A stretch of DNA of 55,526 bases from Podarcis pityusensis. Taxonomy: Eukaryota. The stretch lies in the NCBI GenBank assembly GCA_964106645.2, contig CAXKZF020000196.1, one strand, 5' to 3'. Below, one piece after another: positions 1-55,526 of this stretch. The notes under the pieces are model-generated. The model ran no database searches. It saw nothing but the letters and a program-made list of their open reading frames with translations, and was not told where the DNA came from. The position numbers were made by a program, and so were the translations under genes. Positions within the stretch are counted from its first letter, which is position 1; each line of letters begins with the position of its first letter.

Positions 1-878
1 AGGGGAACGACGAACACACCGTCCGTAAACGTCTCTTGTCTCAGCTCCTGCTGGGCGACCTGCAATGCCAGGCGCGTCTTGCCCACGCCCCCTGGCCCCG
101 TCAACGTAATAAGCCGCGTATCCGACTTGGCGATCAGTCCAGCGAGCTCGAGAAGTTCCAGATCACGCCCCACAAACGAGCTGTACCGAACAGGAAGGTT
201 ATGCCGTCGAAATTCATGGCTCGCGCTGCGGAAGTGCGCCCTCGCTTCGTCGTGCGTGAGCCTCAGCTCGAGACCGTAGTCGCGTGCTTCGCGCTTCAGC
301 TCGCTCACGCTTGGGCTATCCACTGCGATCAGCAACCGGTGCAACCGAGAGAGCATCTCAGGCTCGGGCTCGGACGCACCGCGAACCCCGTAGGCAGCCT
401 CAGCCCACTCGGCCCCCCGCTCGAAATCCCCCTTGCACGCTTCCGCTTCTGCCTTGACCAGGAGGGCGCTACGAAGGCGCGTAGCGAGAAACTCTCGAGT
501 GGCGTAGACCCACTCCTCGAGCTCCACACTCCACTCACGCAGATGAAGCCCCTCCAGAAATCTACCTTTGTAGAGCGTTTTAGCGTTTTGTACTTTCCCG
601 GCCTCGAGAAGGTTCAAAAAGTCCGATGCATCGGTATCGAGTACCGCCTCGACCCTTGCCCCACTGAGCACGATCGCGTCGGGAACTCCACGGCGAAGCT
701 GCTGCAAAGCCATCCGCACGCTCGTCATGGGTTCAGCCGCGCCGTGCCAAAAAAGCTCGGCTAGATGATGGCGGTCTCTGGGGCCTTCAAGCGTCAGATA
801 GGCCAAGAGCAACAGGAGCTTGGGGCGCGGGAAAGCGGCCCCCTCGAGCTCGAGCCCGCCCAACATGCGCAGGTACAT
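1..878 (-). CDS. AfsR/SARP(BTAD)-like transcriptional activator fused to a STAND/NB-ARC ATPase; frameshift near 780; runs off the left edge
   Basis: My minus-strand translation (not in the ORF track): MYLRMLGGLELEGAAFPRPKLLLLLAYLTLEG|RDRHHLAELFW...LYKGRFLEGL...ELEEWV...HNLPVRYSSFVGRDLEL...LITLTGPGGVGKTRLA (Walker A). TATAAT lies 5 nt upstream of the ATG. Confidence 0.85.
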   Translation of the reverse strand, partial: MYLRMLGGLELEGAAFPRPKLLLLLAYLTLEGPRDRHHLAELFWHGAAEPMTSVRMALQQLRRGVPDAIVLSGARVEAVLDTDASDFLNLLEAGKVQNAKTLYKGRFLEGLHLREWSVELEEWVYATREFLATRLRSALLVKAEAEACKGDFERGAEWAEAAYGVRGASEPEPEMLSRLHRLLIAVDSPSVSELKREARDYGLELRLTHDEARAHFRSASHEFRRHNLPVRYSSFVGRDLELLELAGLIAKSDTRLITLTGPGGVGKTRLALQVAQQELRQETFTDGVFVVP

Positions 879-893
879 GAGCCATTATAGGCG

Positions 894-942
894 CGTTTTA
901 CGCCCGTTTTACGCCCTCACAACTAGACTCACCTCGACTCAC
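894..942. promoter_or_regulatory. Tandem direct repeats, candidate SARP-type operator between divergent genes
   Basis: CGTTTTACGCC twice with an 11-bp period (894-915) and GACTCAC twice (926, 936). Confidence 0.55.
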
Positions 943-990
943 AAGGTCAATTTGGAGGCTAAAGTGACTGGACGAACCACCCGTACAAAT

Positions 991-1661
991 ATGCCCTTCT
1001 ACCTCATCGCCGGGTTGCTTCTGGTTTTTCTTGGAACTGCCTGCGGCAGTACCAGTCAAAACCCTGGGGAGGAAATAGCGGCGCATGTCCGCTAGCTGAC
1101 ACCGAAATCCTCAGCGCCTCCTTGACCCTGAGCTACAGCGGTTCCGGGCAAGACGAAAGCAGCACGGTCAGCCTTGAGCGGGGGGCAGAGGTGACGTTTC
1201 TGATGGAGAAAACCCCAGACGGGCACTGGGTCAGCGGCACGATGTCCGGCAGGGCTCGCATCCACGACACGTACACCACGCCTTCCTACACGGACGAGAT
1301 TAGAGGTGACGCCACACCCCTAGCGGCCTCTTGGGCCACCCTTCGGCTCGAGGAAGACTGCACACTGTCTGCCGAGATTAATCTGGTCGTCGAGGCCGAC
1401 AACAGCACCATCTCCCGCACAGCACCATCCGGTGTCGCCACGATTTACCTTGTAGGACTAGAGACCGACATGCTCAGCAGCACGGCAGACTTGCCCGCCC
1501 ACACCTGGTACTTCGGGCAATCGGGTAGTGGGGTAAGCCTAGCAGGCGGTGGTGGGGACTATACCGACACCTTCGCCCAGCCTCTAGGAATGATATTGGG
1601 CCACGACACGCTGGGAAGCGCCGCAGTGAGCTGGTCCTTTACCAAATTTTTAGCCGACTAG
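991..1661 (+). CDS. Lipoprotein of unknown function (frameshift near 1090)
   Basis: MPFYLIAGLLLVFLGTAC signal/lipobox after a GGAGG-like upstream sequence; continues into beta-rich ORF 1122-1661. Confidence 0.6.
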
Positions 1662-1751
1662 ATGGTCACGTACCCCTCACACCTCATCTGAAGCAATTGA
1701 GTCAAAACCCCTGGAGCTTATCCGGGTCTAACCGAAAGGAAACGAGGCACC

Positions 1752-3070
1752 ATGTCCCGACTGATTGCTGCCACACTCACTGTCTTTTCCCTTACCGCCT
1801 GCGCCTCTCGGGCGTTCCTGGCGCTCCCCAGTTACCCCATCCACCCGGCGGGAGCGACGCTGCGCCACTTCATGACACCATCGCCTACGCAACCAGCAAT
1901 GGTGACGGGATCCGCCTCATCAATCCCGACGGCAGCGGTGACCGCCCCCTATGGGCACACGCTCAGGCCGACCCCGAAGAGGTCTACGAGGTGTGGAACA
2001 TGGCCTGGAACAAAGAGGCGACCGAGCTCGCCTTTAGCAGCACCCACGAGAACTGGTGCTCGCTCTACCACAGTGACATCTTCTCCCTCGGCGCAGATGG
2101 CAATGGTTACCGCCGGATCACGCAAGCACCCGCGTGCGCTGCCCTAGCGTCATACCCCAAGGGAACAGTGCAGGTGCCTGTCAGTAATCCCAGCTTCGAG
2201 ACGTTCTCGGGGTTTCTCTACTTTCAGGGAGCACCCAGCATTCAGCTAGTGAACTTGCCCCCAAACGGGCGCGGACTCGTGACCTTCGAGAACGTCGCCG
2301 ACTTTGGTCAGGGCGAGGCAGGTCTCCAGCTCGCTACCGTAATCGTGAGCCCCTACCGCGAGCTGCTCATCTCTACCGCCGTCGATGTCCAGGCGGGGGG
2401 TGTCGTTATAACACCTGAGGTAGCGGTCTTCACGCCGAGCGCTTCCTGGGAAACCTGGTCGCCGTCATGGCACGTGGAGGGCTCACGCATTGCCCATATC
2501 CTCAACGGCATCTCGCTGTGGCAGTTGCCCACTGCGCCGGGGGCGCTCGAGTTCGGTAGCTCGCTGCTCGCTGAAGGGGTACATGTCGGCGGTTACACGG
2601 GGCTGCTCGCCTGGGGTCCCACCCCTGCACGAGCACAAGACCTTCTCTACGCCGTCTCTTATGGCAGTTCGGGAGTTTATCTGGTGAGTGAAGGCAGCAC
2701 CGATACAGGCAGGCTGCTGGCTGACGCAGGCGCGTCCGAGGCAGTGTTCGGACTCGCTTGGCTGCCCGACGGCTCGGGCTTCGTCTACGCGGCGACTGAG
2801 GGCGATTACTTCGGAGAGAACCGCAGCAGCAACCTCTTTCTCTACGACTTTGCCAGCCAGCAGAGCACGCGCGTCACGAGCTTCGTCGGAGACTTTGTCG
2901 GGCAGGTGAGCGTATCGGGTGACGGGCAGCGCTTCGTGCTCGAGCGCGCCGACAACCTGAACGAGAGTCAATCTGCTCTCGTTGCACCCGATCTGTGGCT
3001 CATCAACCGTGACGGCAGCGGCCTTGTGCCGCTAGTCGAAAACGCTTATGCCCCTGCCTGGAGCCCTTGA
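1752..3070 (+). CDS. TolB/PD40-like beta-propeller lipoprotein (frameshift near 1810)
   Basis: MSRLIAATLTVFSLTAC lipobox, then in ORF 1697-3070 the motifs INPDGSG, AWLPDGSGFVY, SVSGDGQRFV and PAWSP. Confidence 0.75.
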
Positions 3071-3171
3071 CAGAGTTAAGCCTGATTCAGATACCTTCGC
3101 ATACTGGCGCATCCCCATCGCAAACCCCTAAGATGCGCGAGTGCTTTGGAGGAGACAATCTCGAGCTTTTA

Positions 3172-3200
3172 CCCCTCACCTACCGACGGTAGGTGAGGGG
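3172..3200. terminator. Inverted repeat, probable terminator
   Basis: CCCCTCACCTACCG-A-CGGTAGGTGAGGGG downstream of the lipoprotein genes. Confidence 0.55.
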
Positions 3201-3527
3201 CGCTTGTTCTTGACTTCACGTTTATAAAGAGGAGGCGGGCTGTGCTCGTGACCAAGAACATGTCCAAGGAGGCAGCGATGCGCTAATGCAACCTCAAGAA
3301 GCACCGGGATGTGTAATTCAAGCAAAACGCTAGCATCCCAGTGTGTGGGCTAGAACCCGGAGCGCTGAAATAAGAAAGGTGTCAACTGGAAGGGCTTACC
3401 TGTGTCCGTGTAGCACAGCGTCGCAGCATCAAATGGGACGGTCCAATTCCAACAATCGTTACAAGTCCCCTGTAATAATGCTCAAGGTGCTCTCTTTATC
3501 TCTGGTTATGAGCGTGTGGGCTAACGC

Positions 3528-4317
3528 ATGAAGGTAGGCTTGGGTCAGTACCGCTCCGTCCCTTGTGGGTTATGTGAGTCCGTTCTGGCGTCAGACTCTA
3601 TTGTTGCTTACCTTTCTGCTCGCTGGGGTGGCCTTGCAGCTCGTGAGCCCGTATCTCCTCTCGCAGTTCATCGACGTTGCAACGAACGGGGGTTCGTACG
3701 CCGTACTTGTTCGCCTGGCGATCCTGTTCCTGGTGCTCACCGTTGGCATTCAGCTGCTGTCCGTAGCCGAAGCGTACGTCGCAGAGAACCTAGGGCTCAA
3801 GGCGACCAACGAACTCCGGGCGGACCTGACCGAGCACGTCCTCGGACTCGACATGACCTTCCATAATGGCCAGACCCCCGGGGCGCTCATCGAACGGATC
3901 GACGGGGACGTGGGGCGACTCAATAACTTCTTCTCGCGCTTTGCTGTCGATCTGCTCGGTAACGGCCTCCTGATGCTTGGCGTGCTCTTCGCCCTCGCTT
4001 CGATCGACCTGCGGGTAGGCGCCGCCTTAGCAGTGTTCACGCTACTGACCTTTGTCGTCGTCTACGTGTTGAGGGATGTGGCAGTGCCCCACTCCCGCGC
4101 CTCAAGAGAAGCCGACGCGGAGCTGTTCGGTTTTCTGGAGGAGCGCCTGGCCGGTACCGAAGATGTGCGCTCGAGCAAACCGAATGAAGGTCGTTTTTAC
4201 CAGGCACTGGACTCTGAACCCCGCACCTCTTGGGAACGCGACAACGCAGGTAAACCACGTTGGAACAACGTCCGGCGCAACGTCAGCGGCCTCTGGCACA
4301 CCCTGCGTAAGCACTAA
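3528..4317 (+). pseudogene. Truncated ABC exporter (transmembrane domain only) fused in frame to an unrelated fragment
   Basis: ABC_membrane motifs (LDMTFHNGQTPGALIERIDGDV, FLEERLAGTEDVRSS). Homology ends at CTCGAG near 4170 and there is no ATPase domain. Confidence 0.8.
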
Positions 4318-5109
4318 AGCCTGTACCACTCTTATCGAGTTGGTGTGCTGTCGCTGTAAAAGGACAGCGCGCCTTTTTTATCTAGGTGTGACCCCTTGTC
4401 CAAGCTCGAGGAGATCCTCGAGCACGCTGAACCTGCGAGACTTGTCGCAGTTGGAGGACGAGTGAGCGCCTATAAAAAGTTAGTGCTAAGTAATCCAGTT
4501 ACACGTCTTGCCGCTGCTCTCGTTGCGCTTGCGGTACTCATTATTATGCTGGTAGTGAACACCGCAAGGACGCTTACGGCCTTTTCGGGACCGTGCAGGC
4601 ACATGGAAAAGCTTCACGCCGAATATTCGGTTGCGTTGCCAAGGCCGATGCTCGAAGCAAGAGCCGGAGGTCTTCCAGCACCCAGTGGGAGACCCCAGCT
4701 TTTTCAGCCTGATGCTATGAGCGAGTTCACCCGGCGCGAGTACGGAAGCGCAAGACGGCGGTGTGAGGCAAGCTAAAGCCGGCCATACCGACAAGGAACA
4801 ACGGGCCGGGTTGAAAGGGTGCCGCTGTACGACCGGACAACGACATCTCAAGTTTAGTGAGGTTGAACAAAAGCGATAGATCCAACTGTCAGGAGAGTAA
4901 GGTACAGACATAGAAAACCCCACTGCACGGAAAAGTGCACAGCGGAGTTTTATGGCCTCTACCGTAACTGCTTTCCCTCGGGGCGGATGGAGACAGCACA
5001 GGGTCTGCACATGCACCCTCTGACATAAGTTCGGACGAGCCAAATTGTCATTTTAGCTGTTAATCGTTAAGTATTCCCAGTGGCATAATGATTTGTGGAG
5101 GAACAACCT

Positions 5110-5293
5110 ATGCAAGACGATGAGTCGGTGAGCCACGGCTTTGTGTCCCCTTGGTTTATAGATCGAGCAGACGAGCCAATTAAGCTGAGCAACGAGGTTG
5201 CCAAGACAGACTATTTCCCTCACGATTTTCCGATAGATGACGCGCTTGTACTTCCAGCCCACACCACGAGCAGCGAGAAAAAAAGCTGCTTGA
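5110..5293 (+). CDS. Small acidic hypothetical protein (about 60 aa; possible A-run frameshift at the end)
   Basis: GGAGGA RBS before MQDDESV..., followed by a strong palindrome. Confidence 0.35.
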
Positions 5294-5305
5294 CACGCAC
5301 ACCGG

Positions 5306-5339
5306 AAAGAAAGTTCCGACTCGAGTCGGAACTTTCTTT
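5306..5339. repeat. Perfect 34-bp palindrome (possible bidirectional terminator)
   Basis: AAAGAAAGTTCCGACTC|GAGTCGGAACTTTCTTT. Confidence 0.75.
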
Positions 5340-5577
5340 ATATGTTCGATGAAGTGGTCGAGGGACAAGGGACACAGTGTGCCACGTTTTGTCGAAGTCG
5401 CAGAAGAATAAGCCTTGCACCTCACTCGGGTGAGAAGCAGGACGGATTAAAGAGTAAACCCTGCCTCAGACGAGGAAACCCTCAGCTGTAGGTCGGTGCT
5501 TAAAAAGAGATGAAGGTCAGTCGGGCCACCCTACTTCAGCAGATCAACCCTACTTTTGCGGCAGGCCTAATAGATAG

Positions 5578-6348
5578 TTATGCTGTACTAACGTAGCTCG
5601 ATATAGAGTCTGCTGCCTTTTTCGTTTGTTCGATCAAGGTCTCACGACGTCTTGCTAGCCGAAACTCAGGCACGATCGTACTGATAGAGCCTTCCACAAC
5701 ACCTGTTGAGGTAAAAATCGGCGCTGAAACACTCCACAGACCATGTGTAACATCACCTACTGATAGGGCATATCCGTTTCGCCTAATATCTTCAATTTCG
5801 TTTAGCAACTCATCCTTTTTCGTACCGGGCAATGAGGGGTCCTGCTGCAGAAGTTGAAACGGTAACTCAGAGTCGAGATAGGGCAACATGCACTTCGCAG
5901 GGGCAGCGTGCAGAAAGTCAAACTTTTTTCCCCTCAAGGCTACAAAGCGCAGCGCGAGTCGGCTGTCAACTACATCGATGCATACCGTGTAGTCCTGAGC
6001 GGGTACGACAAAAATGACGGTTTCGTTGGTAGCTTTGGCCAGCTGATGCATGAAGGGTCGAAAGCGCGTATCGCTTTGAAGTTGCGTCTGATAAGCGGCT
6101 TCAAGCATTGAGCAGCGCGCGCCAAGTCGGTAGCCTACATGAGTTTCCCGAATAAGTTCTGCATCTTTAAGAACGGAAACATAACGGTAGGTTGTGCTTA
6201 GAGGCAGATCGAAACTCTCAGCTAGCTCTTTGACAGTGCAGCTGCAGCTTGACCTTTCGGCAAAGAACATCAAGATGTCGATTAGGCGACCAGCACTCTC
6301 GAGCTGTTGAGACTTTCGTGTTATGGTTCGTCCTCTAGCACTAGCCAT
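5578..6348 (-). CDS. IclR family transcriptional regulator
   Basis: N-terminal HTH (TVKELAESFDLPLSTTYRYVSVL) and C-terminal IRRNGYALS...SVSAPIF. GGAGGG RBS before MASARG. Confidence 0.9.
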   Translation of the reverse strand: MASARGRTITRKSQQLESAGRLIDILMFFAERSSCSCTVKELAESFDLPLSTTYRYVSVLKDAELIRETHVGYRLGARCSMLEAAYQTQLQSDTRFRPFMHQLAKATNETVIFVVPAQDYTVCIDVVDSRLALRFVALRGKKFDFLHAAPAKCMLPYLDSELPFQLLQQDPSLPGTKKDELLNEIEDIRRNGYALSVGDVTHGLWSVSAPIFTSTGVVEGSISTIVPEFRLARRRETLIEQTKKAADSISSYVSTA

Positions 6349-6413
6349 TTTTCCCTCCAAGCGAACCCATATTGTGTACTGCTGAGGCATTCACGGCAAC
6401 CTATTTCCCAACC

Positions 6414-6432
6414 ATTCTCGCACAATGAGAAT
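6414..6432. promoter_or_regulatory. Candidate IclR operator 1
   Basis: Palindrome ATTCTC-GCACAAT-GAGAAT, with a similar copy at 6605. Confidence 0.55.
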
Positions 6433-6604
6433 AGGCTTTTTCGGTTTGAAGTAGCAAGTGTCTTGCCTCAACCTGCTTGAGCATGTATGACACCTGCTCG
6501 CTTCAAAGCAGAGGCTTTCCGTGTCAGTGCCGCCAAACCTATAGATTAAAGTCGGAAAATTGCTGGATCTGTACGTCTATTATACCACAACAAGTGATTT
6601 TTGT

Positions 6605-6623
6605 ATTCCCGCTAGATGAGAAA
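6605..6623. promoter_or_regulatory. Candidate IclR operator 2
   Basis: ATTCCC-GCTAGAT-GAGAAA resembles the 6414 site and lies upstream of the cupin operon. Confidence 0.5.
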
Positions 6624-6755
6624 CGCTACTCTCTTGCCTTATTCATGACCCTATTGAACTAGGGTTGATGGGCTGCTACTCTTGCGTCAAGCAAACCAGA
6701 AATTTCTAGCTTGCCGCGAACGAGCGCTCACGTAAATTCATCAGGAGGTTTAAGG

Positions 6756-7179
6756 ATGCGTAAGAACGTAGTATTGGCTCTATTGGCTGGTCTTAGTATA
6801 AGTTTAGGGCAAAGTGAATCTGGGGGTGCTGCTGACGTGCCCGGGAACTTGCAGCTCGAGCATGTTGAGGGCGTCGAGGGTATGGAAATTGCGCCCTGGG
6901 GAGACGGTATCCCGGCATTCTTTGAGGACGTTATGTCCGTTGGCAACCCTGAGGCTCCCTTGACTTGCGCCATGTTCCGAATGGAAGCAGGCGAGCCGCT
7001 CGTGTACACCTACGAGTACGGACGACATCAAATACGTGCTCGAAGGCTCATTCACCGTGTCGGACGGCAATAGCGAGGTTACGGCGGTTAAGGGCGACGT
7101 GTTACGCTTCCCCGCTGGCTCCACCATCACCTTTACCTCTGAAGATTATGGCCTTGGGTGGGCTTGCGGGAACCGCTAG
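6756..7179 (+). CDS. Secreted EutQ-like cupin protein (frameshift near 7020)
   Basis: AGGAGG RBS and signal peptide MRKNVVLALLAGLSISLG. Joined frames give LVYTYEY-DDIKYVLEGSFTVSDGNSEVTAVKGDVLRFPAGSTITF, the EutQ/cupin_3 pattern. Confidence 0.75.
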
Positions 7180-7266
7180 AACGTAACCACAAGCGAGAAG
7201 ATTTATAGCGTCAAGTGGGTGGCTAGACTTTGTCACCCACTTTTGCCTAGGGGGTTAAAAGCCATA

Positions 7267-8817
7267 ATGATTACAAACCGTACCGCACTCATATTGACTA
7301 TTTCAGCTATTGGTTTAGGTGCTGCTTCTGCGCAAGAAAGCACACCGACACTCAACCTCAAAGACCTCACTGAAGGCGACCCCTTCTTTTATACAAGCGA
7401 TCAGAATATCGACCATCAAGATGGCGAAGTGGCCTTCATGGGTCCGGGTCGCCCTAACAAAACCCACTCCCAGATTCCACACTTGCCCTTTTACATGGGA
7501 TACATGCAAACCAATGCCACCTACCGCTTTGTGACTATTGCCGAACAGGTTTTCAGCATGCTTGGTGAGGGTAAGCACGGCTTGTGGCGTGTGCAAGAAA
7601 ACGGCACCATTCGCGAATACCTTAAACCGGGGACTCCGTGGATTGCCCGAAGGTGCAGACATTTTTGCTCCCGAAAACCAACAGATCATCGAAAACAACT
7701 ACGCCGCATACCTCGAGGGCGACCCGGAGTTTTACCGGCTACCTGCGCACAAGGTAACGGACATGAATTTAAATTATCTAGACCTTCCCATCACCCACCC
7801 TAAATACGAAGGTAAGTACGAAAACCATGAGACCGTTGATCTGCCAAACTGGTTTTGTACACCATGTCTCAAGGCGGCTTTCCCGAAGCAGCAAATGCCA
7901 TGAAATTTGCCTTCAACCAGGATGGGGCGAATAAAGTCGGGCCTTTAGGTCAACGCGCTGGACTCGACGTAAAGGAAAACTACACCAATGTTTTGCGGCT
8001 CGAGCACTTCCCTGATGCACGTTCTTGGGTCAATGTAGGTCAAGAAGGTCAAGATGACCTTCATGTCAAATGGGAAGCGATCGATACCACCAAGACTGAA
8101 GCGGAGTATTACCTCGTCGAACGTCCCTTTTTCAATACCCCGTACCTTTTCTTGACAGCAGTTTTTAACAACGAGGACAACAATGACTTTGAGTACGTTC
8201 GGCCCGATGGCTACTACTATGAAAAGCTCAAAGAGCTTGGCATCGATCCGAAAATTGATCTGACCCAAACCCCAAGGTTCCACCTTGGTGACAATCGGCT
8301 TGAGGAGGTCATTGGAACACCGCTCTACGGCGTACATCACCCCAATAGAGCTGCCTATGGTGGTGGCGGCGCTTGTCCGTTACGCGGTGGCGATTGGGCA
8401 GATTATCCTAAAACCTCGGGTGGCTCAGGGTGGCCAACGCAATACGAAGAAGTTACACCCCTTTGCGATGGCGTTTTGATCGACATCAAGCTGTTCGCAA
8501 ATCTCGACGGGCGGGACTGGGACGATCCAAACAAGAACCTCGCCAATGCGGGCGTCGGCACGGACACGGTTACGTACACGATAGAACCTGGTATGTACGG
8601 AGAATTTACCGATCCTTACCTCACCGAGAATAACGTTGAAAACCCAGATGCTCAAGATCTCCCAGGCAAAATTACGCTTACCTATCCAGCTGTTGAGCCT
8701 CCTGTAAGCTTTAACGAAACGGAAAGCCTGAGTGCCCATGAGATTATGGTGCCCTCCCAGCAAAATGCCTGCCGTCCGCTTTACCAAAATGTACACGCGA
8801 GCGTTTCCAACCCGTAG
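7267..8817 (+). CDS. Large secreted protein of unknown function (about 515 aa; frameshifts near 7635 and 7855)
   Basis: Signal peptide MITNRTALILTISAIGLGAASA-Q. Three overlapping ORFs (7219-7803, 7538-7903, 7855-8817) join at homopolymer runs. Confidence 0.65.
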
Positions 8818-8893
8818 CTTGAGGGCAGGAGCGGATTACTAGTCCTAAATCACGAGTAGCATCAAGCCATTGTTATTAAGCGAAGGAGCAAGC

Positions 8894-9289
8894 ATGGTTC
8901 ATTTCGAAGAAGCCCAGCGGATAATCCAAGCTGCCATCGAAGAAGCGACAGCCATAGGACAGCCCATGTGTATCGCCGTAGTCGATTACGGCGGACACAC
9001 AATAGCCTTTGCCCGAATGGACAAAGCCTGGATTGGAAGTATCGATATCGCACACAAAAAGGCATGAACCGCCCGCGCTTTCGCTATCTCAACGAAAGAG
9101 CTAGGCGAAAATAGCCAGCCTGGAGACCAGTTTTTCGGCATCCAGGAATCGAACGACGGTCGTGTCATGGTGTTCGCCGGGGGGCTACCTCTTTGGGTAG
9201 ATGGCGGAGTTGTCGGCGCGGTTGGTGTTAGTGGTGGGTCGGGTGCCCAAGATCAACGTGTTGCGGAAGCAGGGGCAGCTGCCTTTTAA
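8894..9289 (+). pseudogene. GlcG/HbpS family heme-binding protein with an in-frame TGA at a Trp position
   Basis: IAVVDYGG...ARMD...SIDIAHKKA*TARAF...FAGGLPL...VGAVGVSGGSGAQD; AAGGAG RBS. Confidence 0.85.
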
Positions 9290-9395
9290 GCGTTTTTGAA
9301 ATCTAAGCTCAAGCTCTGATCAATGCCAGGGCTTCGGATTAAATCGGTATAGATACCACAACATTACTGGGTTTATAGATCACGCCACTATATAT

Positions 9396-10396
9396 AACCT
9401 GAGCTCGGAATTTCCAGGTCAAGCGAGGAAGTATCTCCTAGGATAGGAATAGCTAAGACCCACCAAGGAGATACGGTTATGAGTCTACTCGAGTTGTTTG
9501 TCGACGTCGATGATTTCTGCCAAAGGTTCGAGTTCTGGGCTAGCAGCCAGCAGCTGCCCGAGCCGTCCAGGCGTGGCCCTAAGCCGAGACTGTCAGCCAG
9601 CGAGGTCATGACCATCGTTATCCATTTCCATCAACAGGGCTACCGGGACTTCAAGAGCTTTTACCAAAAGCACGTCTGTAAGCATCTCCTCGCTGAATTT
9701 CCCGATCTGGTTTCATACGGACGCTTCATTGAGCTGATGCCTCGGGTGATGCTGGTGTTGTGTGCCTACTTGCAGAGCCGCTTTGGCTCCTGCACGGGCA
9801 TCGCCTTTGTCGACAGCACGCCGCTAACGGTGTGTCACAACAAGCGTATTGAACGCCACCGGGTCTTCAAGGACTTGGCAGCACGTGGTAAAAGCACAAT
9901 GGGTTGGTTTTACGGTTTTAAGTTACACCTGATTGTCAACGAGCTGGGCGAACTGCTAGCTGTTCACCTCACCCCAGGTAATATCGATGATCGTAAGCCT
10001 TTGGCTGCCATGAGCAAAGACCTGTTTGGCAAGCTCTTGGGTGGCAAAGGCTACCTCTCCCAGTCGCTGGTTGAAACCTTATTAGAGCGCGGCTTAGAGC
10101 TCATTACGACTGTGCGTAAGAATACGTGTGCCCCAACGTAGTGGGTATGAAGGGTCAGCTGATGCTACTATCCGACAGGCTTCTGCTGCGTAAGCGCTTT
10201 ATTATCGAGACTATTGCTGATCAGCTCAAAAACGTCTCGCAAATCGAGCACACCCGCCACCGCAGCCCCTTCAATTTTGCCATCAATCTCCTGGCGGGTC
10301 TCGTCGCTTACACGCATCAGCCCAAGAAACCTTCGCTCCGTTTATCTCCCGATTTGACCCAGCTACCTGCTCTTATCTGAACCCCGAACTCAGGTT
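9396..10396 (+). mobile_element. IS982 family element; transposase 9479-10380 disrupted by a 23-bp insert
   Basis: TIRs AACCTGAGCTCGG and CCGAACTCAGGTT. Motifs FVDSTPL, GWFYGFKLHL, KRFIIET and HTRHRS. Confidence 0.9.
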
Positions 10397-10454
10397 CTTT
10401 TAGTGTAAATCAACCAATATGACCCAATTCATGAGCATAGCCGTGAGTGAGTAA

Positions 10455-11394
10455 TTAAGACGGCAGCGACTCGACGATATCAAAACAAAGGCGATGCGTG
10501 AGTAGTGCGTCGGCGTAGTCGGCATAGACGCGCGAGCGGTTCCCGCTGGTGACGGCTTCTAGGAACCCCTGGTTTTCGAACTTTATCGAATTGTTGGTGA
10601 GCTTGACCTCGCGGCGCCCTTCTTCCGACTCGTAAATCGCCCCTTCTCTAGTGAGCGTTATAAGCAGGCCGTCGCAGACGAACTTGAGGGAAACGTCAGT
10701 GGGGCCGTGCAGCAGGCATGTCGCCGAGAATACGCCTTGTGCCCCAGATGCAAACTTCAGGAGCGCCGCGCTGGACGTGGCAACGTCCAGGTCAGGGTAC
10801 GCTGCCCGGTCAAGGTGTGAACTGGCAGCTGAAATACAGGAGGCTTCGCCCACGAGATGGCGAGCAAGATCGATAAGATGTGTCGCCTGCTCCACCATTT
10901 GACCCCCGCTTGAGCTTTGCTGGTGCCACCATGTGGGTGGAGGTGTTGTATCGTGCCAGGATCCTATAACAAGGGAAGGGGGGTTGGCGACCAGACTCTC
11001 TCGAACTTCAGCCACGGTGTTCATCGCACGCCAGTTGTACCCGACTGCGGCCAAGAGGCCGCTTGCCCGAAGCGCATCTGCGATCTTTTCAGGGGTCCCC
11101 CTGTCGGCTGCGAGCGGCTTTTCGACCAAGAAGGGTACACCGTGTTCGATTAGTTCGAGTTCAAGTTCGCCGTGAACATGAGGAGGCGTTGTAATCCAAA
11201 CGGCTTCTACCTGCGCGCCAGTAAGCAGATCGGCTAAAGACGTGTAGGCACCTCCCCCCCATCGCTGTGCTGCCGCTTTGGCGCTCGCTTGACTCCTGGA
11301 CACATGACCCGACGATCTCCACTCCCGGCTCGTCTGCAAGCGTCCGCAAGTGAGCTTGGGCGATGCCACCCGTGCCGATAACGGCTACTCTCAT
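10455..11394 (-). CDS. Gfo/Idh/MocA family oxidoreductase (frameshift near 11305)
   Basis: MRVAVIGTGGIA...; LVEKPLA; GGQMVEQATHLIDL. Confidence 0.85.
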
Positions 11395-12371
11395 GGGTCG
11401 CTCCTCAGAGGTTGCGGCGTTTCTGTAGGTTCTTTAATCATGGGTTTACCCTTCTCAAAATGGATGCGGTCGATTCTCAAGGTTCTCGCGCCTTTTGGGT
11501 AGGTTGTATAGGGCGCTGTCCAGGCGTGGTAACTGAACCAAAGCTGGTTCTGAGCGTCGACAAAAAACGCCTCGCCGCCCGGTCCCATGACCGAGCCCGC
11601 AGCCTTAAAAATGGGACGCTCAAGAGGTTTTCTGCACGGGCCGGTCGCGTACTCACACACGGCGTAACCTACAGCATAGGCGTGACTCTCCCACCAGTTG
11701 CCGGAGTAGAACAGGTAATAGCGGCCGTCTTGCTGCCACATCGCCGGGTTCTCGATCAGGGGAAGCTCCCAGAGCTGGTCGCGCTGGATGAGTTCACTAG
11801 GGCGGCCAAGGAGCTTTTGTCCGTCGCGGCTCAGGCGCTGCACCCAAAGTCCGACCGGCAGGTCGCAGCAATTACCGTCGTTTTTCCAGTATAGATAGGT
11901 CTGCCCGTTAGTATCGACAAAGGGGTAGGGGTCTATAGATCCTCCCAGGTTTACCTGACATATAAAGGGCCCGGTCGACTTATCGATATAAGGGCCCTCT
12001 GGAGTCTGGGCGATTGCACGTGAAATGCACTGGCGGCCCGAGGCCGCGTGCCGGGTCGTATAATAGAGGACATAAGCTCTCTCGCCCGCTAGCACCCCTG
12101 GGGCCCAGACCAGGTCGCCCACCTCTTCGCTCCATGCAGGGAGTTCTGGGAGCGCGTCTCCAAGCAAGGTCCAAGACGCTAGCGTATCCGAGCGAAGTAT
12201 GGGTACGTGCGCTGAACCCACGTTTGTGGAGAACGCATAGTAGGTTCCGTTGTCATTCAGAATAAACGGGTCCGGGAAGTCGTGGGGGTAAACAGGGTTG
12301 GTGTAGGTCTGCGCGCCGCACCATGCTGTGAAGGTCATGTATAAGCCGAAGAGCACCGCCCGCGCACTCAC
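11391..12371 (-). CDS. Secreted glycoside hydrolase family 43
   Basis: NPVYPHDFPDP, WAPGV, SIDP, IENP and GPGG motifs; N-terminal signal peptide. Confidence 0.9.
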   Translation of the reverse strand: MSARAVLFGLYMTFTAWCGAQTYTNPVYPHDFPDPFILNDNGTYYAFSTNVGSAHVPILRSDTLASWTLLGDALPELPAWSEEVGDLVWAPGVLAGERAYVLYYTTRHAASGRQCISRAIAQTPEGPYIDKSTGPFICQVNLGGSIDPYPFVDTNGQTYLYWKNDGNCCDLPVGLWVQRLSRDGQKLLGRPSELIQRDQLWELPLIENPAMWQQDGRYYLFYSGNWWESHAYAVGYAVCEYATGPCRKPLERPIFKAAGSVMGPGGEAFFVDAQNQLWFSYHAWTAPYTTYPKGARTLRIDRIHFEKGKPMIKEPTETPQPLRSDP

Positions 12372-13258
12372 TTTGGTGTTCCGCTAAAGGTAATACCCTC
12401 TTCGAAGTAACGCTGGAAGAAGATCAAGAGTAAAATGACGGGTGTGACGGACATAAGCGTGCCCGCCATCAGTTCCGGCCAGCGCGTTGCCCACCTTCCT
12501 TGCATCGATGCCAGTCCGAGCGTCAGCGTTTGCTTATCGGGTGTATGAATCATCAGCAAGGGCCAGATGAAGTCGTTCCAGGTACCCATGAAAGTGAACA
12601 CCGCGACCACCGCCAGGGCCGGGCGGGACAAGGGCAGGACGATCCGAAAAAAGATGCCAAAGGGGGACGCGCCGTCGATGCGCGCGGCGTCCTCCAGTTC
12701 GGGTGCCAGGCCAAGCATGAACTGCCGAAGCAAGAAGGTGTTAAACGCTCCCCCTAGCGAGGCAGGCAAAATCAGTGCCCAGTACGTGTCGATCAGTCCG
12801 AAGAAGCGGTCGGTCATCAGGATATACGACGGAATAAGGGTTACTAATCCAGGGACCATCATGGTGCCTAGGTAGAGGAGAAAAAGCCTGTCCCTGCCGG
12901 GGAACGAGAGCCTGGCGAAAGTGTACGCCGCCATAGCCGACGTCAAGGTTTGAAAGAAGGTGACCGTGAGCGCGACAAAGGTGCTATTCAGTGCATACCG
13001 GGCGAAAGGAAAAGCCTGAAAGACTTCAGTAAAGTTTTCCCAGTGCAGCACCTCAGGGAACCATACGGGTGGGTAGGCAAAGACGTCCGCACGAGTCTTG
13101 AGTGCCGTTGAAAACATCCACAGGAACGGAATGATAGCCGTCAGGGCCAAGAGTATGAGAACCAGGATGGTGAGGATCCGCCAGGTACGTTCGAGAAGGC
13201 GCTTTTGCCCCTGCCTGGGACGCTTGTGTCTTGGGCGCAGCTGCTGGTCACCTACCAC
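12368..13258 (-). CDS. Carbohydrate ABC transporter permease (MalG-like)
   Basis: EAA loop ELEDAARIDGAS; multiple transmembrane segments. Confidence 0.9.
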   Translation of the reverse strand: MVGDQQLRPRHKRPRQGQKRLLERTWRILTILVLILLALTAIIPFLWMFSTALKTRADVFAYPPVWFPEVLHWENFTEVFQAFPFARYALNSTFVALTVTFFQTLTSAMAAYTFARLSFPGRDRLFLLYLGTMMVPGLVTLIPSYILMTDRFFGLIDTYWALILPASLGGAFNTFLLRQFMLGLAPELEDAARIDGASPFGIFFRIVLPLSRPALAVVAVFTFMGTWNDFIWPLLMIHTPDKQTLTLGLASMQGRWATRWPELMAGTLMSVTPVILLLIFFQRYFEEGITFSGTPK

Positions 13259-13259
13259 C

Positions 13260-14133
13260 TCAGTACTCCACCCGGCGGCCCACGGTTCGCCACTGGACGA
13301 GGGTAAGAAGGAGCACGATCGCGAACAAGAACCCACGCCATCGCCGAGGCATACCCTACTTCGAAACGCTTGAAAGCCTGGTTGTAAAGATGGAAGGCGT
13401 AGACGTGGCTCGAAAATCCTGGACCTCCCTGCGTCATGATGTAAATGACGTCGAAAACCTGGAATGCGCCGATGACGCCAGTAATGAGGAAGAAAAAGTG
13501 GATTGGGGTCAGGAGCGGGAGCGTAATGTAGCGAAACGACTGCCAGTCACTGGCGCCGTCTAAACGGGCCGCTTCGTAAAGATGCTCAGGGATGTTTTTA
13601 AGTCCTGCCAGGTAGATGATGGCGTCGAAGCCAACGCCCGTCCAGAGACTCATTAAAACAAGCGCAGGAATCACCACATGTGGGTTGGTCAGCCAGCCTA
13701 CAGCGGGTAAGCCTATCGCCTGCAGTCCCGCGTTGATAAGGCCAAACTGGTCGTTATAAAGCCATCTCCAGACCATCGCGATAGCCACAAGCGACGATAC
13801 TCCAGGAATCATAAATGCGAGCCTAAAGTACGTGATGCCCGGAAAGTTCCGTCGTAAAACGAGCGCCAGCGCGAGTGACGCGACAATAGTTGAAGGGACG
13901 ATGAGCAGGGCGTAATAAAACGTGTTCCGAAGAGAAATCCACATCACCCTGTCGCTAAACATTGTCTCAAAGTTCTCAAGACCAACGAAACTTGGTGAGC
14001 GCAGCAGGTTCCAGTCGGTAAACGCCAAACCGAACGAAGCAAGTATAGGAATGAGTGTGAACAAGATCATACCGATAAGGCTTGGAGCCAGGAATACAAA
14101 AGCGTAAGGCCAGTCTCTACGCGCCCACTTCAT
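13260..14133 (-). CDS. Carbohydrate ABC transporter permease (MalF-like; frameshift near the 3' end)
   Basis: FVGLENF; LYEAARLDGAS; GYASAMAW. Confidence 0.9.
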
Positions 14134-14200
14134 GTCACGCTTGTCCTTCCGGGGGCTGGTGCGCCAAGTAGCGCACCAGCCCCTCCCGCTAGCGGTTTTG

Positions 14201-15470
14201 CTACCATCCCATGGGTTCGGGCGTCACGGCGCAGGCAGCGTCGGCCGCCTCTTGCGCAGAAGCCTGACCGTTCCAGAGTCCTTCGAGTCCCACATCGACG
14301 CCGTCGCCTATAAACGCGTCCCAGTTCCTGATCATGGTGGGAAGTCGCCCGTAATCGAGCACGTCTAAGCTCAGCTCGAGATTGAGGAGGTTCATTGGAG
14401 AGATATTCTCGGGGGGATCTCGTAAGATCGCTTCTATGACATCGGGTCGGGGAGGTATGCCTTTACCGTATGTAACAGCGCCCAAGGTGTATATCTCGGG
14501 TGAGGCCATAAATTTGAGGTATTCCCAGGCCGATTCAGCGTTTTCCGTGTTTGCCGACATGACGTAGTCCGCCAGATGCAAGAAGGTTGCAGGTTCTCCA
14601 TCCGCACGAGTAGGCAGAGGCGCCATACTCCAATTAAAATCTGCCTCTTGCTCAAAAGCAGGGATATCCCAACCGCCACTTTGATACATTGCCACACGCC
14701 CTGTTACGAAAAGGTCCCAACCTGTCATGCCGAGTCCGGTCATCTGTTCAGGACTCGGTGAGTATCCTTGCTGGTTAAGACCAGACCACCATTCGAGCGC
14801 TTCTACTGCCTGTGGCTCTCCTAGGATGCACGTGGTTCCATCCTCGCTGATCAGGTCGCCGCCACTCTGCCAGACATAGGGCAACCAGACCGCCCACCAA
14901 CTGTCCGCAAAGACGCCGTATGTTTTGTTCGGACCTTCGCCCTGAGTCAGCTCTTGTGCAGCGCGCTCGAAATCTTCCCACGTCCAGTCAGCAGTCGGAT
15001 ACTCAACGCCGGCCTCATCGAACATGTCTTTTGTTGTAATACAGGCGCTGCACGTCAACAGGTGCGGGCAACATGTAGACGTGTCCGTCGGGACCGCGAA
15101 AGTAGTCGATTACCGACGCTTGAAAGTCGCTCTCTTTAAGGTCTGTGTCCGACTCGAAAAACGGGGTGAGGTCGTGTGCCACGCCGTCCTCGATAAAACG
15201 TCCGACAAATACGTCACCCGAGCCGAAGATGTCAGGCGGTGTGCCAGCGGCGATCTGTGCCAACACTTGAAGGTCGTACCCTTCCGGAGGTACGGGTTGT
15301 TCCTGAATCACGATCTCGGGATGCTCAGCTGTGAACATTTCGTTGACGGTAGCCATATACTCGATTTCGGAGTTCTCTCCAGGATAGGCAACGATCAGGG
15401 GTGCCTGCGCGTACGCAAGCGGCAATGTAATAAGGGTCATTAACGTGGTTAGTTGAAGGGGCAGGGTCAT
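14201..15470 (-). CDS. Sugar ABC transporter substrate-binding protein (frameshift near 15050)
   Basis: Own RBS (AAAGGA) and signal MTLPLQ...AYA-Q; [33 protein letters not shown]. Confidence 0.85.
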
Positions 15471-15532
15471 AAAGTTCCTTTCCGGGTTCTTGAGATATTT
15501 TGGCTTGCGGTCCGGGTAAAGCGCCTCCTTTA

Positions 15533-16583
15533 TCAAGAATCTGAAAAAGTCAAGAACAACCTGCAGGGTGCTGTTTGGGTCAGTGTCGAGCAGCTCAAAG
15601 GCTTTTGCCGCATCATGAAAGGGAGTACGGTGGCTGATGAGTGGCTCTAGATTAAGGACGCCCTGCGCTTGTAGCGCAATCACAGTCTGAACCATCCTCA
15701 GTTCGTTCCAACGATAGGAAAGTTCAGGATCGACACCCGATATCTGTGAACACACGATGTTGATGCGATTATGGTGAAACTCTTCCCCGAGGGTGAGCTG
15801 AGTAGCTGCGCCTTGATAAAACCCAAGGGCAACGACCTTGGATGAGTACGCAACCGAACGTATAGCTTCATTAAGCGCAGGCGACGCGCCAGATGCTTCA
15901 AAGGCAACATCAGCCCCTCGGTTGTCCGTGAGCCCACGTATACGTTCCGCGACCGAGCCCTCACTGGCCAAAAGTGTGATGTCTAAAGATCCAAGACGCT
16001 TCGCCAGCTCGAGGCGTTTGGAAACGAGGTCAATACCGATCACGCGCGCACCCGAGCGTTTGGCAAGCTGAGCGATAATTTGACCTGGCACGCCCAGGCC
16101 GAAAACGGCTACGGTCTCGCCGATACGGACGCGTCCATCATGGACGCCATTGAGTGCAATTGCCCCAATCTGTGAAAAGATGCCGAGAATCGGATCAAGG
16201 CCAGGAGGTAAGATCCTTGGCTTTGCATACGCTTCGCTAACGACATGATGTGTGCGGTGCCCCCACGCACCGCACACATGCTCCCCTACACCTATACTCT
16301 CGACGCTTTCATGGACTTCAACAACTTCACCGACTTCTTCGTACCCCCACCCGCTAACTGGGTAGGTGAATTGAGGTGTCTCACTCTCAACAAAAAGCCG
16401 TCGAGTCTCGTCCCAGCGCTTGTGCAGGTAGGGGTTGGTGCCACGGTACGCGGTCAGTTCAGTACCTGCGCTGATCCCCGAATAAAGTGTTTTAATCCTT
16501 AATTCTCCGCTCTTTAGCGGCCTTTCGGCGTATTCGCGTATCGACACCTCATGAGACCTGGTGAAGTCGACAACCTGAGCCAC
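15533..16583 (-). CDS. Zinc-binding (MDR) alcohol/sugar dehydrogenase
   Basis: YSGISAGTE, GYEEVGEV, VFGLGVPG and GADVAFEASG motifs; GGGGAGG RBS. Confidence 0.85.
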
Positions 16584-16620
16584 GCTTTCCTCCCCAAATA
16601 ATGTATGAAAATAGCCTGTG

Positions 16621-16634
16621 TGTTAACGTTGACA
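16621..16634. promoter_or_regulatory. LacI-type operator upstream of the sugar operon
   Basis: TGTTAACGTTGACA, a CG-centred palindrome nearly identical to the 17755 site. Confidence 0.8.
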
Positions 16635-16684
16635 TGAGGGTTAAAAATCACGGGTTTGCTCTATTGTTGCGAGCCACCCATCGA

Positions 16685-17734
16685 TTATGGGGCAGGTCCA
16701 GTTGAGTCGCGAACGATAAGTTGGGTCGGGAACCGTTGTGTCTGAATGCCTCCTGAGGTCTGTCCCTCTATTCGCTCAATGGCGAGCTGCATCGCCGCCT
16801 TGCCCAGCTCTTCCATCGGAAGTCGTACGGTCGTGAGCATGGGGGTGACGAAAGCAGCATAGGTGTCGTCAAAGCCCACAACTGACATTTCTTTAGGGAC
16901 CTTCAGGCCGTGGCAGTACAAGCACTGGATGACGCCCGCAGCCAAGATGTCGTTGCTCGCGAAAATGGCAGTGGGTGGTTCGTCAAACTTTAGGAAACGG
17001 TCGGCTGCTCGGTACCCATCCTCGTTAGCGCTACGGTCCTGGAGATTGTAGTAGTTGCCAAGTGAGATGAGCTGAGTATCTACTTGGATGCCCACACCTT
17101 CTAAAGCGTCCCGATAAGCTTGCAAGCGCTCCCGCTCGACATATGCCGAGATAGAACTTAGCTGTACTTTTGGGTCTTGACCAATAAATGCAATGCGTCT
17201 ATGTCCAAAATCAAGGAGATGATCCATCGCCGCGCGCGCGCCCACGTAGTTATCAACCAGGACATGATCGCACGCTTCAAGTACAGGTCTTTCTACCTGC
17301 ACCGCAGGGACGCCTGCGTTCAGTGAAAGCGTGACATTCGCGGCGTCGATGGGTGTAATGAAAAGAATGGCATCGACGCGCCAACTTAGAAATGCCTCTA
17401 CGGCTTTCGTTTCGGCTTTTGCGTCTCCCTGAACGTTGTAAGTCAACAGGCTGTAGCCTAGCTCGGTTGCCAAACGCTCGGCCCCTAGCGCCACCTGAAC
17501 ATAGAACGTGTTTGGAAAAGTCGACTGCAAGACTTGTCCAACAGCCTTGGTACGCCTCTGTTTCAAACTCCGGGCAAGTGAATTGCTCCGGTAGTCCACA
17601 GCTTTGATAGCCAATAAGACACGCGACCTGGTGCTTTCTGAAACGTAACCGCTTTCGTGGATGACGCGAGCAACCGTAGCGGTCGAGACGCCAGCGCGAG
17701 CAGCAACATCGTTAAGTGTAGCGTTACGCTTCAA
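16685..17734 (-). CDS. LacI family transcriptional regulator
   Basis: TLNDVAARAGVSTATVARV HTH, ARSL hinge, PTAIFASND and SVVGFDD. Probable TTG start at 17734. Confidence 0.92.
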   Translation of the reverse strand: MKRNATLNDVAARAGVSTATVARVIHESGYVSESTRSRVLLAIKAVDYRSNSLARSLKQRRTKAVGQVLQSTFPNTFYVQVALGAERLATELGYSLLTYNVQGDAKAETKAVEAFLSWRVDAILFITPIDAANVTLSLNAGVPAVQVERPVLEACDHVLVDNYVGARAAMDHLLDFGHRRIAFIGQDPKVQLSSISAYVERERLQAYRDALEGVGIQVDTQLISLGNYYNLQDRSANEDGYRAADRFLKFDEPPTAIFASNDILAAGVIQCLYCHGLKVPKEMSVVGFDDTYAAFVTPMLTTVRLPMEELGKAAMQLAIERIEGQTSGGIQTQRFPTQLIVRDSTGPAP

Positions 17735-17754
17735 AATCCACCCCATCATGGATG

Positions 17755-17768
17755 TGTCAACGTTGACA
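17755..17768. promoter_or_regulatory. LacI-type operator (autoregulatory)
   Basis: Perfect palindrome TGTCAACGTTGACA just upstream of the lacI-like gene. Confidence 0.8.
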
Positions 17769-17929
17769 TGTTGTATATGGAAAACAGTGTAGACGGGTTT
17801 ATTCTTATAAGTCAAATTTTGCATTAGAGCTAACATGCTTTGAACTGTAAATCGAACCAGAGTTGGCTGGATTGAGTCGATTTGGGCAAGTTACGGTAAA
17901 CAAAATTCCACCCGGGAAGCTGGTCAAAA

Positions 17930-18213
17930 ACGTAGTTGTCGACCACCAGGAGCGGGTGATGCAGCGACAGCGGCACGACGCCGCTGCCGAGCTTGATGTG
18001 CCGGGTGCGCGCGGCGGCGGTGGCAATAAAGATGTCTGGCGAGGCGACCGTTTCCCAACCAGTCGAGTGGTGTTCGCCGATCCAGACTTCATCGAAACCC
18101 AGGTGATCGAGGTGATCGATGAGCTGCAGGTCGCGCTCGAGTGCCAGCGTGGGAATTTCGCGCGGCTGATGCACCGGCTGCATGAAAAGACTGAAGCGAG
18201 TCGGTCTAGGCAC
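17930..18213 (-). pseudogene. Truncated LLM-class (luciferase-like) flavin-dependent monooxygenase, N-terminal fragment
   Basis: FSLFMQPVH...LGFDEVWIGEHHS...RHIKLGSGVV; homology is lost after about 95 aa. Confidence 0.8.
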
Positions 18214-18465
18214 AGCAGTCTCCTTAGAAGGTGTGTGCAAACACGTAGATCAGGTACACAAGCGGCAGCCTAGGAGCTGCCGCTTTTTTGTGTCAGCCAT
18301 TCCGACGATAGGCCCGATGAGCTTAAGATTAGCTTAAGGTTGCTTGTATAGAGTAACTCTTAAGGTTTTGTTCAAAGGAGAAGCATATCAGTCGGGGCGT
18401 CAATCGGTCTTTGTCGTGAGCCCACCTTAGCTGTGGCTCCTTAGCGACACAAGGAGTACCCATAT

Positions 18466-19744
18466 ATGAAACGCCGTTACCTTTTTACCCTCGCAGCTTT
18501 GCTACTTTTTCTTGCTGCCTGTAGCAGTGACAACGACCTTACCGCTATACCCAGCCTTAAGCCCCAATTTGGCACCTCAGACCAAGATATTACGATAGGT
18601 GTCGCTTCAGTTTCTTCCGGAGGAGTCTATAGTCCTGTCTAACCAGACTGGCGTGCTTTACAAGCAAGGGTCTAACGGCGAGACTTACGATGACGGCTAC
18701 TTTACCCGTATTGCTCTACGACGTTACGACGCGACGGGCAAACTCATCTGGACCAAGTAAGTAGGAGAGGACAACTGCCGATATAGCGGGGGTTATTCAG
18801 GATACGACGATGAGTGCGACTTTTTGAAGCCAAAATCTGTAACGGCTGATGCTGCGGGCAACGTCTATGTTTTGCGTTCTACGACCCACACGTACTACAA
18901 CGGCTGGGACCCTACGTGGACAAGTTATGTACTCAAAAAATATAATGCTTCGGGAAACTTTGTTGACAGTATCCGCGTTTCGGAGCACGTTTACGGTTCC
19001 CATGCTGGCAATGACACTGAAGCTGTTGCTACGTTGGCCATAGATAGCGGAAACAACATTTTATCGATAGGTACCGACTGCGAAGCCATTCAGGATGAAG
19101 ATGGGGATTCGATGGGCGGATATTGCACCTATGTCATCGCCAAAGGTTCGCCTACCGGTAATCTGCTCTGGCAACGTACCTCGACGGTCGGTGTTCCCTA
19201 CAGAATCGCAGTTTCTAGCACAGGCAATATCTACGTCATCGGCAACCAGGGTATGGCACGCTATTCCAGCACCGGCAACCTCATCTGGACCAAAAAGGGT
19301 TCGTCCTATGCTGTACCTGAGGTAAGTAAGATCGTGGCTTCGGGCAGCAACCTTTACGTCCGGAGTGAAAAGACAGTGCGTAAGGACGATGCGAACGGCA
19401 GGCTCTTGTGGAGCAAACTTCAGGGCGGTCTCAATACTCTAGTGTTTGGCGACATGACCGCCGATCCAAACGGCAACCGCTACATCAGCGGCAAATATCG
19501 CCCCACCACGAGTAGCCCAGCGAACGCCTTTGTTCGCAAACTCAGGCCCACTGGAGCGATCCTCTAGACCAAGACCTTTGGGACACCGCAGTACGACGAC
19601 GCACGCGGTATCGCCACGATCAACGGCAGCGAGATTTACGTCACCGGTGAAACGCAAGGCTCACTCGCCCACACCAACATTGGGGGCAGTGACGCCTACC
19701 TGCGTGAGCTCAACAGTCTTGGGAATCAGGTCTGGACACGTTAG
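18466..19744 (+). pseudogene. SBBP-repeat beta-propeller lipoprotein with stops and a frameshift
   Basis: MKRRYLFTLAALLLFLAAC lipobox, PQFGT and ADAAGNVYV/GNLLW repeats. In-frame TAA (about 18758) and TAG (about 19565). Confidence 0.8.
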
Positions 19745-19762
19745 ATCCAGCTAAACAAAACA

Positions 19763-19785
19763 GAGCCCCGGATGACCGGGGCTTC
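19763..19785 (+). terminator. Hairpin after the SBBP gene
   Basis: AGCCCCGG-ATGA-CCGGGGCT. Confidence 0.55.
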
Positions 19786-19869
19786 CCTATAGCAAAAAAA
19801 ATCGCGCCCTCTTGAGCGCTTTGATTCTTTAAGTCTACCGCCGTATGCGCTATTCGTCAAGGCGATGCG

Positions 19870-21223
19870 CTGTTGACCGGACAAAAGTCTGCATACACAG
19901 TAGGCTATGCAAACAAGCACCTCAAAACTGACGACATACGCCAGCAGTTACCGCGACTTATTCAAGGACCAACGATTGTTCGACGGCTTTGTAGGAACAC
20001 TCCAAGGGATTTTGGGGAGTCAAAGCCTGCATGTGAGCAAGATTGCCAGTTCCAGCAGCCTCTTATCAGGACAACATGCTGAAAGGCGGGTCAGACGCTT
20101 GGTACATGGCGACAATCAGCGCGCACCTTTAGCTGCGGAAACGCTGACAGAGCGGTTGACCGAGGAAGGTGCTAAGAAGCTGGCTTGGGAAGGTGAGGTG
20201 CTGCTGATCCTGGACGAGTCGGACTTACGCAAACCCTTTGCCCGCAATATGGAGCATCTGGACACGGTCAGGAGTCTAGACGGTGAGCTTATTCCTAGGA
20301 CCCTCAACGTCCTAGGTATCGGCACAAGCGGTCAGCGGTCGATTCTCTACCACCACAGCTTTTCAGCCACTACCCCCGATTTCGAGAGTGTAGGCGTTGA
20401 GTACAAGCGGGCGCTGGACAAGGTCACGAACGCCTTACGGGAGGTTGGGGCAGGCCGTTTGCTATGGGTCATTGACCGAGCCGGGGACGACCTAGCACTG
20501 ATGAGGCACCTTCATGAGGCAGGCTCTAGCTTTGTTATTCGGGTACAGCACGTTAAGCGCAAGGGCAGGCAAGGAGGCAAGAACACCAACCTTGCTAAAG
20601 TCGTAGAGGCTGCTCCTGTGCTGGGCGAAGCCACCTTGGAAAGACGCTTACTCGACCCAAGTAGTAAAAAATACCGCAACCAGCATGTGCCGGTGCAACT
20701 TGCAGGCACTGAAGTCGAACTTCGAGAAGCGCTTGGCTTTATCGTGAGCGTCGCTCAGGTCATATCACCCTTTAACGAACGTGGCTGGTTGCTCGTGTCC
20801 AACTTGCGCCTCCACCGGGATAAAGAGGCTGTCGTGCTCAAAAAAATGCTGAGCGTCTATAGGCAGCGTTGGGCGATTGAAGACCTTTTTGCTTGGACCA
20901 AAGGTGCATTGGGCTGGGAGAGTGTTCGGCTTATGTCGTTTGGGGCGCTCCGAACTTTAGTGGCATTCGCCTGGCTGGGTGCGGCGTTTCTCTACGACTT
21001 GGGTGGTGATACAGAAGATCGAGGGGTTCAGTTTCTAGCACATCTTGGGGGCGCACAAGCAGGTGGCAACAAATCAGGAATGCGTACGCTCGCTACCGGC
21101 CTTCGTCACCTTGCCTCTTATCTCCTGGTCGCTGCCTATGCCCCTCAGCTTGGCGGTGATGACGCGCTTACAACCCTTGCTTATCAGGTCTTGCCTGCTC
21201 CATGAATTTCGTCCGGTTCTCAG
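19870..21223 (+). mobile_element. IS4-like DDE insertion sequence; transposase 19907-21205
   Basis: TIRs CTGTTGACCGGACAAAAGT and AATTTCGTCCGGTTCTCAG, with flanks GATGCG/TATGCG. Motifs ILDESDLRKP, DRAGD and YRQRWAIEDLF (YREK-like). Confidence 0.85.
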
Positions 21224-21678
21224 TATGCGGGGTTGTAGACATGCTGGACATACTTTGGGCTAAAAGATCGCGATAAACGAATGGTTTGACCCCTTGTCGT
21301 TCGGCTTTGCTTGAGAACCTCTGTTCTAGAAAGGTGACGAAAGGTAAATGCTGCTCAGCCTCTCTGAGGTGACGCTGGCTAGCTCCGCTCGCTAACGCAT
21401 GGCTGTCAAGTTCTAGTAGGCGTTGCAGTTCGGCACACACACCAAGCTGGCCTAGCTTCCCTACCGACGACACCAACACGAACAGCTCATTAGGATCCGC
21501 GCCCTCTCAGACGGCGGCGTCCGCGATCAACTCTTACGACAATAGGCGGGGACAGGTAGGACATCCAAAAGTTGCTGACTGTATGACCAGGGCAATTTTC
21601 GCCCGGTGTAGCGTGCTTGCGGTCAACTGCTTCTCGGGTAGGGCAGGTGAAGCTGACAACCGGGTTGAAAGCTAGCCC

Positions 21679-22614
21679 TCAGCCGTCGTACAAGTCACCC
21701 GAAAGGTACTTCAGACCGGAGTCGCAGGCGACGGTCACAACCGTGCGTCCGGCGCCGAGTTCCCGTGCGAGCTGGAGGGCGCCTGCCACGTTGAGGCCGC
21801 TGGACGTGCCTGCAAAGATGCCCTCCTCCTTCGCCAGGCGCCGTGCCATCTCTCTGCCTTCAGCCTCAGCGACGGCCCGAGCCTCATCGAACAATGTTGC
21901 GTCGAGCAGCGGAGGCACGAAGCCGACGCCGATGCCTTCAACACGATGGGAGCCCGCTCTGCCCGTCGAGATCACAGCTGAGCTGGCCGGCTCGAACACG
22001 ACGACTCTCGTTTCAGGCCGCGCTCGCTTCAGGACGGACGCCACTCCCATCACCATGCCAGCTGTGCCGACCGCACCACAAAAAGCGTCTATCGGTGTGT
22101 CTAGCTGTTCGAGCAGCTCGCGACCTATAGCCGCGTAACCAAGAAGCGAGTCCACGTTGTTGAACTGGTCAGTGGCGTACGTGGCCTCTTCGGCAGCCAG
22201 CTCTTTGGCGCGCTCGATCATCTTCGGGATAAGGTCGGGCGTGATCTGCCCGTTCTCGCTTTTGACGATGTCTAGCTCGCCACCGAACGCCAGCATCGTC
22301 CGCAATTTTTCTGTGGCAAACGCGTCAGACGAAACGACACGGAACCTGTAACCTTTAGCGGCACATATGAAGGCCAGCGACGAACCCGTACTTCCTCCTG
22401 TATATTCAACGACAGTCATGCCTGGCTTCAAGTCACCCCTCTTCTCGGCCTCTTCGATCATGGCTAAGGCCATGCGGTCCTTGTAGGACCCGGTAGGGTT
22501 GAAACTCTCGAGCTTGACGAAAACGTCAGCGCTGTTTTCAGGGACGACACAACGCAGCTTGACAACGGGGGTATGGCCTACGGCCTCAGTGAGCGAGCTT
22601 ACTGCTTTTCGCAT
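21679..22614 (-). CDS. Cysteine synthase family PLP enzyme (CysK/CysM-like)
   Basis: VGHTP, KLESFNPTGSYKDR, GAVGTAG, VEGIG and GTSSG motifs. Confidence 0.9.
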   Translation of the reverse strand: MRKAVSSLTEAVGHTPVVKLRCVVPENSADVFVKLESFNPTGSYKDRMALAMIEEAEKRGDLKPGMTVVEYTGGSTGSSLAFICAAKGYRFRVVSSDAFATEKLRTMLAFGGELDIVKSENGQITPDLIPKMIERAKELAAEEATYATDQFNNVDSLLGYAAIGRELLEQLDTPIDAFCGAVGTAGMVMGVASVLKRARPETRVVVFEPASSAVISTGRAGSHRVEGIGVGFVPPLLDATLFDEARAVAEAEGREMARRLAKEEGIFAGTSSGLNVAGALQLARELGAGRTVVTVACDSGLKYLSGDLYDG

Positions 22615-23048
22615 AATTGCCTTCCTTTGATTTTGAGTGTGCTCGGAGAGTGATTATACGCCGCATAACGAACAACGTTGTGAGACGGTCTTGAAAATGG
22701 TTGCGACTGCCTCTTCAATGTTTGATTACGGCCCGCCTGCTGTACAAGTGTGCACCCTGAGCATAGTGATACGGACGCAACGAACGCTTTTGTTTACCCG
22801 GCTCATTTCTGAAGGCGCGTAAAAGCACCCTATCGGGTGAGGTTGTAGGGAGGCTCGGGAGCACCACGTTAATCCCATACCCCACTCTGCCCCTCGAGCC
22901 CTCTCCCCTACTGCTGGTCATCCTCGAGGTCTTTTGGTAAGTCGACAAAAGCTGAACACGTTGCTCCGCCTGCACGCACCACGACCATTTGAACAATGTG
23001 TCCTTCTGTAGGGTTAGCCTTCATCGCTTTGAACTCGAGGCACTTGTT

Positions 23049-24140
23049 CTACTCTAAGAAGTCACGCAGTTTCCGGGAACGGCTCTCATGGTACTTGAGT
23101 TTGCGTAATGCCTTGGCCTCGATCTGGCGGATGCGCTCCCGTGTTATCCCAAAGTGACGTCCTACCTCTTCGAGTGTGTGTTCATAGCCGTCGAGCAGCC
23201 CATAGCGCAACTTGAGCACTGTGGCTTCGCGCTCGTCAAGCTTGGCTAAGGCGTTATCGATCCCTTCGCTCAGCAGCGCCTGGTTCGCTTGCTCGACGGG
23301 CGACACGATATCTTCATCGGGGATGAAGTCGCCGTACAAAGCGTCGCCCTCGTCCCCAACTGGGGTTTCGAGCGACACAGGCTCTTTGGTAATATCGAAA
23401 ACACCTTCCACCTTCGTGGCGTCCCAGGCTGGCCCCATCGCCCCAGCGATCTCCTCGAACGACGGGTCACGACCGAAGTCCTGATGCAACTCGCGTTGCA
23501 TGCGCTTTAACTTGTTGACCGTCTCGACCATATGAACGGGGATGCGGATGGTGCGGGCCTGGTCAGCAATCGCCCGATTGACAGCCTGACGGATCCACCA
23601 GGTGGCGTAGGTCGAGAACTTGAAGCCCTTGCGATACTCGAACTTCTCGACCGCCCGAACCAGCCCCTGGTTCCCCTCCTGCACCGTGTCCATAAAACTA
23701 AGGCCACGGTTGCGGTACTTCTTGGCGACAGACACCACCAGCCGTAAGTTGGCTTCGATCAGCTGGCTCTTGGCGAGCTCACCGTCCTCGATGACGCGTT
23801 TCAGACCGCGCCTGGTGCGCTCTGGAAAGTCCTCTGCCCCGGTTGTTAAGCTTAGCTGCGCTTCCTTGCCCTCTTCGTAGCGGCGGGCTAGCGAGATCTC
23901 CTCCTCGAGGGTAAGCAGTTTGACCTTACCGATCTCCTGGAGGTAGCTACGCACGGAATCGGTCGTGAAGGCTGGCTGAGTAAGCTCCCCCATGCGGGCT
24001 TCCAATGTCTCAAGGTCTTCCTCTTTAAGGTCCTCGTTCTCCGAATCCGCTAACTCCTCAGGATCAGCATCGTCAAGCTCAAACGCTTCCTCCTTGAGTT
24101 CGTCATCGGCGACTGCACCGTCAATATGCTGGTTGTCCAT
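23049..24140 (-). CDS. RpoD/SigA-like sigma-70 factor (probable paralog)
   Basis: [46 protein letters not shown]...TRERIRQIE and the Deinococcota-type tail [17 protein letters not shown]. Confidence 0.95.
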
Positions 24141-24389
24141 GGTTCGTCGTCCCCCGTTCCGATCGCCAGATGCTCGGCTTCATCTGAGGGTACCAAGCTT
24201 TGAACACTCTTCTCACTGGCGCTTGTCCTATGGCCTGCACAGGTAATTGGTTACTGTCTCTTGTATTTTCACCATGATCTTAATGTTAAACAGGTAAGCA
24301 AAAGGGTAAACAGGTGAATAACAACATCCTGTCAAAATGTCATTCTTTTGGTGCAAAACGAGCCAGAGTCAGTCTGTTATAATTGGTGT

Positions 24390-24599
24390 ATGCGAACCAC
24401 GGTGACATTAAGCGACGAGATGATGCAGGAGTTGCTTGACGTCACCGGCACGAGCAATATGACCCAAGCGGTGAGCACAGCTGTAGGCGAGTACTTAAGG
24501 CGGCAACGGCTCGGGAAGCTCCGAGCCTTGAAAGGCAAGATCGACATCCTCTCGAATGAGGAAATCGAAGCGGCCGACCTGCAGGAGCTCGACAATTAA
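24390..24599 (+). CDS. vapB: VapB-type antitoxin
   Basis: MRTTVTLSDEMM... RHH-like sequence directly upstream of the PIN toxin; TATAAT 6 nt before the ATG. Confidence 0.8.
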   Translation: MRTTVTLSDEMMQELLDVTGTSNMTQAVSTAVGEYLRRQRLGKLRALKGKIDILSNEEIEAADLQELDN

Positions 24600-24600
24600 G

Positions 24601-25006
24601 GTGGCCGACCCTTGTCTGATCGACACTAGCGCCTGGGTCGACTTCTTTAGGGGTCATGAACCTTTAGCCTCAACTGTAGACGCTCTCCTGGCAGATGGGC
24701 GCGCCGCCCTCTGTGGCATGGTCGAACTTGAGATTCGGCAAGCCCTCCGTCAGCGTGAAGAGGATCTCCTTAACTTGTTAGGTGCGACAGACAGTTCGGT
24801 TGTCTACTACTGAAGAGGACTACGCTCAAGCAGGTGAGCTTCTGGCAGACTTACGGCGAGGTGGCATGACGCTTCCTGCGACTGATGGTCTGATCGCTCA
24901 GGTCGCTCTGAGGCATGGCGTGTCCTTGCTCGAGAATGACCGACACTTTGAACACATTGAGACTTTAAAGCGCTCTCCCTGGCGTGTCAAAGGTGATACC
25001 CGGTGA
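24601..25006 (+). CDS. vapC: VapC PIN-domain toxin (frameshift near 24790)
   Basis: LIDTSAWVDFFRG...ELEI...TDGLIAQVA...LLENDRHF. Confidence 0.85.
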
Positions 25007-25057
25007 GTCTCAAGCCCCTCTCCTCTGTTCGCCTACCTGGGGTTGACAAGTTGGGAG

Positions 25058-25363
25058 ATGAAAACCCGACCTAATCCTAGTACCCGTTACAAGCAGCGTT
25101 CGGATCCCCGCACAGGCCTGCCCTACTATGAAAAAAGGGCGATGGCCGAGTGGAAGCTGGGTCGTCCTCTCCTTCCCAGAGAGGTTGTCCATCACGTCAA
25201 TGGCAATACAAGAGTCAACCATCCGGAGAACATCTGGGTGTTCTCCAGCCAGAGAGCGCACATTATCTACCACGACTATGTCTGACAGGAGGCGCGGGGT
25301 AAGGCCCATATCTTTAGCGTCGAGGACGTGCTCAAGGGGTGGGGTGAAGGCTGCTTGAAGTAA
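25058..25363 (+). pseudogene. Small HNH endonuclease-like protein (internal TGA at 25283)
   Basis: AEWKLGRPL..EVVHHVNGNTRVNHPENI, the HNH_3 pattern. Confidence 0.65.
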
Positions 25364-25499
25364 AGCTCGTTTGAATTTAGCGGAGCTCTCATTAAGCCAG
25401 GCTAGGTAAATCTCTATGGACAAAACTTAAAAAATGGGGGACTTTTGTAGCCGGATACAACTGGATTTAAACTACACTTGCGTACAGGGGGCAACTGAA

Positions 25500-25781
25500 C
25501 GTTAATTAAAGCCTCTATTTCACTGAGTTCTAACGGTGCAATCGAGGTAAAGTTCTCGATCCCGTCTTCTGTAATGGCTACAGTGTCTTCTACCCGAATG
25601 TAAAGACGCTCTTCCGGTACAATAAATTGCGGATCGACACTTAGCACTGTACCGGGTTTTAAAACTTGCCCACGGTAATAGCCTACATCGTGAACTGCCA
25701 TACCCACGGGATGGGAAAGGTGATAAGGGAAGTTAAGCGCCCTCTGAGCAGCTTCAGCGTAAATGGGTTTGGCAAAAGTAA
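25500..25781 (-). pseudogene. pepP: Xaa-Pro aminopeptidase (M24), C-terminal part
   Basis: HLSHPVGMAVHDVG...LKPGTVLSVDPQ...IRVEDTVAITEDG; joins in frame to 28308 onward once the insertion is removed. Confidence 0.85.
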
Positions 25782-25959
25782 GACTCTATCCAGAAACCTC
25801 AAGCGATTGAAAAGCAAGACGTACCGACCCAGAATAGAAGTGCTGAAGTCCCATGAGTGCCTCGAGGGACTCCCCAATCCCAACATGACTACGGAAACGA
25901 AAAAGGAGACGCTCGGGATCCAGCTGTTGTGGCGCTCAAAGCGCGGCGCATCACGTAAC

Positions 25960-27273
25960 TTAGGTCTTGAGCAGCTCTTTCAGATAGTGAGCCACAACGC
26001 CCGGAAAAACCCCGCCCAGGCCGGGCTCGAGTCCCCGGTAAATCCCTTCGTGGTTCTGCGCGTAAAAGAGTGGGCTGAGGGCGTCCGCCAGAGTGAACGC
26101 CCGCCGCACGGCAGGCTCGTCGTAGCGCTGAAGCCAAGGCTTTAGGTAAGCCTCAACGAGCGGACCACGTTCTTTAGCTGAACGGTCCCAAGAGTATTGG
26201 AGGGCGATGTCAAAGAAGGGGTGGCTCCAGCTGGCGTCTGTCCAGTCGAAGATCGTAAAACTGTCCCACTCCGCGAATATATTGCCGGAGTTAATGTCGC
26301 CATGAACAACCGTCTCAGGTATCCCACAGGCCGCAAGTTCGTCAAGCATCTCGAGAATACTTGGCTCGCATTTTAGTAACCCGTCCCGTTCTTCGGGCGT
26401 AAGGCGATGAAGCTCTATGCTCTCGCTGAACAGCCAGGGGATAATCTCTTTGAGTTTGTCCAGCCCCCGGTCGGCACAGCCAGCTTCTAGAAACACATCC
26501 TTATAGGCAACAGACTCGAGTTGTAACGAGCTGTAACGCCGGAACACCTCGTGTTGTGCTCTGGGGTCGGCTTCATCTAACATCTCGCCTTGAAAGGCCT
26601 CGAGTAACAACCAGCCTTGAGCGGGCTCAGTCGCTAGCACCTTCGGCGCGAGTTCGGGAAACAGCTCGGCAACCTTCGCAGTGATGCGCGGTTCGGCGCT
26701 GTGGTGATCCATGACGGCTTTGAGATACACATCTCCGTTATCAGTCTCCTGCCTCAAGACCGAGGATAATGCCCAGACTTTGAGTTGTTCAGGCTCACCG
26801 ATGGGTTCGCGTTTTAGGCCGGCGAGTTCTTCATGTAGCCAACCCTTCGCCGCTTCCAGCCACCCGCGCCGTGCCCAGGCCGGGCGTGAGGATGACACGA
26901 GGGACGGGTCGGCATCCTCGCGCAAGAGGGTCTCAAGCGTTCCACGTTCAGAGTAGGTTAGCTCACTCAGCTCCGCAAGGCTCAGCCAGCGTGCGTCTTC
27001 AGGGAGGGGGCCCGCCGTTTGTGCCTTGAGGATGTAGAGGCGCGACCGATCCTGCCCCCATTCGGGCTCGGTGGGAGAAAGCTTCGTCGGGCGGAGCATA
27101 ACAGCATCTAAAGGTATAAGGTTGCGCAGAGCCTTAAAGAGTTTCGACGTCATGAGTTCTTCAGCGCTAGTGTGGCGCGGTAGCGTTAGCGTGTCGTCTC
27201 GGGATATGCCTAGAAGTTCCGGCCTCTCCGGGTGCAGGAGGACAAAATCGTGATGATGGCGGCGCTGGCTCAT
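25960..27273 (-). CDS. Aminoglycoside phosphotransferase/choline kinase-like protein
   Basis: VYLKAV, HGDINSGNI (Brenner motif) and IFDWTDA...HPFFD. Confidence 0.8.
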   Translation of the reverse strand: MSQRRHHHDFVLLHPERPELLGISRDDTLTLPRHTSAEELMTSKLFKALRNLIPLDAVMLRPTKLSPTEPEWGQDRSRLYILKAQTAGPLPEDARWLSLAELSELTYSERGTLETLLREDADPSLVSSSRPAWARRGWLEAAKGWLHEELAGLKREPIGEPEQLKVWALSSVLRQETDNGDVYLKAVMDHHSAEPRITAKVAELFPELAPKVLATEPAQGWLLLEAFQGEMLDEADPRAQHEVFRRYSSLQLESVAYKDVFLEAGCADRGLDKLKEIIPWLFSESIELHRLTPEERDGLLKCEPSILEMLDELAACGIPETVVHGDINSGNIFAEWDSFTIFDWTDASWSHPFFDIALQYSWDRSAKERGPLVEAYLKPWLQRYDEPAVRRAFTLADALSPLFYAQNHEGIYRGLEPGLGGVFPGVVAHYLKELLKT

Positions 27274-27379
27274 CTCCACACGATACACGCTCCGGGTAAG
27301 AAGGTATTCCCTCTCGGGCAAGAACGATCTAAAGGGTATAAGACCCTACAGCACCCAATGAGGGTGATTTTCTTACTAA

Positions 27380-28307
27380 GACTCTACTCATAAACCGCCA
27401 TATTGAAGAGGATATGGGCGCAAGCGAAGTGAACGAAGGCTAGCCAGTTTGCGACCTTCTTCGCCCAACGCGTACGAATGCTGCGTCTTTTGGTAAGCCA
27501 CGACAGCGTCCTTTCGACAACCCATCGTCTCGCGGGATAAGTTGTTTCTCCCAGTCCTTTCGGCTGAGGGTTCTCGCCGCGCCGTCTATTCGGTTTAATG
27601 TGTGGGGTATACCCAGCTAGTACGACAAAATCACGAACATCGGCGGAGTCGTAAGGGACGTTGGCACATAGACGTTGTGGTTTACCAGAACGTTCGATCA
27701 CAACGGCGACCAGCAAGTCAACTGCGGCGCGCTTGTCGTATCGGTTAGCTCCGGTGATGACAACAGAGAGCGGGACACCGCGTTTATCGACTGCAGATGC
27801 AGCTTACTACCTTGCTTGGCACGGTCCGTGGGGGTGCGACCCGTAGACTCACCGCCTAGCGGCGCAGGGCAGCTTTTACTGTCTAAAAATTGCCACTTCC
27901 ATTTCACCTTACGCTTTTTGCCGTAATACTCGGCAATTCGCGCCATGACTTTCTCGAATATGCCCTCTTGTTGCCAACCCTGGAAACGGTTGTGCACGGC
28001 GCTGGTGCAGACCCCGAACCAGCTGCGCTGGAGGGCTTTCCATTGACAGCCCGTCCAGAGCACGTACCAAATAGCATTCACGACGGCCCTGTCGGGACAT
28101 GCAGGACGGCCACCTCGTTTGCTTCGCTTACGCTCCGGCAAACATTTCTTAAGTTTGCGCCACAGGGGGCGAGGAAGGTGAAAATAGCTGGTGGCTTCGG
28201 ATTTGCTAGACTTTGCCAAGGCGCACCTCCAGAACGGGACTTCAGCACTTCCATTCTTAGTCGGTGCGTCTCCTTCATTCAACCGCTAGTGGTTTATGGA
28301 TAGAGTC
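27380..28307 (-). mobile_element. IS5 family element; transposase 27384-28219, frameshifted
   Basis: NAIWYVLWTGCQW, DSKSCPAPLGGE and [11 protein letters not shown]; IRs GACTCTACTCATAAACC and GGTTTATGGATAGAGTC. Confidence 0.9.
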
Positions 28308-28983
28308 TAAAGCTTTTAACAAAATCAGCCATTTCCGCCGCAGCCTCATCCCTTACCTGCTCAGCAGTAGCTCCAGGGCGTAAGAGACGCAACAGAGTCT
28401 TATGATAGGTAACAATAAACCCGTAGAGCTGATGCTGAATCTTATTGTAGGCGCCGTTGACGGGCCACATCCGGGTTATGTCGCTGGCATAATATTGAAA
28501 ATCTGGACCACAATCAACCAAAACGAGATCACCTGATTGCAAGGGTTTATTGTTGGCATTGTAGTGACCGTACCAGGCATTGTCGCCACCAGCTACGATA
28601 GCCCTGTAGGAAACGTCTAATGCGCCATTCTTGAGATAGACGTAGCGCATCTCGGCATCAAGCTCATATTCCATTACCCCAGGCCCAGCCGCCCGCATTG
28701 CGGCAAGGAGACCCTCTGCAGCAAGCTGGCCCGAGCGGCGCAAGAGCTGCATCTCGGTCTCACTTTTCAGCAGACGCAACTTGTCGAGCATAGGCGATAA
28801 ATCGTGCAGCTCTGTCATCGGAAAGCGTTCGCGGAGGAGATTAGCGAACCGCCGCATCCGATCTAGCTGACCATCCCACGGATCCGAAATGCGTTCCTGA
28901 TGCGCGCGTTGCAGGGTGTCCCAACTTTGCATCGCACCTTCCCCAGCTCGCAACGGCGTATAAATTCTGTGTACATTCTCGAG
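28308..28983 (-). pseudogene. pepP: Xaa-Pro aminopeptidase, middle part (N-terminus lost)
   Basis: LRLLKSETE, GVMEYEL, HYNAN and DLVLVDCGPDFQYYASDITRMWPVNG. Confidence 0.85.
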
Positions 28984-29364
28984 GTTGATGTCAGCTTTTT
29001 CAGCGAGCCTGCATAGCCGAATAGCCTCTTTCGGGCTGTACCCTTGGTTCGCATCAGCTCGGAGCGAGACAGCACTACCTACAGCGTCACGAATGACACG
29101 TAAGCGTTCTGCGTCTTCATCGGGGTGACCACCAATTTTGGCTTTGAAAGCACAGACACCCATTTTCATGTACTGCCAGCATGCCTGGGCCATTTCGTTC
29201 GGTTCTCCACCTGCAATTTCGATCGACACCGCAACACGGGCTTGGTGTCGACCTCCCAAGAGAGTACTCACAGATTTAGCAAGAGATTTGCCTATAAGGT
29301 CGTGCAATGCGAGATCAATACCCGACTTGGCACAGGAATGACCACGAAAGTCTATGAGTCCCAA
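28978..29364 (-). pseudogene. Mandelate racemase/dipeptide epimerase (enolase superfamily) internal fragment
   Basis: AKSGIDLALHDLIGK...LLGG, FKAKIG and LRADANQGY; joined to pepP at CTCGAG. Confidence 0.85.
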
Positions 29365-29418
29365 AGGGCGTGACGATCACAGCGGGCTGCCATAGCTTGT
29401 TGGCGGTTCACTCAAAAC

Positions 29419-29432
29419 AACTTGACGGAGCC
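29419..29432. mobile_element. Solo IS6-like inverted-repeat end
   Basis: AACTTGACGGAGCC (reverse complement GGCTCCGTCAAGTT) resembles the 50408 end and sits beside the truncated epimerase. Confidence 0.45.
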
Positions 29433-29546
29433 GCCATAACAACAGTCTATTCAGCGACAGTAGCAACGCGAGAGGCAGCCACACAATCACGATCCTAGAT
29501 TACTCCTCTTCCTAAAGCACTCAACCGTTCACCAAGGCCTCCTTAA

Positions 29547-30623
29547 TTAGAAAGCGTAGCGTACCCGGCAGTAGGGCATTCTTTGGGCAATGAGGGCGTT
29601 GAGCAAGGCCACCTGTTGCCCTTTGAAGCCGCGTCGATAGCGCACGTTCTCCCCACCCATCTGCGAAGTTTTGGCCTCCTGGGTTTCCGGGGTCCAGAGC
29701 AGCGCCTCGGCCTTCGGATGCCAACCTAAGTTGACCTCGTGCAGCGACGCATTGTGCGTCAGGAAGATGACTTCGGCCTTTAGTTGTGCTTTCGCCTCAA
29801 TAGATAGAACGTCGTCTATCTCTGTCAAAAGCTGGGCATAATCTTCCTTCCAGCCGTCATAGATAATGACTGGGCTGAAGTTGAGGTGCACCTCGTAGCC
29901 AGCGCCGACAAAATCGTTGACAGCCGCAATTCGTTGCGATACCGGCGTTGTCCTCACATCGACAGTCTTAGCAACTTTCTGAGGCATAAGCGAAAAGCGG
30001 ATGCGTGTTTTACCCTCAGGTTTGTAACTCAGTAATCCGCGGTTGACGTACTTCGTGGCAAATGAAGCTTTTGCGTTTGGGAGGTCACGAAAAAAGGCGA
30101 CTGTGTCTTTGACGTTGTCCGAGATCAACGCATCAACCGAAACATCGCTGTTCTCGCCGATGTCATAGACCCAGTAGGACGGGTCGGTTTGGGAAGGTGT
30201 TTTCGGTCCCTGCTTGGCAACATGTCGCTCGACAGCTTTGAGAATGGGCTCGAGATTGACAAATGTCGAGATAGGGTTGGCAAAGCCTTTGCGCCGAGGC
30301 ACGTAGCAGTAGGCGCAAGCCATGGCGCAGCCGCTGGCGAAGCCCGGTGCGATGAAGTCCGCACTACGCCCGTTCGGGCGGACGGGGAAACCTTTACGAA
30401 CCCCCAGTACCAGCACTGACTTCTTAAGCCGGACCCAGTCCTTCACCAGTCCTGCATTGCCATGTAAACCAGGGATGTTCCAGTGTGATGGGACTTCGGT
30501 GAGTTCGGCGTCAGGATAGCGAGCCAAGATCTCTATGCCACGAGGATAGCGCCGCACCTCAGGCTCGAGGAAGATGTGCGAGACCTCGAAGAGGGCGGAA
30601 ATAGTACGAGCGTTACTACTCAC
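29547..30623 (-). CDS. Spore photoproduct lyase-like radical SAM protein (divergent type)
   Basis: CxxxCxxC in SADFIAPGFASGCAMACAYCYV; SFATKYVN, TRIRFSLMP and GYEVHLNFSP; GTGA overlap with the upstream paralog. Confidence 0.85.
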   Translation of the reverse strand: MSSNARTISALFEVSHIFLEPEVRRYPRGIEILARYPDAELTEVPSHWNIPGLHGNAGLVKDWVRLKKSVLVLGVRKGFPVRPNGRSADFIAPGFASGCAMACAYCYVPRRKGFANPISTFVNLEPILKAVERHVAKQGPKTPSQTDPSYWVYDIGENSDVSVDALISDNVKDTVAFFRDLPNAKASFATKYVNRGLLSYKPEGKTRIRFSLMPQKVAKTVDVRTTPVSQRIAAVNDFVGAGYEVHLNFSPVIIYDGWKEDYAQLLTEIDDVLSIEAKAQLKAEVIFLTHNASLHEVNLGWHPKAEALLWTPETQEAKTSQMGGENVRYRRGFKGQQVALLNALIAQRMPYCRVRYAF

Positions 30624-31702
30624 GTCCAGTATAGAATCCTCGCTTTGGGAAAGCGGAGCACAATCTCAGTTTCGAAGAACGCCTTCAGGTCACCCATCAC
30701 GTCTTTCGGATAGACATATTTGAGCCCGCCGAACTTGTTGCGCTTGACTGCCCTCTCGTCCTCGTCCATGTCCAAGCTTGAGTTCGGATACCAGCCCTGC
30801 AAAACCTCTTTAGAGCCAGGCGTGAAGCGGTGGCTGATAAGCTCAAAGGTAAGGTCGCAAGGAATATCAAGCGTGTACCCTAACACGTCCATGAGCGCAC
30901 CGTAATGCTCACGCCAGCCCTCGAGCTTCATAATGGGCGCGATGACAACACCAACAGGATAGCCCGCCTCCGCCAGTCTTCGCAAACCTGCGAGCCGGGC
31001 TTCGACGGAGGCCGTTCCTCCCTCGAGGCGCTGACTGACCTCTTGGGCGTTGACCGAAACACGCGCTCGGGTGTTGCGGTTATGTTTAAGCTCTAAGAGT
31101 GGATCGATAGCAGCAAACTTGCTTACCCAGCGCAGCTGCACGTTCTTCCTCGTCCCGAAGTAGCGAACACACTCGGAAAGGCTGCCAGTAAGGTGCTCGA
31201 GCGCCAGCGGGTCGGTGTAGCAGGACACCTCAAAAGTTGTAAGTCTCCCCGGCTGCTCGTAGCTCTCTAGAGCTGCTAGAACCTCAGGCAGATTGGCATA
31301 CACCCTGGTAACTGGCGGCCCAGAAAGAGAACCCGCTAGGTAGCAGTATTGGCAATGGGCTGGGCAACCCTTAGCGAGATGGAATTGCCAGTTGGCGGAA
31401 GGTGGGATGGGTTGCAGTTTCAGTATGCTGGGCGGTGCATTAACAACCGCCAAGGTTCCCTTAGCAAGTCGGTACGTCTCGCGATCGTCCTTCCCTTTGA
31501 GGGAGGGCAGTCGGTTCCCTGTTAGTGCTATTACGTCAAGACCCAGATCACGCATCCTCGTAAGCATCTGCTGCCCAAAGGGCTGCTCGAGAGCGTCGGT
31601 CGTAAAGAGGACGCGCTTGGGTCTCCAGAGTTTAGGTTTAGAATTAAAGGCATCTGAGGTGTTCGTTGAGAATCCAGGTTGGCGCACGGGAACTGAGGTC
31701 AT
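30620..31702 (-). CDS. splB: Spore photoproduct lyase (SplB-type) radical SAM protein
   Basis: PPSANWQFHLAKGCPAHCQYCYL, FEVSCYTDPLALEHLTGSL, FELISHRFT and KFGGLKYVY; AAGGAG RBS. Confidence 0.88.
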   Translation of the reverse strand: MTSVPVRQPGFSTNTSDAFNSKPKLWRPKRVLFTTDALEQPFGQQMLTRMRDLGLDVIALTGNRLPSLKGKDDRETYRLAKGTLAVVNAPPSILKLQPIPPSANWQFHLAKGCPAHCQYCYLAGSLSGPPVTRVYANLPEVLAALESYEQPGRLTTFEVSCYTDPLALEHLTGSLSECVRYFGTRKNVQLRWVSKFAAIDPLLELKHNRNTRARVSVNAQEVSQRLEGGTASVEARLAGLRRLAEAGYPVGVVIAPIMKLEGWREHYGALMDVLGYTLDIPCDLTFELISHRFTPGSKEVLQGWYPNSSLDMDEDERAVKRNKFGGLKYVYPKDVMGDLKAFFETEIVLRFPKARILYWT

Positions 31703-31911
31703 GAACTCCTTGTTGGCTAGAAACAGCCTTCCATGGCGCTATAAAGCGCCGATTTACACCCTCTATTCTAACTCTTTACGCATGTATAGAGAGGCGCGCA
31801 GCTCACAGCTTTTCTCGTGCTACGCGGGTCTAATCATGGATGCAACTTTGGTTCTTACTCGCTTCTTGGCGCACCACTATTGTCCCAGCAAAGCGATTTG
31901 AATGCGCAGAC

Positions 31912-32150
31912 ATGAAAATCACCGATGAACAGTGGACGTTGCTTTCACCGTTGATTCCCGAAGTACCGCGACGAGAAGACGGCAAAAGCCGACCCGGACG
32001 TGAGGCTCGAGGGTTACTCGAAGGTATCTGCTGGATATTGCGGACCGGAGCCCAGTCGGTTGATCTACCTGAGCGATACCCGCCGCATCAGACTTGTTAC
32101 CGACGCTTTCAAGAGCGGGTTGACGAAGGGGTGTTAAAAAACGTGCCCGA
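31912..32150 (+). mobile_element. IS5 family transposase N-terminal remnant
   Basis: ITDEQWTLLSPLIP...GICWILRTGAQ..DLPERYPPHQTCYRRFQ. Confidence 0.8.
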
Positions 32151-32289
32151 GCCTAAAAGTTTCGGCTCCGTTTTAGGATCACCATCACGTTTTCTATGGG
32201 TTTACGGCAAAGCATGTTTTGAGTTTACTGAAACGACGGTCACAAGCTTTTTACATTCAGCATCTAAGTTGCGTATCAATTGCATCACC

Positions 32290-33021
32290 TCAACGACGGT
32301 TCTCAAACCGCCATGTTTTGACAAGTGTCGGGGCATCTTTGAGTGCTCGGTGGAACGCGTCGACGGTTTTGAACTCTAGTTGCTTGAGCTGACTGGCCTC
32401 GACGCTGACCTCCAGGTCATCGGTCATAAAAGGCCACGGGTCTACCCCCAGGCTCGCATCTGCACGTTGCCAGATAAAGCTCGGCTTTCCGTCTGGCAAC
32501 GGCGTGACCTCAAGCCGCCTTTCATCGGCAGGCAACTCGCCCTCACAAAGAATCAGCGAACAACGGTCACACCACTGCATAATGCCGTAGTCACGTTCTA
32601 CATCTTTCTTTTTAAGCCTAAGAGCACGAAACCAACGTTTTTGAGCTTCTGCTTGCTCCTTGAGAAAAGCAGCGAAGGCAGGGTCGTCTTTGGCCTTGCC
32701 CTGATAGATGTAAGACGTGTGCATGGAGGTGAGGAGCGCCACGTACCGTCCTTGATACGACGCATCGTCGATCACCCGGCGTGCCTGCTCGAGCGGTGAG
32801 CCTTTGGCAATCATGAAGTCTGCAGGTGCGCCTTGAGGCGTTAACTGGGTCTCACGCAGTTCAGATTGATTGTTATCGTGCTGGGTAAGGGCAGCGAGCA
32901 GTTCGATCCAAAAAGGACTCCGGTCTTCCTCGCGCCAGTGATAAGCGAGTTTGACAGCAAGGAGGCCGTGGGCACGCTGGTAGATGACCTCCCAGCCGCC
33001 ATGCGTATGGTTGACGATCAC
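32290..33021 (-). CDS. DUF3891-like protein
   Basis: MIVNHTHGGWEVIYQRAHGLLA..LAYHW...QHD...ALLTSMH...WCDRCSLILC...VDPWPF; leaderless GTG after TATGCT. Confidence 0.75.
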   Translation of the reverse strand: MIVNHTHGGWEVIYQRAHGLLAVKLAYHWREEDRSPFWIELLAALTQHDNNQSELRETQLTPQGAPADFMIAKGSPLEQARRVIDDASYQGRYVALLTSMHTSYIYQGKAKDDPAFAAFLKEQAEAQKRWFRALRLKKKDVERDYGIMQWCDRCSLILCEGELPADERRLEVTPLPDGKPSFIWQRADASLGVDPWPFMTDDLEVSVEASQLKQLEFKTVDAFHRALKDAPTLVKTWRFENRR

Positions 33022-33181
33022 CGTTCTAGCATAAGGAGTGCAAAGGAGGGCCACTAGCCATATTAATTACAGTCTTGCTGACCAAGAACTCTGTTAGCGT
33101 GCCTTGTGCCTACCGTGTATAGCCTTAAGGCAATAATAAAGACGTGGCTGCAACCACGTCTTTAAGGGGTAAGATTTAAAG

Positions 33182-33649
33182 TCAGCCATGAGAGATTTCG
33201 ATTTTCCGAGCCTTGGCACTTGCAGCTTTAGGTAGGGTCGGCGTCAGCAACCCTTCGTGTACGCGCGCATCGACGTGGTCGAGATCTACGCCCGTAGGTA
33301 GGCTCACTGTGCGACTGAACTGTCCCCTGGGAATAGCTTGTAACCAGTAACATCGTTCCTGGTTGTTGCTGACGTTAGGTAAGGTACCGCTGATGGTCAG
33401 CTGCCGTCCCTCGATACTTACCTCCAAGTCCTGTGTCTGTACTCCAGGCACGGCCATCTCAAGCACGACGGTGTCACCCGTTTCGTACAGGTCGACCGGG
33501 TACCCTTGAGCCCAGGACGAGGTACTGAGGCGGGGAGAGGCGAGGTGTTCAAAGAGCTGATCGAACTCTTTAAACATGCCTGCTGGAGAAGCGAGATCCC
33601 AGCCCCGCACGGGTACCGGACGAGCGTTTTGAGCGCGAACAATAGCCAT
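33182..33649 (-). CDS. Hsp20/alpha-crystallin small heat shock protein
   Basis: PVDLYET...MAVPGV..DLEVSIEG..LTISG...GQFSRTVSLP...GLL..LPK; GGAGG RBS. Confidence 0.92.
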   Translation of the reverse strand: MAIVRAQNARPVPVRGWDLASPAGMFKEFDQLFEHLASPRLSTSSWAQGYPVDLYETGDTVVLEMAVPGVQTQDLEVSIEGRQLTISGTLPNVSNNQERCYWLQAIPRGQFSRTVSLPTGVDLDHVDARVHEGLLTPTLPKAASAKARKIEISHG

Positions 33650-33881
33650 CACTGAAACCTCCCTGTAGGTTTTAGGCATCTGCCTGAAAAGGAATACAAT
33701 ATATGTGCGCGTGCTTGTCAAGTATCCTACCCTTTGCATCGTGGATGCCCCTGAAAGTTTTTGTGCCTCCAAAATCATTTCGCTGTTATTTCAAGCCTCA
33801 CATTGTTGGTTCGTTCCTACAGTTGATAAGGCTCAGCTTCTATAATGTGAGGGTGACTCACAGAGTCAGAAGAGGGGGAGC

Positions 33882-34790
33882 ATGTACCTACGTATCGATA
33901 AACTTCAGTTTGAACTGCCCAAACCCAAAGATCAGAACCCCAATGGAGCCGCCGCAGTCCAGGAACTCATGGGTGGACGCTTCGGTGAGATGTCTACATT
34001 GATGAATTACACCACCCAGTCGTTCAACTTTCGTGGAAAGAAAGCTCTCAAACCTTATTATGAGCTCATTTCCAATATCGCTGCAGAAGAGTTGGGTCAC
34101 ATCGAGCTTGTCGCTGCCACGATCAATGCTCTCTTGGCAGGTCCTGATCCAGTGGAGCAGGAAGAGCCAGTAGATCCGTCCACGTCCCCTTACAGCTATG
34201 CTCAGGACGTGCGCAACACCCAGCAATTTATTGCTGGTGGTCCTGGGATGATGGTACAGGACTCACGTGGCGCACCCTGGACAGGCGATAACGTCTTTTC
34301 CAGCGGGACGCTTGTGCTTGACCTTTTACATAATTTCTTTCTGGAAAGTGGGGCTCGGCAGCAGAAGCTAAGGGTCTATGAGATGGTTGATGATCCTGTG
34401 GTCAAAGCCCTTACAGGCTACTTGCTTGTCCGGGGTGGAGTGCACCAAGTTGCCTATGCCAAAGCGCTTGAAACTCTTACGGGAGTAGCGGTCGAGAAGA
34501 TGCTGCCGATCCCGAACATTCCAACCCAGAAGATTCCCGAATCCAAAAAGCTGATGGATCAGGGAGTTCACCTCAAACTTTACCGCTTTAGCCCGACAGA
34601 TTATACCGAAATGGGCAAGATCTGGAAGGGCACGCACCCTGACGATGGTCAGGAGGTAAGTGTAACCGATGAGATTCCCGACGGCGCGCCAACCATGGAT
34701 GGAGGGCACGACTCGACCGCTTTCTCGCCTGATTACGACATGGCCGAAATTATGGAGATTGCCAAAAACCTTCATGCCAAGATGAAGTAA
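33882..34790 (+). CDS. Manganese catalase family protein
   Basis: QELMGGRFGEM, EELGHIELV, NFFLESGAR and RGGVHQVAY; GGGGGAG RBS. Confidence 0.93.
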   Translation: MYLRIDKLQFELPKPKDQNPNGAAAVQELMGGRFGEMSTLMNYTTQSFNFRGKKALKPYYELISNIAAEELGHIELVAATINALLAGPDPVEQEEPVDPSTSPYSYAQDVRNTQQFIAGGPGMMVQDSRGAPWTGDNVFSSGTLVLDLLHNFFLESGARQQKLRVYEMVDDPVVKALTGYLLVRGGVHQVAYAKALETLTGVAVEKMLPIPNIPTQKIPESKKLMDQGVHLKLYRFSPTDYTEMGKIWKGTHPDDGQEVSVTDEIPDGAPTMDGGHDSTAFSPDYDMAEIMEIAKNLHAKMK

Positions 34791-34813
34791 AGTGAGACTT
34801 AGAATAAAACAGA

Positions 34814-34841
34814 AAAAAGCTCATAACGTTATGAGCTTTTT
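34814..34841 (+). terminator. Rho-independent terminator
   Basis: AAAAAGCTCATAAC|GTTATGAGCTTTTT. Confidence 0.75.
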
Positions 34842-35134
34842 CAGTTAGAAAAATTGAAATATCAGAGCTGAATGCTAATAGCAGCTTCAAACATAAATCT
34901 CGGCGTGCTCGCAACAGAAGCTAGGTGGATCTTCTCGATGCGGTGTGCTCTCCTAATGTTCGCGTCGCCTAGCACTAGACCTGCTGTTTAACCAGTCTTA
35001 TGCTTTTAGACTCATCACTTCTTTTGAAGTCCTCTTAAGCTACGACCTTCAGCGAATATTCATTCCTTTACCCGATATAAGTGGGGGTTGACTGAAGCCC
35101 TGTTTCCTGAAGCCAAGATTCTTGCATATTCCTA

Positions 35135-36020
35135 GAGGCTGTTTGAAAATCACTTCAAACTAAACGAAGGGGTCGAACAAGCAGCTAAACGCTTGGTCAT
35201 AAGATCAACCATCGCCAGGTAGATGAAGGTTTCACTTGTTTCGGGCAGCCGCTCATAGTCTTTACTCAAGCGGCGGTAGTTGCCGAACCAGGCGAGTGTG
35301 CGTTCGACGACCCACCTTTGCGGCTGTACTTGGAAGCCCCAAACGCCGTGTGGGCGTGTGACAAGCTCAAGCAGACGCCGATAGGTAGCAAATATCGTGT
35401 GACTGAACTGCTTGCCTCGATAACCTTCATCAGCTTTGATGGAGCTTAAGGCAAGGCAGTTTGCCAGCAAGTGCACTCAAGAGCTGTTTCAAGCCTGCCT
35501 GGTCAGACACGTTCGCTTTGGTGACGACCACCCTGAGGAGCAGACCCAGGCTGTCAACCAGCACATGACGTTTGCGTCCATTAACGTTCTTGCCACCGTC
35601 GTAAGCGTTGCCTTGATGAACCGTTCCTTTGACCGCTTGGCTGTCTACGATCCCGATGCTCGGGTGCTTGTTGCGTCCAGCCCGCTTCCTCAAACGCTTA
35701 CGCAGCCACTTGTTGATTCGTTTCCAGATACCCTCGTCGCGCCATTTGGCAAAGTGATAATAGACGCTTTGCCAGCTCGGTAAGTCATAGTGCAGGTCGC
35801 GCCACTGCACGCCATTCCTGAGCACATACCTGATTGAGTTGACAACCTCGCGAAGCTCTAGCCCCCGTGGTCTCCCTCGCTGAGCTCGCTGGCAGAGCAC
35901 TTTTTGCATGAGCGGTTCGAGTGTCTGCCATTCTGCATCGCTCAGATCGCTGGTGTATCCTGGCTTTGCTTTACCCATTGCCCTACCAAATCACTTGGTG
36001 GGGCTTTTTCAAACAGCCTC
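35135..36020 (-). mobile_element. IS5 family (IS1031-like) element; transposase 35150-35978, frameshifted
   Basis: TIRs GAGGCTGTTTGAAAA and TTTTCAAACAGCCTC with TA flanks; YTSDLSDAEW, DSQAVK, GRKRHVLVD and RWVVERT. Confidence 0.92.
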
Positions 36021-36392
36021 TAAACGTAAACTTGCTAGGCTTTGCCATGCTCGGCCTCTTCATCATGGTGCCCTCCACTGTTACAAGCAAGGTTATACCC
36101 GATAGTAAGAATGCGGTAACAGCCGCAATGGAAGAGATCGAACTAGGTACAGGCGTTATCTGGGGCAAGGACGTGTTTACTGCCCAGAAGATCAAGCTTG
36201 CTGTTGCCTCTGATGAAAAGGCATCACGCGAAATGAATGATACCTACACGATTACACAGGTCAACACACCGACCAAATCCGAGCTGGCCACAATGGAGCG
36301 CCCCAAGCTCACGAACCACGGCGCGTTTTGACAGGGTAAGACTCTTTTGTATCCAGCTTTAGGCATGTTTGCATAAATCCTCTTCTAAACAC

Positions 36393-36422
36393 AAAAAAGG
36401 CCCCGGTTCGCGGCGGGGCCTC
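36393..36422 (-). terminator. Terminator of the small membrane protein gene
   Basis: AAAAAAGGCCCCG...CGGGGCCT. Confidence 0.6.
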
Positions 36423-36434
36423 CTAATTGTTCAC

Positions 36435-36677
36435 CTACCGTCTTACTTTTCTGGCGACGTCCTCATCTCCGGGACGAACAAGTGCGTGATAAAGCCCAAC
36501 AGCCAGGAACGTCGGCGGCCATTTACCCACGAAATCAGCGGCATCCTTTCGACCCATCGCCTGGAGAACTGCAGAAGTGGCGATCGACCCCATAGCTAAG
36601 GTGTACCAAAGTTGGTGAGGTATTTCGTCAAGCATGCCAAAAATACCGTTCTGCGGGTTGTCATCTCGATGTCTCAT
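36435..36677 (-). CDS. Small two-helix membrane protein
   Basis: GGGGGT RBS; LAMGSIATSAVLQAMGRKDAADFVGKWPPTFLAVGLYHAL; followed by a terminator. Confidence 0.7.
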   Translation of the reverse strand: MRHRDDNPQNGIFGMLDEIPHQLWYTLAMGSIATSAVLQAMGRKDAADFVGKWPPTFLAVGLYHALVRPGDEDVARKVRR

Positions 36678-37126
36678 CTTTGTACCCCCTTTAACGGCTC
36701 AACAATGAATAGGACGAGCCGTCTCACGATTATCGTCTTTCAAACTTATCGGCTTGTCGTTGGTCGTCACAATTGCGTCAGGTATTTAATTCAAGAGGCC
36801 GGGTAATACCCGGGCTCTTATTGCCTATAACGATATCGAGAGCTAACTTTTTAGTGGTGCGAACGTGGCGAGATTCCAGCGACAGTCACTCGCAGCTATT
36901 GTCAGACCATAATTCCCTATTCTGGCCTGCATCTCAGTCGTTTTCTTATACGCTTTGACTAAACCTGTAGGTTGATGCTGAAACAAGTACATACCCAAAT
37001 TCGGGAAAAAGTTGAGGCAACTTAAAACGACAAGCAAAACACTGGGATAGTCACGAATAAAGGTCAGGACACAGTAGGCGAGCAGAACAGCAAGGATGTG
37101 CAGATAGAGGCCGGTAGTCGAGACAT

Positions 37127-38009
37127 GAACCAGTCCAAGAACTAAGCTTTATACAGAGGTCGGCTAGCCTAGGGGCATGAACGACTTGAAGCTGAGCGAG
37201 GAGCAGTGGGAGATGATCGCGCGGCTATTGCCTCCCCAGCCCCGAACGGGGAGACGACCGAGAGCACGACGGGCAAGTGCTCAACAGCCTGGTGTACCGG
37301 CTGAAAACAGGCGTGCGCTATAGAGATATTTCCAAAAGCGAGGACTACGCGGCCAAGAGCACCGTCTATCACTGGTTGAGCAAGTGGAGCGAGGCTGGTG
37401 TCTTGGAGCATATCTGGCGGCAGTTGCTGGCCGAGCTCGAGGCAAATGGCAAGATCGACCTTAGCCAAGGAAGTCTGGACGGCAGCTTCGTGCCTACTAA
37501 AAGGGGGGCGAGGCGGTAGGCCGTAGCCCACGTGGCAACGGCTCGACCCTGATGGTGGTGAGCGAGGCTCATGGCTTACCCATCGCGTTCTTGATCGAGG
37601 CGGCCAACACCCATGAATCACACACAACTGGCACGGGATGTGCTGGCAAAGGTGCAGGTGCCTAGACTCGGCGGTGGTCGTGCCAAGACCCGCATTCTCG
37701 AAATAGCGATGGACCGGGCATTCGACGCTGCCTTGCTACGCCGTGACTTGAGGAAACGCGGCATCAGAGCCTCTATCCCGGAGCGCAGACGGCGGGGCAA
37801 AAGGCGGCAGAAAGGACCGCATCCCAAGCTCTATCCGGTGAGCAAGGAGCGTTATAAGATCGAACGGCTCAATGCCTGGATGGACAACTACCGTGTACTT
37901 GTCGTCAGGTACGAGCGCAAAGCTGCCCACTACCTCGCTTACTGCACCCTCGCTGCTATCCTCTTCTGTCTCAAGCGCCTGGTATAGCTATACGTTCTTG
38001 GACTGCTTC
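37127..38009 (+). mobile_element. IS5 family (IS427-like, two-ORF) element, degraded
   Basis: TIRs GAACCAGTCCAAGAAC and GTTCTTGGACTGCTTC; LDGSF, AAAAGGGGGG slippery site, DRAFD and RYKIERLNAW. Confidence 0.85.
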
Positions 38010-38157
38010 GGGTCAAAAATGTGTGAGCTGGTACGCCGTACTTTTGTCACTATTTGTAGCCCTTGCGTACTATTTTTTGGTGTGATGGACAATCTTAATT
38101 AGCTTAAGTTCACTCCGTCTTACAATTTCTGTGGGTCACTACCCCAATGATGCAAGC

Positions 38158-39615
38158 ATGACATCGACAAGTGGCGACGTTGCTAGTGACCGGGTTCAGC
38201 TCGAGACGATGATCGCTGGCATTAGCATTGGCGTTATAACGGTAGACACGGATGGGACGCTGCAGTACGCCAACCGCGCTGCTTTAGCAATGCACGGGGT
38301 AGAAGACTTAGCCTCTTTGGGCCACACGACTAAGGCGTACCGAGAGCAGTACGCTTTACGAGACCTTCAGGGCATACCGCTTCCTCCCAGCGCCTACCCA
38401 CTTGATCGTCTGCTCTCGGGCGACAGTTTTGACGAGCTGCTGGTTCAGCTCCTAGTCAACGGCAATACGGTGGTTTACCAGTGTCGCGGCATCAGAGTAC
38501 GAGATGCACGCGGCGAGATTGATTTCTATGCCCTTTTTCTTGAAGACGAAACAGAGCAGTACGATGCTGAGCAGCGCTTTGAGCGTACGTTTACAGCGAA
38601 TCCAGGTGCGGCGCTCATCCACCGCTTGTCCGACCTAAGGTTTATCAAAGTGAACCCGGCATTTTTGGAGATGACTGGGTTTGGACGTGAAGACGTTATC
38701 GGTCGTACCGCCTACCAGTTTGACGTTTTAGGCAGAGTGGAGAAACGCGAACTTGCGCTCGAGCAGTTCCACGAGGGCAAAGTTATCCCGCCGATGGAGT
38801 CTTATGTCTCCACCCGATCGGGCGGAGACAAGTTCGTACTGCTGGGTGGACAACCACTCGAAGTGGGCAATGAGCCCTGTATGCTGCTGACCTTTGTCGA
38901 TTTGGACGCTCGCAAGAAAGCCGAGGATGCGCTGCGCCAGAGCGAAGAGCGGTTTACCAAAGCGTTTAGACTCGCACCGGTTGCAGGTGTTATCTCTTCA
39001 ATCAATGACGGTCATATTCTTAATATCAATGATGCCTTCAGCCAACTGACAAAATACCCACCAAGTGAGGCGGTAGGTCGCACTACCGCTGAGCTAGGGT
39101 TATGGAAAAGTGAGGGAGAACGGGTTATATCTACTCTGCTTAAGAGCCGCAGGAGATACCAAGACCTGGAACTTAAACTCTATACCAAGGCAGGAAACGT
39201 CTGCGATGTTCTTGTTTCAGCTGAAACCTTAACCATCAATGATGAACCTTGTGTCTTGTGGATGTGCCAGGATGTGACTGAGTGGAAGCGTAGCGAGGCC
39301 GAGCTCGTCGAAGCTGTCGATCAGGTGATGCGTGGCTCCGACTGGCTCAGCACCTCTATCACCAAACAGCTGATGGCGGTCAAGGGTAGGAAGCCCATGC
39401 CGCAGGTGGCAGCTAAGCTTGCTTTGCTTACAGCTCGCGAGCGACAAGTGCTCGACCTTGTATGCCAAGGCGTAAGCGGTTCGGAGCTCGCTGAGCGGCT
39501 TGGAGTCTCAGTCAACACGGTGCGCAATTACCTCGCTCGCTTGTACAAGAAGTTAGATGTGCATTCACGGGCTGAACTTGTTATTTGGGTCAAGCGAAAT
39601 GAACTCTACGTATAG
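38158..39615 (+). CDS. Multi-PAS-domain LuxR-family transcriptional regulator
   Basis: Three PAS repeats (YANRAA, VNPAFLEMTGF..EDVIG, INDAFSQLT...EAVG) plus LTARERQVL...LGVSVNTVRNYLARLYKKLDVHSRAE. Confidence 0.92.
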   Translation: MTSTSGDVASDRVQLETMIAGISIGVITVDTDGTLQYANRAALAMHGVEDLASLGHTTKAYREQYALRDLQGIPLPPSAYPLDRLLSGDSFDELLVQLLVNGNTVVYQCRGIRVRDARGEIDFYALFLEDETEQYDAEQRFERTFTANPGAALIHRLSDLRFIKVNPAFLEMTGFGREDVIGRTAYQFDVLGRVEKRELALEQFHEGKVIPPMESYVSTRSGGDKFVLLGGQPLEVGNEPCMLLTFVDLDARKKAEDALRQSEERFTKAFRLAPVAGVISSINDGHILNINDAFSQLTKYPPSEAVGRTTAELGLWKSEGERVISTLLKSRRRYQDLELKLYTKAGNVCDVLVSAETLTINDEPCVLWMCQDVTEWKRSEAELVEAVDQVMRGSDWLSTSITKQLMAVKGRKPMPQVAAKLALLTARERQVLDLVCQGVSGSELAERLGVSVNTVRNYLARLYKKLDVHSRAELVIWVKRNELYV

Positions 39616-39675
39616 CTGACCCTCACCCCGGCGGGTTATAGCGGTTTTACAGAAGGAGTGAGTTCGGTCAAGCTA

Positions 39676-40312
39676 GAGGGTGTTATGCACTCGCGGTGAG
39701 TAGTAGGCTTGGCTCTAAACGCGCTTACAATACGGCTGCGAAGGCCACGAAATGTAGCCCTACCAGCACCTGCGGCATACGTTCGTAATCTTTGACGAGC
39801 CGTCTAAAACGTGCCAGCCAAGCGAATGAGCGCTCTACGACCCACCTCCTAGGTAGAAGCACGAACCCTCGCTTAGTCTGCTCGTGCTTAACGACCAACA
39901 ACGCGATGCCCTGCTTAGGCGCTGCTGTTCTGGCCTCCTCTCCGGTGTAGCCCTGGTCAACCCACGCGACTTCTACGCTCTCACCCGTGGCTTCCTGCAC
40001 GCGTTTGGTAAGTTCTGCCACTTGTTTGCGTCATTGTCTCGAATACCCCCGCTTCAAGCCAACGCCTACCTTGCTGATACACCGCTGCCCATGGTGGAAA
40101 ATCAGCGGGCAGGAACCGCCAGGGTACACCTGTACGAGTAACGTACATCAAGCCGTCGTACACGCGCCGCAAGTCGTGTTTGCGTTGGGGCGCAGCCTCG
40201 GTAATGAGGGTTAGGTAGGGCGCAACAAACGCCCACTCCGCCTCGCTGCTATCGCTGGGGTAGACTTTCTTTGCCATCCTCTAGCTTAGCCGCAATAGTT
40301 CATAACACCCTC
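39676..40312 (-). mobile_element. Internally deleted IS5 family element
   Basis: TIRs GAGGGTGTTATG and CATAACACCCTC at a CTAG/TA target; YPSDSSEAEW and RRWVVERSF are present but the middle of the transposase is missing. Confidence 0.88.
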
Positions 40313-40649
40313 TAGGACATGGGCTATTCGGTAGATTTACGCGAACGAATCGTTGAAGCTGTGCAGGAACGCAACTTCAGCATTCACGAAGCAGCTGCTA
40401 CGTTCCGGGTTGGCCACGCGACGGTCGCACGGTACCTGCGTCGGTATCGAGAACGGGGCGAGCTAACAGCAGACAAGCCACCAGGCCGCCCGAGCCGGGT
40501 AGCGGGTGAGCAGCTCGGTGCGCTCAAGAAACAGCTTAAGGCATATAACGAGCTGACCCTGATGGAGCACTGCGAGCTGTGGGAACGGGATACGGGCATG
40601 AAGCTGAGCTATGTGACGATGCACCGGCTAAGCAACCGTTTGGGCATCA

Positions 40650-41932
40650 TGATACTGCCCCGCTAAAACGGAGACCGAGTTAAGCCTCTAGTGCCAAAAT
40701 GGAGGCAATATGAAAGAACGCAGGGTCTACACCGCAGAGTTCAAGCGTGAAGCGGTACGGCTGAGTGAACAAGCCGACGTCAGCGTGGCTCAGGTCGCCC
40801 AGGAACTGGGCGTGTCTGACTACAGCCTCTACAAGTGGGGCAAACAAGCGAAGGCTGGGGGCGAGTTGGCATTCCCTGGGGAACGGCAAGGTCGCTCTAA
40901 CGGCGGAGCCCTAAAGGATTTCCTACGGTCACAGCAGGAGAACGTGCGGTTGAAAAAAGAACTCGAGCGGGTGACGCAAGAGCGTGATGTTTTAAAAAAA
41001 GCGGTCAAGTTCTTTGCGGGGGAAAGCAAGTGAGGTACGCCTTCATCGAAGCGCACCGAAGCACCTGGTCCGTCGGTCTGATGACTGGCGTGTTAGCGGT
41101 GTCGGTCAGCGGCTTTTACGCTTGGTTACGGCGGGGGCGAAGTAAGCGAGCCGTAGAAGACGAGAGGCTCACCGAGAAGATCGTGATGTTTCACTGCAGG
41201 AGCCGCTTTACCTACGGTTCGCCGCGCATCCATAAGGACCTGAAAGCTGCCGGGCACAACGTTGGGCGCAAGCGCGTGGCTCGTCTGATGCGGAATGCGG
41301 GTCTTCAAGGTAAAACGAAGCGTCGGTTCAAGACCACCACGAACTCTCAACACTCGCGCCCTAAAGTGGAAAATCTGGTCGCGCAAAGCTTCGACGTGGC
41401 AATCCCCGACACCCTCTGGGCGAGTGACATCACCTATGTCCCCACGCACGAGGGCTGGTTGTATCTGGCTGTGACGCTCGACCTTTTCAGCGAACTAGGC
41501 CCAACGGGCCGGGCTTTGCCCGTCAGACTAACAGATGATCTGACGCTTGCAGCCTTAGCGATGGCGACGCAGCAGCGACCCGATTTGGCGGCGCTTACGC
41601 AGCATTCGGATCAAGGCAGCCAATATGCTAGTCAGGCGTTTAGGGCCGAGCTGAAGGCCAATCACATCACCCAAAGTATGTCGGGTAGAGGAAACTGCCA
41701 CGACAACGCGGTTGTCGAGTCGTTCTTCGCCACCCTCAAAACCGAGGAAGTCGAGGGCGCTCCCTACGAAACCCGCCAGCAGGCTAAAACCAGCATCTTC
41801 GGCTAGCTCGAGGGTTTCTAAAGCGCCAAGCGCAGACACTCTTCCCTGGGGTTTCTATCTCCCGACGATTTTGAGAGGGTACACTTCGCTCAAGCTGCTT
41901 AACTGCGACTCCGTGAAAACGGGGCAATATCA
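40650..41932 (+). mobile_element. IS3 family element (orfA 40710-41033, orfB 41030-about 41900, degraded)
   Basis: TG...CA TIRs TGATACTGCCCCG and CGGGGCAATATCA, with TCA target duplication; YTAEFKREAV, WASDITYV, HSDQGSQY and DNAVVESFF. Confidence 0.93.
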
Positions 41933-42739
41933 TCAGCCGCAAAAAAGACCCTCTCAGCCAGTGAGCAAGATCCGCTAGCTCGCCTCCTATGGCTCGCTGA
42001 AGTTCTCAAGTCTGACCCTAAACGTTTGGTGAGCGGCTTCAACTTGGCGAGGATGCAATGCCCACCAGGGTACGCCGCTTTATGCTCGCTCTCCTAAAGG
42101 CCAGCGCACCCACGGACAAGTGCCCAAGAACCGTGGCGAGAATAGCAGTCTGGTCGCAGCGTTATCCCTCGATGCAGGCGTCTGTGCAGCAATGACTGTA
42201 GAAGGTGCCGTCGACAGCATTGCCTTCAACATCTACATACAACCCGTGCTTGTACCTACCTTGCGTGCTGGACAGATCGTGGTACTCGATAATCTGCAAG
42301 TGCACAAAAACCAAGCTGTACGACAGGCTATTGAAGCGCAAGGCTGTGAACTCCTGTTCTTACCGCCTTACAGTTCTGCCTCATTGTGCCCTTTGGGTAT
42401 CAACCCTATCGAGCACGCTTTCTCGAAACTCAAAGCGTTGGTTCGTAAGTGCAATGCCCGCACGAAACAAGCTCTCAATGACGCCCTCGCCGCTGCACTC
42501 GAGACTGTTACCTTGTAAGATGTCATCGGCTGGTTCAGCTATGCTGGTTATCTACCTCATGGTTTCTGAAAATTGCTGTAGGGTTTCGTTTATCCAAAAG
42601 CATCGAGCCGTTTAGGTGCTTTCAATCCGCTCGAGCTTGTCTGGCGTTTAACTTGGAGGCTTGGACAAGATCAAGGAATTTTCTTATTTGAAGCCAAGAT
42701 TCTCGCATGATCTTGAGCCCATGCCTGCTAGGCTTTGCC

Positions 42740-42943
42740 ATGCTCGGCCTCTGCATCATGCTTTTAGCGTTTTACCTGGCAGCCGGGCTTCTAGCACGCA
42801 AGAAACCTACGAACTTAGAGAGGCATGTAGGCATGGTCGGTTTCATTTGCCTGACGCCTGGCATGATCTCCGGGCGGCTGCCGCTGTTGATCTTGCCTAT
42901 TCTCGTCTTGATGATCGCAGGCTACCTGCACCGGGCACGGTAG
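42740..42943 (+). CDS. Small hydrophobic membrane protein (leaderless)
   Basis: TGC-TAGGCT-5 nt-ATG; MLGLCIMLLAFYLAAGLL...; the promoter block is repeated at 35107-36067. Confidence 0.55.
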   Translation: MLGLCIMLLAFYLAAGLLARKKPTNLERHVGMVGFICLTPGMISGRLPLLILPILVLMIAGYLHRAR

Positions 42944-43068
42944 GGACAAGAAAATAGGTGATGGTGAAAATAACAGCAGCGCCATCCACCTTCACGTTAT
43001 CTCAGAATGTTGTATGTAGGTTTTTGCAGGGTTTGATCGGAGCCTGATCGGGGTCGTTGCAGAAAACT

Positions 43069-43659
43069 ATGCGCATGCTGATTTCGGACCCACCCCCGCT
43101 TCCACACGAAAGTGATGTTTCCGCTCACCCACAGCTGAGGTGCAGGTTGGTTGTCGAGCCTGTCGTTGATGTAGGGAGGCAGACGGTGTGCAAGCTCAAC
43201 GTGCTCCCACAGCACAACAAAAGTTTCTCTATAAGCGATCTTCAGCAGGCCTGCCTGCTGGCTCGAGCCCTTTCACAAGCGGAGGATGTATCGCTATGCT
43301 TCCCGATTCGGTTGACGGATCTGGGCCCATCGTTTTTGACCAGACTTGAAAGCGTACTGGCGGCAACTGACCTTCCCCCCACGCAGCTTGAGCTTGCCCT
43401 AGCTGCCGAGTCGTTTACGAACCTCAGCTCGACGTGCCACGAGAGGCTAACCGGTGTGAGCTATCTCGGTGCCGGCCTCGCGACAGCTAACGCGAGTAGC
43501 GCTGACGGTCTGGGAAACAGAACAGAGCAGATCTTCACGCTCGCGGCCTGCGCAATCATACTTGTGCCTCCTGAGTCAATGGATCCATGGAGAGTGCTTT
43601 TTCGGTCGCAAGGTATCGTCCGGAGCTTAAAACTTGCTATACTGTGGCTTGTAAGTTAG
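43069..43659 (+). pseudogene. Degenerate EAL-domain-like protein
   Basis: EPVVDV..., FLTRLESVLAATDLPPTQLELALAAES resembles EAL segments, but the catalytic EAL and DDFG motifs are absent. Confidence 0.45.
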
Positions 43660-43675
43660 AAAATTGGAGTGATAC

Positions 43676-45673
43676 ATGAAGACGTATAAGGTGCATTGTC
43701 AGTATAGGTGGGTTATATCTCTTGTGATTGTAGTAACCGGGCTTAGCTTTTCGTTGGCTCAAGGTGATACAGAGTTAACTGACGCCCTCGACGATATTCC
43801 GAGTCAATTTAGTGAAGCTCCGATGCTCCAGAGTTTAGTGGAGAGCGGCGATCTTCCCCCAGTACAAGAGCGCTTGCCCAAAGATATAGAAGTTGTCACC
43901 CCTGTCGAGACTGTGGGGCAGTACGGGGGCACATGGCACGACTATCACAACGAGCCGGGCATGGGTTCGCTCAAACTCTATATTGCTTATGAGCCCCCCA
44001 TTCGCTGGAAACCCGATTACTCGGGTTATGAGCCGGGTCTTGCGAAGTCCGTTGAGTGGTCAGAAGACGGAAAAGCCATAACCTTTCATTTTCGTGAAGG
44101 GATCAAATGGTCAGATGGTGCACCCTTTACGACTGAAGACATCAAATTCTGGTGGGAAAAGCTTGCTCAGAATGAAGACTATCAGGTGGTTATTGCACCG
44201 TGGTGGGCAAGAAACGCTGATGGCACTGAAGCAACTATGGAGTTCCCCGACGCTTACACTTGGGTCATAAACTTTAAGGAAGCGCACTGGATAACACCCT
44301 ATACCCTAGCCCAAGGCTTCTGGGAGTGGTCTGATGTTGACGACCCGCTAAAGCCTAAGCATTACCTCGAGCAATTCCTCCCTGAAAACGGCGGTAGCTG
44401 GGACCAAGTTGAGCAAAAGAGCAAGTGGTGGGAAAATCCTGACCACCCGACCGTTTTTGCTTGGCGGGTAAGTGAATTTACTTCAGGGCAACGCGTTGTG
44501 TTTGAGCGCAATCCCTACTACTGGAAAGTAGACCCAGAGGGCAAACAGCTTCCATACATCGATCGTATTGAAAGTGAAGAAATCGCCGACTATCAGGTTA
44601 GCTTACTGAATGTTACCCAAGGTAAATACGACGCCACCTTTAGAGTTGGCTCGCCACAGGGTGACCCAAACCAGTTGCCGCTCTTGGCGGAAAAAGCGGA
44701 AGCCAGTAATTATCGTATTCAAGACGGGTGGACCATTGGAATTGGTGGTTCTCCGACGTGGCTAATCAATCAAAACTATAGGGCTAGCGAGAGCCAAGAA
44801 AACGATGCTACCGCAAATGAAATTCGCGATCTGCTTAGAAATCAGGACTTCCGAATCGCGCTTTCTCACGCCATTGACCGTGACCGCGTCATCCAAACAG
44901 CGTGGGGTGGTTTCGGCACGCCGCAGCAAGCGACCATCAGCCCCCAGTCTTGGCATTTTCAGGGTAGCGAAGGCGAAGCGTTATTAACTGAGTGGAGTAC
45001 TGCTTACACTGAATATGATGTTGAGCGAGCTAACCGTTTACTAGATACTGTCATGGGGTCTAGGGGCAGTGACGGCTTTCGAACCCTACCGAGTGGTGAA
45101 CCTTTTCGACTCATTGTCGATATAAATGACTGGGGAGACGCAGCTGTCAATTTGGCGGCGACGAGTACACTTGAAGAAAGTCTGAAGGCAGTTGGCATCA
45201 ACGTGTTACAAAATAACGTCATAGGTTCTCCAGAAGCGGGTTTAAGGGCTAATAGTGGCCTTTTTATGCTTCGTACCGGGGCCGCTGGCGAATTGGACCT
45301 AATGACCTATCCAAGCTGGATCTTCCCAAACAATGCCGAGCGTTCGTTTCCTCGAGCTGGGCGTTTTTATCAAACTGGGGGTACTGAGGGAGATGAACCT
45401 GCGCCAGAAAGCATCGAAGCACGCTTGCACGATATCTACACTGAAATGATCGCTGAGCCTGAGGTCGAAGCGAGGCATGAACTCGTTCGCCAGGGTATCC
45501 GTCTTCACATCGACGAGGGACCGTTTTTTGTGGGAGCCTCGGGCGACCAAGTTGTTCCCGTCATCATCAAGAACAACTTCCATAATGTACCTACATACGG
45601 TGTCACAGGCCCCTGGGCACCTAGCAGTCCCGGTAACATGCATCCCGAGCAGTTCTTTATCACAAACGAATAA
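43676..45673 (+). CDS. ABC transporter family 5 (Opp/Dpp-type, possibly oligosaccharide) substrate-binding protein
   Basis: Signal peptide; FSEAPML...LPPVQERLP, FREGIKWSDGAPFTTED, RNPYYWKVD.EG.QLPYID and FRIALSHAIDR. Confidence 0.92.
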   Translation: MKTYKVHCQYRWVISLVIVVTGLSFSLAQGDTELTDALDDIPSQFSEAPMLQSLVESGDLPPVQERLPKDIEVVTPVETVGQYGGTWHDYHNEPGMGSLKLYIAYEPPIRWKPDYSGYEPGLAKSVEWSEDGKAITFHFREGIKWSDGAPFTTEDIKFWWEKLAQNEDYQVVIAPWWARNADGTEATMEFPDAYTWVINFKEAHWITPYTLAQGFWEWSDVDDPLKPKHYLEQFLPENGGSWDQVEQKSKWWENPDHPTVFAWRVSEFTSGQRVVFERNPYYWKVDPEGKQLPYIDRIESEEIADYQVSLLNVTQGKYDATFRVGSPQGDPNQLPLLAEKAEASNYRIQDGWTIGIGGSPTWLINQNYRASESQENDATANEIRDLLRNQDFRIALSHAIDRDRVIQTAWGGFGTPQQATISPQSWHFQGSEGEALLTEWSTAYTEYDVERANRLLDTVMGSRGSDGFRTLPSGEPFRLIVDINDWGDAAVNLAATSTLEESLKAVGINVLQNNVIGSPEAGLRANSGLFMLRTGAAGELDLMTYPSWIFPNNAERSFPRAGRFYQTGGTEGDEPAPESIEARLHDIYTEMIAEPEVEARHELVRQGIRLHIDEGPFFVGASGDQVVPVIIKNNFHNVPTYGVTGPWAPSSPGNMHPEQFFITNE

Positions 45674-45764
45674 AGCTGCCGTGCGTGCTGTAGTGGCGTC
45701 AACCGCTTAACAAAGCTACAGCACGCACGGCTGTCCATGCTTGTTTTGAGATCATAGGGGAACA

Positions 45765-46748
45765 ATGGCTGCATATATTCTGCGACGCGTTGGCTACTCA
45801 CTCATTTTACTGGTACTGGTCTCCTTTGTTAGTTTTATCATCATCGAGCTGCCCCCAGGAGACTTTTTAACCGTAAAGCTTTCTCAGCTCGAAGCCCGTG
45901 GCGACTTGAGCGCCCAAAACAGAATTGAGCAGCTGCGACTCCGTTATGGCTTAGATAAGTCGCTGCTCGAGCGCTACTGGATTTGGGCTACGAACTTCGT
46001 ACGCGGCGACTTTGGTGAATCGTTCAAGTATGAGCGACCCGTCGCTGAACTGCTCAAAGAGCGTTTCATCTTAACGATAGTGTTATCTGTTACGGCGCTT
46101 GTCGTGACTTGGATTATTGCGATACCAATCGGTATCTATTCCGCAACTCATCAAGGTTCTCCAGGCGATCAGGCACTGACAACATTGAGCTTTTTCGGCT
46201 TAGGTATACCCGACTTCCTACTTGCACTTATCGTTCTATTCGTTGCCGCCTTCATTTTTAATCAAGATGTTGGGGGGCTTTTTTCGGCTCAGTACGCTGC
46301 AGCACCGTGGTCTCTTGCGAAAGTCTGGGATTTGATAAAGCACCTCTGGCTCCCAGCCATCATTATTAGTGTTACCTCAACAGCCGGGCTCATGCGTATT
46401 ATGCGTGGCAATTTGCTCGATGTACTTGGCATGCCTTTCGTTCAGGCCGCGCGGGCCAGGGGCCTTAAGGAAAGCACTGTGGTACGTAAGCACGCGGTGC
46501 GTATGGCAATCAACCCGCTCATTACGATTCTCGGCACGTCTCTCCCAGCACTCATCAGTGGTGAGGCTCTCGTTTCCATCGTACTTAACCTTCCGACAAT
46601 GGGTCCGCTCTTTGTTGACGCCCTGCAGAGTCAAGACATGTACATGGCAGGCACAAGCATTGTGCTCTTCACGCTGCTTTTACTGATAGGGAATTTGCTC
46701 GCTGACATAGCTCTTGCGATCGTTGACCCGCGCATCACCTTGAACTAG
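45765..46748 (+). CDS. Opp/Dpp ABC permease B
   Basis: YILRR...LPPGD, GDFGES and FVQAARARGL. Confidence 0.92.
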   Translation: MAAYILRRVGYSLILLVLVSFVSFIIIELPPGDFLTVKLSQLEARGDLSAQNRIEQLRLRYGLDKSLLERYWIWATNFVRGDFGESFKYERPVAELLKERFILTIVLSVTALVVTWIIAIPIGIYSATHQGSPGDQALTTLSFFGLGIPDFLLALIVLFVAAFIFNQDVGGLFSAQYAAAPWSLAKVWDLIKHLWLPAIIISVTSTAGLMRIMRGNLLDVLGMPFVQAARARGLKESTVVRKHAVRMAINPLITILGTSLPALISGEALVSIVLNLPTMGPLFVDALQSQDMYMAGTSIVLFTLLLLIGNLLADIALAIVDPRITLN

Positions 46749-46770
46749 TCCATGCTTAGGAGGAAAGATT

Positions 46771-47928
46771 ATTACAAAGCTCGAGATCAGTGAAGTTGCG
46801 CAAGTAGGGCCAAAAGGTTCTAGCATCCCTAGCTCTAACGACACCACCCCCCAAAGCCAAAGTTATTGGGATCTTGTCTGGTGGAAGTTTCGCCGACACC
46901 GTCTTGCGCTGATTGGAGGCGTCGTTGTCTTACTGTTTTACTTTGTGTGTGTTGGCTTCCCAGGTTTTTTTGCTCCCTACCACGTCTCTACTCAAACACC
47001 TTATGTGCAAGCGCCACCCCAGCGCGTTCACTTCTTCAACGAAGAGGGTGATTTTCAGGGTCCCTTTGTCTACGGTTATGAGGAACGACTTGATCCTATT
47101 CAACGCCTCAGAACTTTCGTGGTCGACGAAAGCGCCACGTACAAGTTGAAGTTTTTTGTAACAGGTGATCCTTACAAGATCTTTGGGCTAATCCCGTCGC
47201 GCCTGCACCTCTATGGGACAGATTCCCCAGACAGCAGAGTATTCCTCTTCGGGACTGACACGCTCGGGCGGGATATGGTTTCAAGAATTATTTACGGTGG
47301 TCGCTTATCACTCTTACTAGGCTTAGTCGGGCAAGTCATCGCTTTAACACTAGGCAGCATTTTGGGCGTCGTTTCCGGCTATTTTGGAGGCGCAGTCGAT
47401 ACGCTGATTCAACGGCTGATCGAGTTTTTATCTGCGTTTCCAAGCATCCCGCTCTTGATGGCGCTTTCAGCAGCAATACCACTCACTTGGTCACCCATCG
47501 CGGTTTACTTTATGATTACCCTCATTTTGGCTCTACTCGGTTGGGGGGGGTTAGCCCGACAGGTAAGAGGCATGGTGCTATCGCTGCGAGAACGCGAATA
47601 CGTTCTCGCAGCACGAAGTTTCGGCATGAATGGCTGGCCTATAATGGTCAGGCATCTTTTGCCCAACACGATGAGTCACATTATCGTCATCGCTTCACTG
47701 TCGATCCCTGGGATGATTCTTGCAGAAACAGCCCTATCCTTCCTGGGTCTTGGTTTACGTCCGCCTCTTACAAGCTGGGGGGTCTTGCTTCAAGAGGTTC
47801 AAACGTCCACGGTGTTACGTTACGCGCCTTGGCTCCTTATTCCGGTGCCTTTTGTCATCCTCGTGGTCATGGCATTTAACTACCTTGGTGATGGCCTTCG
47901 CGACGCCATGGACCCGTACAGCCAATAA
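46771..47928 (+). CDS. Opp/Dpp ABC permease C (apparent ATT start)
   Basis: SYWDLVWWKFRRHRLA, GTDTLGRD, EYVLAARSFG and GDGLRDAMDP; AGGAGG 7 nt before ATT. Confidence 0.88.
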   Translation: MTKLEISEVAQVGPKGSSIPSSNDTTPQSQSYWDLVWWKFRRHRLALIGGVVVLLFYFVCVGFPGFFAPYHVSTQTPYVQAPPQRVHFFNEEGDFQGPFVYGYEERLDPIQRLRTFVVDESATYKLKFFVTGDPYKIFGLIPSRLHLYGTDSPDSRVFLFGTDTLGRDMVSRIIYGGRLSLLLGLVGQVIALTLGSILGVVSGYFGGAVDTLIQRLIEFLSAFPSIPLLMALSAAIPLTWSPIAVYFMITLILALLGWGGLARQVRGMVLSLREREYVLAARSFGMNGWPIMVRHLLPNTMSHIIVIASLSIPGMILAETALSFLGLGLRPPLTSWGVLLQEVQTSTVLRYAPWLLIPVPFVILVVMAFNYLGDGLRDAMDPYSQ

Positions 47929-47936
47929 GGGGCAAT

Positions 47937-49080
47937 ATGGACGACAATAAAATACTGCTTCAGGTAAACGATCTACACGTCCAGTTTCCCGTGCGTGGCG
48001 GCGTCGTACACGCCCTTCAAGGGGTGACGTTCAAATTAGAAAGAGGCAAGACGCTAGGCGTTATTGGCGAAAGTGGCTCTGGGAAATCGGTAATGGCTCA
48101 GTGCATCATGCAAATCTTGCCCAAGCCGGGCCGCATCACGGCTGGACGGATTCTTTACCATCGTGCCAACGCAGCTTCTACGCAGCGGAGCACCCTCGAT
48201 ATTGCCAAGCTTGAGGCCCATGGACGCATGATGCGAAGGATTCGCGGCGGCGAACTCGGCATGATTTTTCAGGAACCGATGAACTCACTTACACCTGTCT
48301 ATTCTGTTGGAACGCACATCTCCGAATCCGTTAGCCTTCATGGTGAAAGATTAAATCCAGTACGTACAGTGGGATCGCAGCTGTCGGAAACTTTAAGGGC
48401 GCATCACTCGTTTACTAGACGTGAAGCTCGGGCAAGGGCTATTGAGATGCTTGAAAAGGTCGGGCTACCTATGCCACAACAACGCGTCGACGCTTACCCG
48501 CATCAACTCTCGGGTGGACAGCGGCAGCGGGTGATGATCGCAATCGCCCTCTCGTGTAATCCGAGCTTGCTTATTGCAGACGAAACCCACTACCGCGCTC
48601 GACGTCACCACTCAAGCCCAAATCAACGAACTTATGCGTGAACTTCAGCAAGAGTTCAATATGGCGATCCTGTACATTACCCACGATATGGGCGTAATTG
48701 CCGAAATGGCAGACGATGTAGTGGTCATGTACTTGGGTCAAGCTATGGAAGTGGGGAACGTATCGGAAATCTTCGACGCTCCGAAGCATCCTTATACTCA
48801 GTCGTTACTCAAATCGATCCCGAGGATGGGAGGGCGCCGTGGTGTGCGCCTCGATACGATAAAGGGTATGGTTCCCGACGCGTTGTCTATCCCACCGGGA
48901 TGCCCATTTCATACACGCTGCCCTAAAGTCATACCGGACGTTTGCAGCAAGCTTAAGCCAGAGATCTATCAAGTTGCTGACAATCAGTACGCGGCGTGCC
49001 TGCTCTACGACGAAAATCTAATTTCCGAGGAGTTTAAGCATGACGCTGTCAAAGTCTCAGTCCGCGATACATCCGCCTGA
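47937..49080 (+). CDS. Opp/Dpp ABC ATPase D (frameshift near 48587)
   Basis: GESGSGKS, LSGGQRQR, LIADE|PTTALD, HPYT and GCPFHTRC. Confidence 0.92.
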
Positions 49081-50154
49081 CAACCTCCTCGAGGTGGTGG
49101 GCCTAAAGAAGTACTATCCAATTCGCCGCGGCTTTTTGCGCCGGGAAGCGGGTCATGTCAAAGCCGTGGATGACGTGAGTTTCTTCGTTCGCGAAGGGGA
49201 GGCCCTTGGGCTTGTAGGCGAAAGTGGATGTGGCAAAACAACTGCGGGTCGCAGCATCATTCGCCTGTATGAGCCGAGCGACGGCGTGGTGAACTTTAAG
49301 AGTGACTTGGTCCAGACAAATCCATCAAACAAACACGTGGATCTGCGCAAACTCAATGCTTCACAGCTTAAGCTGGTGCGTCAAGAGATCGCCATGGTTT
49401 TTCAAGATCCCATCGGCTCTTTAAATCCACGCATGAGCGTCGATGATATTCTCCGAGAGCCCCTCAGCGTTCATGGTCGGGCCACGGGGGCAAAGGTTGA
49501 CACACTTATTGGTGAAACGCTCGAGTCGGTGGGCCTTCGACGTGAGCATGCTGGACGTTATCCTCACGAGTTTTTCAGGAGGACAACGGCAACGTATCGG
49601 TATTGCTCGCGCCCTAGTGTTGCGACCCAAACTAATCATACTAGATGAACCAGTTTCAGCATTAGATGTTTCAATTCAAGCCCAGACCTTGAATCTGCTC
49701 CAAGATCTGCAAGACCAATTCGGACTCACCTATCTTTTTATTGCTCACAACTTGAGCGTCGTCGAACACTTTTGTGATCGTGTTGCCGTAATGTATCTTG
49801 GTCGTATTGTCGAGTTAGCCACCTCCGACCAACTTTTTACCGAGCCACAGCATCCTTATACCGAGACGCTCATTTCGGCAGTTTCCTCAGCCTGATCCAC
49901 ATCTCAAGGTTAAACGCGTGAACCTAAAAGGGGCAGTTCCAAGTCCTGCAGATCCACCGAGTGGCTGTCACTTTCATCCGCGTTGCCAATACGCCACCGA
50001 ACTTTGTAGAACCAAAGCACCGCCCCTTAGGGTCATCAAGGAGGATCATTGGACTGCGTGCCACTACTCAGAAGAGCTCGATCTCCAGGGCGTTAATGGG
50101 CTCAGCCCTCAACACATCAAAACGTCAGTTCGTAGCTTCTCGGCTCCCGGGTAA
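49040..50154 (+). CDS. Opp/Dpp ABC ATPase F (frameshifts near 49575 and 49885)
   Basis: [32 protein letters not shown] and SGCHFHPRC. Confidence 0.92.
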
Positions 50155-50157
50155 AAA

Positions 50158-50405
50158 TTATAACGGTAGCGTCTCACACCCCACCCCATCGCCTTCGCAG
50201 ACGGTGTGGGTCCCCCGCTCCAGCCGCTTCATAAAACACCTGCGGCTCAGCCTGAGAGGAAAAGTCGGCACAGTCACGATCCGAGCCGTATGGGTCGAAG
50301 GTGGGAATAAGTCTCCCCCTAGGGGGTTCTGGGGTAGTTGCTTGAGGAACTGTGCCGCTACCGGCTTAGCATTGACCGTTAAAGAGTCGTCTCTTTGGCC
50401 TGTCA
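50158..50405 (-). pseudogene. Excalibur Ca-binding domain C-terminal remnant (nuclease-associated), truncated by IS6
   Basis: Minus-strand DRDCADFSSQAE.QVFYEAAGAGDPHRL...GDGVGCETLP across a frameshift. Confidence 0.65.
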
Positions 50406-50407
50406 CG

Positions 50408-50960
50408 GGTTGTGTCAACTTATTTCATGTCGGGTAGGGCGACGAGATGCACGACTCGCAGGAACAGCCCAAAGGTTACCACTTTCCCAAGACGATCATT
50501 TCCTATGCGTTATACCTTTACCACCGCTTTCTGATTTCCTACAGGGACGTTCAGGGGCTTTTGTTCGAACGGGGCGTCGACGTCAGTCATGAAACGGTCC
50601 GGGTCTGGTGCGTCAAGTTTGGATCTAAGCTAGCCGAAGCGTTACGACACCGCAAAACCGAGGCGAGCTCGGACTTGGCGCTTAGACGAGATGCGTGTGG
50701 TTCTCGGAGGGTTACGCGGTGGCTGTAGCGAGCAGTGAAAGAACATGGGAACATCCTAGATGTGCTGCTTCAAGAGAACCGTGATACGGGCGCGGCCAAG
50801 CGCTTCTTCAGGAAACTGTCGACGACCACAAACTGCCCGAACGGCTCGTTACCGATAGCCTCAGGAGCTATAGCGAGGCACTTAGACAAGTGCCCGAATT
50901 GAACGCGACAGAGCATGTAATCATCTAGGCAGCCGAGCGCCAAAACAACCTCTGCCTCTT
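50408..50960 (+). mobile_element. IS6 family element remnant
   Basis: IR GGTTGTGTCAACTT; GYHFPKTIISYALYLYHRF.ISYRDV..LLFERGVDVSHETVRVW; contains stops and frameshifts. Confidence 0.85.
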
Positions 50961-50993
50961 AAGCTCGTAGACTCAGAGCTGCTACCCTAAAGC

Positions 50994-51578
50994 ATGTCCC
51001 TAAGACTCAGCGAGATCCTCGAGCATGACGCCCCGCACCTGGGTATCACCACACGAACACACCTGACTGCATTTTACGATGCGATCGTCCATGCCCTGCG
51101 ACAGGGCGAGTTGACGCCCGAAGGCGGGGCGCTACCCACTACTTTAAATATCCTCCTGGCGCTCCTACCCGGTGAACACGCACTGCTCAAGCGGGATAAG
51201 GAGATGACGGACTGGTCGGTTGAGAACGACGCCAAGTACGCCACCTTCCTGGATCGCTGGCGGTCGACGATAGCTGCGACCCCCGAGCCGGGTAGGAAAA
51301 TTAGAGCCATCGCAGCGCCCCTGCATCAGGCTGTCACCACACTTCAGCAACTCGAGCAGAAAGGTACGAAAAAGGCCGAGCTGGAGGGAGCGGTCCGAAC
51401 CTTTTTGGACGTGTACGCGTTGTCGCAACACGCGCTGAACCTACCCGCCATTGACCGTCCTATACCTGAAAAGTTGCCGGCAGGCATCGACCTCGATGAG
51501 ACCAGAATCAAACTCGGCGAGAGCAAGGGAACCTACATGGGGCTGCTCAGGCGTACAAACGCAGAGGAGCAGAGTTAA
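50994..51578 (+). CDS. Hypothetical protein (194 aa)
   Basis: Intact ORF with a leaderless TACCCT-5 nt-ATG start; no family recognised. Confidence 0.6.
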   Translation: MSLRLSEILEHDAPHLGITTRTHLTAFYDAIVHALRQGELTPEGGALPTTLNILLALLPGEHALLKRDKEMTDWSVENDAKYATFLDRWRSTIAATPEPGRKIRAIAAPLHQAVTTLQQLEQKGTKKAELEGAVRTFLDVYALSQHALNLPAIDRPIPEKLPAGIDLDETRIKLGESKGTYMGLLRRTNAEEQS

Positions 51579-51656
51579 GACTTGCACCTACCGCTCGGCA
51601 TGTTTTTGTTTAACTGTGAGTCACGTAAGCCGCACGCATATCTCCTCCAATAAGGC

Positions 51657-51830
51657 ATGACACCACTCGAGCTCTCTGCCTAAGAGGGTCTGGACGCCAT
51701 TAAGGTTGTCAAGATGCCCGTGCCCGAGCTGCGCCAACCAAGTCCTCGTCAGGGTTGAAGCGGCTGCCGTGAACCCGGCGGACCTGATGTCATCCAGGGG
51801 CGCTACGGCTTCACCAAGCCCCTCCCGGGA
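51657..51830 (+). pseudogene. Zn-ADH/quinone oxidoreductase N-terminal remnant
   Basis: GLDAIKVVKMPVPEL..NQVLVRVEAAAVNPADL..QGRYG across frameshifts. Confidence 0.6.
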
Positions 51831-52204
51831 GATTGTAAAGTTGTGCTGGGGTACGGCGAACGTTTAACTGCTGGCACATCGAGTTTCATCCGCTTGCGCC
51901 GCTCAAGCAGCGGTTCGTAGTCCTGCTGCTAGCCAGGAAAACGTCATCACGCTTGCTCTTACGCGTTCATGGATTGAGCCTGGACCACCTCGGTTGGGTA
52001 GATGGATATCGCCGCGTTGCACCGCCTGAGCCAGTTCAATACCCTCGGGCTCATCGGAACATCCGTGAAATTTCGGGCGGTAAGGGACTCAAGTTCCATT
52101 TCATATACCGTCCAGAGAGCGAAATAAAACAGAAAAAGCGCTGCTCCAGGTCTCTAGTCAATCCTCCTAGCAGCACTTTTTCGTGGTACAACTACAAGTA
52201 CGAA

Positions 52205-52895
52205 ATGCGGGAAACTGCGAGACAGCAAGATGTCCGGCGCGTTGCTAAAATATTGGGCGACGGTGGTTACGGTTACGACGCCAGCAAACACCTCATTCGT
52301 GAAGCCAGAGAGCAGGTGGGGCTTACCCAGCCCAAACGCAAACGGGGCAGCGTTGAGCACCTAAATAAAGAGGAGCTTGAGCGCCTGCTCGACACGGCGT
52401 ACAAGGAAAGCGGCGTCAAAGGTCTTATGATTCGCACCCTGCTGGAGACAGGCAGCCGGGTAGCCGCCTTCTCCAGACTGAAAGCGCAGGACATCGACTT
52501 CGACGTGCGCGAGGTTCGCATGACCGACAAGGGGAACAAAGCCAGGGACATTCTCATCCTTAAAAGCCTGGCGAACGAACTCAAGCTTCATCTCGGCAAA
52601 CGAAGCACAGGGTATGTGTTCCCGTCACCGCGTGGCGAGCACCACAGCCCGCGGCGCTGGCAGCAACTCGTCAAGGAACTCGCCCAGCAGGCTGGCATCG
52701 AGAAGAACGTCTATCCTCACCTGTTACGCCACACCATCGCCCAGCACCTAGCGGACAACGGGATGCCGGAAAACCTGTTACAGAAGTTTTTTGGGTCACG
52801 ACAACCCCAAAACGACGCAGGTGTACTACGAACACGCACGTAGAAACGTTAAGGCTGCGTTTGAAAAGGCGATGAAAGAGGTAGAGCATGACTAA
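52205..52895 (+). CDS. Tyrosine recombinase/integrase (resolvase of the adjacent Tn3 element; frameshift near 52790)
   Basis: TGSRVAA, KGNKAR, HLLRHTIA and LGHDNPKTTQVY. Confidence 0.9.
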
Positions 52896-52934
52896 GTTAT
52901 TTGGATATGGTGTAGCGCGAGTCATAGGCTAGCG

Positions 52935-55526
52935 ATGAGCAGTCGCTTGCCAGGAAGCGACCTCGAACAGCTCAACATCTGGCCTGCCGAGGTAACGCAG
53001 CCTGACCTGGACCTTTACTTCCTGCTCAGCGCTGACGACAAAACCTTTATCGGCACCTACCGCACGGCTAAGAATCAGCTCGGCGTCGCCCTGCAACTTT
53101 GCTCGCTGCGCTACCTCGGCTTTTTCGCGGACGTTTCCAGCAACCCACCTGACCCTGTCGCCGCTCACGTTGCGGCTCAACTCGAGTTACCGGTTGAACC
53201 CCTCACGAATTATGGTCAGCGCGATAAAACCCGAACCCAGCACCAACAGAGGGTGCTGGTCTATCTCGGCTATCGTCGCGCCGCGCTTGTGGACCTGTTA
53301 ACGCTCGAGCACTGGCTGCGCGACCGGGCCTTGGAGCACGACTAGCCCAAGCTGCTGCTCGAGGTGAGCTGCGACTATCTGCGCCGTGCCAAAATCGTTC
53401 GCCCCGGGATAAGCGTCTTATCTCGCATGGTGAGTGCTGCTCGCGCCGAGGCAGAGGCACTAGCGTATGAGAGACTGCAGCCGCTTCTCGGAAGCGACCT
53501 TCGCCGCGAACTCGACGAGCTGGCGGGTTCTGAGACGATAGGTCGAAGCCGTCTGAGTTGGTTACAGCGAACGCCAGTGAATAATAAGACGAGCGCCATC
53601 GTACAAACGCTAGATAAGCTCGCCTACTTACACGAGTTGGGGGTTGCATATTGGGACGTGAGCATTCTCAACCCGAACCGCCTTAAGTGGTTGGCGAAGC
53701 GGAGCAGTCGTTTGAAGCCCCACCGTGTAGGGCGCTTGAAGCCGGAGGTGCGATTGCCGATGCTGGTCGCATTCCTGCACGAGGCGCTCTACACCTTTAC
53801 CGACGCGGTCGTTGAAATGGTTGATCAGCGCCTGTGGGAACTGCACATCGAGTCGAAGCGCGCTTTTCAGAACGACCGCCTAGCCGCCACCAACACGATA
53901 AACGACACGCTCGGAGTGCTGAAGGTTTTAGCAGAGTTGTACCTGCAGGACAGTGTCGGTGTGGCGGCACCAGGGGGCGGCACACAGCCCCCGAGCCGCG
54001 AACGGGTCGAGTTACGCCGTTAGCCAGGCTGACCACCTCATCCGCCCGGAGCAGGACGCCTACGTGGATTACTTTTCGAAGCGCTACCGCAAGGTGCAAA
54101 ACTTTTCAAGGCGCTTGCTCGACGTGATGCGCTATGAAAGTAGTGGTCCTGACGGCGGCTTGCTAAAAGCCCTCGACCTCGTGAGGGAGATTCACGCGGG
54201 CACGCGCCGTAAACTGCCCCCAAACGCGCCCACAGCGTTTGTTCCAGACGTTTGGCAAGCCGAAGTGATGACCAAAGAAGGAGTCAACTGGCGGAGCTAC
54301 GAAATTGCCACTCTCTGGATACTTAGGCAGCGCCTGCGTTCGGGTGATGTTTAAACCCCATATAGTCGCCGCCACCGGGAACTTGAACGCTACCTCATCC
54401 CTCAACTAGACTGGCCTCAACACCGTACCGATGTTCTTGGTCTGACAGGAAACGCCCCTGTCAGCCGATACGCGGCTAGAGGCGCGGTTTAAGATCCTGC
54501 AGAGGCTCGCTGTCCTCGTGGATTCGCAGCTTCGTGAAGGGGCGAGTGACCTGCGCACCGAAGAGGCGCGGCTGGTACTTAGCCCCCTTGAGGAAGCAAA
54601 AACTTCGCCGGAACTCAGAAGACTGAGGCGACTCGTCGCGTCACGCCTGCCTCCGGCTGACATCACGGACGTTCTCATCGAAGTTGATAACTTGAGCGGT
54701 TTTTCGAGCGGCATCACCCAATTGGATGGTGCCCCACGCCACGGGAGGGAAACGCTTCCTTACCTTTATGCTTGCCTACTGGCGCAAGCCTGCAACCTGG
54801 GGTTCAAGCAGATGGCGGTGTCGACCGACCTGAATTACGAGCGCCTGCTCTGGTGCAACCGCTGGTATCTGCGCGAGGACACGTTGAACGAGGCGGTCAC
54901 CACGCTGGTGAATTACCATCACTCGCTCCCCTTCAGTTCAGTCTGGGGCGGTGGTGTACTGTCAAGCTCAGATGGGCAGCGCTTCCCGGTCAGCGGGGAC
55001 ACCCGTAGGGCACGCGCCTTGCCACGTTATTTCGGCTATGGCAAAGGAGTCACCGCTTACACCTGGACAAGCGACCAGTTTTTCCAATACGGTTCAAAGG
55101 CTATCGCTTCCACCGTCAGAGATGCTACTTACGTGCTGGACGCTATCCTCGATAACGAAACCGACCTCGACATCTTTGAACACACAACAGACACCGCCGG
55201 ATACACCGAACTTATCTTTGCTCTGTTTGGTTTGTTGGGGCTCACCTTCTCCCCAAGGATTAAAGACCTAGCTGAGCAGCAGTTGTACCGCCCGCCTAGC
55301 TTCGATGTGGATGCCATACCCCGCCTACGGCCCTTTTTGAACATCACGCTCAACCTCGACCTTATCAGGCACTATTGGGACGACATGCTACGGGTGGTTA
55401 TGTCGATGCGGACAGGCTATTGCAGTGCCTCGCTGTTCGTGCAAAAGCTACAGGCTTACCCGCGCAAGCATCCGCTGATGCGCGCCTTGCAGGAATACGG
55501 GCAGCTGGAAAAGACTATCTGCATCC
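52935..55526 (+). mobile_element. tnpA: Tn3 family transposase (pseudogene; runs off the right edge)
   Basis: NQLGVALQLCSLRYLGF (DUF4158), LRSGDV, NLGFKQMA, SSSDGQRF, RDATYVLD, TDTAGYT, FSPRIKDL and ALQEYGQLEKT. Confidence 0.93.

Follow-up and report, generated by a model that had tools for sequence, protein, structure and literature searches.

A probably mobile family of 18- to 30-nt hairpins inserted in transposase genes and repeats of Trueperaceae-like bacteria

We identified small hairpin-shaped inserts in a bacterial contig and, with high confidence, regard them as members of a real mobile family, which is probably among the smallest mobile DNA elements described so far. The best explanation, to which we assign a probability of roughly 55%, is a family of gene-less hairpins moving by a single-stranded DNA (ssDNA) strand-transfer route. 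Since the small dispersed repeats (SDRs) of Nostoc were described, the movement of elements of ~20 nt has been an open question. For the family presented here, the donors are defined, as are six targets for which empty alleles exist, and one codon was reached independently.

The stretch of DNA analyzed here (the window, 55,526 nt) is the entire contig C216 of a 1.5-Gb eukaryote assembly (G000) from the lizard Podarcis pityusensis. It is gene-dense, 54% GC and bacterial. Its RpoD had named matches to Truepera or Trueperaceae at 70–74% and matched a JGI protein at 99%. To judge from its sequence, the window's organism is a Trueperaceae-like bacterium, and the hairpin insert is a feature of this co-sequenced bacterium and not of the eukaryote. 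Seven other bacterial contigs were found in the assembly (C50, C86, C116, C150, C157, C169 and C322). Bacterial contigs in a eukaryote assembly may represent contamination or a co-sequenced bacterium, and C157, at 68% GC, may come from a different organism.

The window contains three inserts defined by comparison with empty alleles. They are given here with their hosts, a nearby substitution and one motif match outside the family:
9396..10396, + strand: host IS982-type element with terminal inverted repeats (PF13612)
10044, + strand: Asp-to-Gly substitution, GDKGY to GGKGY
10125..10147, + strand: micro-element copy 1, 23 nt (empty sister copy; near-identical copies elsewhere)
29562..29578, − strand: chance motif match, not family, within the final codons of an intact spore photoproduct lyase gene
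41931..42582, + strand: 3′ part of the IS630 host, further decayed by a 12-nt deletion and a stop
42054..42072, + strand: micro-element copy 2, 19 nt (L116 lacks the 19 nt)
42382..42399, + strand: micro-element copy 3, 18 nt (L123 and L117 lack the 18 nt)

The IS982 transposase frame is split in two (9479–10141 and 10126–10380), with the break between RKN and MKG. The initial annotation had attributed this break to a 23-nt insert and proposed an alignment to intact copies, and that alignment bore it out. An intact sister IS982 on C86 (83% identical) is exactly 23 nt shorter at the insert point, and near-identical copies in two public runs also lack the 23 nt (X1, with 5 other letters differing in 239; X3, with 6 in 161). 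The empty allele fits three registers (10123–10145, 10124–10146 and 10125–10147); family members with unambiguous ends led us to place copy 1 at 10125–10147. It consists of the leader CGTG, the stem TGCCC/GGGTA and a loop with an inner AC-GTA-GT mini-hairpin. It lies between the Asn and Met codons, and the result is a frameshift of the transposase. Translational bypassing at copy 1 was considered and rejected, as take-off and landing codons that match each other are missing.

Two contigs contain the left flank together with the complete insert, up to 4 nt past the right junction: one of 545 nt in run X20 (0 differences) and one of 149 nt in run X2 (3 differences). X2 is an independent run from another study, X20 is possibly the source sample, and all public runs were compared as assembled contigs. 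At 10044, every covering contig of X1, X2 and X3 reads A; the change there is therefore likely later than the insertion, and copy 1 seems to precede the Asp-to-Gly change. The altered residue is likely the second catalytic Asp of the IS982 transposase. IS982 relatives in a collection of genome contigs reached at best 68% amino-acid identity, and none was useful. One IS982 contig was 3 nt shorter at 10138, a hint given by alignment length without letters.

Two inserts in an IS630 element, which the annotation had placed at 42051 and 42375, are also real and have TGCCC/GGGTA in common, but start at 42054 and 42382. The 5′ part of this element (40319–40666) is severed by an IS3-type element (40710–41930). 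Copy 2 (leader TGCAA, TGAAA in relatives; stem TGCCC/GGGTA; loop ACCA) follows the GFNLAM codons of the transposase and causes a frameshift. Copy 3 (leader CATTG; same stem; loop TTT) is in frame, within the PYSPD-x-NPIE motif. A 606-nt contig of X20 matched the IS630 region with zero differences, and no IS630 sister copy was found in the window's own assembly. Diverged IS630 contigs in X20 and X3 appeared gap-free across the second site, again a hint from alignment lengths without letters.

The bare motif TGCCC-loop-GGGTA occurred four times in the window compared to 1.01 ± 1.02 expected (1 of 100 shuffles reached four), and the motif alone is weak evidence. A scan against controls, which the annotation had suggested, showed a count barely above chance in the window, an excess in five Trueperaceae genomes (below) and none in 335 kb of G000 bacterial contigs (12 matches; 256 similar patterns averaged 14.7). 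The annotation had also expected the motif at indel sites, and all three indel-defined inserts do hold TGCCC and end in GGGTA (chance ~1e-5 per random insert). The count over the whole of G000 (11,416, control 24,487) was discarded as meaningless because the assembly is eukaryotic. Matches in intact genes (window 29562, C169 and L207) were set aside as chance, four matches in viral contigs were all outside a family context, and Rfam returned 0 matches across four loci.

We observed that the hairpin family is enriched in five of 128 Trueperaceae genomes. Counts of GTGCCC-N3-10-GGGTA against the control were 42 to 6 in G022, 35 to 9 in G023, 26 to 7 in G024, 24 to 6 in G124 and 52 to 15 in G090, and near control in most other genomes. 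With a tighter pattern and a reversed-pattern control, run on 363 Deinococcales genomes, the same five gave 35 to 1, 20 to 1, 9 to 1, 7 to 0 and 22 to 0, respectively. G022, G023 and G024 belong to one genus. G090 is unpublished and is the basis only of its counts, an insertion in an IS200 end and a DUF4277 host. The window's own loop variant was found as a true member in 0 of the 128 Trueperaceae genomes. Three other genomes with raised counts were not accepted: G225, where the count reflects 12 identical copies of one repeated sequence, and G304 and G312, with varied loops (six loci inspected in each, with a single G312 match passing the leader filter). Raised counts were also seen in the Deinococcales genomes G138, G306, G273 and G104.

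These results bear on the possibility that the inserts are an assembly artefact or a chance likeness among unrelated small insertions. Such a reading would fit the single occurrence of the exact copy 1 23-mer in G000, the lack of motif enrichment in the bacterial contigs, and the false positives in intact genes. The insert is nevertheless present in the independent run X2, other metagenomes contain variants at this junction, and related genomes are enriched in members of the family. This reading is already refuted, and its remaining probability is close to nil.

Empty and filled sites are known for six different targets. The main hot spot in G022–G024 lies within a 76-bp repeat with inverted ends, in one of its arms; the site pattern matched 203, 145 and 357 times in G022, G023 and G024, respectively, with most of the matches listed being empty. 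Among the filled sites listed, 50 of 51 carried the family (the pattern required a GGGTR end), and more than 30 different fillings, tandem and nested ones included, were counted by eye. Many of these may represent copying and mutation after a single insertion. The same repeat end is filled by the hairpin family on C50 and C322 of the window's assembly. The 76-bp repeat itself has hundreds of copies with a variable middle in G022, G023 and G024 (e.g. L168, L194, L203 and L218), and C50 and C322 hold a diverged relative of it.

Two other targets are GACT^TCG, in another repeat of G022, with empty alleles and a filling by the TTT core of copy 3, and CCAGCT^YGACTGG, with empty alleles and one target T lost at the 5′ junction. 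Host genes include IS630 and Mutator/IS256-type transposases and, in G090, DUF4277. The hairpins are sense in some host genes, as in the window, and antisense in others, and the family is equally frequent in non-coding repeats. No target structure was common to the six empty sites, whose predicted folds place the cut in stems or loops. A guide rule linking leader to target held only in part, since one core occurs at several targets, and was not adopted.

A second micro-element family of ~24 nt was seen nested in the hairpin stem (L210:7346-7400; G022:C2:505139, C2:2173205 and C4:404901) and also within IS630 genes of G023. At L187:9192-9926 (G022), a hairpin lies in a 245-codon open frame of no known family and leaves the frame unbroken.

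We scanned metagenomes for the motif at the Asn-Met junction and obtained at least 117 stretches. Two of 117 among the matches listed (L360 and L368) are IS982 with a variant insert at a junction identical to the window's; the other 115 among the matches listed had no IS982 match. The variant has the leader CCTG and an inner loop GAA. Compared to the window IS982, dS was 1.04–1.08 and dN/dS 0.06–0.09; the L360/L368 lineage thus diverged from the window copy as working genes, under purifying selection. The window IS982 is nearer to the empty L002 (dS 0.71). The left flank of L360 and L368 is CA, not TA, and there is no target duplication; TA on both sides of copy 1 is thus coincidental. An IS630-like TA duplication, hinted at by the sister copy, was rejected on this ground and was seen nowhere else. 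A variant at the identical junction without flanking TA indicates that insertion is recurrent, site-specific and free of target duplication. These alignments show that hairpins reached one IS982 junction independently.

L360/L368 and the window differ at bases only 2 nt from the insert on its left side and 5 nt from it on its right, which leaves little room for homologous conversion. This bears on a scenario without a dedicated enzyme, in which rare founders spread by gene conversion among repeats and insertion sequences and by host transposition. Many copies do have identical flanks because the host insertion sequence or repeat was copied, one loop subfamily is found at a single site in both IS982 lineages, and GACT^TC is filled repeatedly by the TTT core. 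We consider this scenario improbable. For conversion between the two IS982 lineages, crossovers would have to fall within 1 and 4 nt of the insert; unrelated targets contain identical cores; and six unrelated targets would still require founder events with an exact 3′ end.

In L360 and L368, the hairpin is preceded at a distance of 5 nt by an A-run ending in AAC, arranged as in a −1 frameshift signal, and GDKGY is kept. Low-level read-through might, speculatively, keep these copies active.

Family members are 18–30 nt long (18–23 nt in the window) and longer when nested. The constant stem has five pairs, one of them a G-T wobble, and covaries by a double change from TGCCC/GGGTA to TACCC/GGGTG. 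The 3′ junction is exact: GGGTR, then a pyrimidine. Leaders of 3–6 nt (CCTG, CGTG, AAG, AGG, CTATAG and CATTG among others) are not nested truncations of one sequence. Empty sites define the ends of 13 leader types; by eye, nine of these were C..G, one T..A and one C..A, and two started with A. Loops range from 3 to more than 12 nt. A terminal cGN(N)Ag loop is present in nine of 32 distinct cores (G090 left out) and missing from the other 23 (naive binomial 1e-4, post hoc and on related sequences), and all four GNA triloops are present. GCGNAGC and GCGNNAGC are described as unusually stable DNA mini-hairpins that are less stable as RNA (PMC13037366), and CCTG and CGTG as tetraloops of DNA closed by a C-G pair (PMC9975016).

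The structural signature of the family points to folded ssDNA. In the strand-transfer route that we prefer, the donor would be a folded single-stranded DNA hairpin, and a candidate enzyme acting in trans would join it into a nick in the target. The intermediate may be a dumbbell, either nicked or closed, that opens after GGGTR. On the complementary strand, the G-T wobble of the stem would be an A-C mismatch, which suggests that the top strand is the folded one. The frequent cGN(N)Ag mini-hairpin loops are consistent with a DNA intermediate, and a dumbbell is conceivable because most leaders, being C..G, would add one stem pair once the two ends of the hairpin are brought together.

Several observations stand against this route. 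No enzyme, circle or intermediate was found in the sequence data analyzed. Predicted ViennaRNA energies of the window inserts as circles were positive (+1.1 to +1.6 kcal/mol), and the predicted circle of copy 1 loses the stem. Predicted DNA folding energies were nearly equal for the top and bottom strands, and the target T lost at the CCAGC site is not normally expected of strand transfer. Hairpin orientation showed no replichore bias (17/43, p = 0.22), in small numbers and with many copies moved with their hosts; by dnaA position, 15/22 ran one way in G023 and 3/8 in G024, again without consistent bias.

The main rival is templated synthesis at a nick, in which a host polymerase would copy a small DNA or RNA hairpin onto the cut target end and repair would seal the other junction. 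Such a process would resemble target-primed reverse transcription. It would account for the invariant 3′ junction with varying 5′ leaders, the target base lost at CCAGC and the lack of replichore bias. The G-T wobble and some GNRA loops would suit RNA, and predicted RNA folding energies favour the top strand by 1–3 kcal/mol in most members. The leaders, not being nested truncations, argue against it, as do hairpins lying sense or antisense in host genes and the occurrence of all four GNA triloops. Reverse transcriptase (PF00078) was also not found in G022 or G024, nor was it listed for G090, genomes that may be incomplete or hold a remote homologue; it was present in G023 and G124 and in 27 of the 128 Trueperaceae genomes overall. 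On balance, templated synthesis is possible but unlikely. One reverse transcriptase of G023 (G023:C1:291528-292328, with three more copies) has ~58 extra residues before YADD; this segment is coding and holds no micro-element.

We also searched for transposases that could serve the preferred strand-transfer route. Y1 transposase (PF01797) gave 0 matches in G022 and G023 and was not listed for G124, with the same caveat of possibly incomplete genomes or a remote homologue; G024 had one weak match in a 1322-aa frame. The PF01797 control was positive in 6 of 14, and Y1 was found in 28 of the 128 Trueperaceae genomes. Y1/RAYT and reverse transcriptase are thus both missing from the richest genome, G022. 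The enzyme would be of a kind other than the Y1/RAYT transposases and reverse transcriptases that Pfam recognizes. A search for Y2 (IS91-type) transposase matched 0 of the five genomes, and its control also matched nowhere. One hairpin beside an IS200 tnpA in G090 (1 of 30 Y1 loci) was rejected as a lead, since it looks inserted into the element's end and not native to it.

An RNA-guided recombinase of the IS110 family was weighed as another source of the insertions. IS110 genes occur in G022, G023, G024 and G124, and the G024 element occupies the arm of the 76-bp repeat that the hairpins also use, at a position corresponding to theirs. Set against this, IS110 is found in 47 of the 128 Trueperaceae genomes, most of them without the hairpin family, and none was listed for G090. 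The G022 element has other targets, the ends of neither element resemble the hairpin, and the targets have no core dinucleotide in common with it. We therefore consider this source highly improbable.

SDRs of Nostocaceae are the closest comparison, as the annotation had proposed in suggesting a mobile family of ~20-nt hairpins; six targets, enrichment in related genomes and independent arrival all agree with that suggestion. The work of Elhai et al. (2008, Genome Res 18:1484) on these SDRs reportedly described a conserved fold, nesting and residence in minitransposons. Like SDRs (~20–27 nt), the hairpins are dispersed and short (18–23 nt in the window), have empty and filled alleles, insert precisely at recurring targets, show compensatory stem changes and occur as tandem and nested copies; the mobilizing enzyme is not known for either. 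The hairpins differ in their Trueperaceae-like host (phylum Deinococcota), in having their own stem, leader and variable DNA mini-hairpin loops, and in recurring inside transposase genes. SDR5 inserts between bases 3 and 4 of HIP1 (PMC4390886), and SDRs are reported only from Nostocaceae among surveyed cyanobacteria (PMC5861425); further papers cite the SDR work (PMC3116915 and PMC2884548). The hairpins are a distinct SDR-like family outside cyanobacteria, set apart by host range. In a literature consulted mostly as titles and the beginnings of abstracts, no report of such elements from Truepera or Deinococcota was found.

IS200/IS605 elements, like the hairpins, make no target duplication. 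The ends of IS200/IS605 and REP/REPIN-RAYT sequences (PMC6006769, PMC3116915 and PMC3733652) also resemble the family in being short imperfect hairpins with a few bases at the 5′ foot and strand asymmetry. Unlike in both systems, the Y1 gene is missing from G022 and G023. No consistent lagging-strand bias was seen in the small numbers of copies counted, many of them moved with their hosts. Compared to REP/REPIN sequences, the hairpin foot lacks a GTAG- or CGTC-type tetranucleotide, and the hairpins are often intragenic and occur as single units, not doublets.

Bacterial MITEs (PMC3184786) are likewise non-coding and non-autonomous with empty and filled sites, but the hairpins are three to ten times shorter and have asymmetric ends. 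The annotation had judged the insert too small for a MITE, and we agree: the hairpins have no terminal inverted repeats of their own and no target-site duplication (L360/L368, GACT^TCG and GGGTG-ending fillings). They insert into MITE-like repeats and are not themselves MITEs.

The transposase frame is usually broken by the insert, and the family would therefore act as a parasite of insertion sequences. The annotation had raised this as a route of transposase inactivation. In its favour, the 23- and 19-nt inserts cause frameshifts, and the IS982 insert seems to be older than the Asp-to-Gly change; a preference over neutral DNA did not emerge, as non-coding repeats are filled just as often. An enzyme able to insert a 20-nt hairpin without scars at favoured sites would represent new recombination chemistry, and would inactivate insertion sequences in a way that annotation pipelines register only as frameshifts. 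A bolder reading, which we put forward only tentatively, is an 18- to 25-nt ssDNA dumbbell transposon whose two ends would form a second loop. An enzyme of an undescribed class would open it after GGGTR and exchange it into selected sites, so that it would serve as a hyperparasite of insertion sequences or as a brake kept by the host, with identical conserved codons of IS982, IS630 and IS256-type transposases hit repeatedly.

The window also holds features outside the hairpin family. A dispersed repeat of ~280 bp lies at 42689–42968, 36024–36067 and 34975–35128, with two copies on C150 (87–89%) and probably one on C169. Near-perfect palindromes of 28–34 nt at 3172–3200, 5306–5339, 33137–33164 and 34814–34841 are probably terminators. 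A single open reading frame at 15015–16583 (− strand) combines a zinc dehydrogenase domain with part of a solute-binding protein domain, perhaps as a frameshift fusion or an assembly error.

What the first reader, a model, noticed from the sequence alone, without database searches (positions are those of the whole stretch)
29547..33021. Tandem pair of divergent spore-photoproduct-lyase-like radical SAM enzymes plus an HD-like DUF3891 in a non-sporulating Deinococcota host
Seen: two translationally coupled (GTGA overlap) radical SAM genes, both with CxxxCxYCY. The first has FEVSCYTD, where the Cys is equivalent to the H-donor Cys141 of Bacillus SplB. The second has YDIGENSD with no Cys at that position. 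A co-oriented DUF3891 gene lies upstream, separated by an IS scar, and shows an H...HD...H...D spacing (AHG, QHD, SMH, CD) like HD-superfamily phosphohydrolases. Known: SplB reverses 5-thyminyl-5,6-dihydrothymine, which forms in UV-irradiated dehydrated DNA. Inference: this is a DNA-repair module for desiccated vegetative cells. The second paralog may act on a different lesion or with different chemistry, or be a heterodimer partner, and DUF3891 may process nucleotides or DNA ends.
Basis: partly seen in the sequence, partly recalled or inferred. Interest (0 to 1): 0.8.

Follow-up and report, generated by a model that had tools for sequence, protein, structure and literature searches.

The report
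Two-gene spore-photoproduct-lyase operon, unlinked DUF3891
A soil bacterium related to Truepera carries, as a two-gene operon, a probable spore-photoproduct-repair enzyme and an uncharacterised sister enzyme whose active site is rewired, while the neighbouring DUF3891 gene was placed there by a recent rearrangement and is not a fixed part of the module.

Summary
In detail: every motif and coordinate is in the sequence.

- **SPL1 (30620-31702, minus strand)** is a full-length spore photoproduct lyase (SPL) homolog. It is 38.6% identical to Bacillus SplB and keeps every catalytic and lesion-binding residue checked.
- **SPL2 (29547-30623)** is a clear member of the curated but uncharacterised family TIGR03886. 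It keeps the SPL fold, the SAM-binding residues and the thymine-binding residues. It has Glu for the H-donor Cys, and Thr and Asn for the two residues that hold the intra-lesion phosphate. It also has its own invariant C-terminal Cys.
- **The SPL1→SPL2 tandem** recurs in Trueperaceae, including Truepera radiovictrix, and in Motilibacter. In most genomes, though, each gene stands alone. That points to two independent enzymes rather than an obligate heterodimer.
- **DUF3891** has invariant H, HD, H and D residues. Its only long structural matches are HD-domain proteins, but they are weak (Z ≤ 6.7). It is absent from 80/80 TIGR03886 loci and adjacent to SPL1 in 1/80 SPL1 loci.
- **A sibling strain** keeps the same DUF3891 gene between different flanks, so the adjacency here is a rearrangement.

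Verdict: the pair is a real, conserved operon; the three-gene module is not supported. No function was tested.

The parts
30620..31702 (-). SPL1: full-length spore photoproduct lyase homolog (360 aa). It belongs to a clade found in non-spore-forming bacteria.
   Evidence: Pfam SPL 294 bits. TIGR04070 scores 313 bits, below the equivalog cutoff of 400. 230 bits to 4FHC over residues 24-360. 38.6% identity to B. velezensis SplB. Cluster Cys, Y96, Y98, C140, K174, S195, R193, E268, R273 and K309 are all kept. It groups with Firmicutes SplB against TIGR03886 at 100/100 support.
29547..30623 (-). SPL2: TIGR03886 'spore photoproduct lyase family protein' (358 aa). Function uncharacterised.
   Evidence: TIGR03886 scores 586.6 bits against a cutoff of 437.55. 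27.5% identity to SplB and 22.9% to SPL1. The model's only strong PDB match is SPL, TM 0.76/0.79, E 4e-22. Glu sits at the C140 position, Thr at R273 and Asn at K309; R193, E268, K174, S195, Y96 and Y98 are kept. C352 is a fourth invariant Cys.
30620..30623 (-). GTGA overlap: the SPL1 stop codon TGA overlaps the SPL2 start codon GTG.
   Evidence: Read directly. The same ..TGGACGTGA.. junction occurs in L176 (T. radiovictrix) and L177.
31765..31820 (-). Promoter-like region of the SPL1-SPL2 operon. A conserved block lies at 31820-31804 and a -10-like TAGAAT at 31770-31765. The AAGGAG ribosome-binding site lies further downstream, just before the ATG at 31702.
   Evidence: Alignment of upstream regions from the window, L002, L081 and L083 and from L176 and L177. 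The simple sigma-70 scan found no canonical promoter, so this is an inference from conservation.
29423..29436 (-). Terminator-like hairpin with a T run, about 110 bp after the SPL2 stop.
   Evidence: This is a consensus match only; six such sites were found in the region against 4.1 expected.
31918..32142 (+). Remnant of an IS5-family transposase gene, N-terminal DUF4096 domain only. It lies inside ORF 31840-32379.
   Evidence: Pfam DUF4096 76 bits at residues 27-101. NCBIfam transpos_IS5_3 scores 69.8 bits against a cutoff of 110 and matches model positions 3-77 of 258. There is no other copy in the window.
32290..33054 (-). DUF3891 gene, probable true start at 33021. It looks intact and under purifying selection, but it is not part of the SPL operon.
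   Evidence: PF13030 214 bits. H29, H59, D60, H112 and D163 are invariant. Model pLDDT is 89. There are 18 synonymous against 8 non-synonymous codon differences to L082. Homology to L082 ends at the gene borders, 32300 and 33084.

Best explanation
The core feature is a two-gene operon, SPL1 then SPL2, with its own promoter. It encodes two separate SPL-fold radical SAM enzymes.

**SPL1** is most likely a true spore photoproduct lyase. It would reverse 5-thyminyl-5,6-dihydrothymine by 5'-dA radical H-abstraction, beta-scission and H-atom return from the conserved Cys, as in Bacillus (inferred from residues, not assayed).

**SPL2** belongs to TIGR03886, a very conserved family that usually stands alone and has no characterised member. 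It keeps SAM cleavage and the residues that hydrogen-bond a thymine or dihydrothymine base. It lacks the Cys140 H-donor and the Arg/Lys pair that clamps the phosphate between the two lesion nucleotides. I infer that it works independently on a related pyrimidine lesion with different geometry or chemistry. Candidates are lesions formed in dried, UV-exposed DNA.

**DUF3891** is a separate gene, probably an HD-like metal-dependent hydrolase. An IS-associated rearrangement placed it next to the operon.
For: **SPL1**
- Full-length homology to solved SPL.
- All catalytic and lesion-binding residues are kept in 17/17 clade members.
- The clade joins Firmicutes SplB against TIGR03886 with 100/100 support.

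**SPL2**
- Passes the TIGR03886 cutoff and has the full-length SPL fold.
- Members are 62-77% identical across about ten phyla.
- Of 80 species representatives, 75 have Glu at the C140 position, 76 have Thr at R273, and 78 have the C352 motif.
- The roles of R273 and K309 (intra-lesion phosphate) and of R193, E268 and Y339 (base contacts) come from PMC3467042.

**Operon**
- GTGA overlap.
- The same order and junction occur in T. radiovictrix, L177, L001 and L002. Motilibacter has the tandem too, with SPL1 and SPL2 drawn from other subclades.

**Independence of the two enzymes:** SPL1 is absent within 10 kb in 74/80 SPL2 loci. SPL2 is absent within 8 kb in 79/80 SPL1 loci. In one 5.8-Mb genome the two appear to be unlinked.

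**DNA-damage context for TIGR03886**
- In D. gobiensis the gene is followed by a DEAD helicase and DUF790. In D. deserti it lies two genes from ddrOP3.
- An SPL family gene is UVC-induced in Curtobacterium aetherium (PMC12029717). The Curtobacterium loci fetched here are TIGR03886-type.

**DUF3891 rearrangement:**
Against: - No activity, expression or lesion data exist for either protein from this organism.
- SPL1 scores below NCBI's SplB equivalog cutoff (313 against 400).
- The residue mapping for SPL2 rests on a 27%-identity alignment, and the SPL2 model is poor around the active site (pLDDT below 50 at residues 80-116 and 142-161). The Thr and Asn assignments could therefore be shifted.
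- Conservation of 62-77% across phyla would also fit a non-DNA substrate.
- DUF3891 does recur next to SPL1 in two other, differently arranged contigs (L081, L123). A loose functional link therefore cannot be excluded.
Confidence: 0.55

Rival explanations
1. SPL2 is a second, redundant SP lyase for the same intrastrand lesion. It would have moved its H-atom donor to the invariant C-terminal Cys (C352), as Clostridium SPLs moved theirs to Cys77.
For: C352 is present in 78/80 species. It lies four residues before the Tyr that aligns with Gt Tyr339, a lesion-binding residue. Y96, Y98, R193 and E268 are kept. Relocation of the donor Cys in Clostridium is a documented precedent (PMC3467042). Two Pyxidicoccus members have Cys at the canonical position.
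Against: The loss of both phosphate-clamping residues and of the conserved aromatic hairpin tip is not explained by this model. Keeping two enzymes for one lesion in a single operon, in several lineages, is unexpected.
Confidence: 0.2
2. SPL2 acts on a substrate that is not DNA, such as a free pyrimidine or nucleotide derivative, or RNA. It sits with SPL1 only because both belong to a stress regulon.
For: TIGR03886 has no conserved neighbourhood in 80 species. Its hairpin tip is variable and the DNA-phosphate contacts are lost. Sequence conservation is very high across phyla.
Against: It lies next to helicase/DUF790 in D. gobiensis and near DdrO in D. deserti. UVC induction was reported for the Curtobacterium gene. 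The tandem with SPL1 recurs in two phyla.
Confidence: 0.15
3. SPL1 and SPL2 form a heterodimer, with SPL2 as a non-catalytic or auxiliary partner.
For: The genes are translationally coupled by a 4-bp overlap that is conserved in Trueperaceae. Gene order is the same in every tandem found.
Against: Each gene stands alone in the great majority of loci. SPL2 keeps a complete radical SAM cluster motif and the SAM-binding residues, so it looks catalytic. No complex prediction was run.
Confidence: 0.06
4. DUF3891, SPL1 and SPL2 form one DNA-repair module. DUF3891 would process nucleotides or DNA ends.
For: DUF3891 lies next to SPL1 in three different arrangements: the window, L081 in tandem after SPL1, and L123 convergent. 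Elsewhere it lies next to topoisomerase IB, endonuclease V and HU. It has an HD-like invariant motif, and its long structural matches include the Cas3 HD nuclease.
Against: It is found in 0/80 TIGR03886 loci and 1/80 SPL1 loci. It is absent beside the pair in T. radiovictrix, L001, L002 and L177. In the window it is cut off from the operon by an opposite-strand IS remnant and about 590 bp, and SPL1 has its own conserved upstream block. A sibling strain has the gene in another context.
Confidence: 0.12

Closest known systems
Spore photoproduct lyase SplB of Bacillus, Geobacillus and Clostridium (TIGR04070; PDB 4FHC)
   Same: SPL1 aligns over the same length and is 38.6% identical. It keeps CxxxCxxC, Tyr96, Tyr98, Cys140, the SAM binders K174 and S195, the base binders R193, E268 and Y339, and the phosphate binders R273 and K309. 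SPL2 has the same fold (TM 0.76-0.79) and keeps the cluster, the two Tyr, K174, S195, R193, E268 and the C-terminal Tyr.
   Different: SPL1 scores below the equivalog cutoff (313 against 400). It has no SplA regulator gene beside it, sits in a non-sporeformer lineage, and has Phe rather than Tyr at the hairpin tip. SPL2 has Glu for Cys140, Asn for Ser76, Thr for R273, Asn for K309 and a variable hairpin tip. It is only 27.5% identical to SplB.
TIGR03886 'spore photoproduct lyase family protein'. This includes the Deinococcus gobiensis DGo_PA0134 and D. deserti Deide_3p02150 'splB homologs', and the Curtobacterium SPL family gene.
   Same: SPL2 scores 586.6 bits against a cutoff of 437.55. It is 62-63% identical to the two Deinococcus proteins and shares all invariant residues of the family.
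   Different: Here and in other Trueperaceae it is fused into an operon behind an SPL1-type gene. In most species, including the Deinococcus plasmids, it stands alone. No member of the family has a demonstrated activity in the papers I could search.
HD-domain metal-dependent phosphohydrolases and nucleases (HD-GYP 9RBZ, Cas3-HD 8WTH, PgpH 4S1B, HDDC2 4L7E, MESH1/RelH)
   Same: DUF3891 has invariant H...HD...H...D residues on successive helices. Every structural match longer than 120 residues is an HD-superfamily protein.
   Different: The scores are in the grey zone: Z 5.2-6.7 and rmsd 4-5 Å. Foldseek finds nothing at E below 0.001. Neither Pfam HD models nor a PDB profile search detects it. 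It also carries an extra C-terminal beta domain, about residues 180-254.

Membership tests
Spore photoproduct lyase (SplB, TIGR04070), tested on SPL1 | Radical SAM CxxxCxxC cluster motif with the two flanking Tyr (Gt Y96, Y98) | tested here: met
   CPAHCQYCY; conserved in 17/17 SPL1-clade sequences
Spore photoproduct lyase (SplB, TIGR04070), tested on SPL1 | Fourth conserved Cys, the H-atom donor (Gt C140 / Bs C141) | tested here: met
   FEVSCYTD aligns on C140; Cys in 17/17 clade members. The 77/80 count is partly circular, because one retrieval pattern contained this Cys.
Spore photoproduct lyase (SplB, TIGR04070), tested on SPL1 | Lesion contacts: R193, E268 and Y339 (bases); R273 and K309 (intra-lesion phosphate) | tested here: met
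   All are identical in SPL1 and in 17/17 clade members. The roles come from PMC3467042.
Spore photoproduct lyase (SplB, TIGR04070), tested on SPL1 | Score above NCBIfam's equivalog cutoff | tested here: not met
   313.3 bits against a cutoff of 400. SPL1 forms a separate clade beside Firmicutes SplB.
Spore photoproduct lyase (SplB, TIGR04070), tested on SPL1 | Repairs 5-thyminyl-5,6-dihydrothymine in DNA | not testable with these tools
   Needs an enzyme assay.
Spore photoproduct lyase (function), tested on SPL2 | H-donor Cys at C140, or at the Clostridium position C77 | tested here: not met
   Glu at the C140 position in 75/80 species, Cys in 2. Asn at the S76/C77 position in 19/19.
Spore photoproduct lyase (function), tested on SPL2 | Arg273 and Lys309, which hold the intra-lesion phosphate | tested here: not met
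   Thr (18/19; 76/80 by motif) and Asn (18/19). This is alignment-based at 27% identity.
TIGR03886 (SPL family protein), tested on SPL2 | Score above the curated cutoff over the full model | tested here: met
   586.6 bits against 437.55, model positions 1-346 of 346.
DUF3891 (PF13030) | Score above Pfam's gathering threshold | tested here: met
   214.1 bits against 24, model positions 2-219 of 219.
HD superfamily, tested on DUF3891 | Conserved H...HD...D metal-binding residues | tested here: met
   H29, H59-D60, H112 and D163 are invariant in 32 sequences. Whether they cluster in 3D could not be measured.
HD superfamily, tested on DUF3891 | HD-domain fold | tested here: inconclusive
   VIA-align gives Z 6.7 to HD-GYP 9RBZ (147 residues aligned), 6.6 to Cas3-HD 8WTH (134) and 5.7 to PgpH (149). 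All matches over 120 residues are HD proteins, but Z stays below 8. Foldseek finds nothing at E below 0.001. The Atlas search gives TM 0.63 to a Cas3-family cluster.
HD superfamily, tested on DUF3891 | Sequence-profile similarity to HD families | tested here: not met
   No HD family among the Pfam hits of 32 members at E up to 10. A profile search against PDB sequences returned nothing.

The most novel reading that the evidence does not exclude
TIGR03886 (SPL2) may be a repair enzyme for thymine-thymine methylene-bridged adducts whose two bases are not joined by a phosphodiester. Examples are inter-strand or non-adjacent spore-photoproduct-type cross-links, which are reported to form in high yield in dehydrated A-form DNA (Douki et al. 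2003, cited in PMC3231322). On this reading, SPL2 keeps the SPL base-binding residues but has lost the intra-lesion phosphate clamp. Desiccation-tolerant, non-sporulating bacteria lack SASP-type DNA packaging, so they would need SPL2 with or without a classical SPL. DUF3891 would then be an occasional HD-type accessory nuclease.
Probability: 0.15. Interest if true: 0.85.

Novelty: new variant of a known kind. Interest (0 to 1): 0.55.

Why it matters
SPL is the textbook radical SAM DNA repair enzyme and is thought of as a spore enzyme. This locus shows two things.

- **A classical-looking SPL in non-sporeformers.** An SPL with every catalytic residue intact is widespread there. More than 6,000 protein clusters matched SPL1 in the search; the best-scoring ones include Trueperaceae, many cyanobacteria and Herpetosiphonaceae.
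- **A large uncharacterised sister family.** TIGR03886 matched more than 5,600 clusters. It occurs in Deinococcus, Methylobacterium, Rubrobacter, Curtobacterium, Chloroflexota and others, many of them radiation- or desiccation-tolerant. It has a systematically rewired active site.

The 'splB homologs' cited for desert Deinococcus species, and probably the UVC-induced gene of stratospheric Curtobacterium, belong to this second family and not to true SPL. Their assumed function is therefore untested.

The operon puts both enzymes side by side in one cultivable relative, T. radiovictrix. That makes a direct comparison of substrates practical.

Tried and rejected
- **Conserved neighbours of TIGR03886.** Clustering the flanking ORFs of 80 species loci found nothing shared beyond genus level. 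The first attempt timed out, and high-GC shadow ORFs polluted the clusters.
- **DUF3891 against solved structures.** A single-sequence search gave only a chance hit to a phosphotyrosine phosphatase (E 0.019). The profile search gave nothing, and Foldseek PDB found nothing significant.
- **Weak Pfam hits of 32 DUF3891 members.** No HD family appeared.
- **Protein-atlas feature search for DUF3891.** No usable hit.
- **The upstream block elsewhere in the window.** No further copies. My degenerate pattern also failed to match the window's own divergent copy, so this search was weak.
- **Sigma-70 consensus scan.** No canonical promoter in 29300-33300.
- **Expression.** No run holding this stretch is on record as RNA, so nothing can be said.
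- **Heterodimer prediction.** Not run. I do not claim binding, and both genes mostly occur alone.
- **The large profile search.** Not used. All three proteins fall into curated families, and only the best 150 hits would have been shown.
- **Literature.** No paper in the library mentions DUF3891. Douki et al. 2003 (PMC162242) is not held, so it is cited second-hand.


Full report
**1. What is in the sequence**

On the minus strand the window carries three intact ORFs:
- 33054-32290, 254 aa
- 31702-30620, 360 aa, here called SPL1
- 30623-29547, 358 aa, here called SPL2

SPL1 ends ...TGG ACG TGA, and SPL2 begins at the GTG that shares three bases with that stop codon. An AAGGAG ribosome-binding site precedes the SPL1 ATG. 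Both proteins match Pfam SPL (PF20903), at 294 and 149 bits. The third ORF matches DUF3891 (PF13030) at 214 bits.

Between DUF3891 and SPL1, on the opposite strand, lies ORF 31840-32379. Only its residues 27-101 match anything. That match is the N-terminal DUF4096 domain of IS5-family transposases, at NCBIfam model positions 3-77 of 258. This is therefore a transposase remnant, and it has no second copy in the window.

**2. The two radical SAM proteins belong to different families**

SPL1 aligns with the solved Geobacillus thermodenitrificans SPL (4FHC) over residues 24-360, at 230 bits and E 3e-67. It is 38.6% identical to the annotated SplB of Bacillus velezensis. Its TIGR04070 (SplB equivalog) score is 313 bits, below the cutoff of 400.

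SPL2 scores 586.6 bits on TIGR03886, 'spore photoproduct lyase family protein', against a cutoff of 437.55. It is only 27.5% identical to SplB and 22.9% identical to SPL1.

A maximum-likelihood tree of 39 sequences gives two well-separated groups:
- TIGR03886 (19 rows) sits on one side of a 100/100 branch.
- The SPL1 clade (17 rows, 99/100) sits with three Firmicutes SplB on the other side.

The position of the long Clostridium branch inside that second half is not resolved.

An AlphaFold model of SPL2 is only moderately confident, with pLDDT 68 and low values around the cluster loops. Its only strong PDB matches are SPL entries, at E about 4e-22 and TM 0.76/0.79 over the whole chain.

**3. 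Residue-level comparison**

The residue roles below come from the SPL structure paper, PMC3467042. I mapped them onto my alignment.

| Gt SPL residue(s) | Role | SPL1 clade | TIGR03886 (SPL2) |
|---|---|---|---|
| Three cluster Cys, Tyr96, Tyr98 | Fe-S cluster, radical relay | kept | kept |
| Lys174, Ser195 | SAM binding | kept | kept |
| Arg193, Glu268, C-terminal Tyr339 | Hydrogen bonds to the 5'-dihydrothymine | kept | kept |
| Cys140 | H-atom donor | Cys, 17/17 | Glu, 18/19 |
| Ser76 (Clostridium Cys77) | Alternative H-donor position | Ile | Asn |
| Arg273 | Intra-lesion phosphate | Arg | Thr |
| Lys309 | Intra-lesion phosphate | Lys | Asn |
| Tyr305 | Hairpin tip | Phe | variable |

In 80 species-level representatives fetched with patterns that do not include these sites:
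- 75 have Glu at the Cys140 position, and 2 (both Pyxidicoccus) have Cys.
- 76 have Thr at the Arg273 position.
- 78 carry a fourth invariant Cys (C352 here), four residues before the Tyr339 equivalent.

The mapping rests on a 27%-identity alignment, so the C-terminal assignments should be treated as probable and not certain.

**4. How widespread are the genes, and are they linked?**

Both families are large. SPL2 has 5,669 database clusters with E ≤ 0.001 and SPL1 has 6,122. These counts may overlap, because the two proteins are homologous.

TIGR03886 is strikingly conserved, at 62-77% identity across many phyla. Carriers include:
- Trueperaceae, Deinococcus and Rubrobacter
- Methylobacterium, Microvirga and Myxococcota
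- Curtobacterium and Nonomuraea
- Chloroflexota, Gemmatimonadota and some cyanobacteria

The nearest relatives of SPL1 are Truepera, at 75-79%. Next come many cyanobacteria and Herpetosiphonaceae, at 64-68%.

Linkage in the sampled loci:
- **80 species loci anchored on TIGR03886.** SPL1 is in tandem just upstream in three: two Trueperaceae and Motilibacter deserti. It lies within 5 kb on the other strand in three Microvirga, one of them only a fragment. It is absent within 10 kb in 74.
- **80 metagenome loci anchored on SPL1.** None has SPL2 adjacent; one has it 8 kb away.
- **Further Trueperaceae look-ups.** The tandem is present in Truepera radiovictrix DSM 17093 and in another contig, with the same TGGACGTGA junction. 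In one 5.8-Mb genome the two genes appear to be unlinked.
- **Motilibacter.** Its SPL1 and SPL2 belong to subclades different from the Trueperaceae ones.

So the pairing is seen in two phyla but is the exception. The natural reading is two independent enzymes that are usefully co-expressed, not an obligate complex.

**5. Links to the literature**

The 'splB homologs' reported for D. gobiensis (DGo_PA0134) and D. deserti (Deide_3p02150) are TIGR03886-type. They are 62-63% identical to SPL2 and 23-25% identical to SPL1 (PMC3314630 and PMC2669436).
- In D. gobiensis the gene is followed by a DEAD/DEAH helicase and a DUF790 protein.
- In D. deserti it lies two genes from ddrOP3.

A 2025 study found an 'SPL family protein' induced by UVC in Curtobacterium aetherium. 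It proposed SP repair in desiccated non-sporeformers (PMC12029717). All Curtobacterium loci I fetched are TIGR03886-type.

The ecological idea is therefore already published. What I did not find in the searched papers is the distinction between the two families, or the altered active site of the second.

**6. DUF3891**

*Residues and fold.*
- Thirty-two homologs share invariant H29, H59-D60, H112 and D163.
- The model is confident, with pLDDT 89 and pTM 0.87.
- Foldseek finds nothing at E below 0.001 in the PDB.
- With VIA-align, every match covering more than 120 residues is an HD-superfamily protein. These are HD-GYP (Z 6.7, 147 aligned), Cas3-HD (Z 6.6, 134), PgpH, PPX/GppA, HDDC2, MESH1 and RelH. 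All have Z below 8 and rmsd of 4-5 Å.
- The Atlas search gives TM 0.63 to a Cas3-family cluster.
- Sequence profiles do not connect DUF3891 to HD families.

An HD-like hydrolase is the best guess, at roughly two in three, but it is not shown.

*Genomic linkage.*
- DUF3891 is in 0/80 TIGR03886 loci and 1/80 SPL1 loci (L123, convergent).
- Of nine independent DUF3891 contexts, one (L081) has an SPL1-type gene immediately upstream.
- The others show topoisomerase IB, endonuclease V, HU, SDR/polyketide-cyclase genes, Mn catalase or unrelated genes.
- The recurrence next to SPL1 in three different arrangements is more than chance would give for so rare a family. It suggests a loose DNA-damage or stress association, but not a module.

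*The window itself.*
- Nucleotide homology to a sibling context (L082, 94% identity) covers only 32300-33084, which is the gene itself.
- The loose ends of contigs from related soil samples match L082's flanks rather than the window's.
- The gene is under purifying selection, with 18 synonymous against 8 non-synonymous codon changes.

The adjacency here is therefore a local rearrangement in an IS-rich region.

**7. Regulation**

A block resembling AGACG-N3-AAAA-N-GTGT lies about 33 nt upstream of a -10-like TAnAnT. It is conserved before SPL1 in the window (31820-31804; TAGAAT at 31770-31765) and in five relatives. It lies between the IS remnant and SPL1, so the operon has its own control region. 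Its meaning is unknown, and the simple sigma-70 scan found no canonical promoter.

**8. Host**

Taxonomic placement rests on the affinity of both SPL proteins to Trueperaceae. Near-identical DNA occurs in soil and plastisphere metagenomes. Other first-stage notes filed under the same assembly describe eukaryotic features. The window is therefore probably a bacterial contig within an animal assembly. I did not test this.

**9. Verdict**

The pair is a real operon, conserved within its lineage. It combines a probable SP lyase with a TIGR03886 enzyme whose active site differs in a consistent, interpretable way. The three-gene module is not supported. All functional statements are inferences from residues, folds and neighbourhoods. 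No expression or activity data were available.

Noticed in passing
whole window; Other first-stage notes filed under the 'same genome' describe eukaryotic features: a snoRNA in a TNPO2 intron and a 5S-tRNA SINE. This window is bacterial throughout, with operons, ribosome-binding sites and IS elements. It is probably a bacterial contig inside an animal assembly. Near-identical DNA is held by soil and plastisphere metagenomes.
   Followed up: no
window 27384-28282, 35150-35978, 39716-40274, 19907-21205, 41030-41806, 28294-29364: The region is IS-rich and partly decayed. It holds three IS5-type elements with split ORFs, a DDE_Tnp_1 transposase and an rve integrase. One chimeric ORF joins mandelate-racemase fragments to the C-terminal half of an M24 peptidase. 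Greedy ORF coverage is only 0.76.
   Followed up: partly
window 31765-31820 (-); L002, L081, L083, L176, L177 upstream of SPL1: A conserved upstream block (AGACG-N3-AAAA-N-GTGT) lies about 33 nt before a -10-like hexamer in front of SPL1 in Trueperaceae-type loci. It may be an operator or an unusual -35 region.
   Followed up: partly
window 33182-34790 and 38131-39615: An Hsp20 gene, a Mn-catalase gene and a PAS-PAS-LuxR regulator lie just beyond DUF3891. Mn catalase is also close to DUF3891 in the unrelated contig L163. This fits the other first-stage note of a stress island.
   Followed up: partly
L173 (D. gobiensis plasmid P1) 4974-8733; L174 (D. deserti plasmid 3) 3708-5996: In D. gobiensis the TIGR03886 gene is followed, co-oriented, by a DEAD/DEAH helicase and a DUF790 protein. 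In D. deserti it lies two genes from the DdrO paralog ddrOP3.
   Followed up: no
L034 and L054 (Pyxidicoccus), TIGR03886 gene: Two myxobacterial members carry Cys (WAYDIGCNSD) where 75 of 80 species have Glu. This is a natural 'revertant' that could be useful for mechanistic comparison.
   Followed up: no
L178 5443-7400; L164 5229-6732; L179 2294-4556: Elsewhere DUF3891 sits directly before a bacterial topoisomerase IB gene, divergently next to endonuclease V, and two genes from an HU gene.
   Followed up: partly
window 25960-27321 (-): A 453-aa ORF whose only Pfam match is the C-terminal part of an APH-type phosphotransferase domain (residues 305-401). The long N-terminal part is unassigned.
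   Followed up: no
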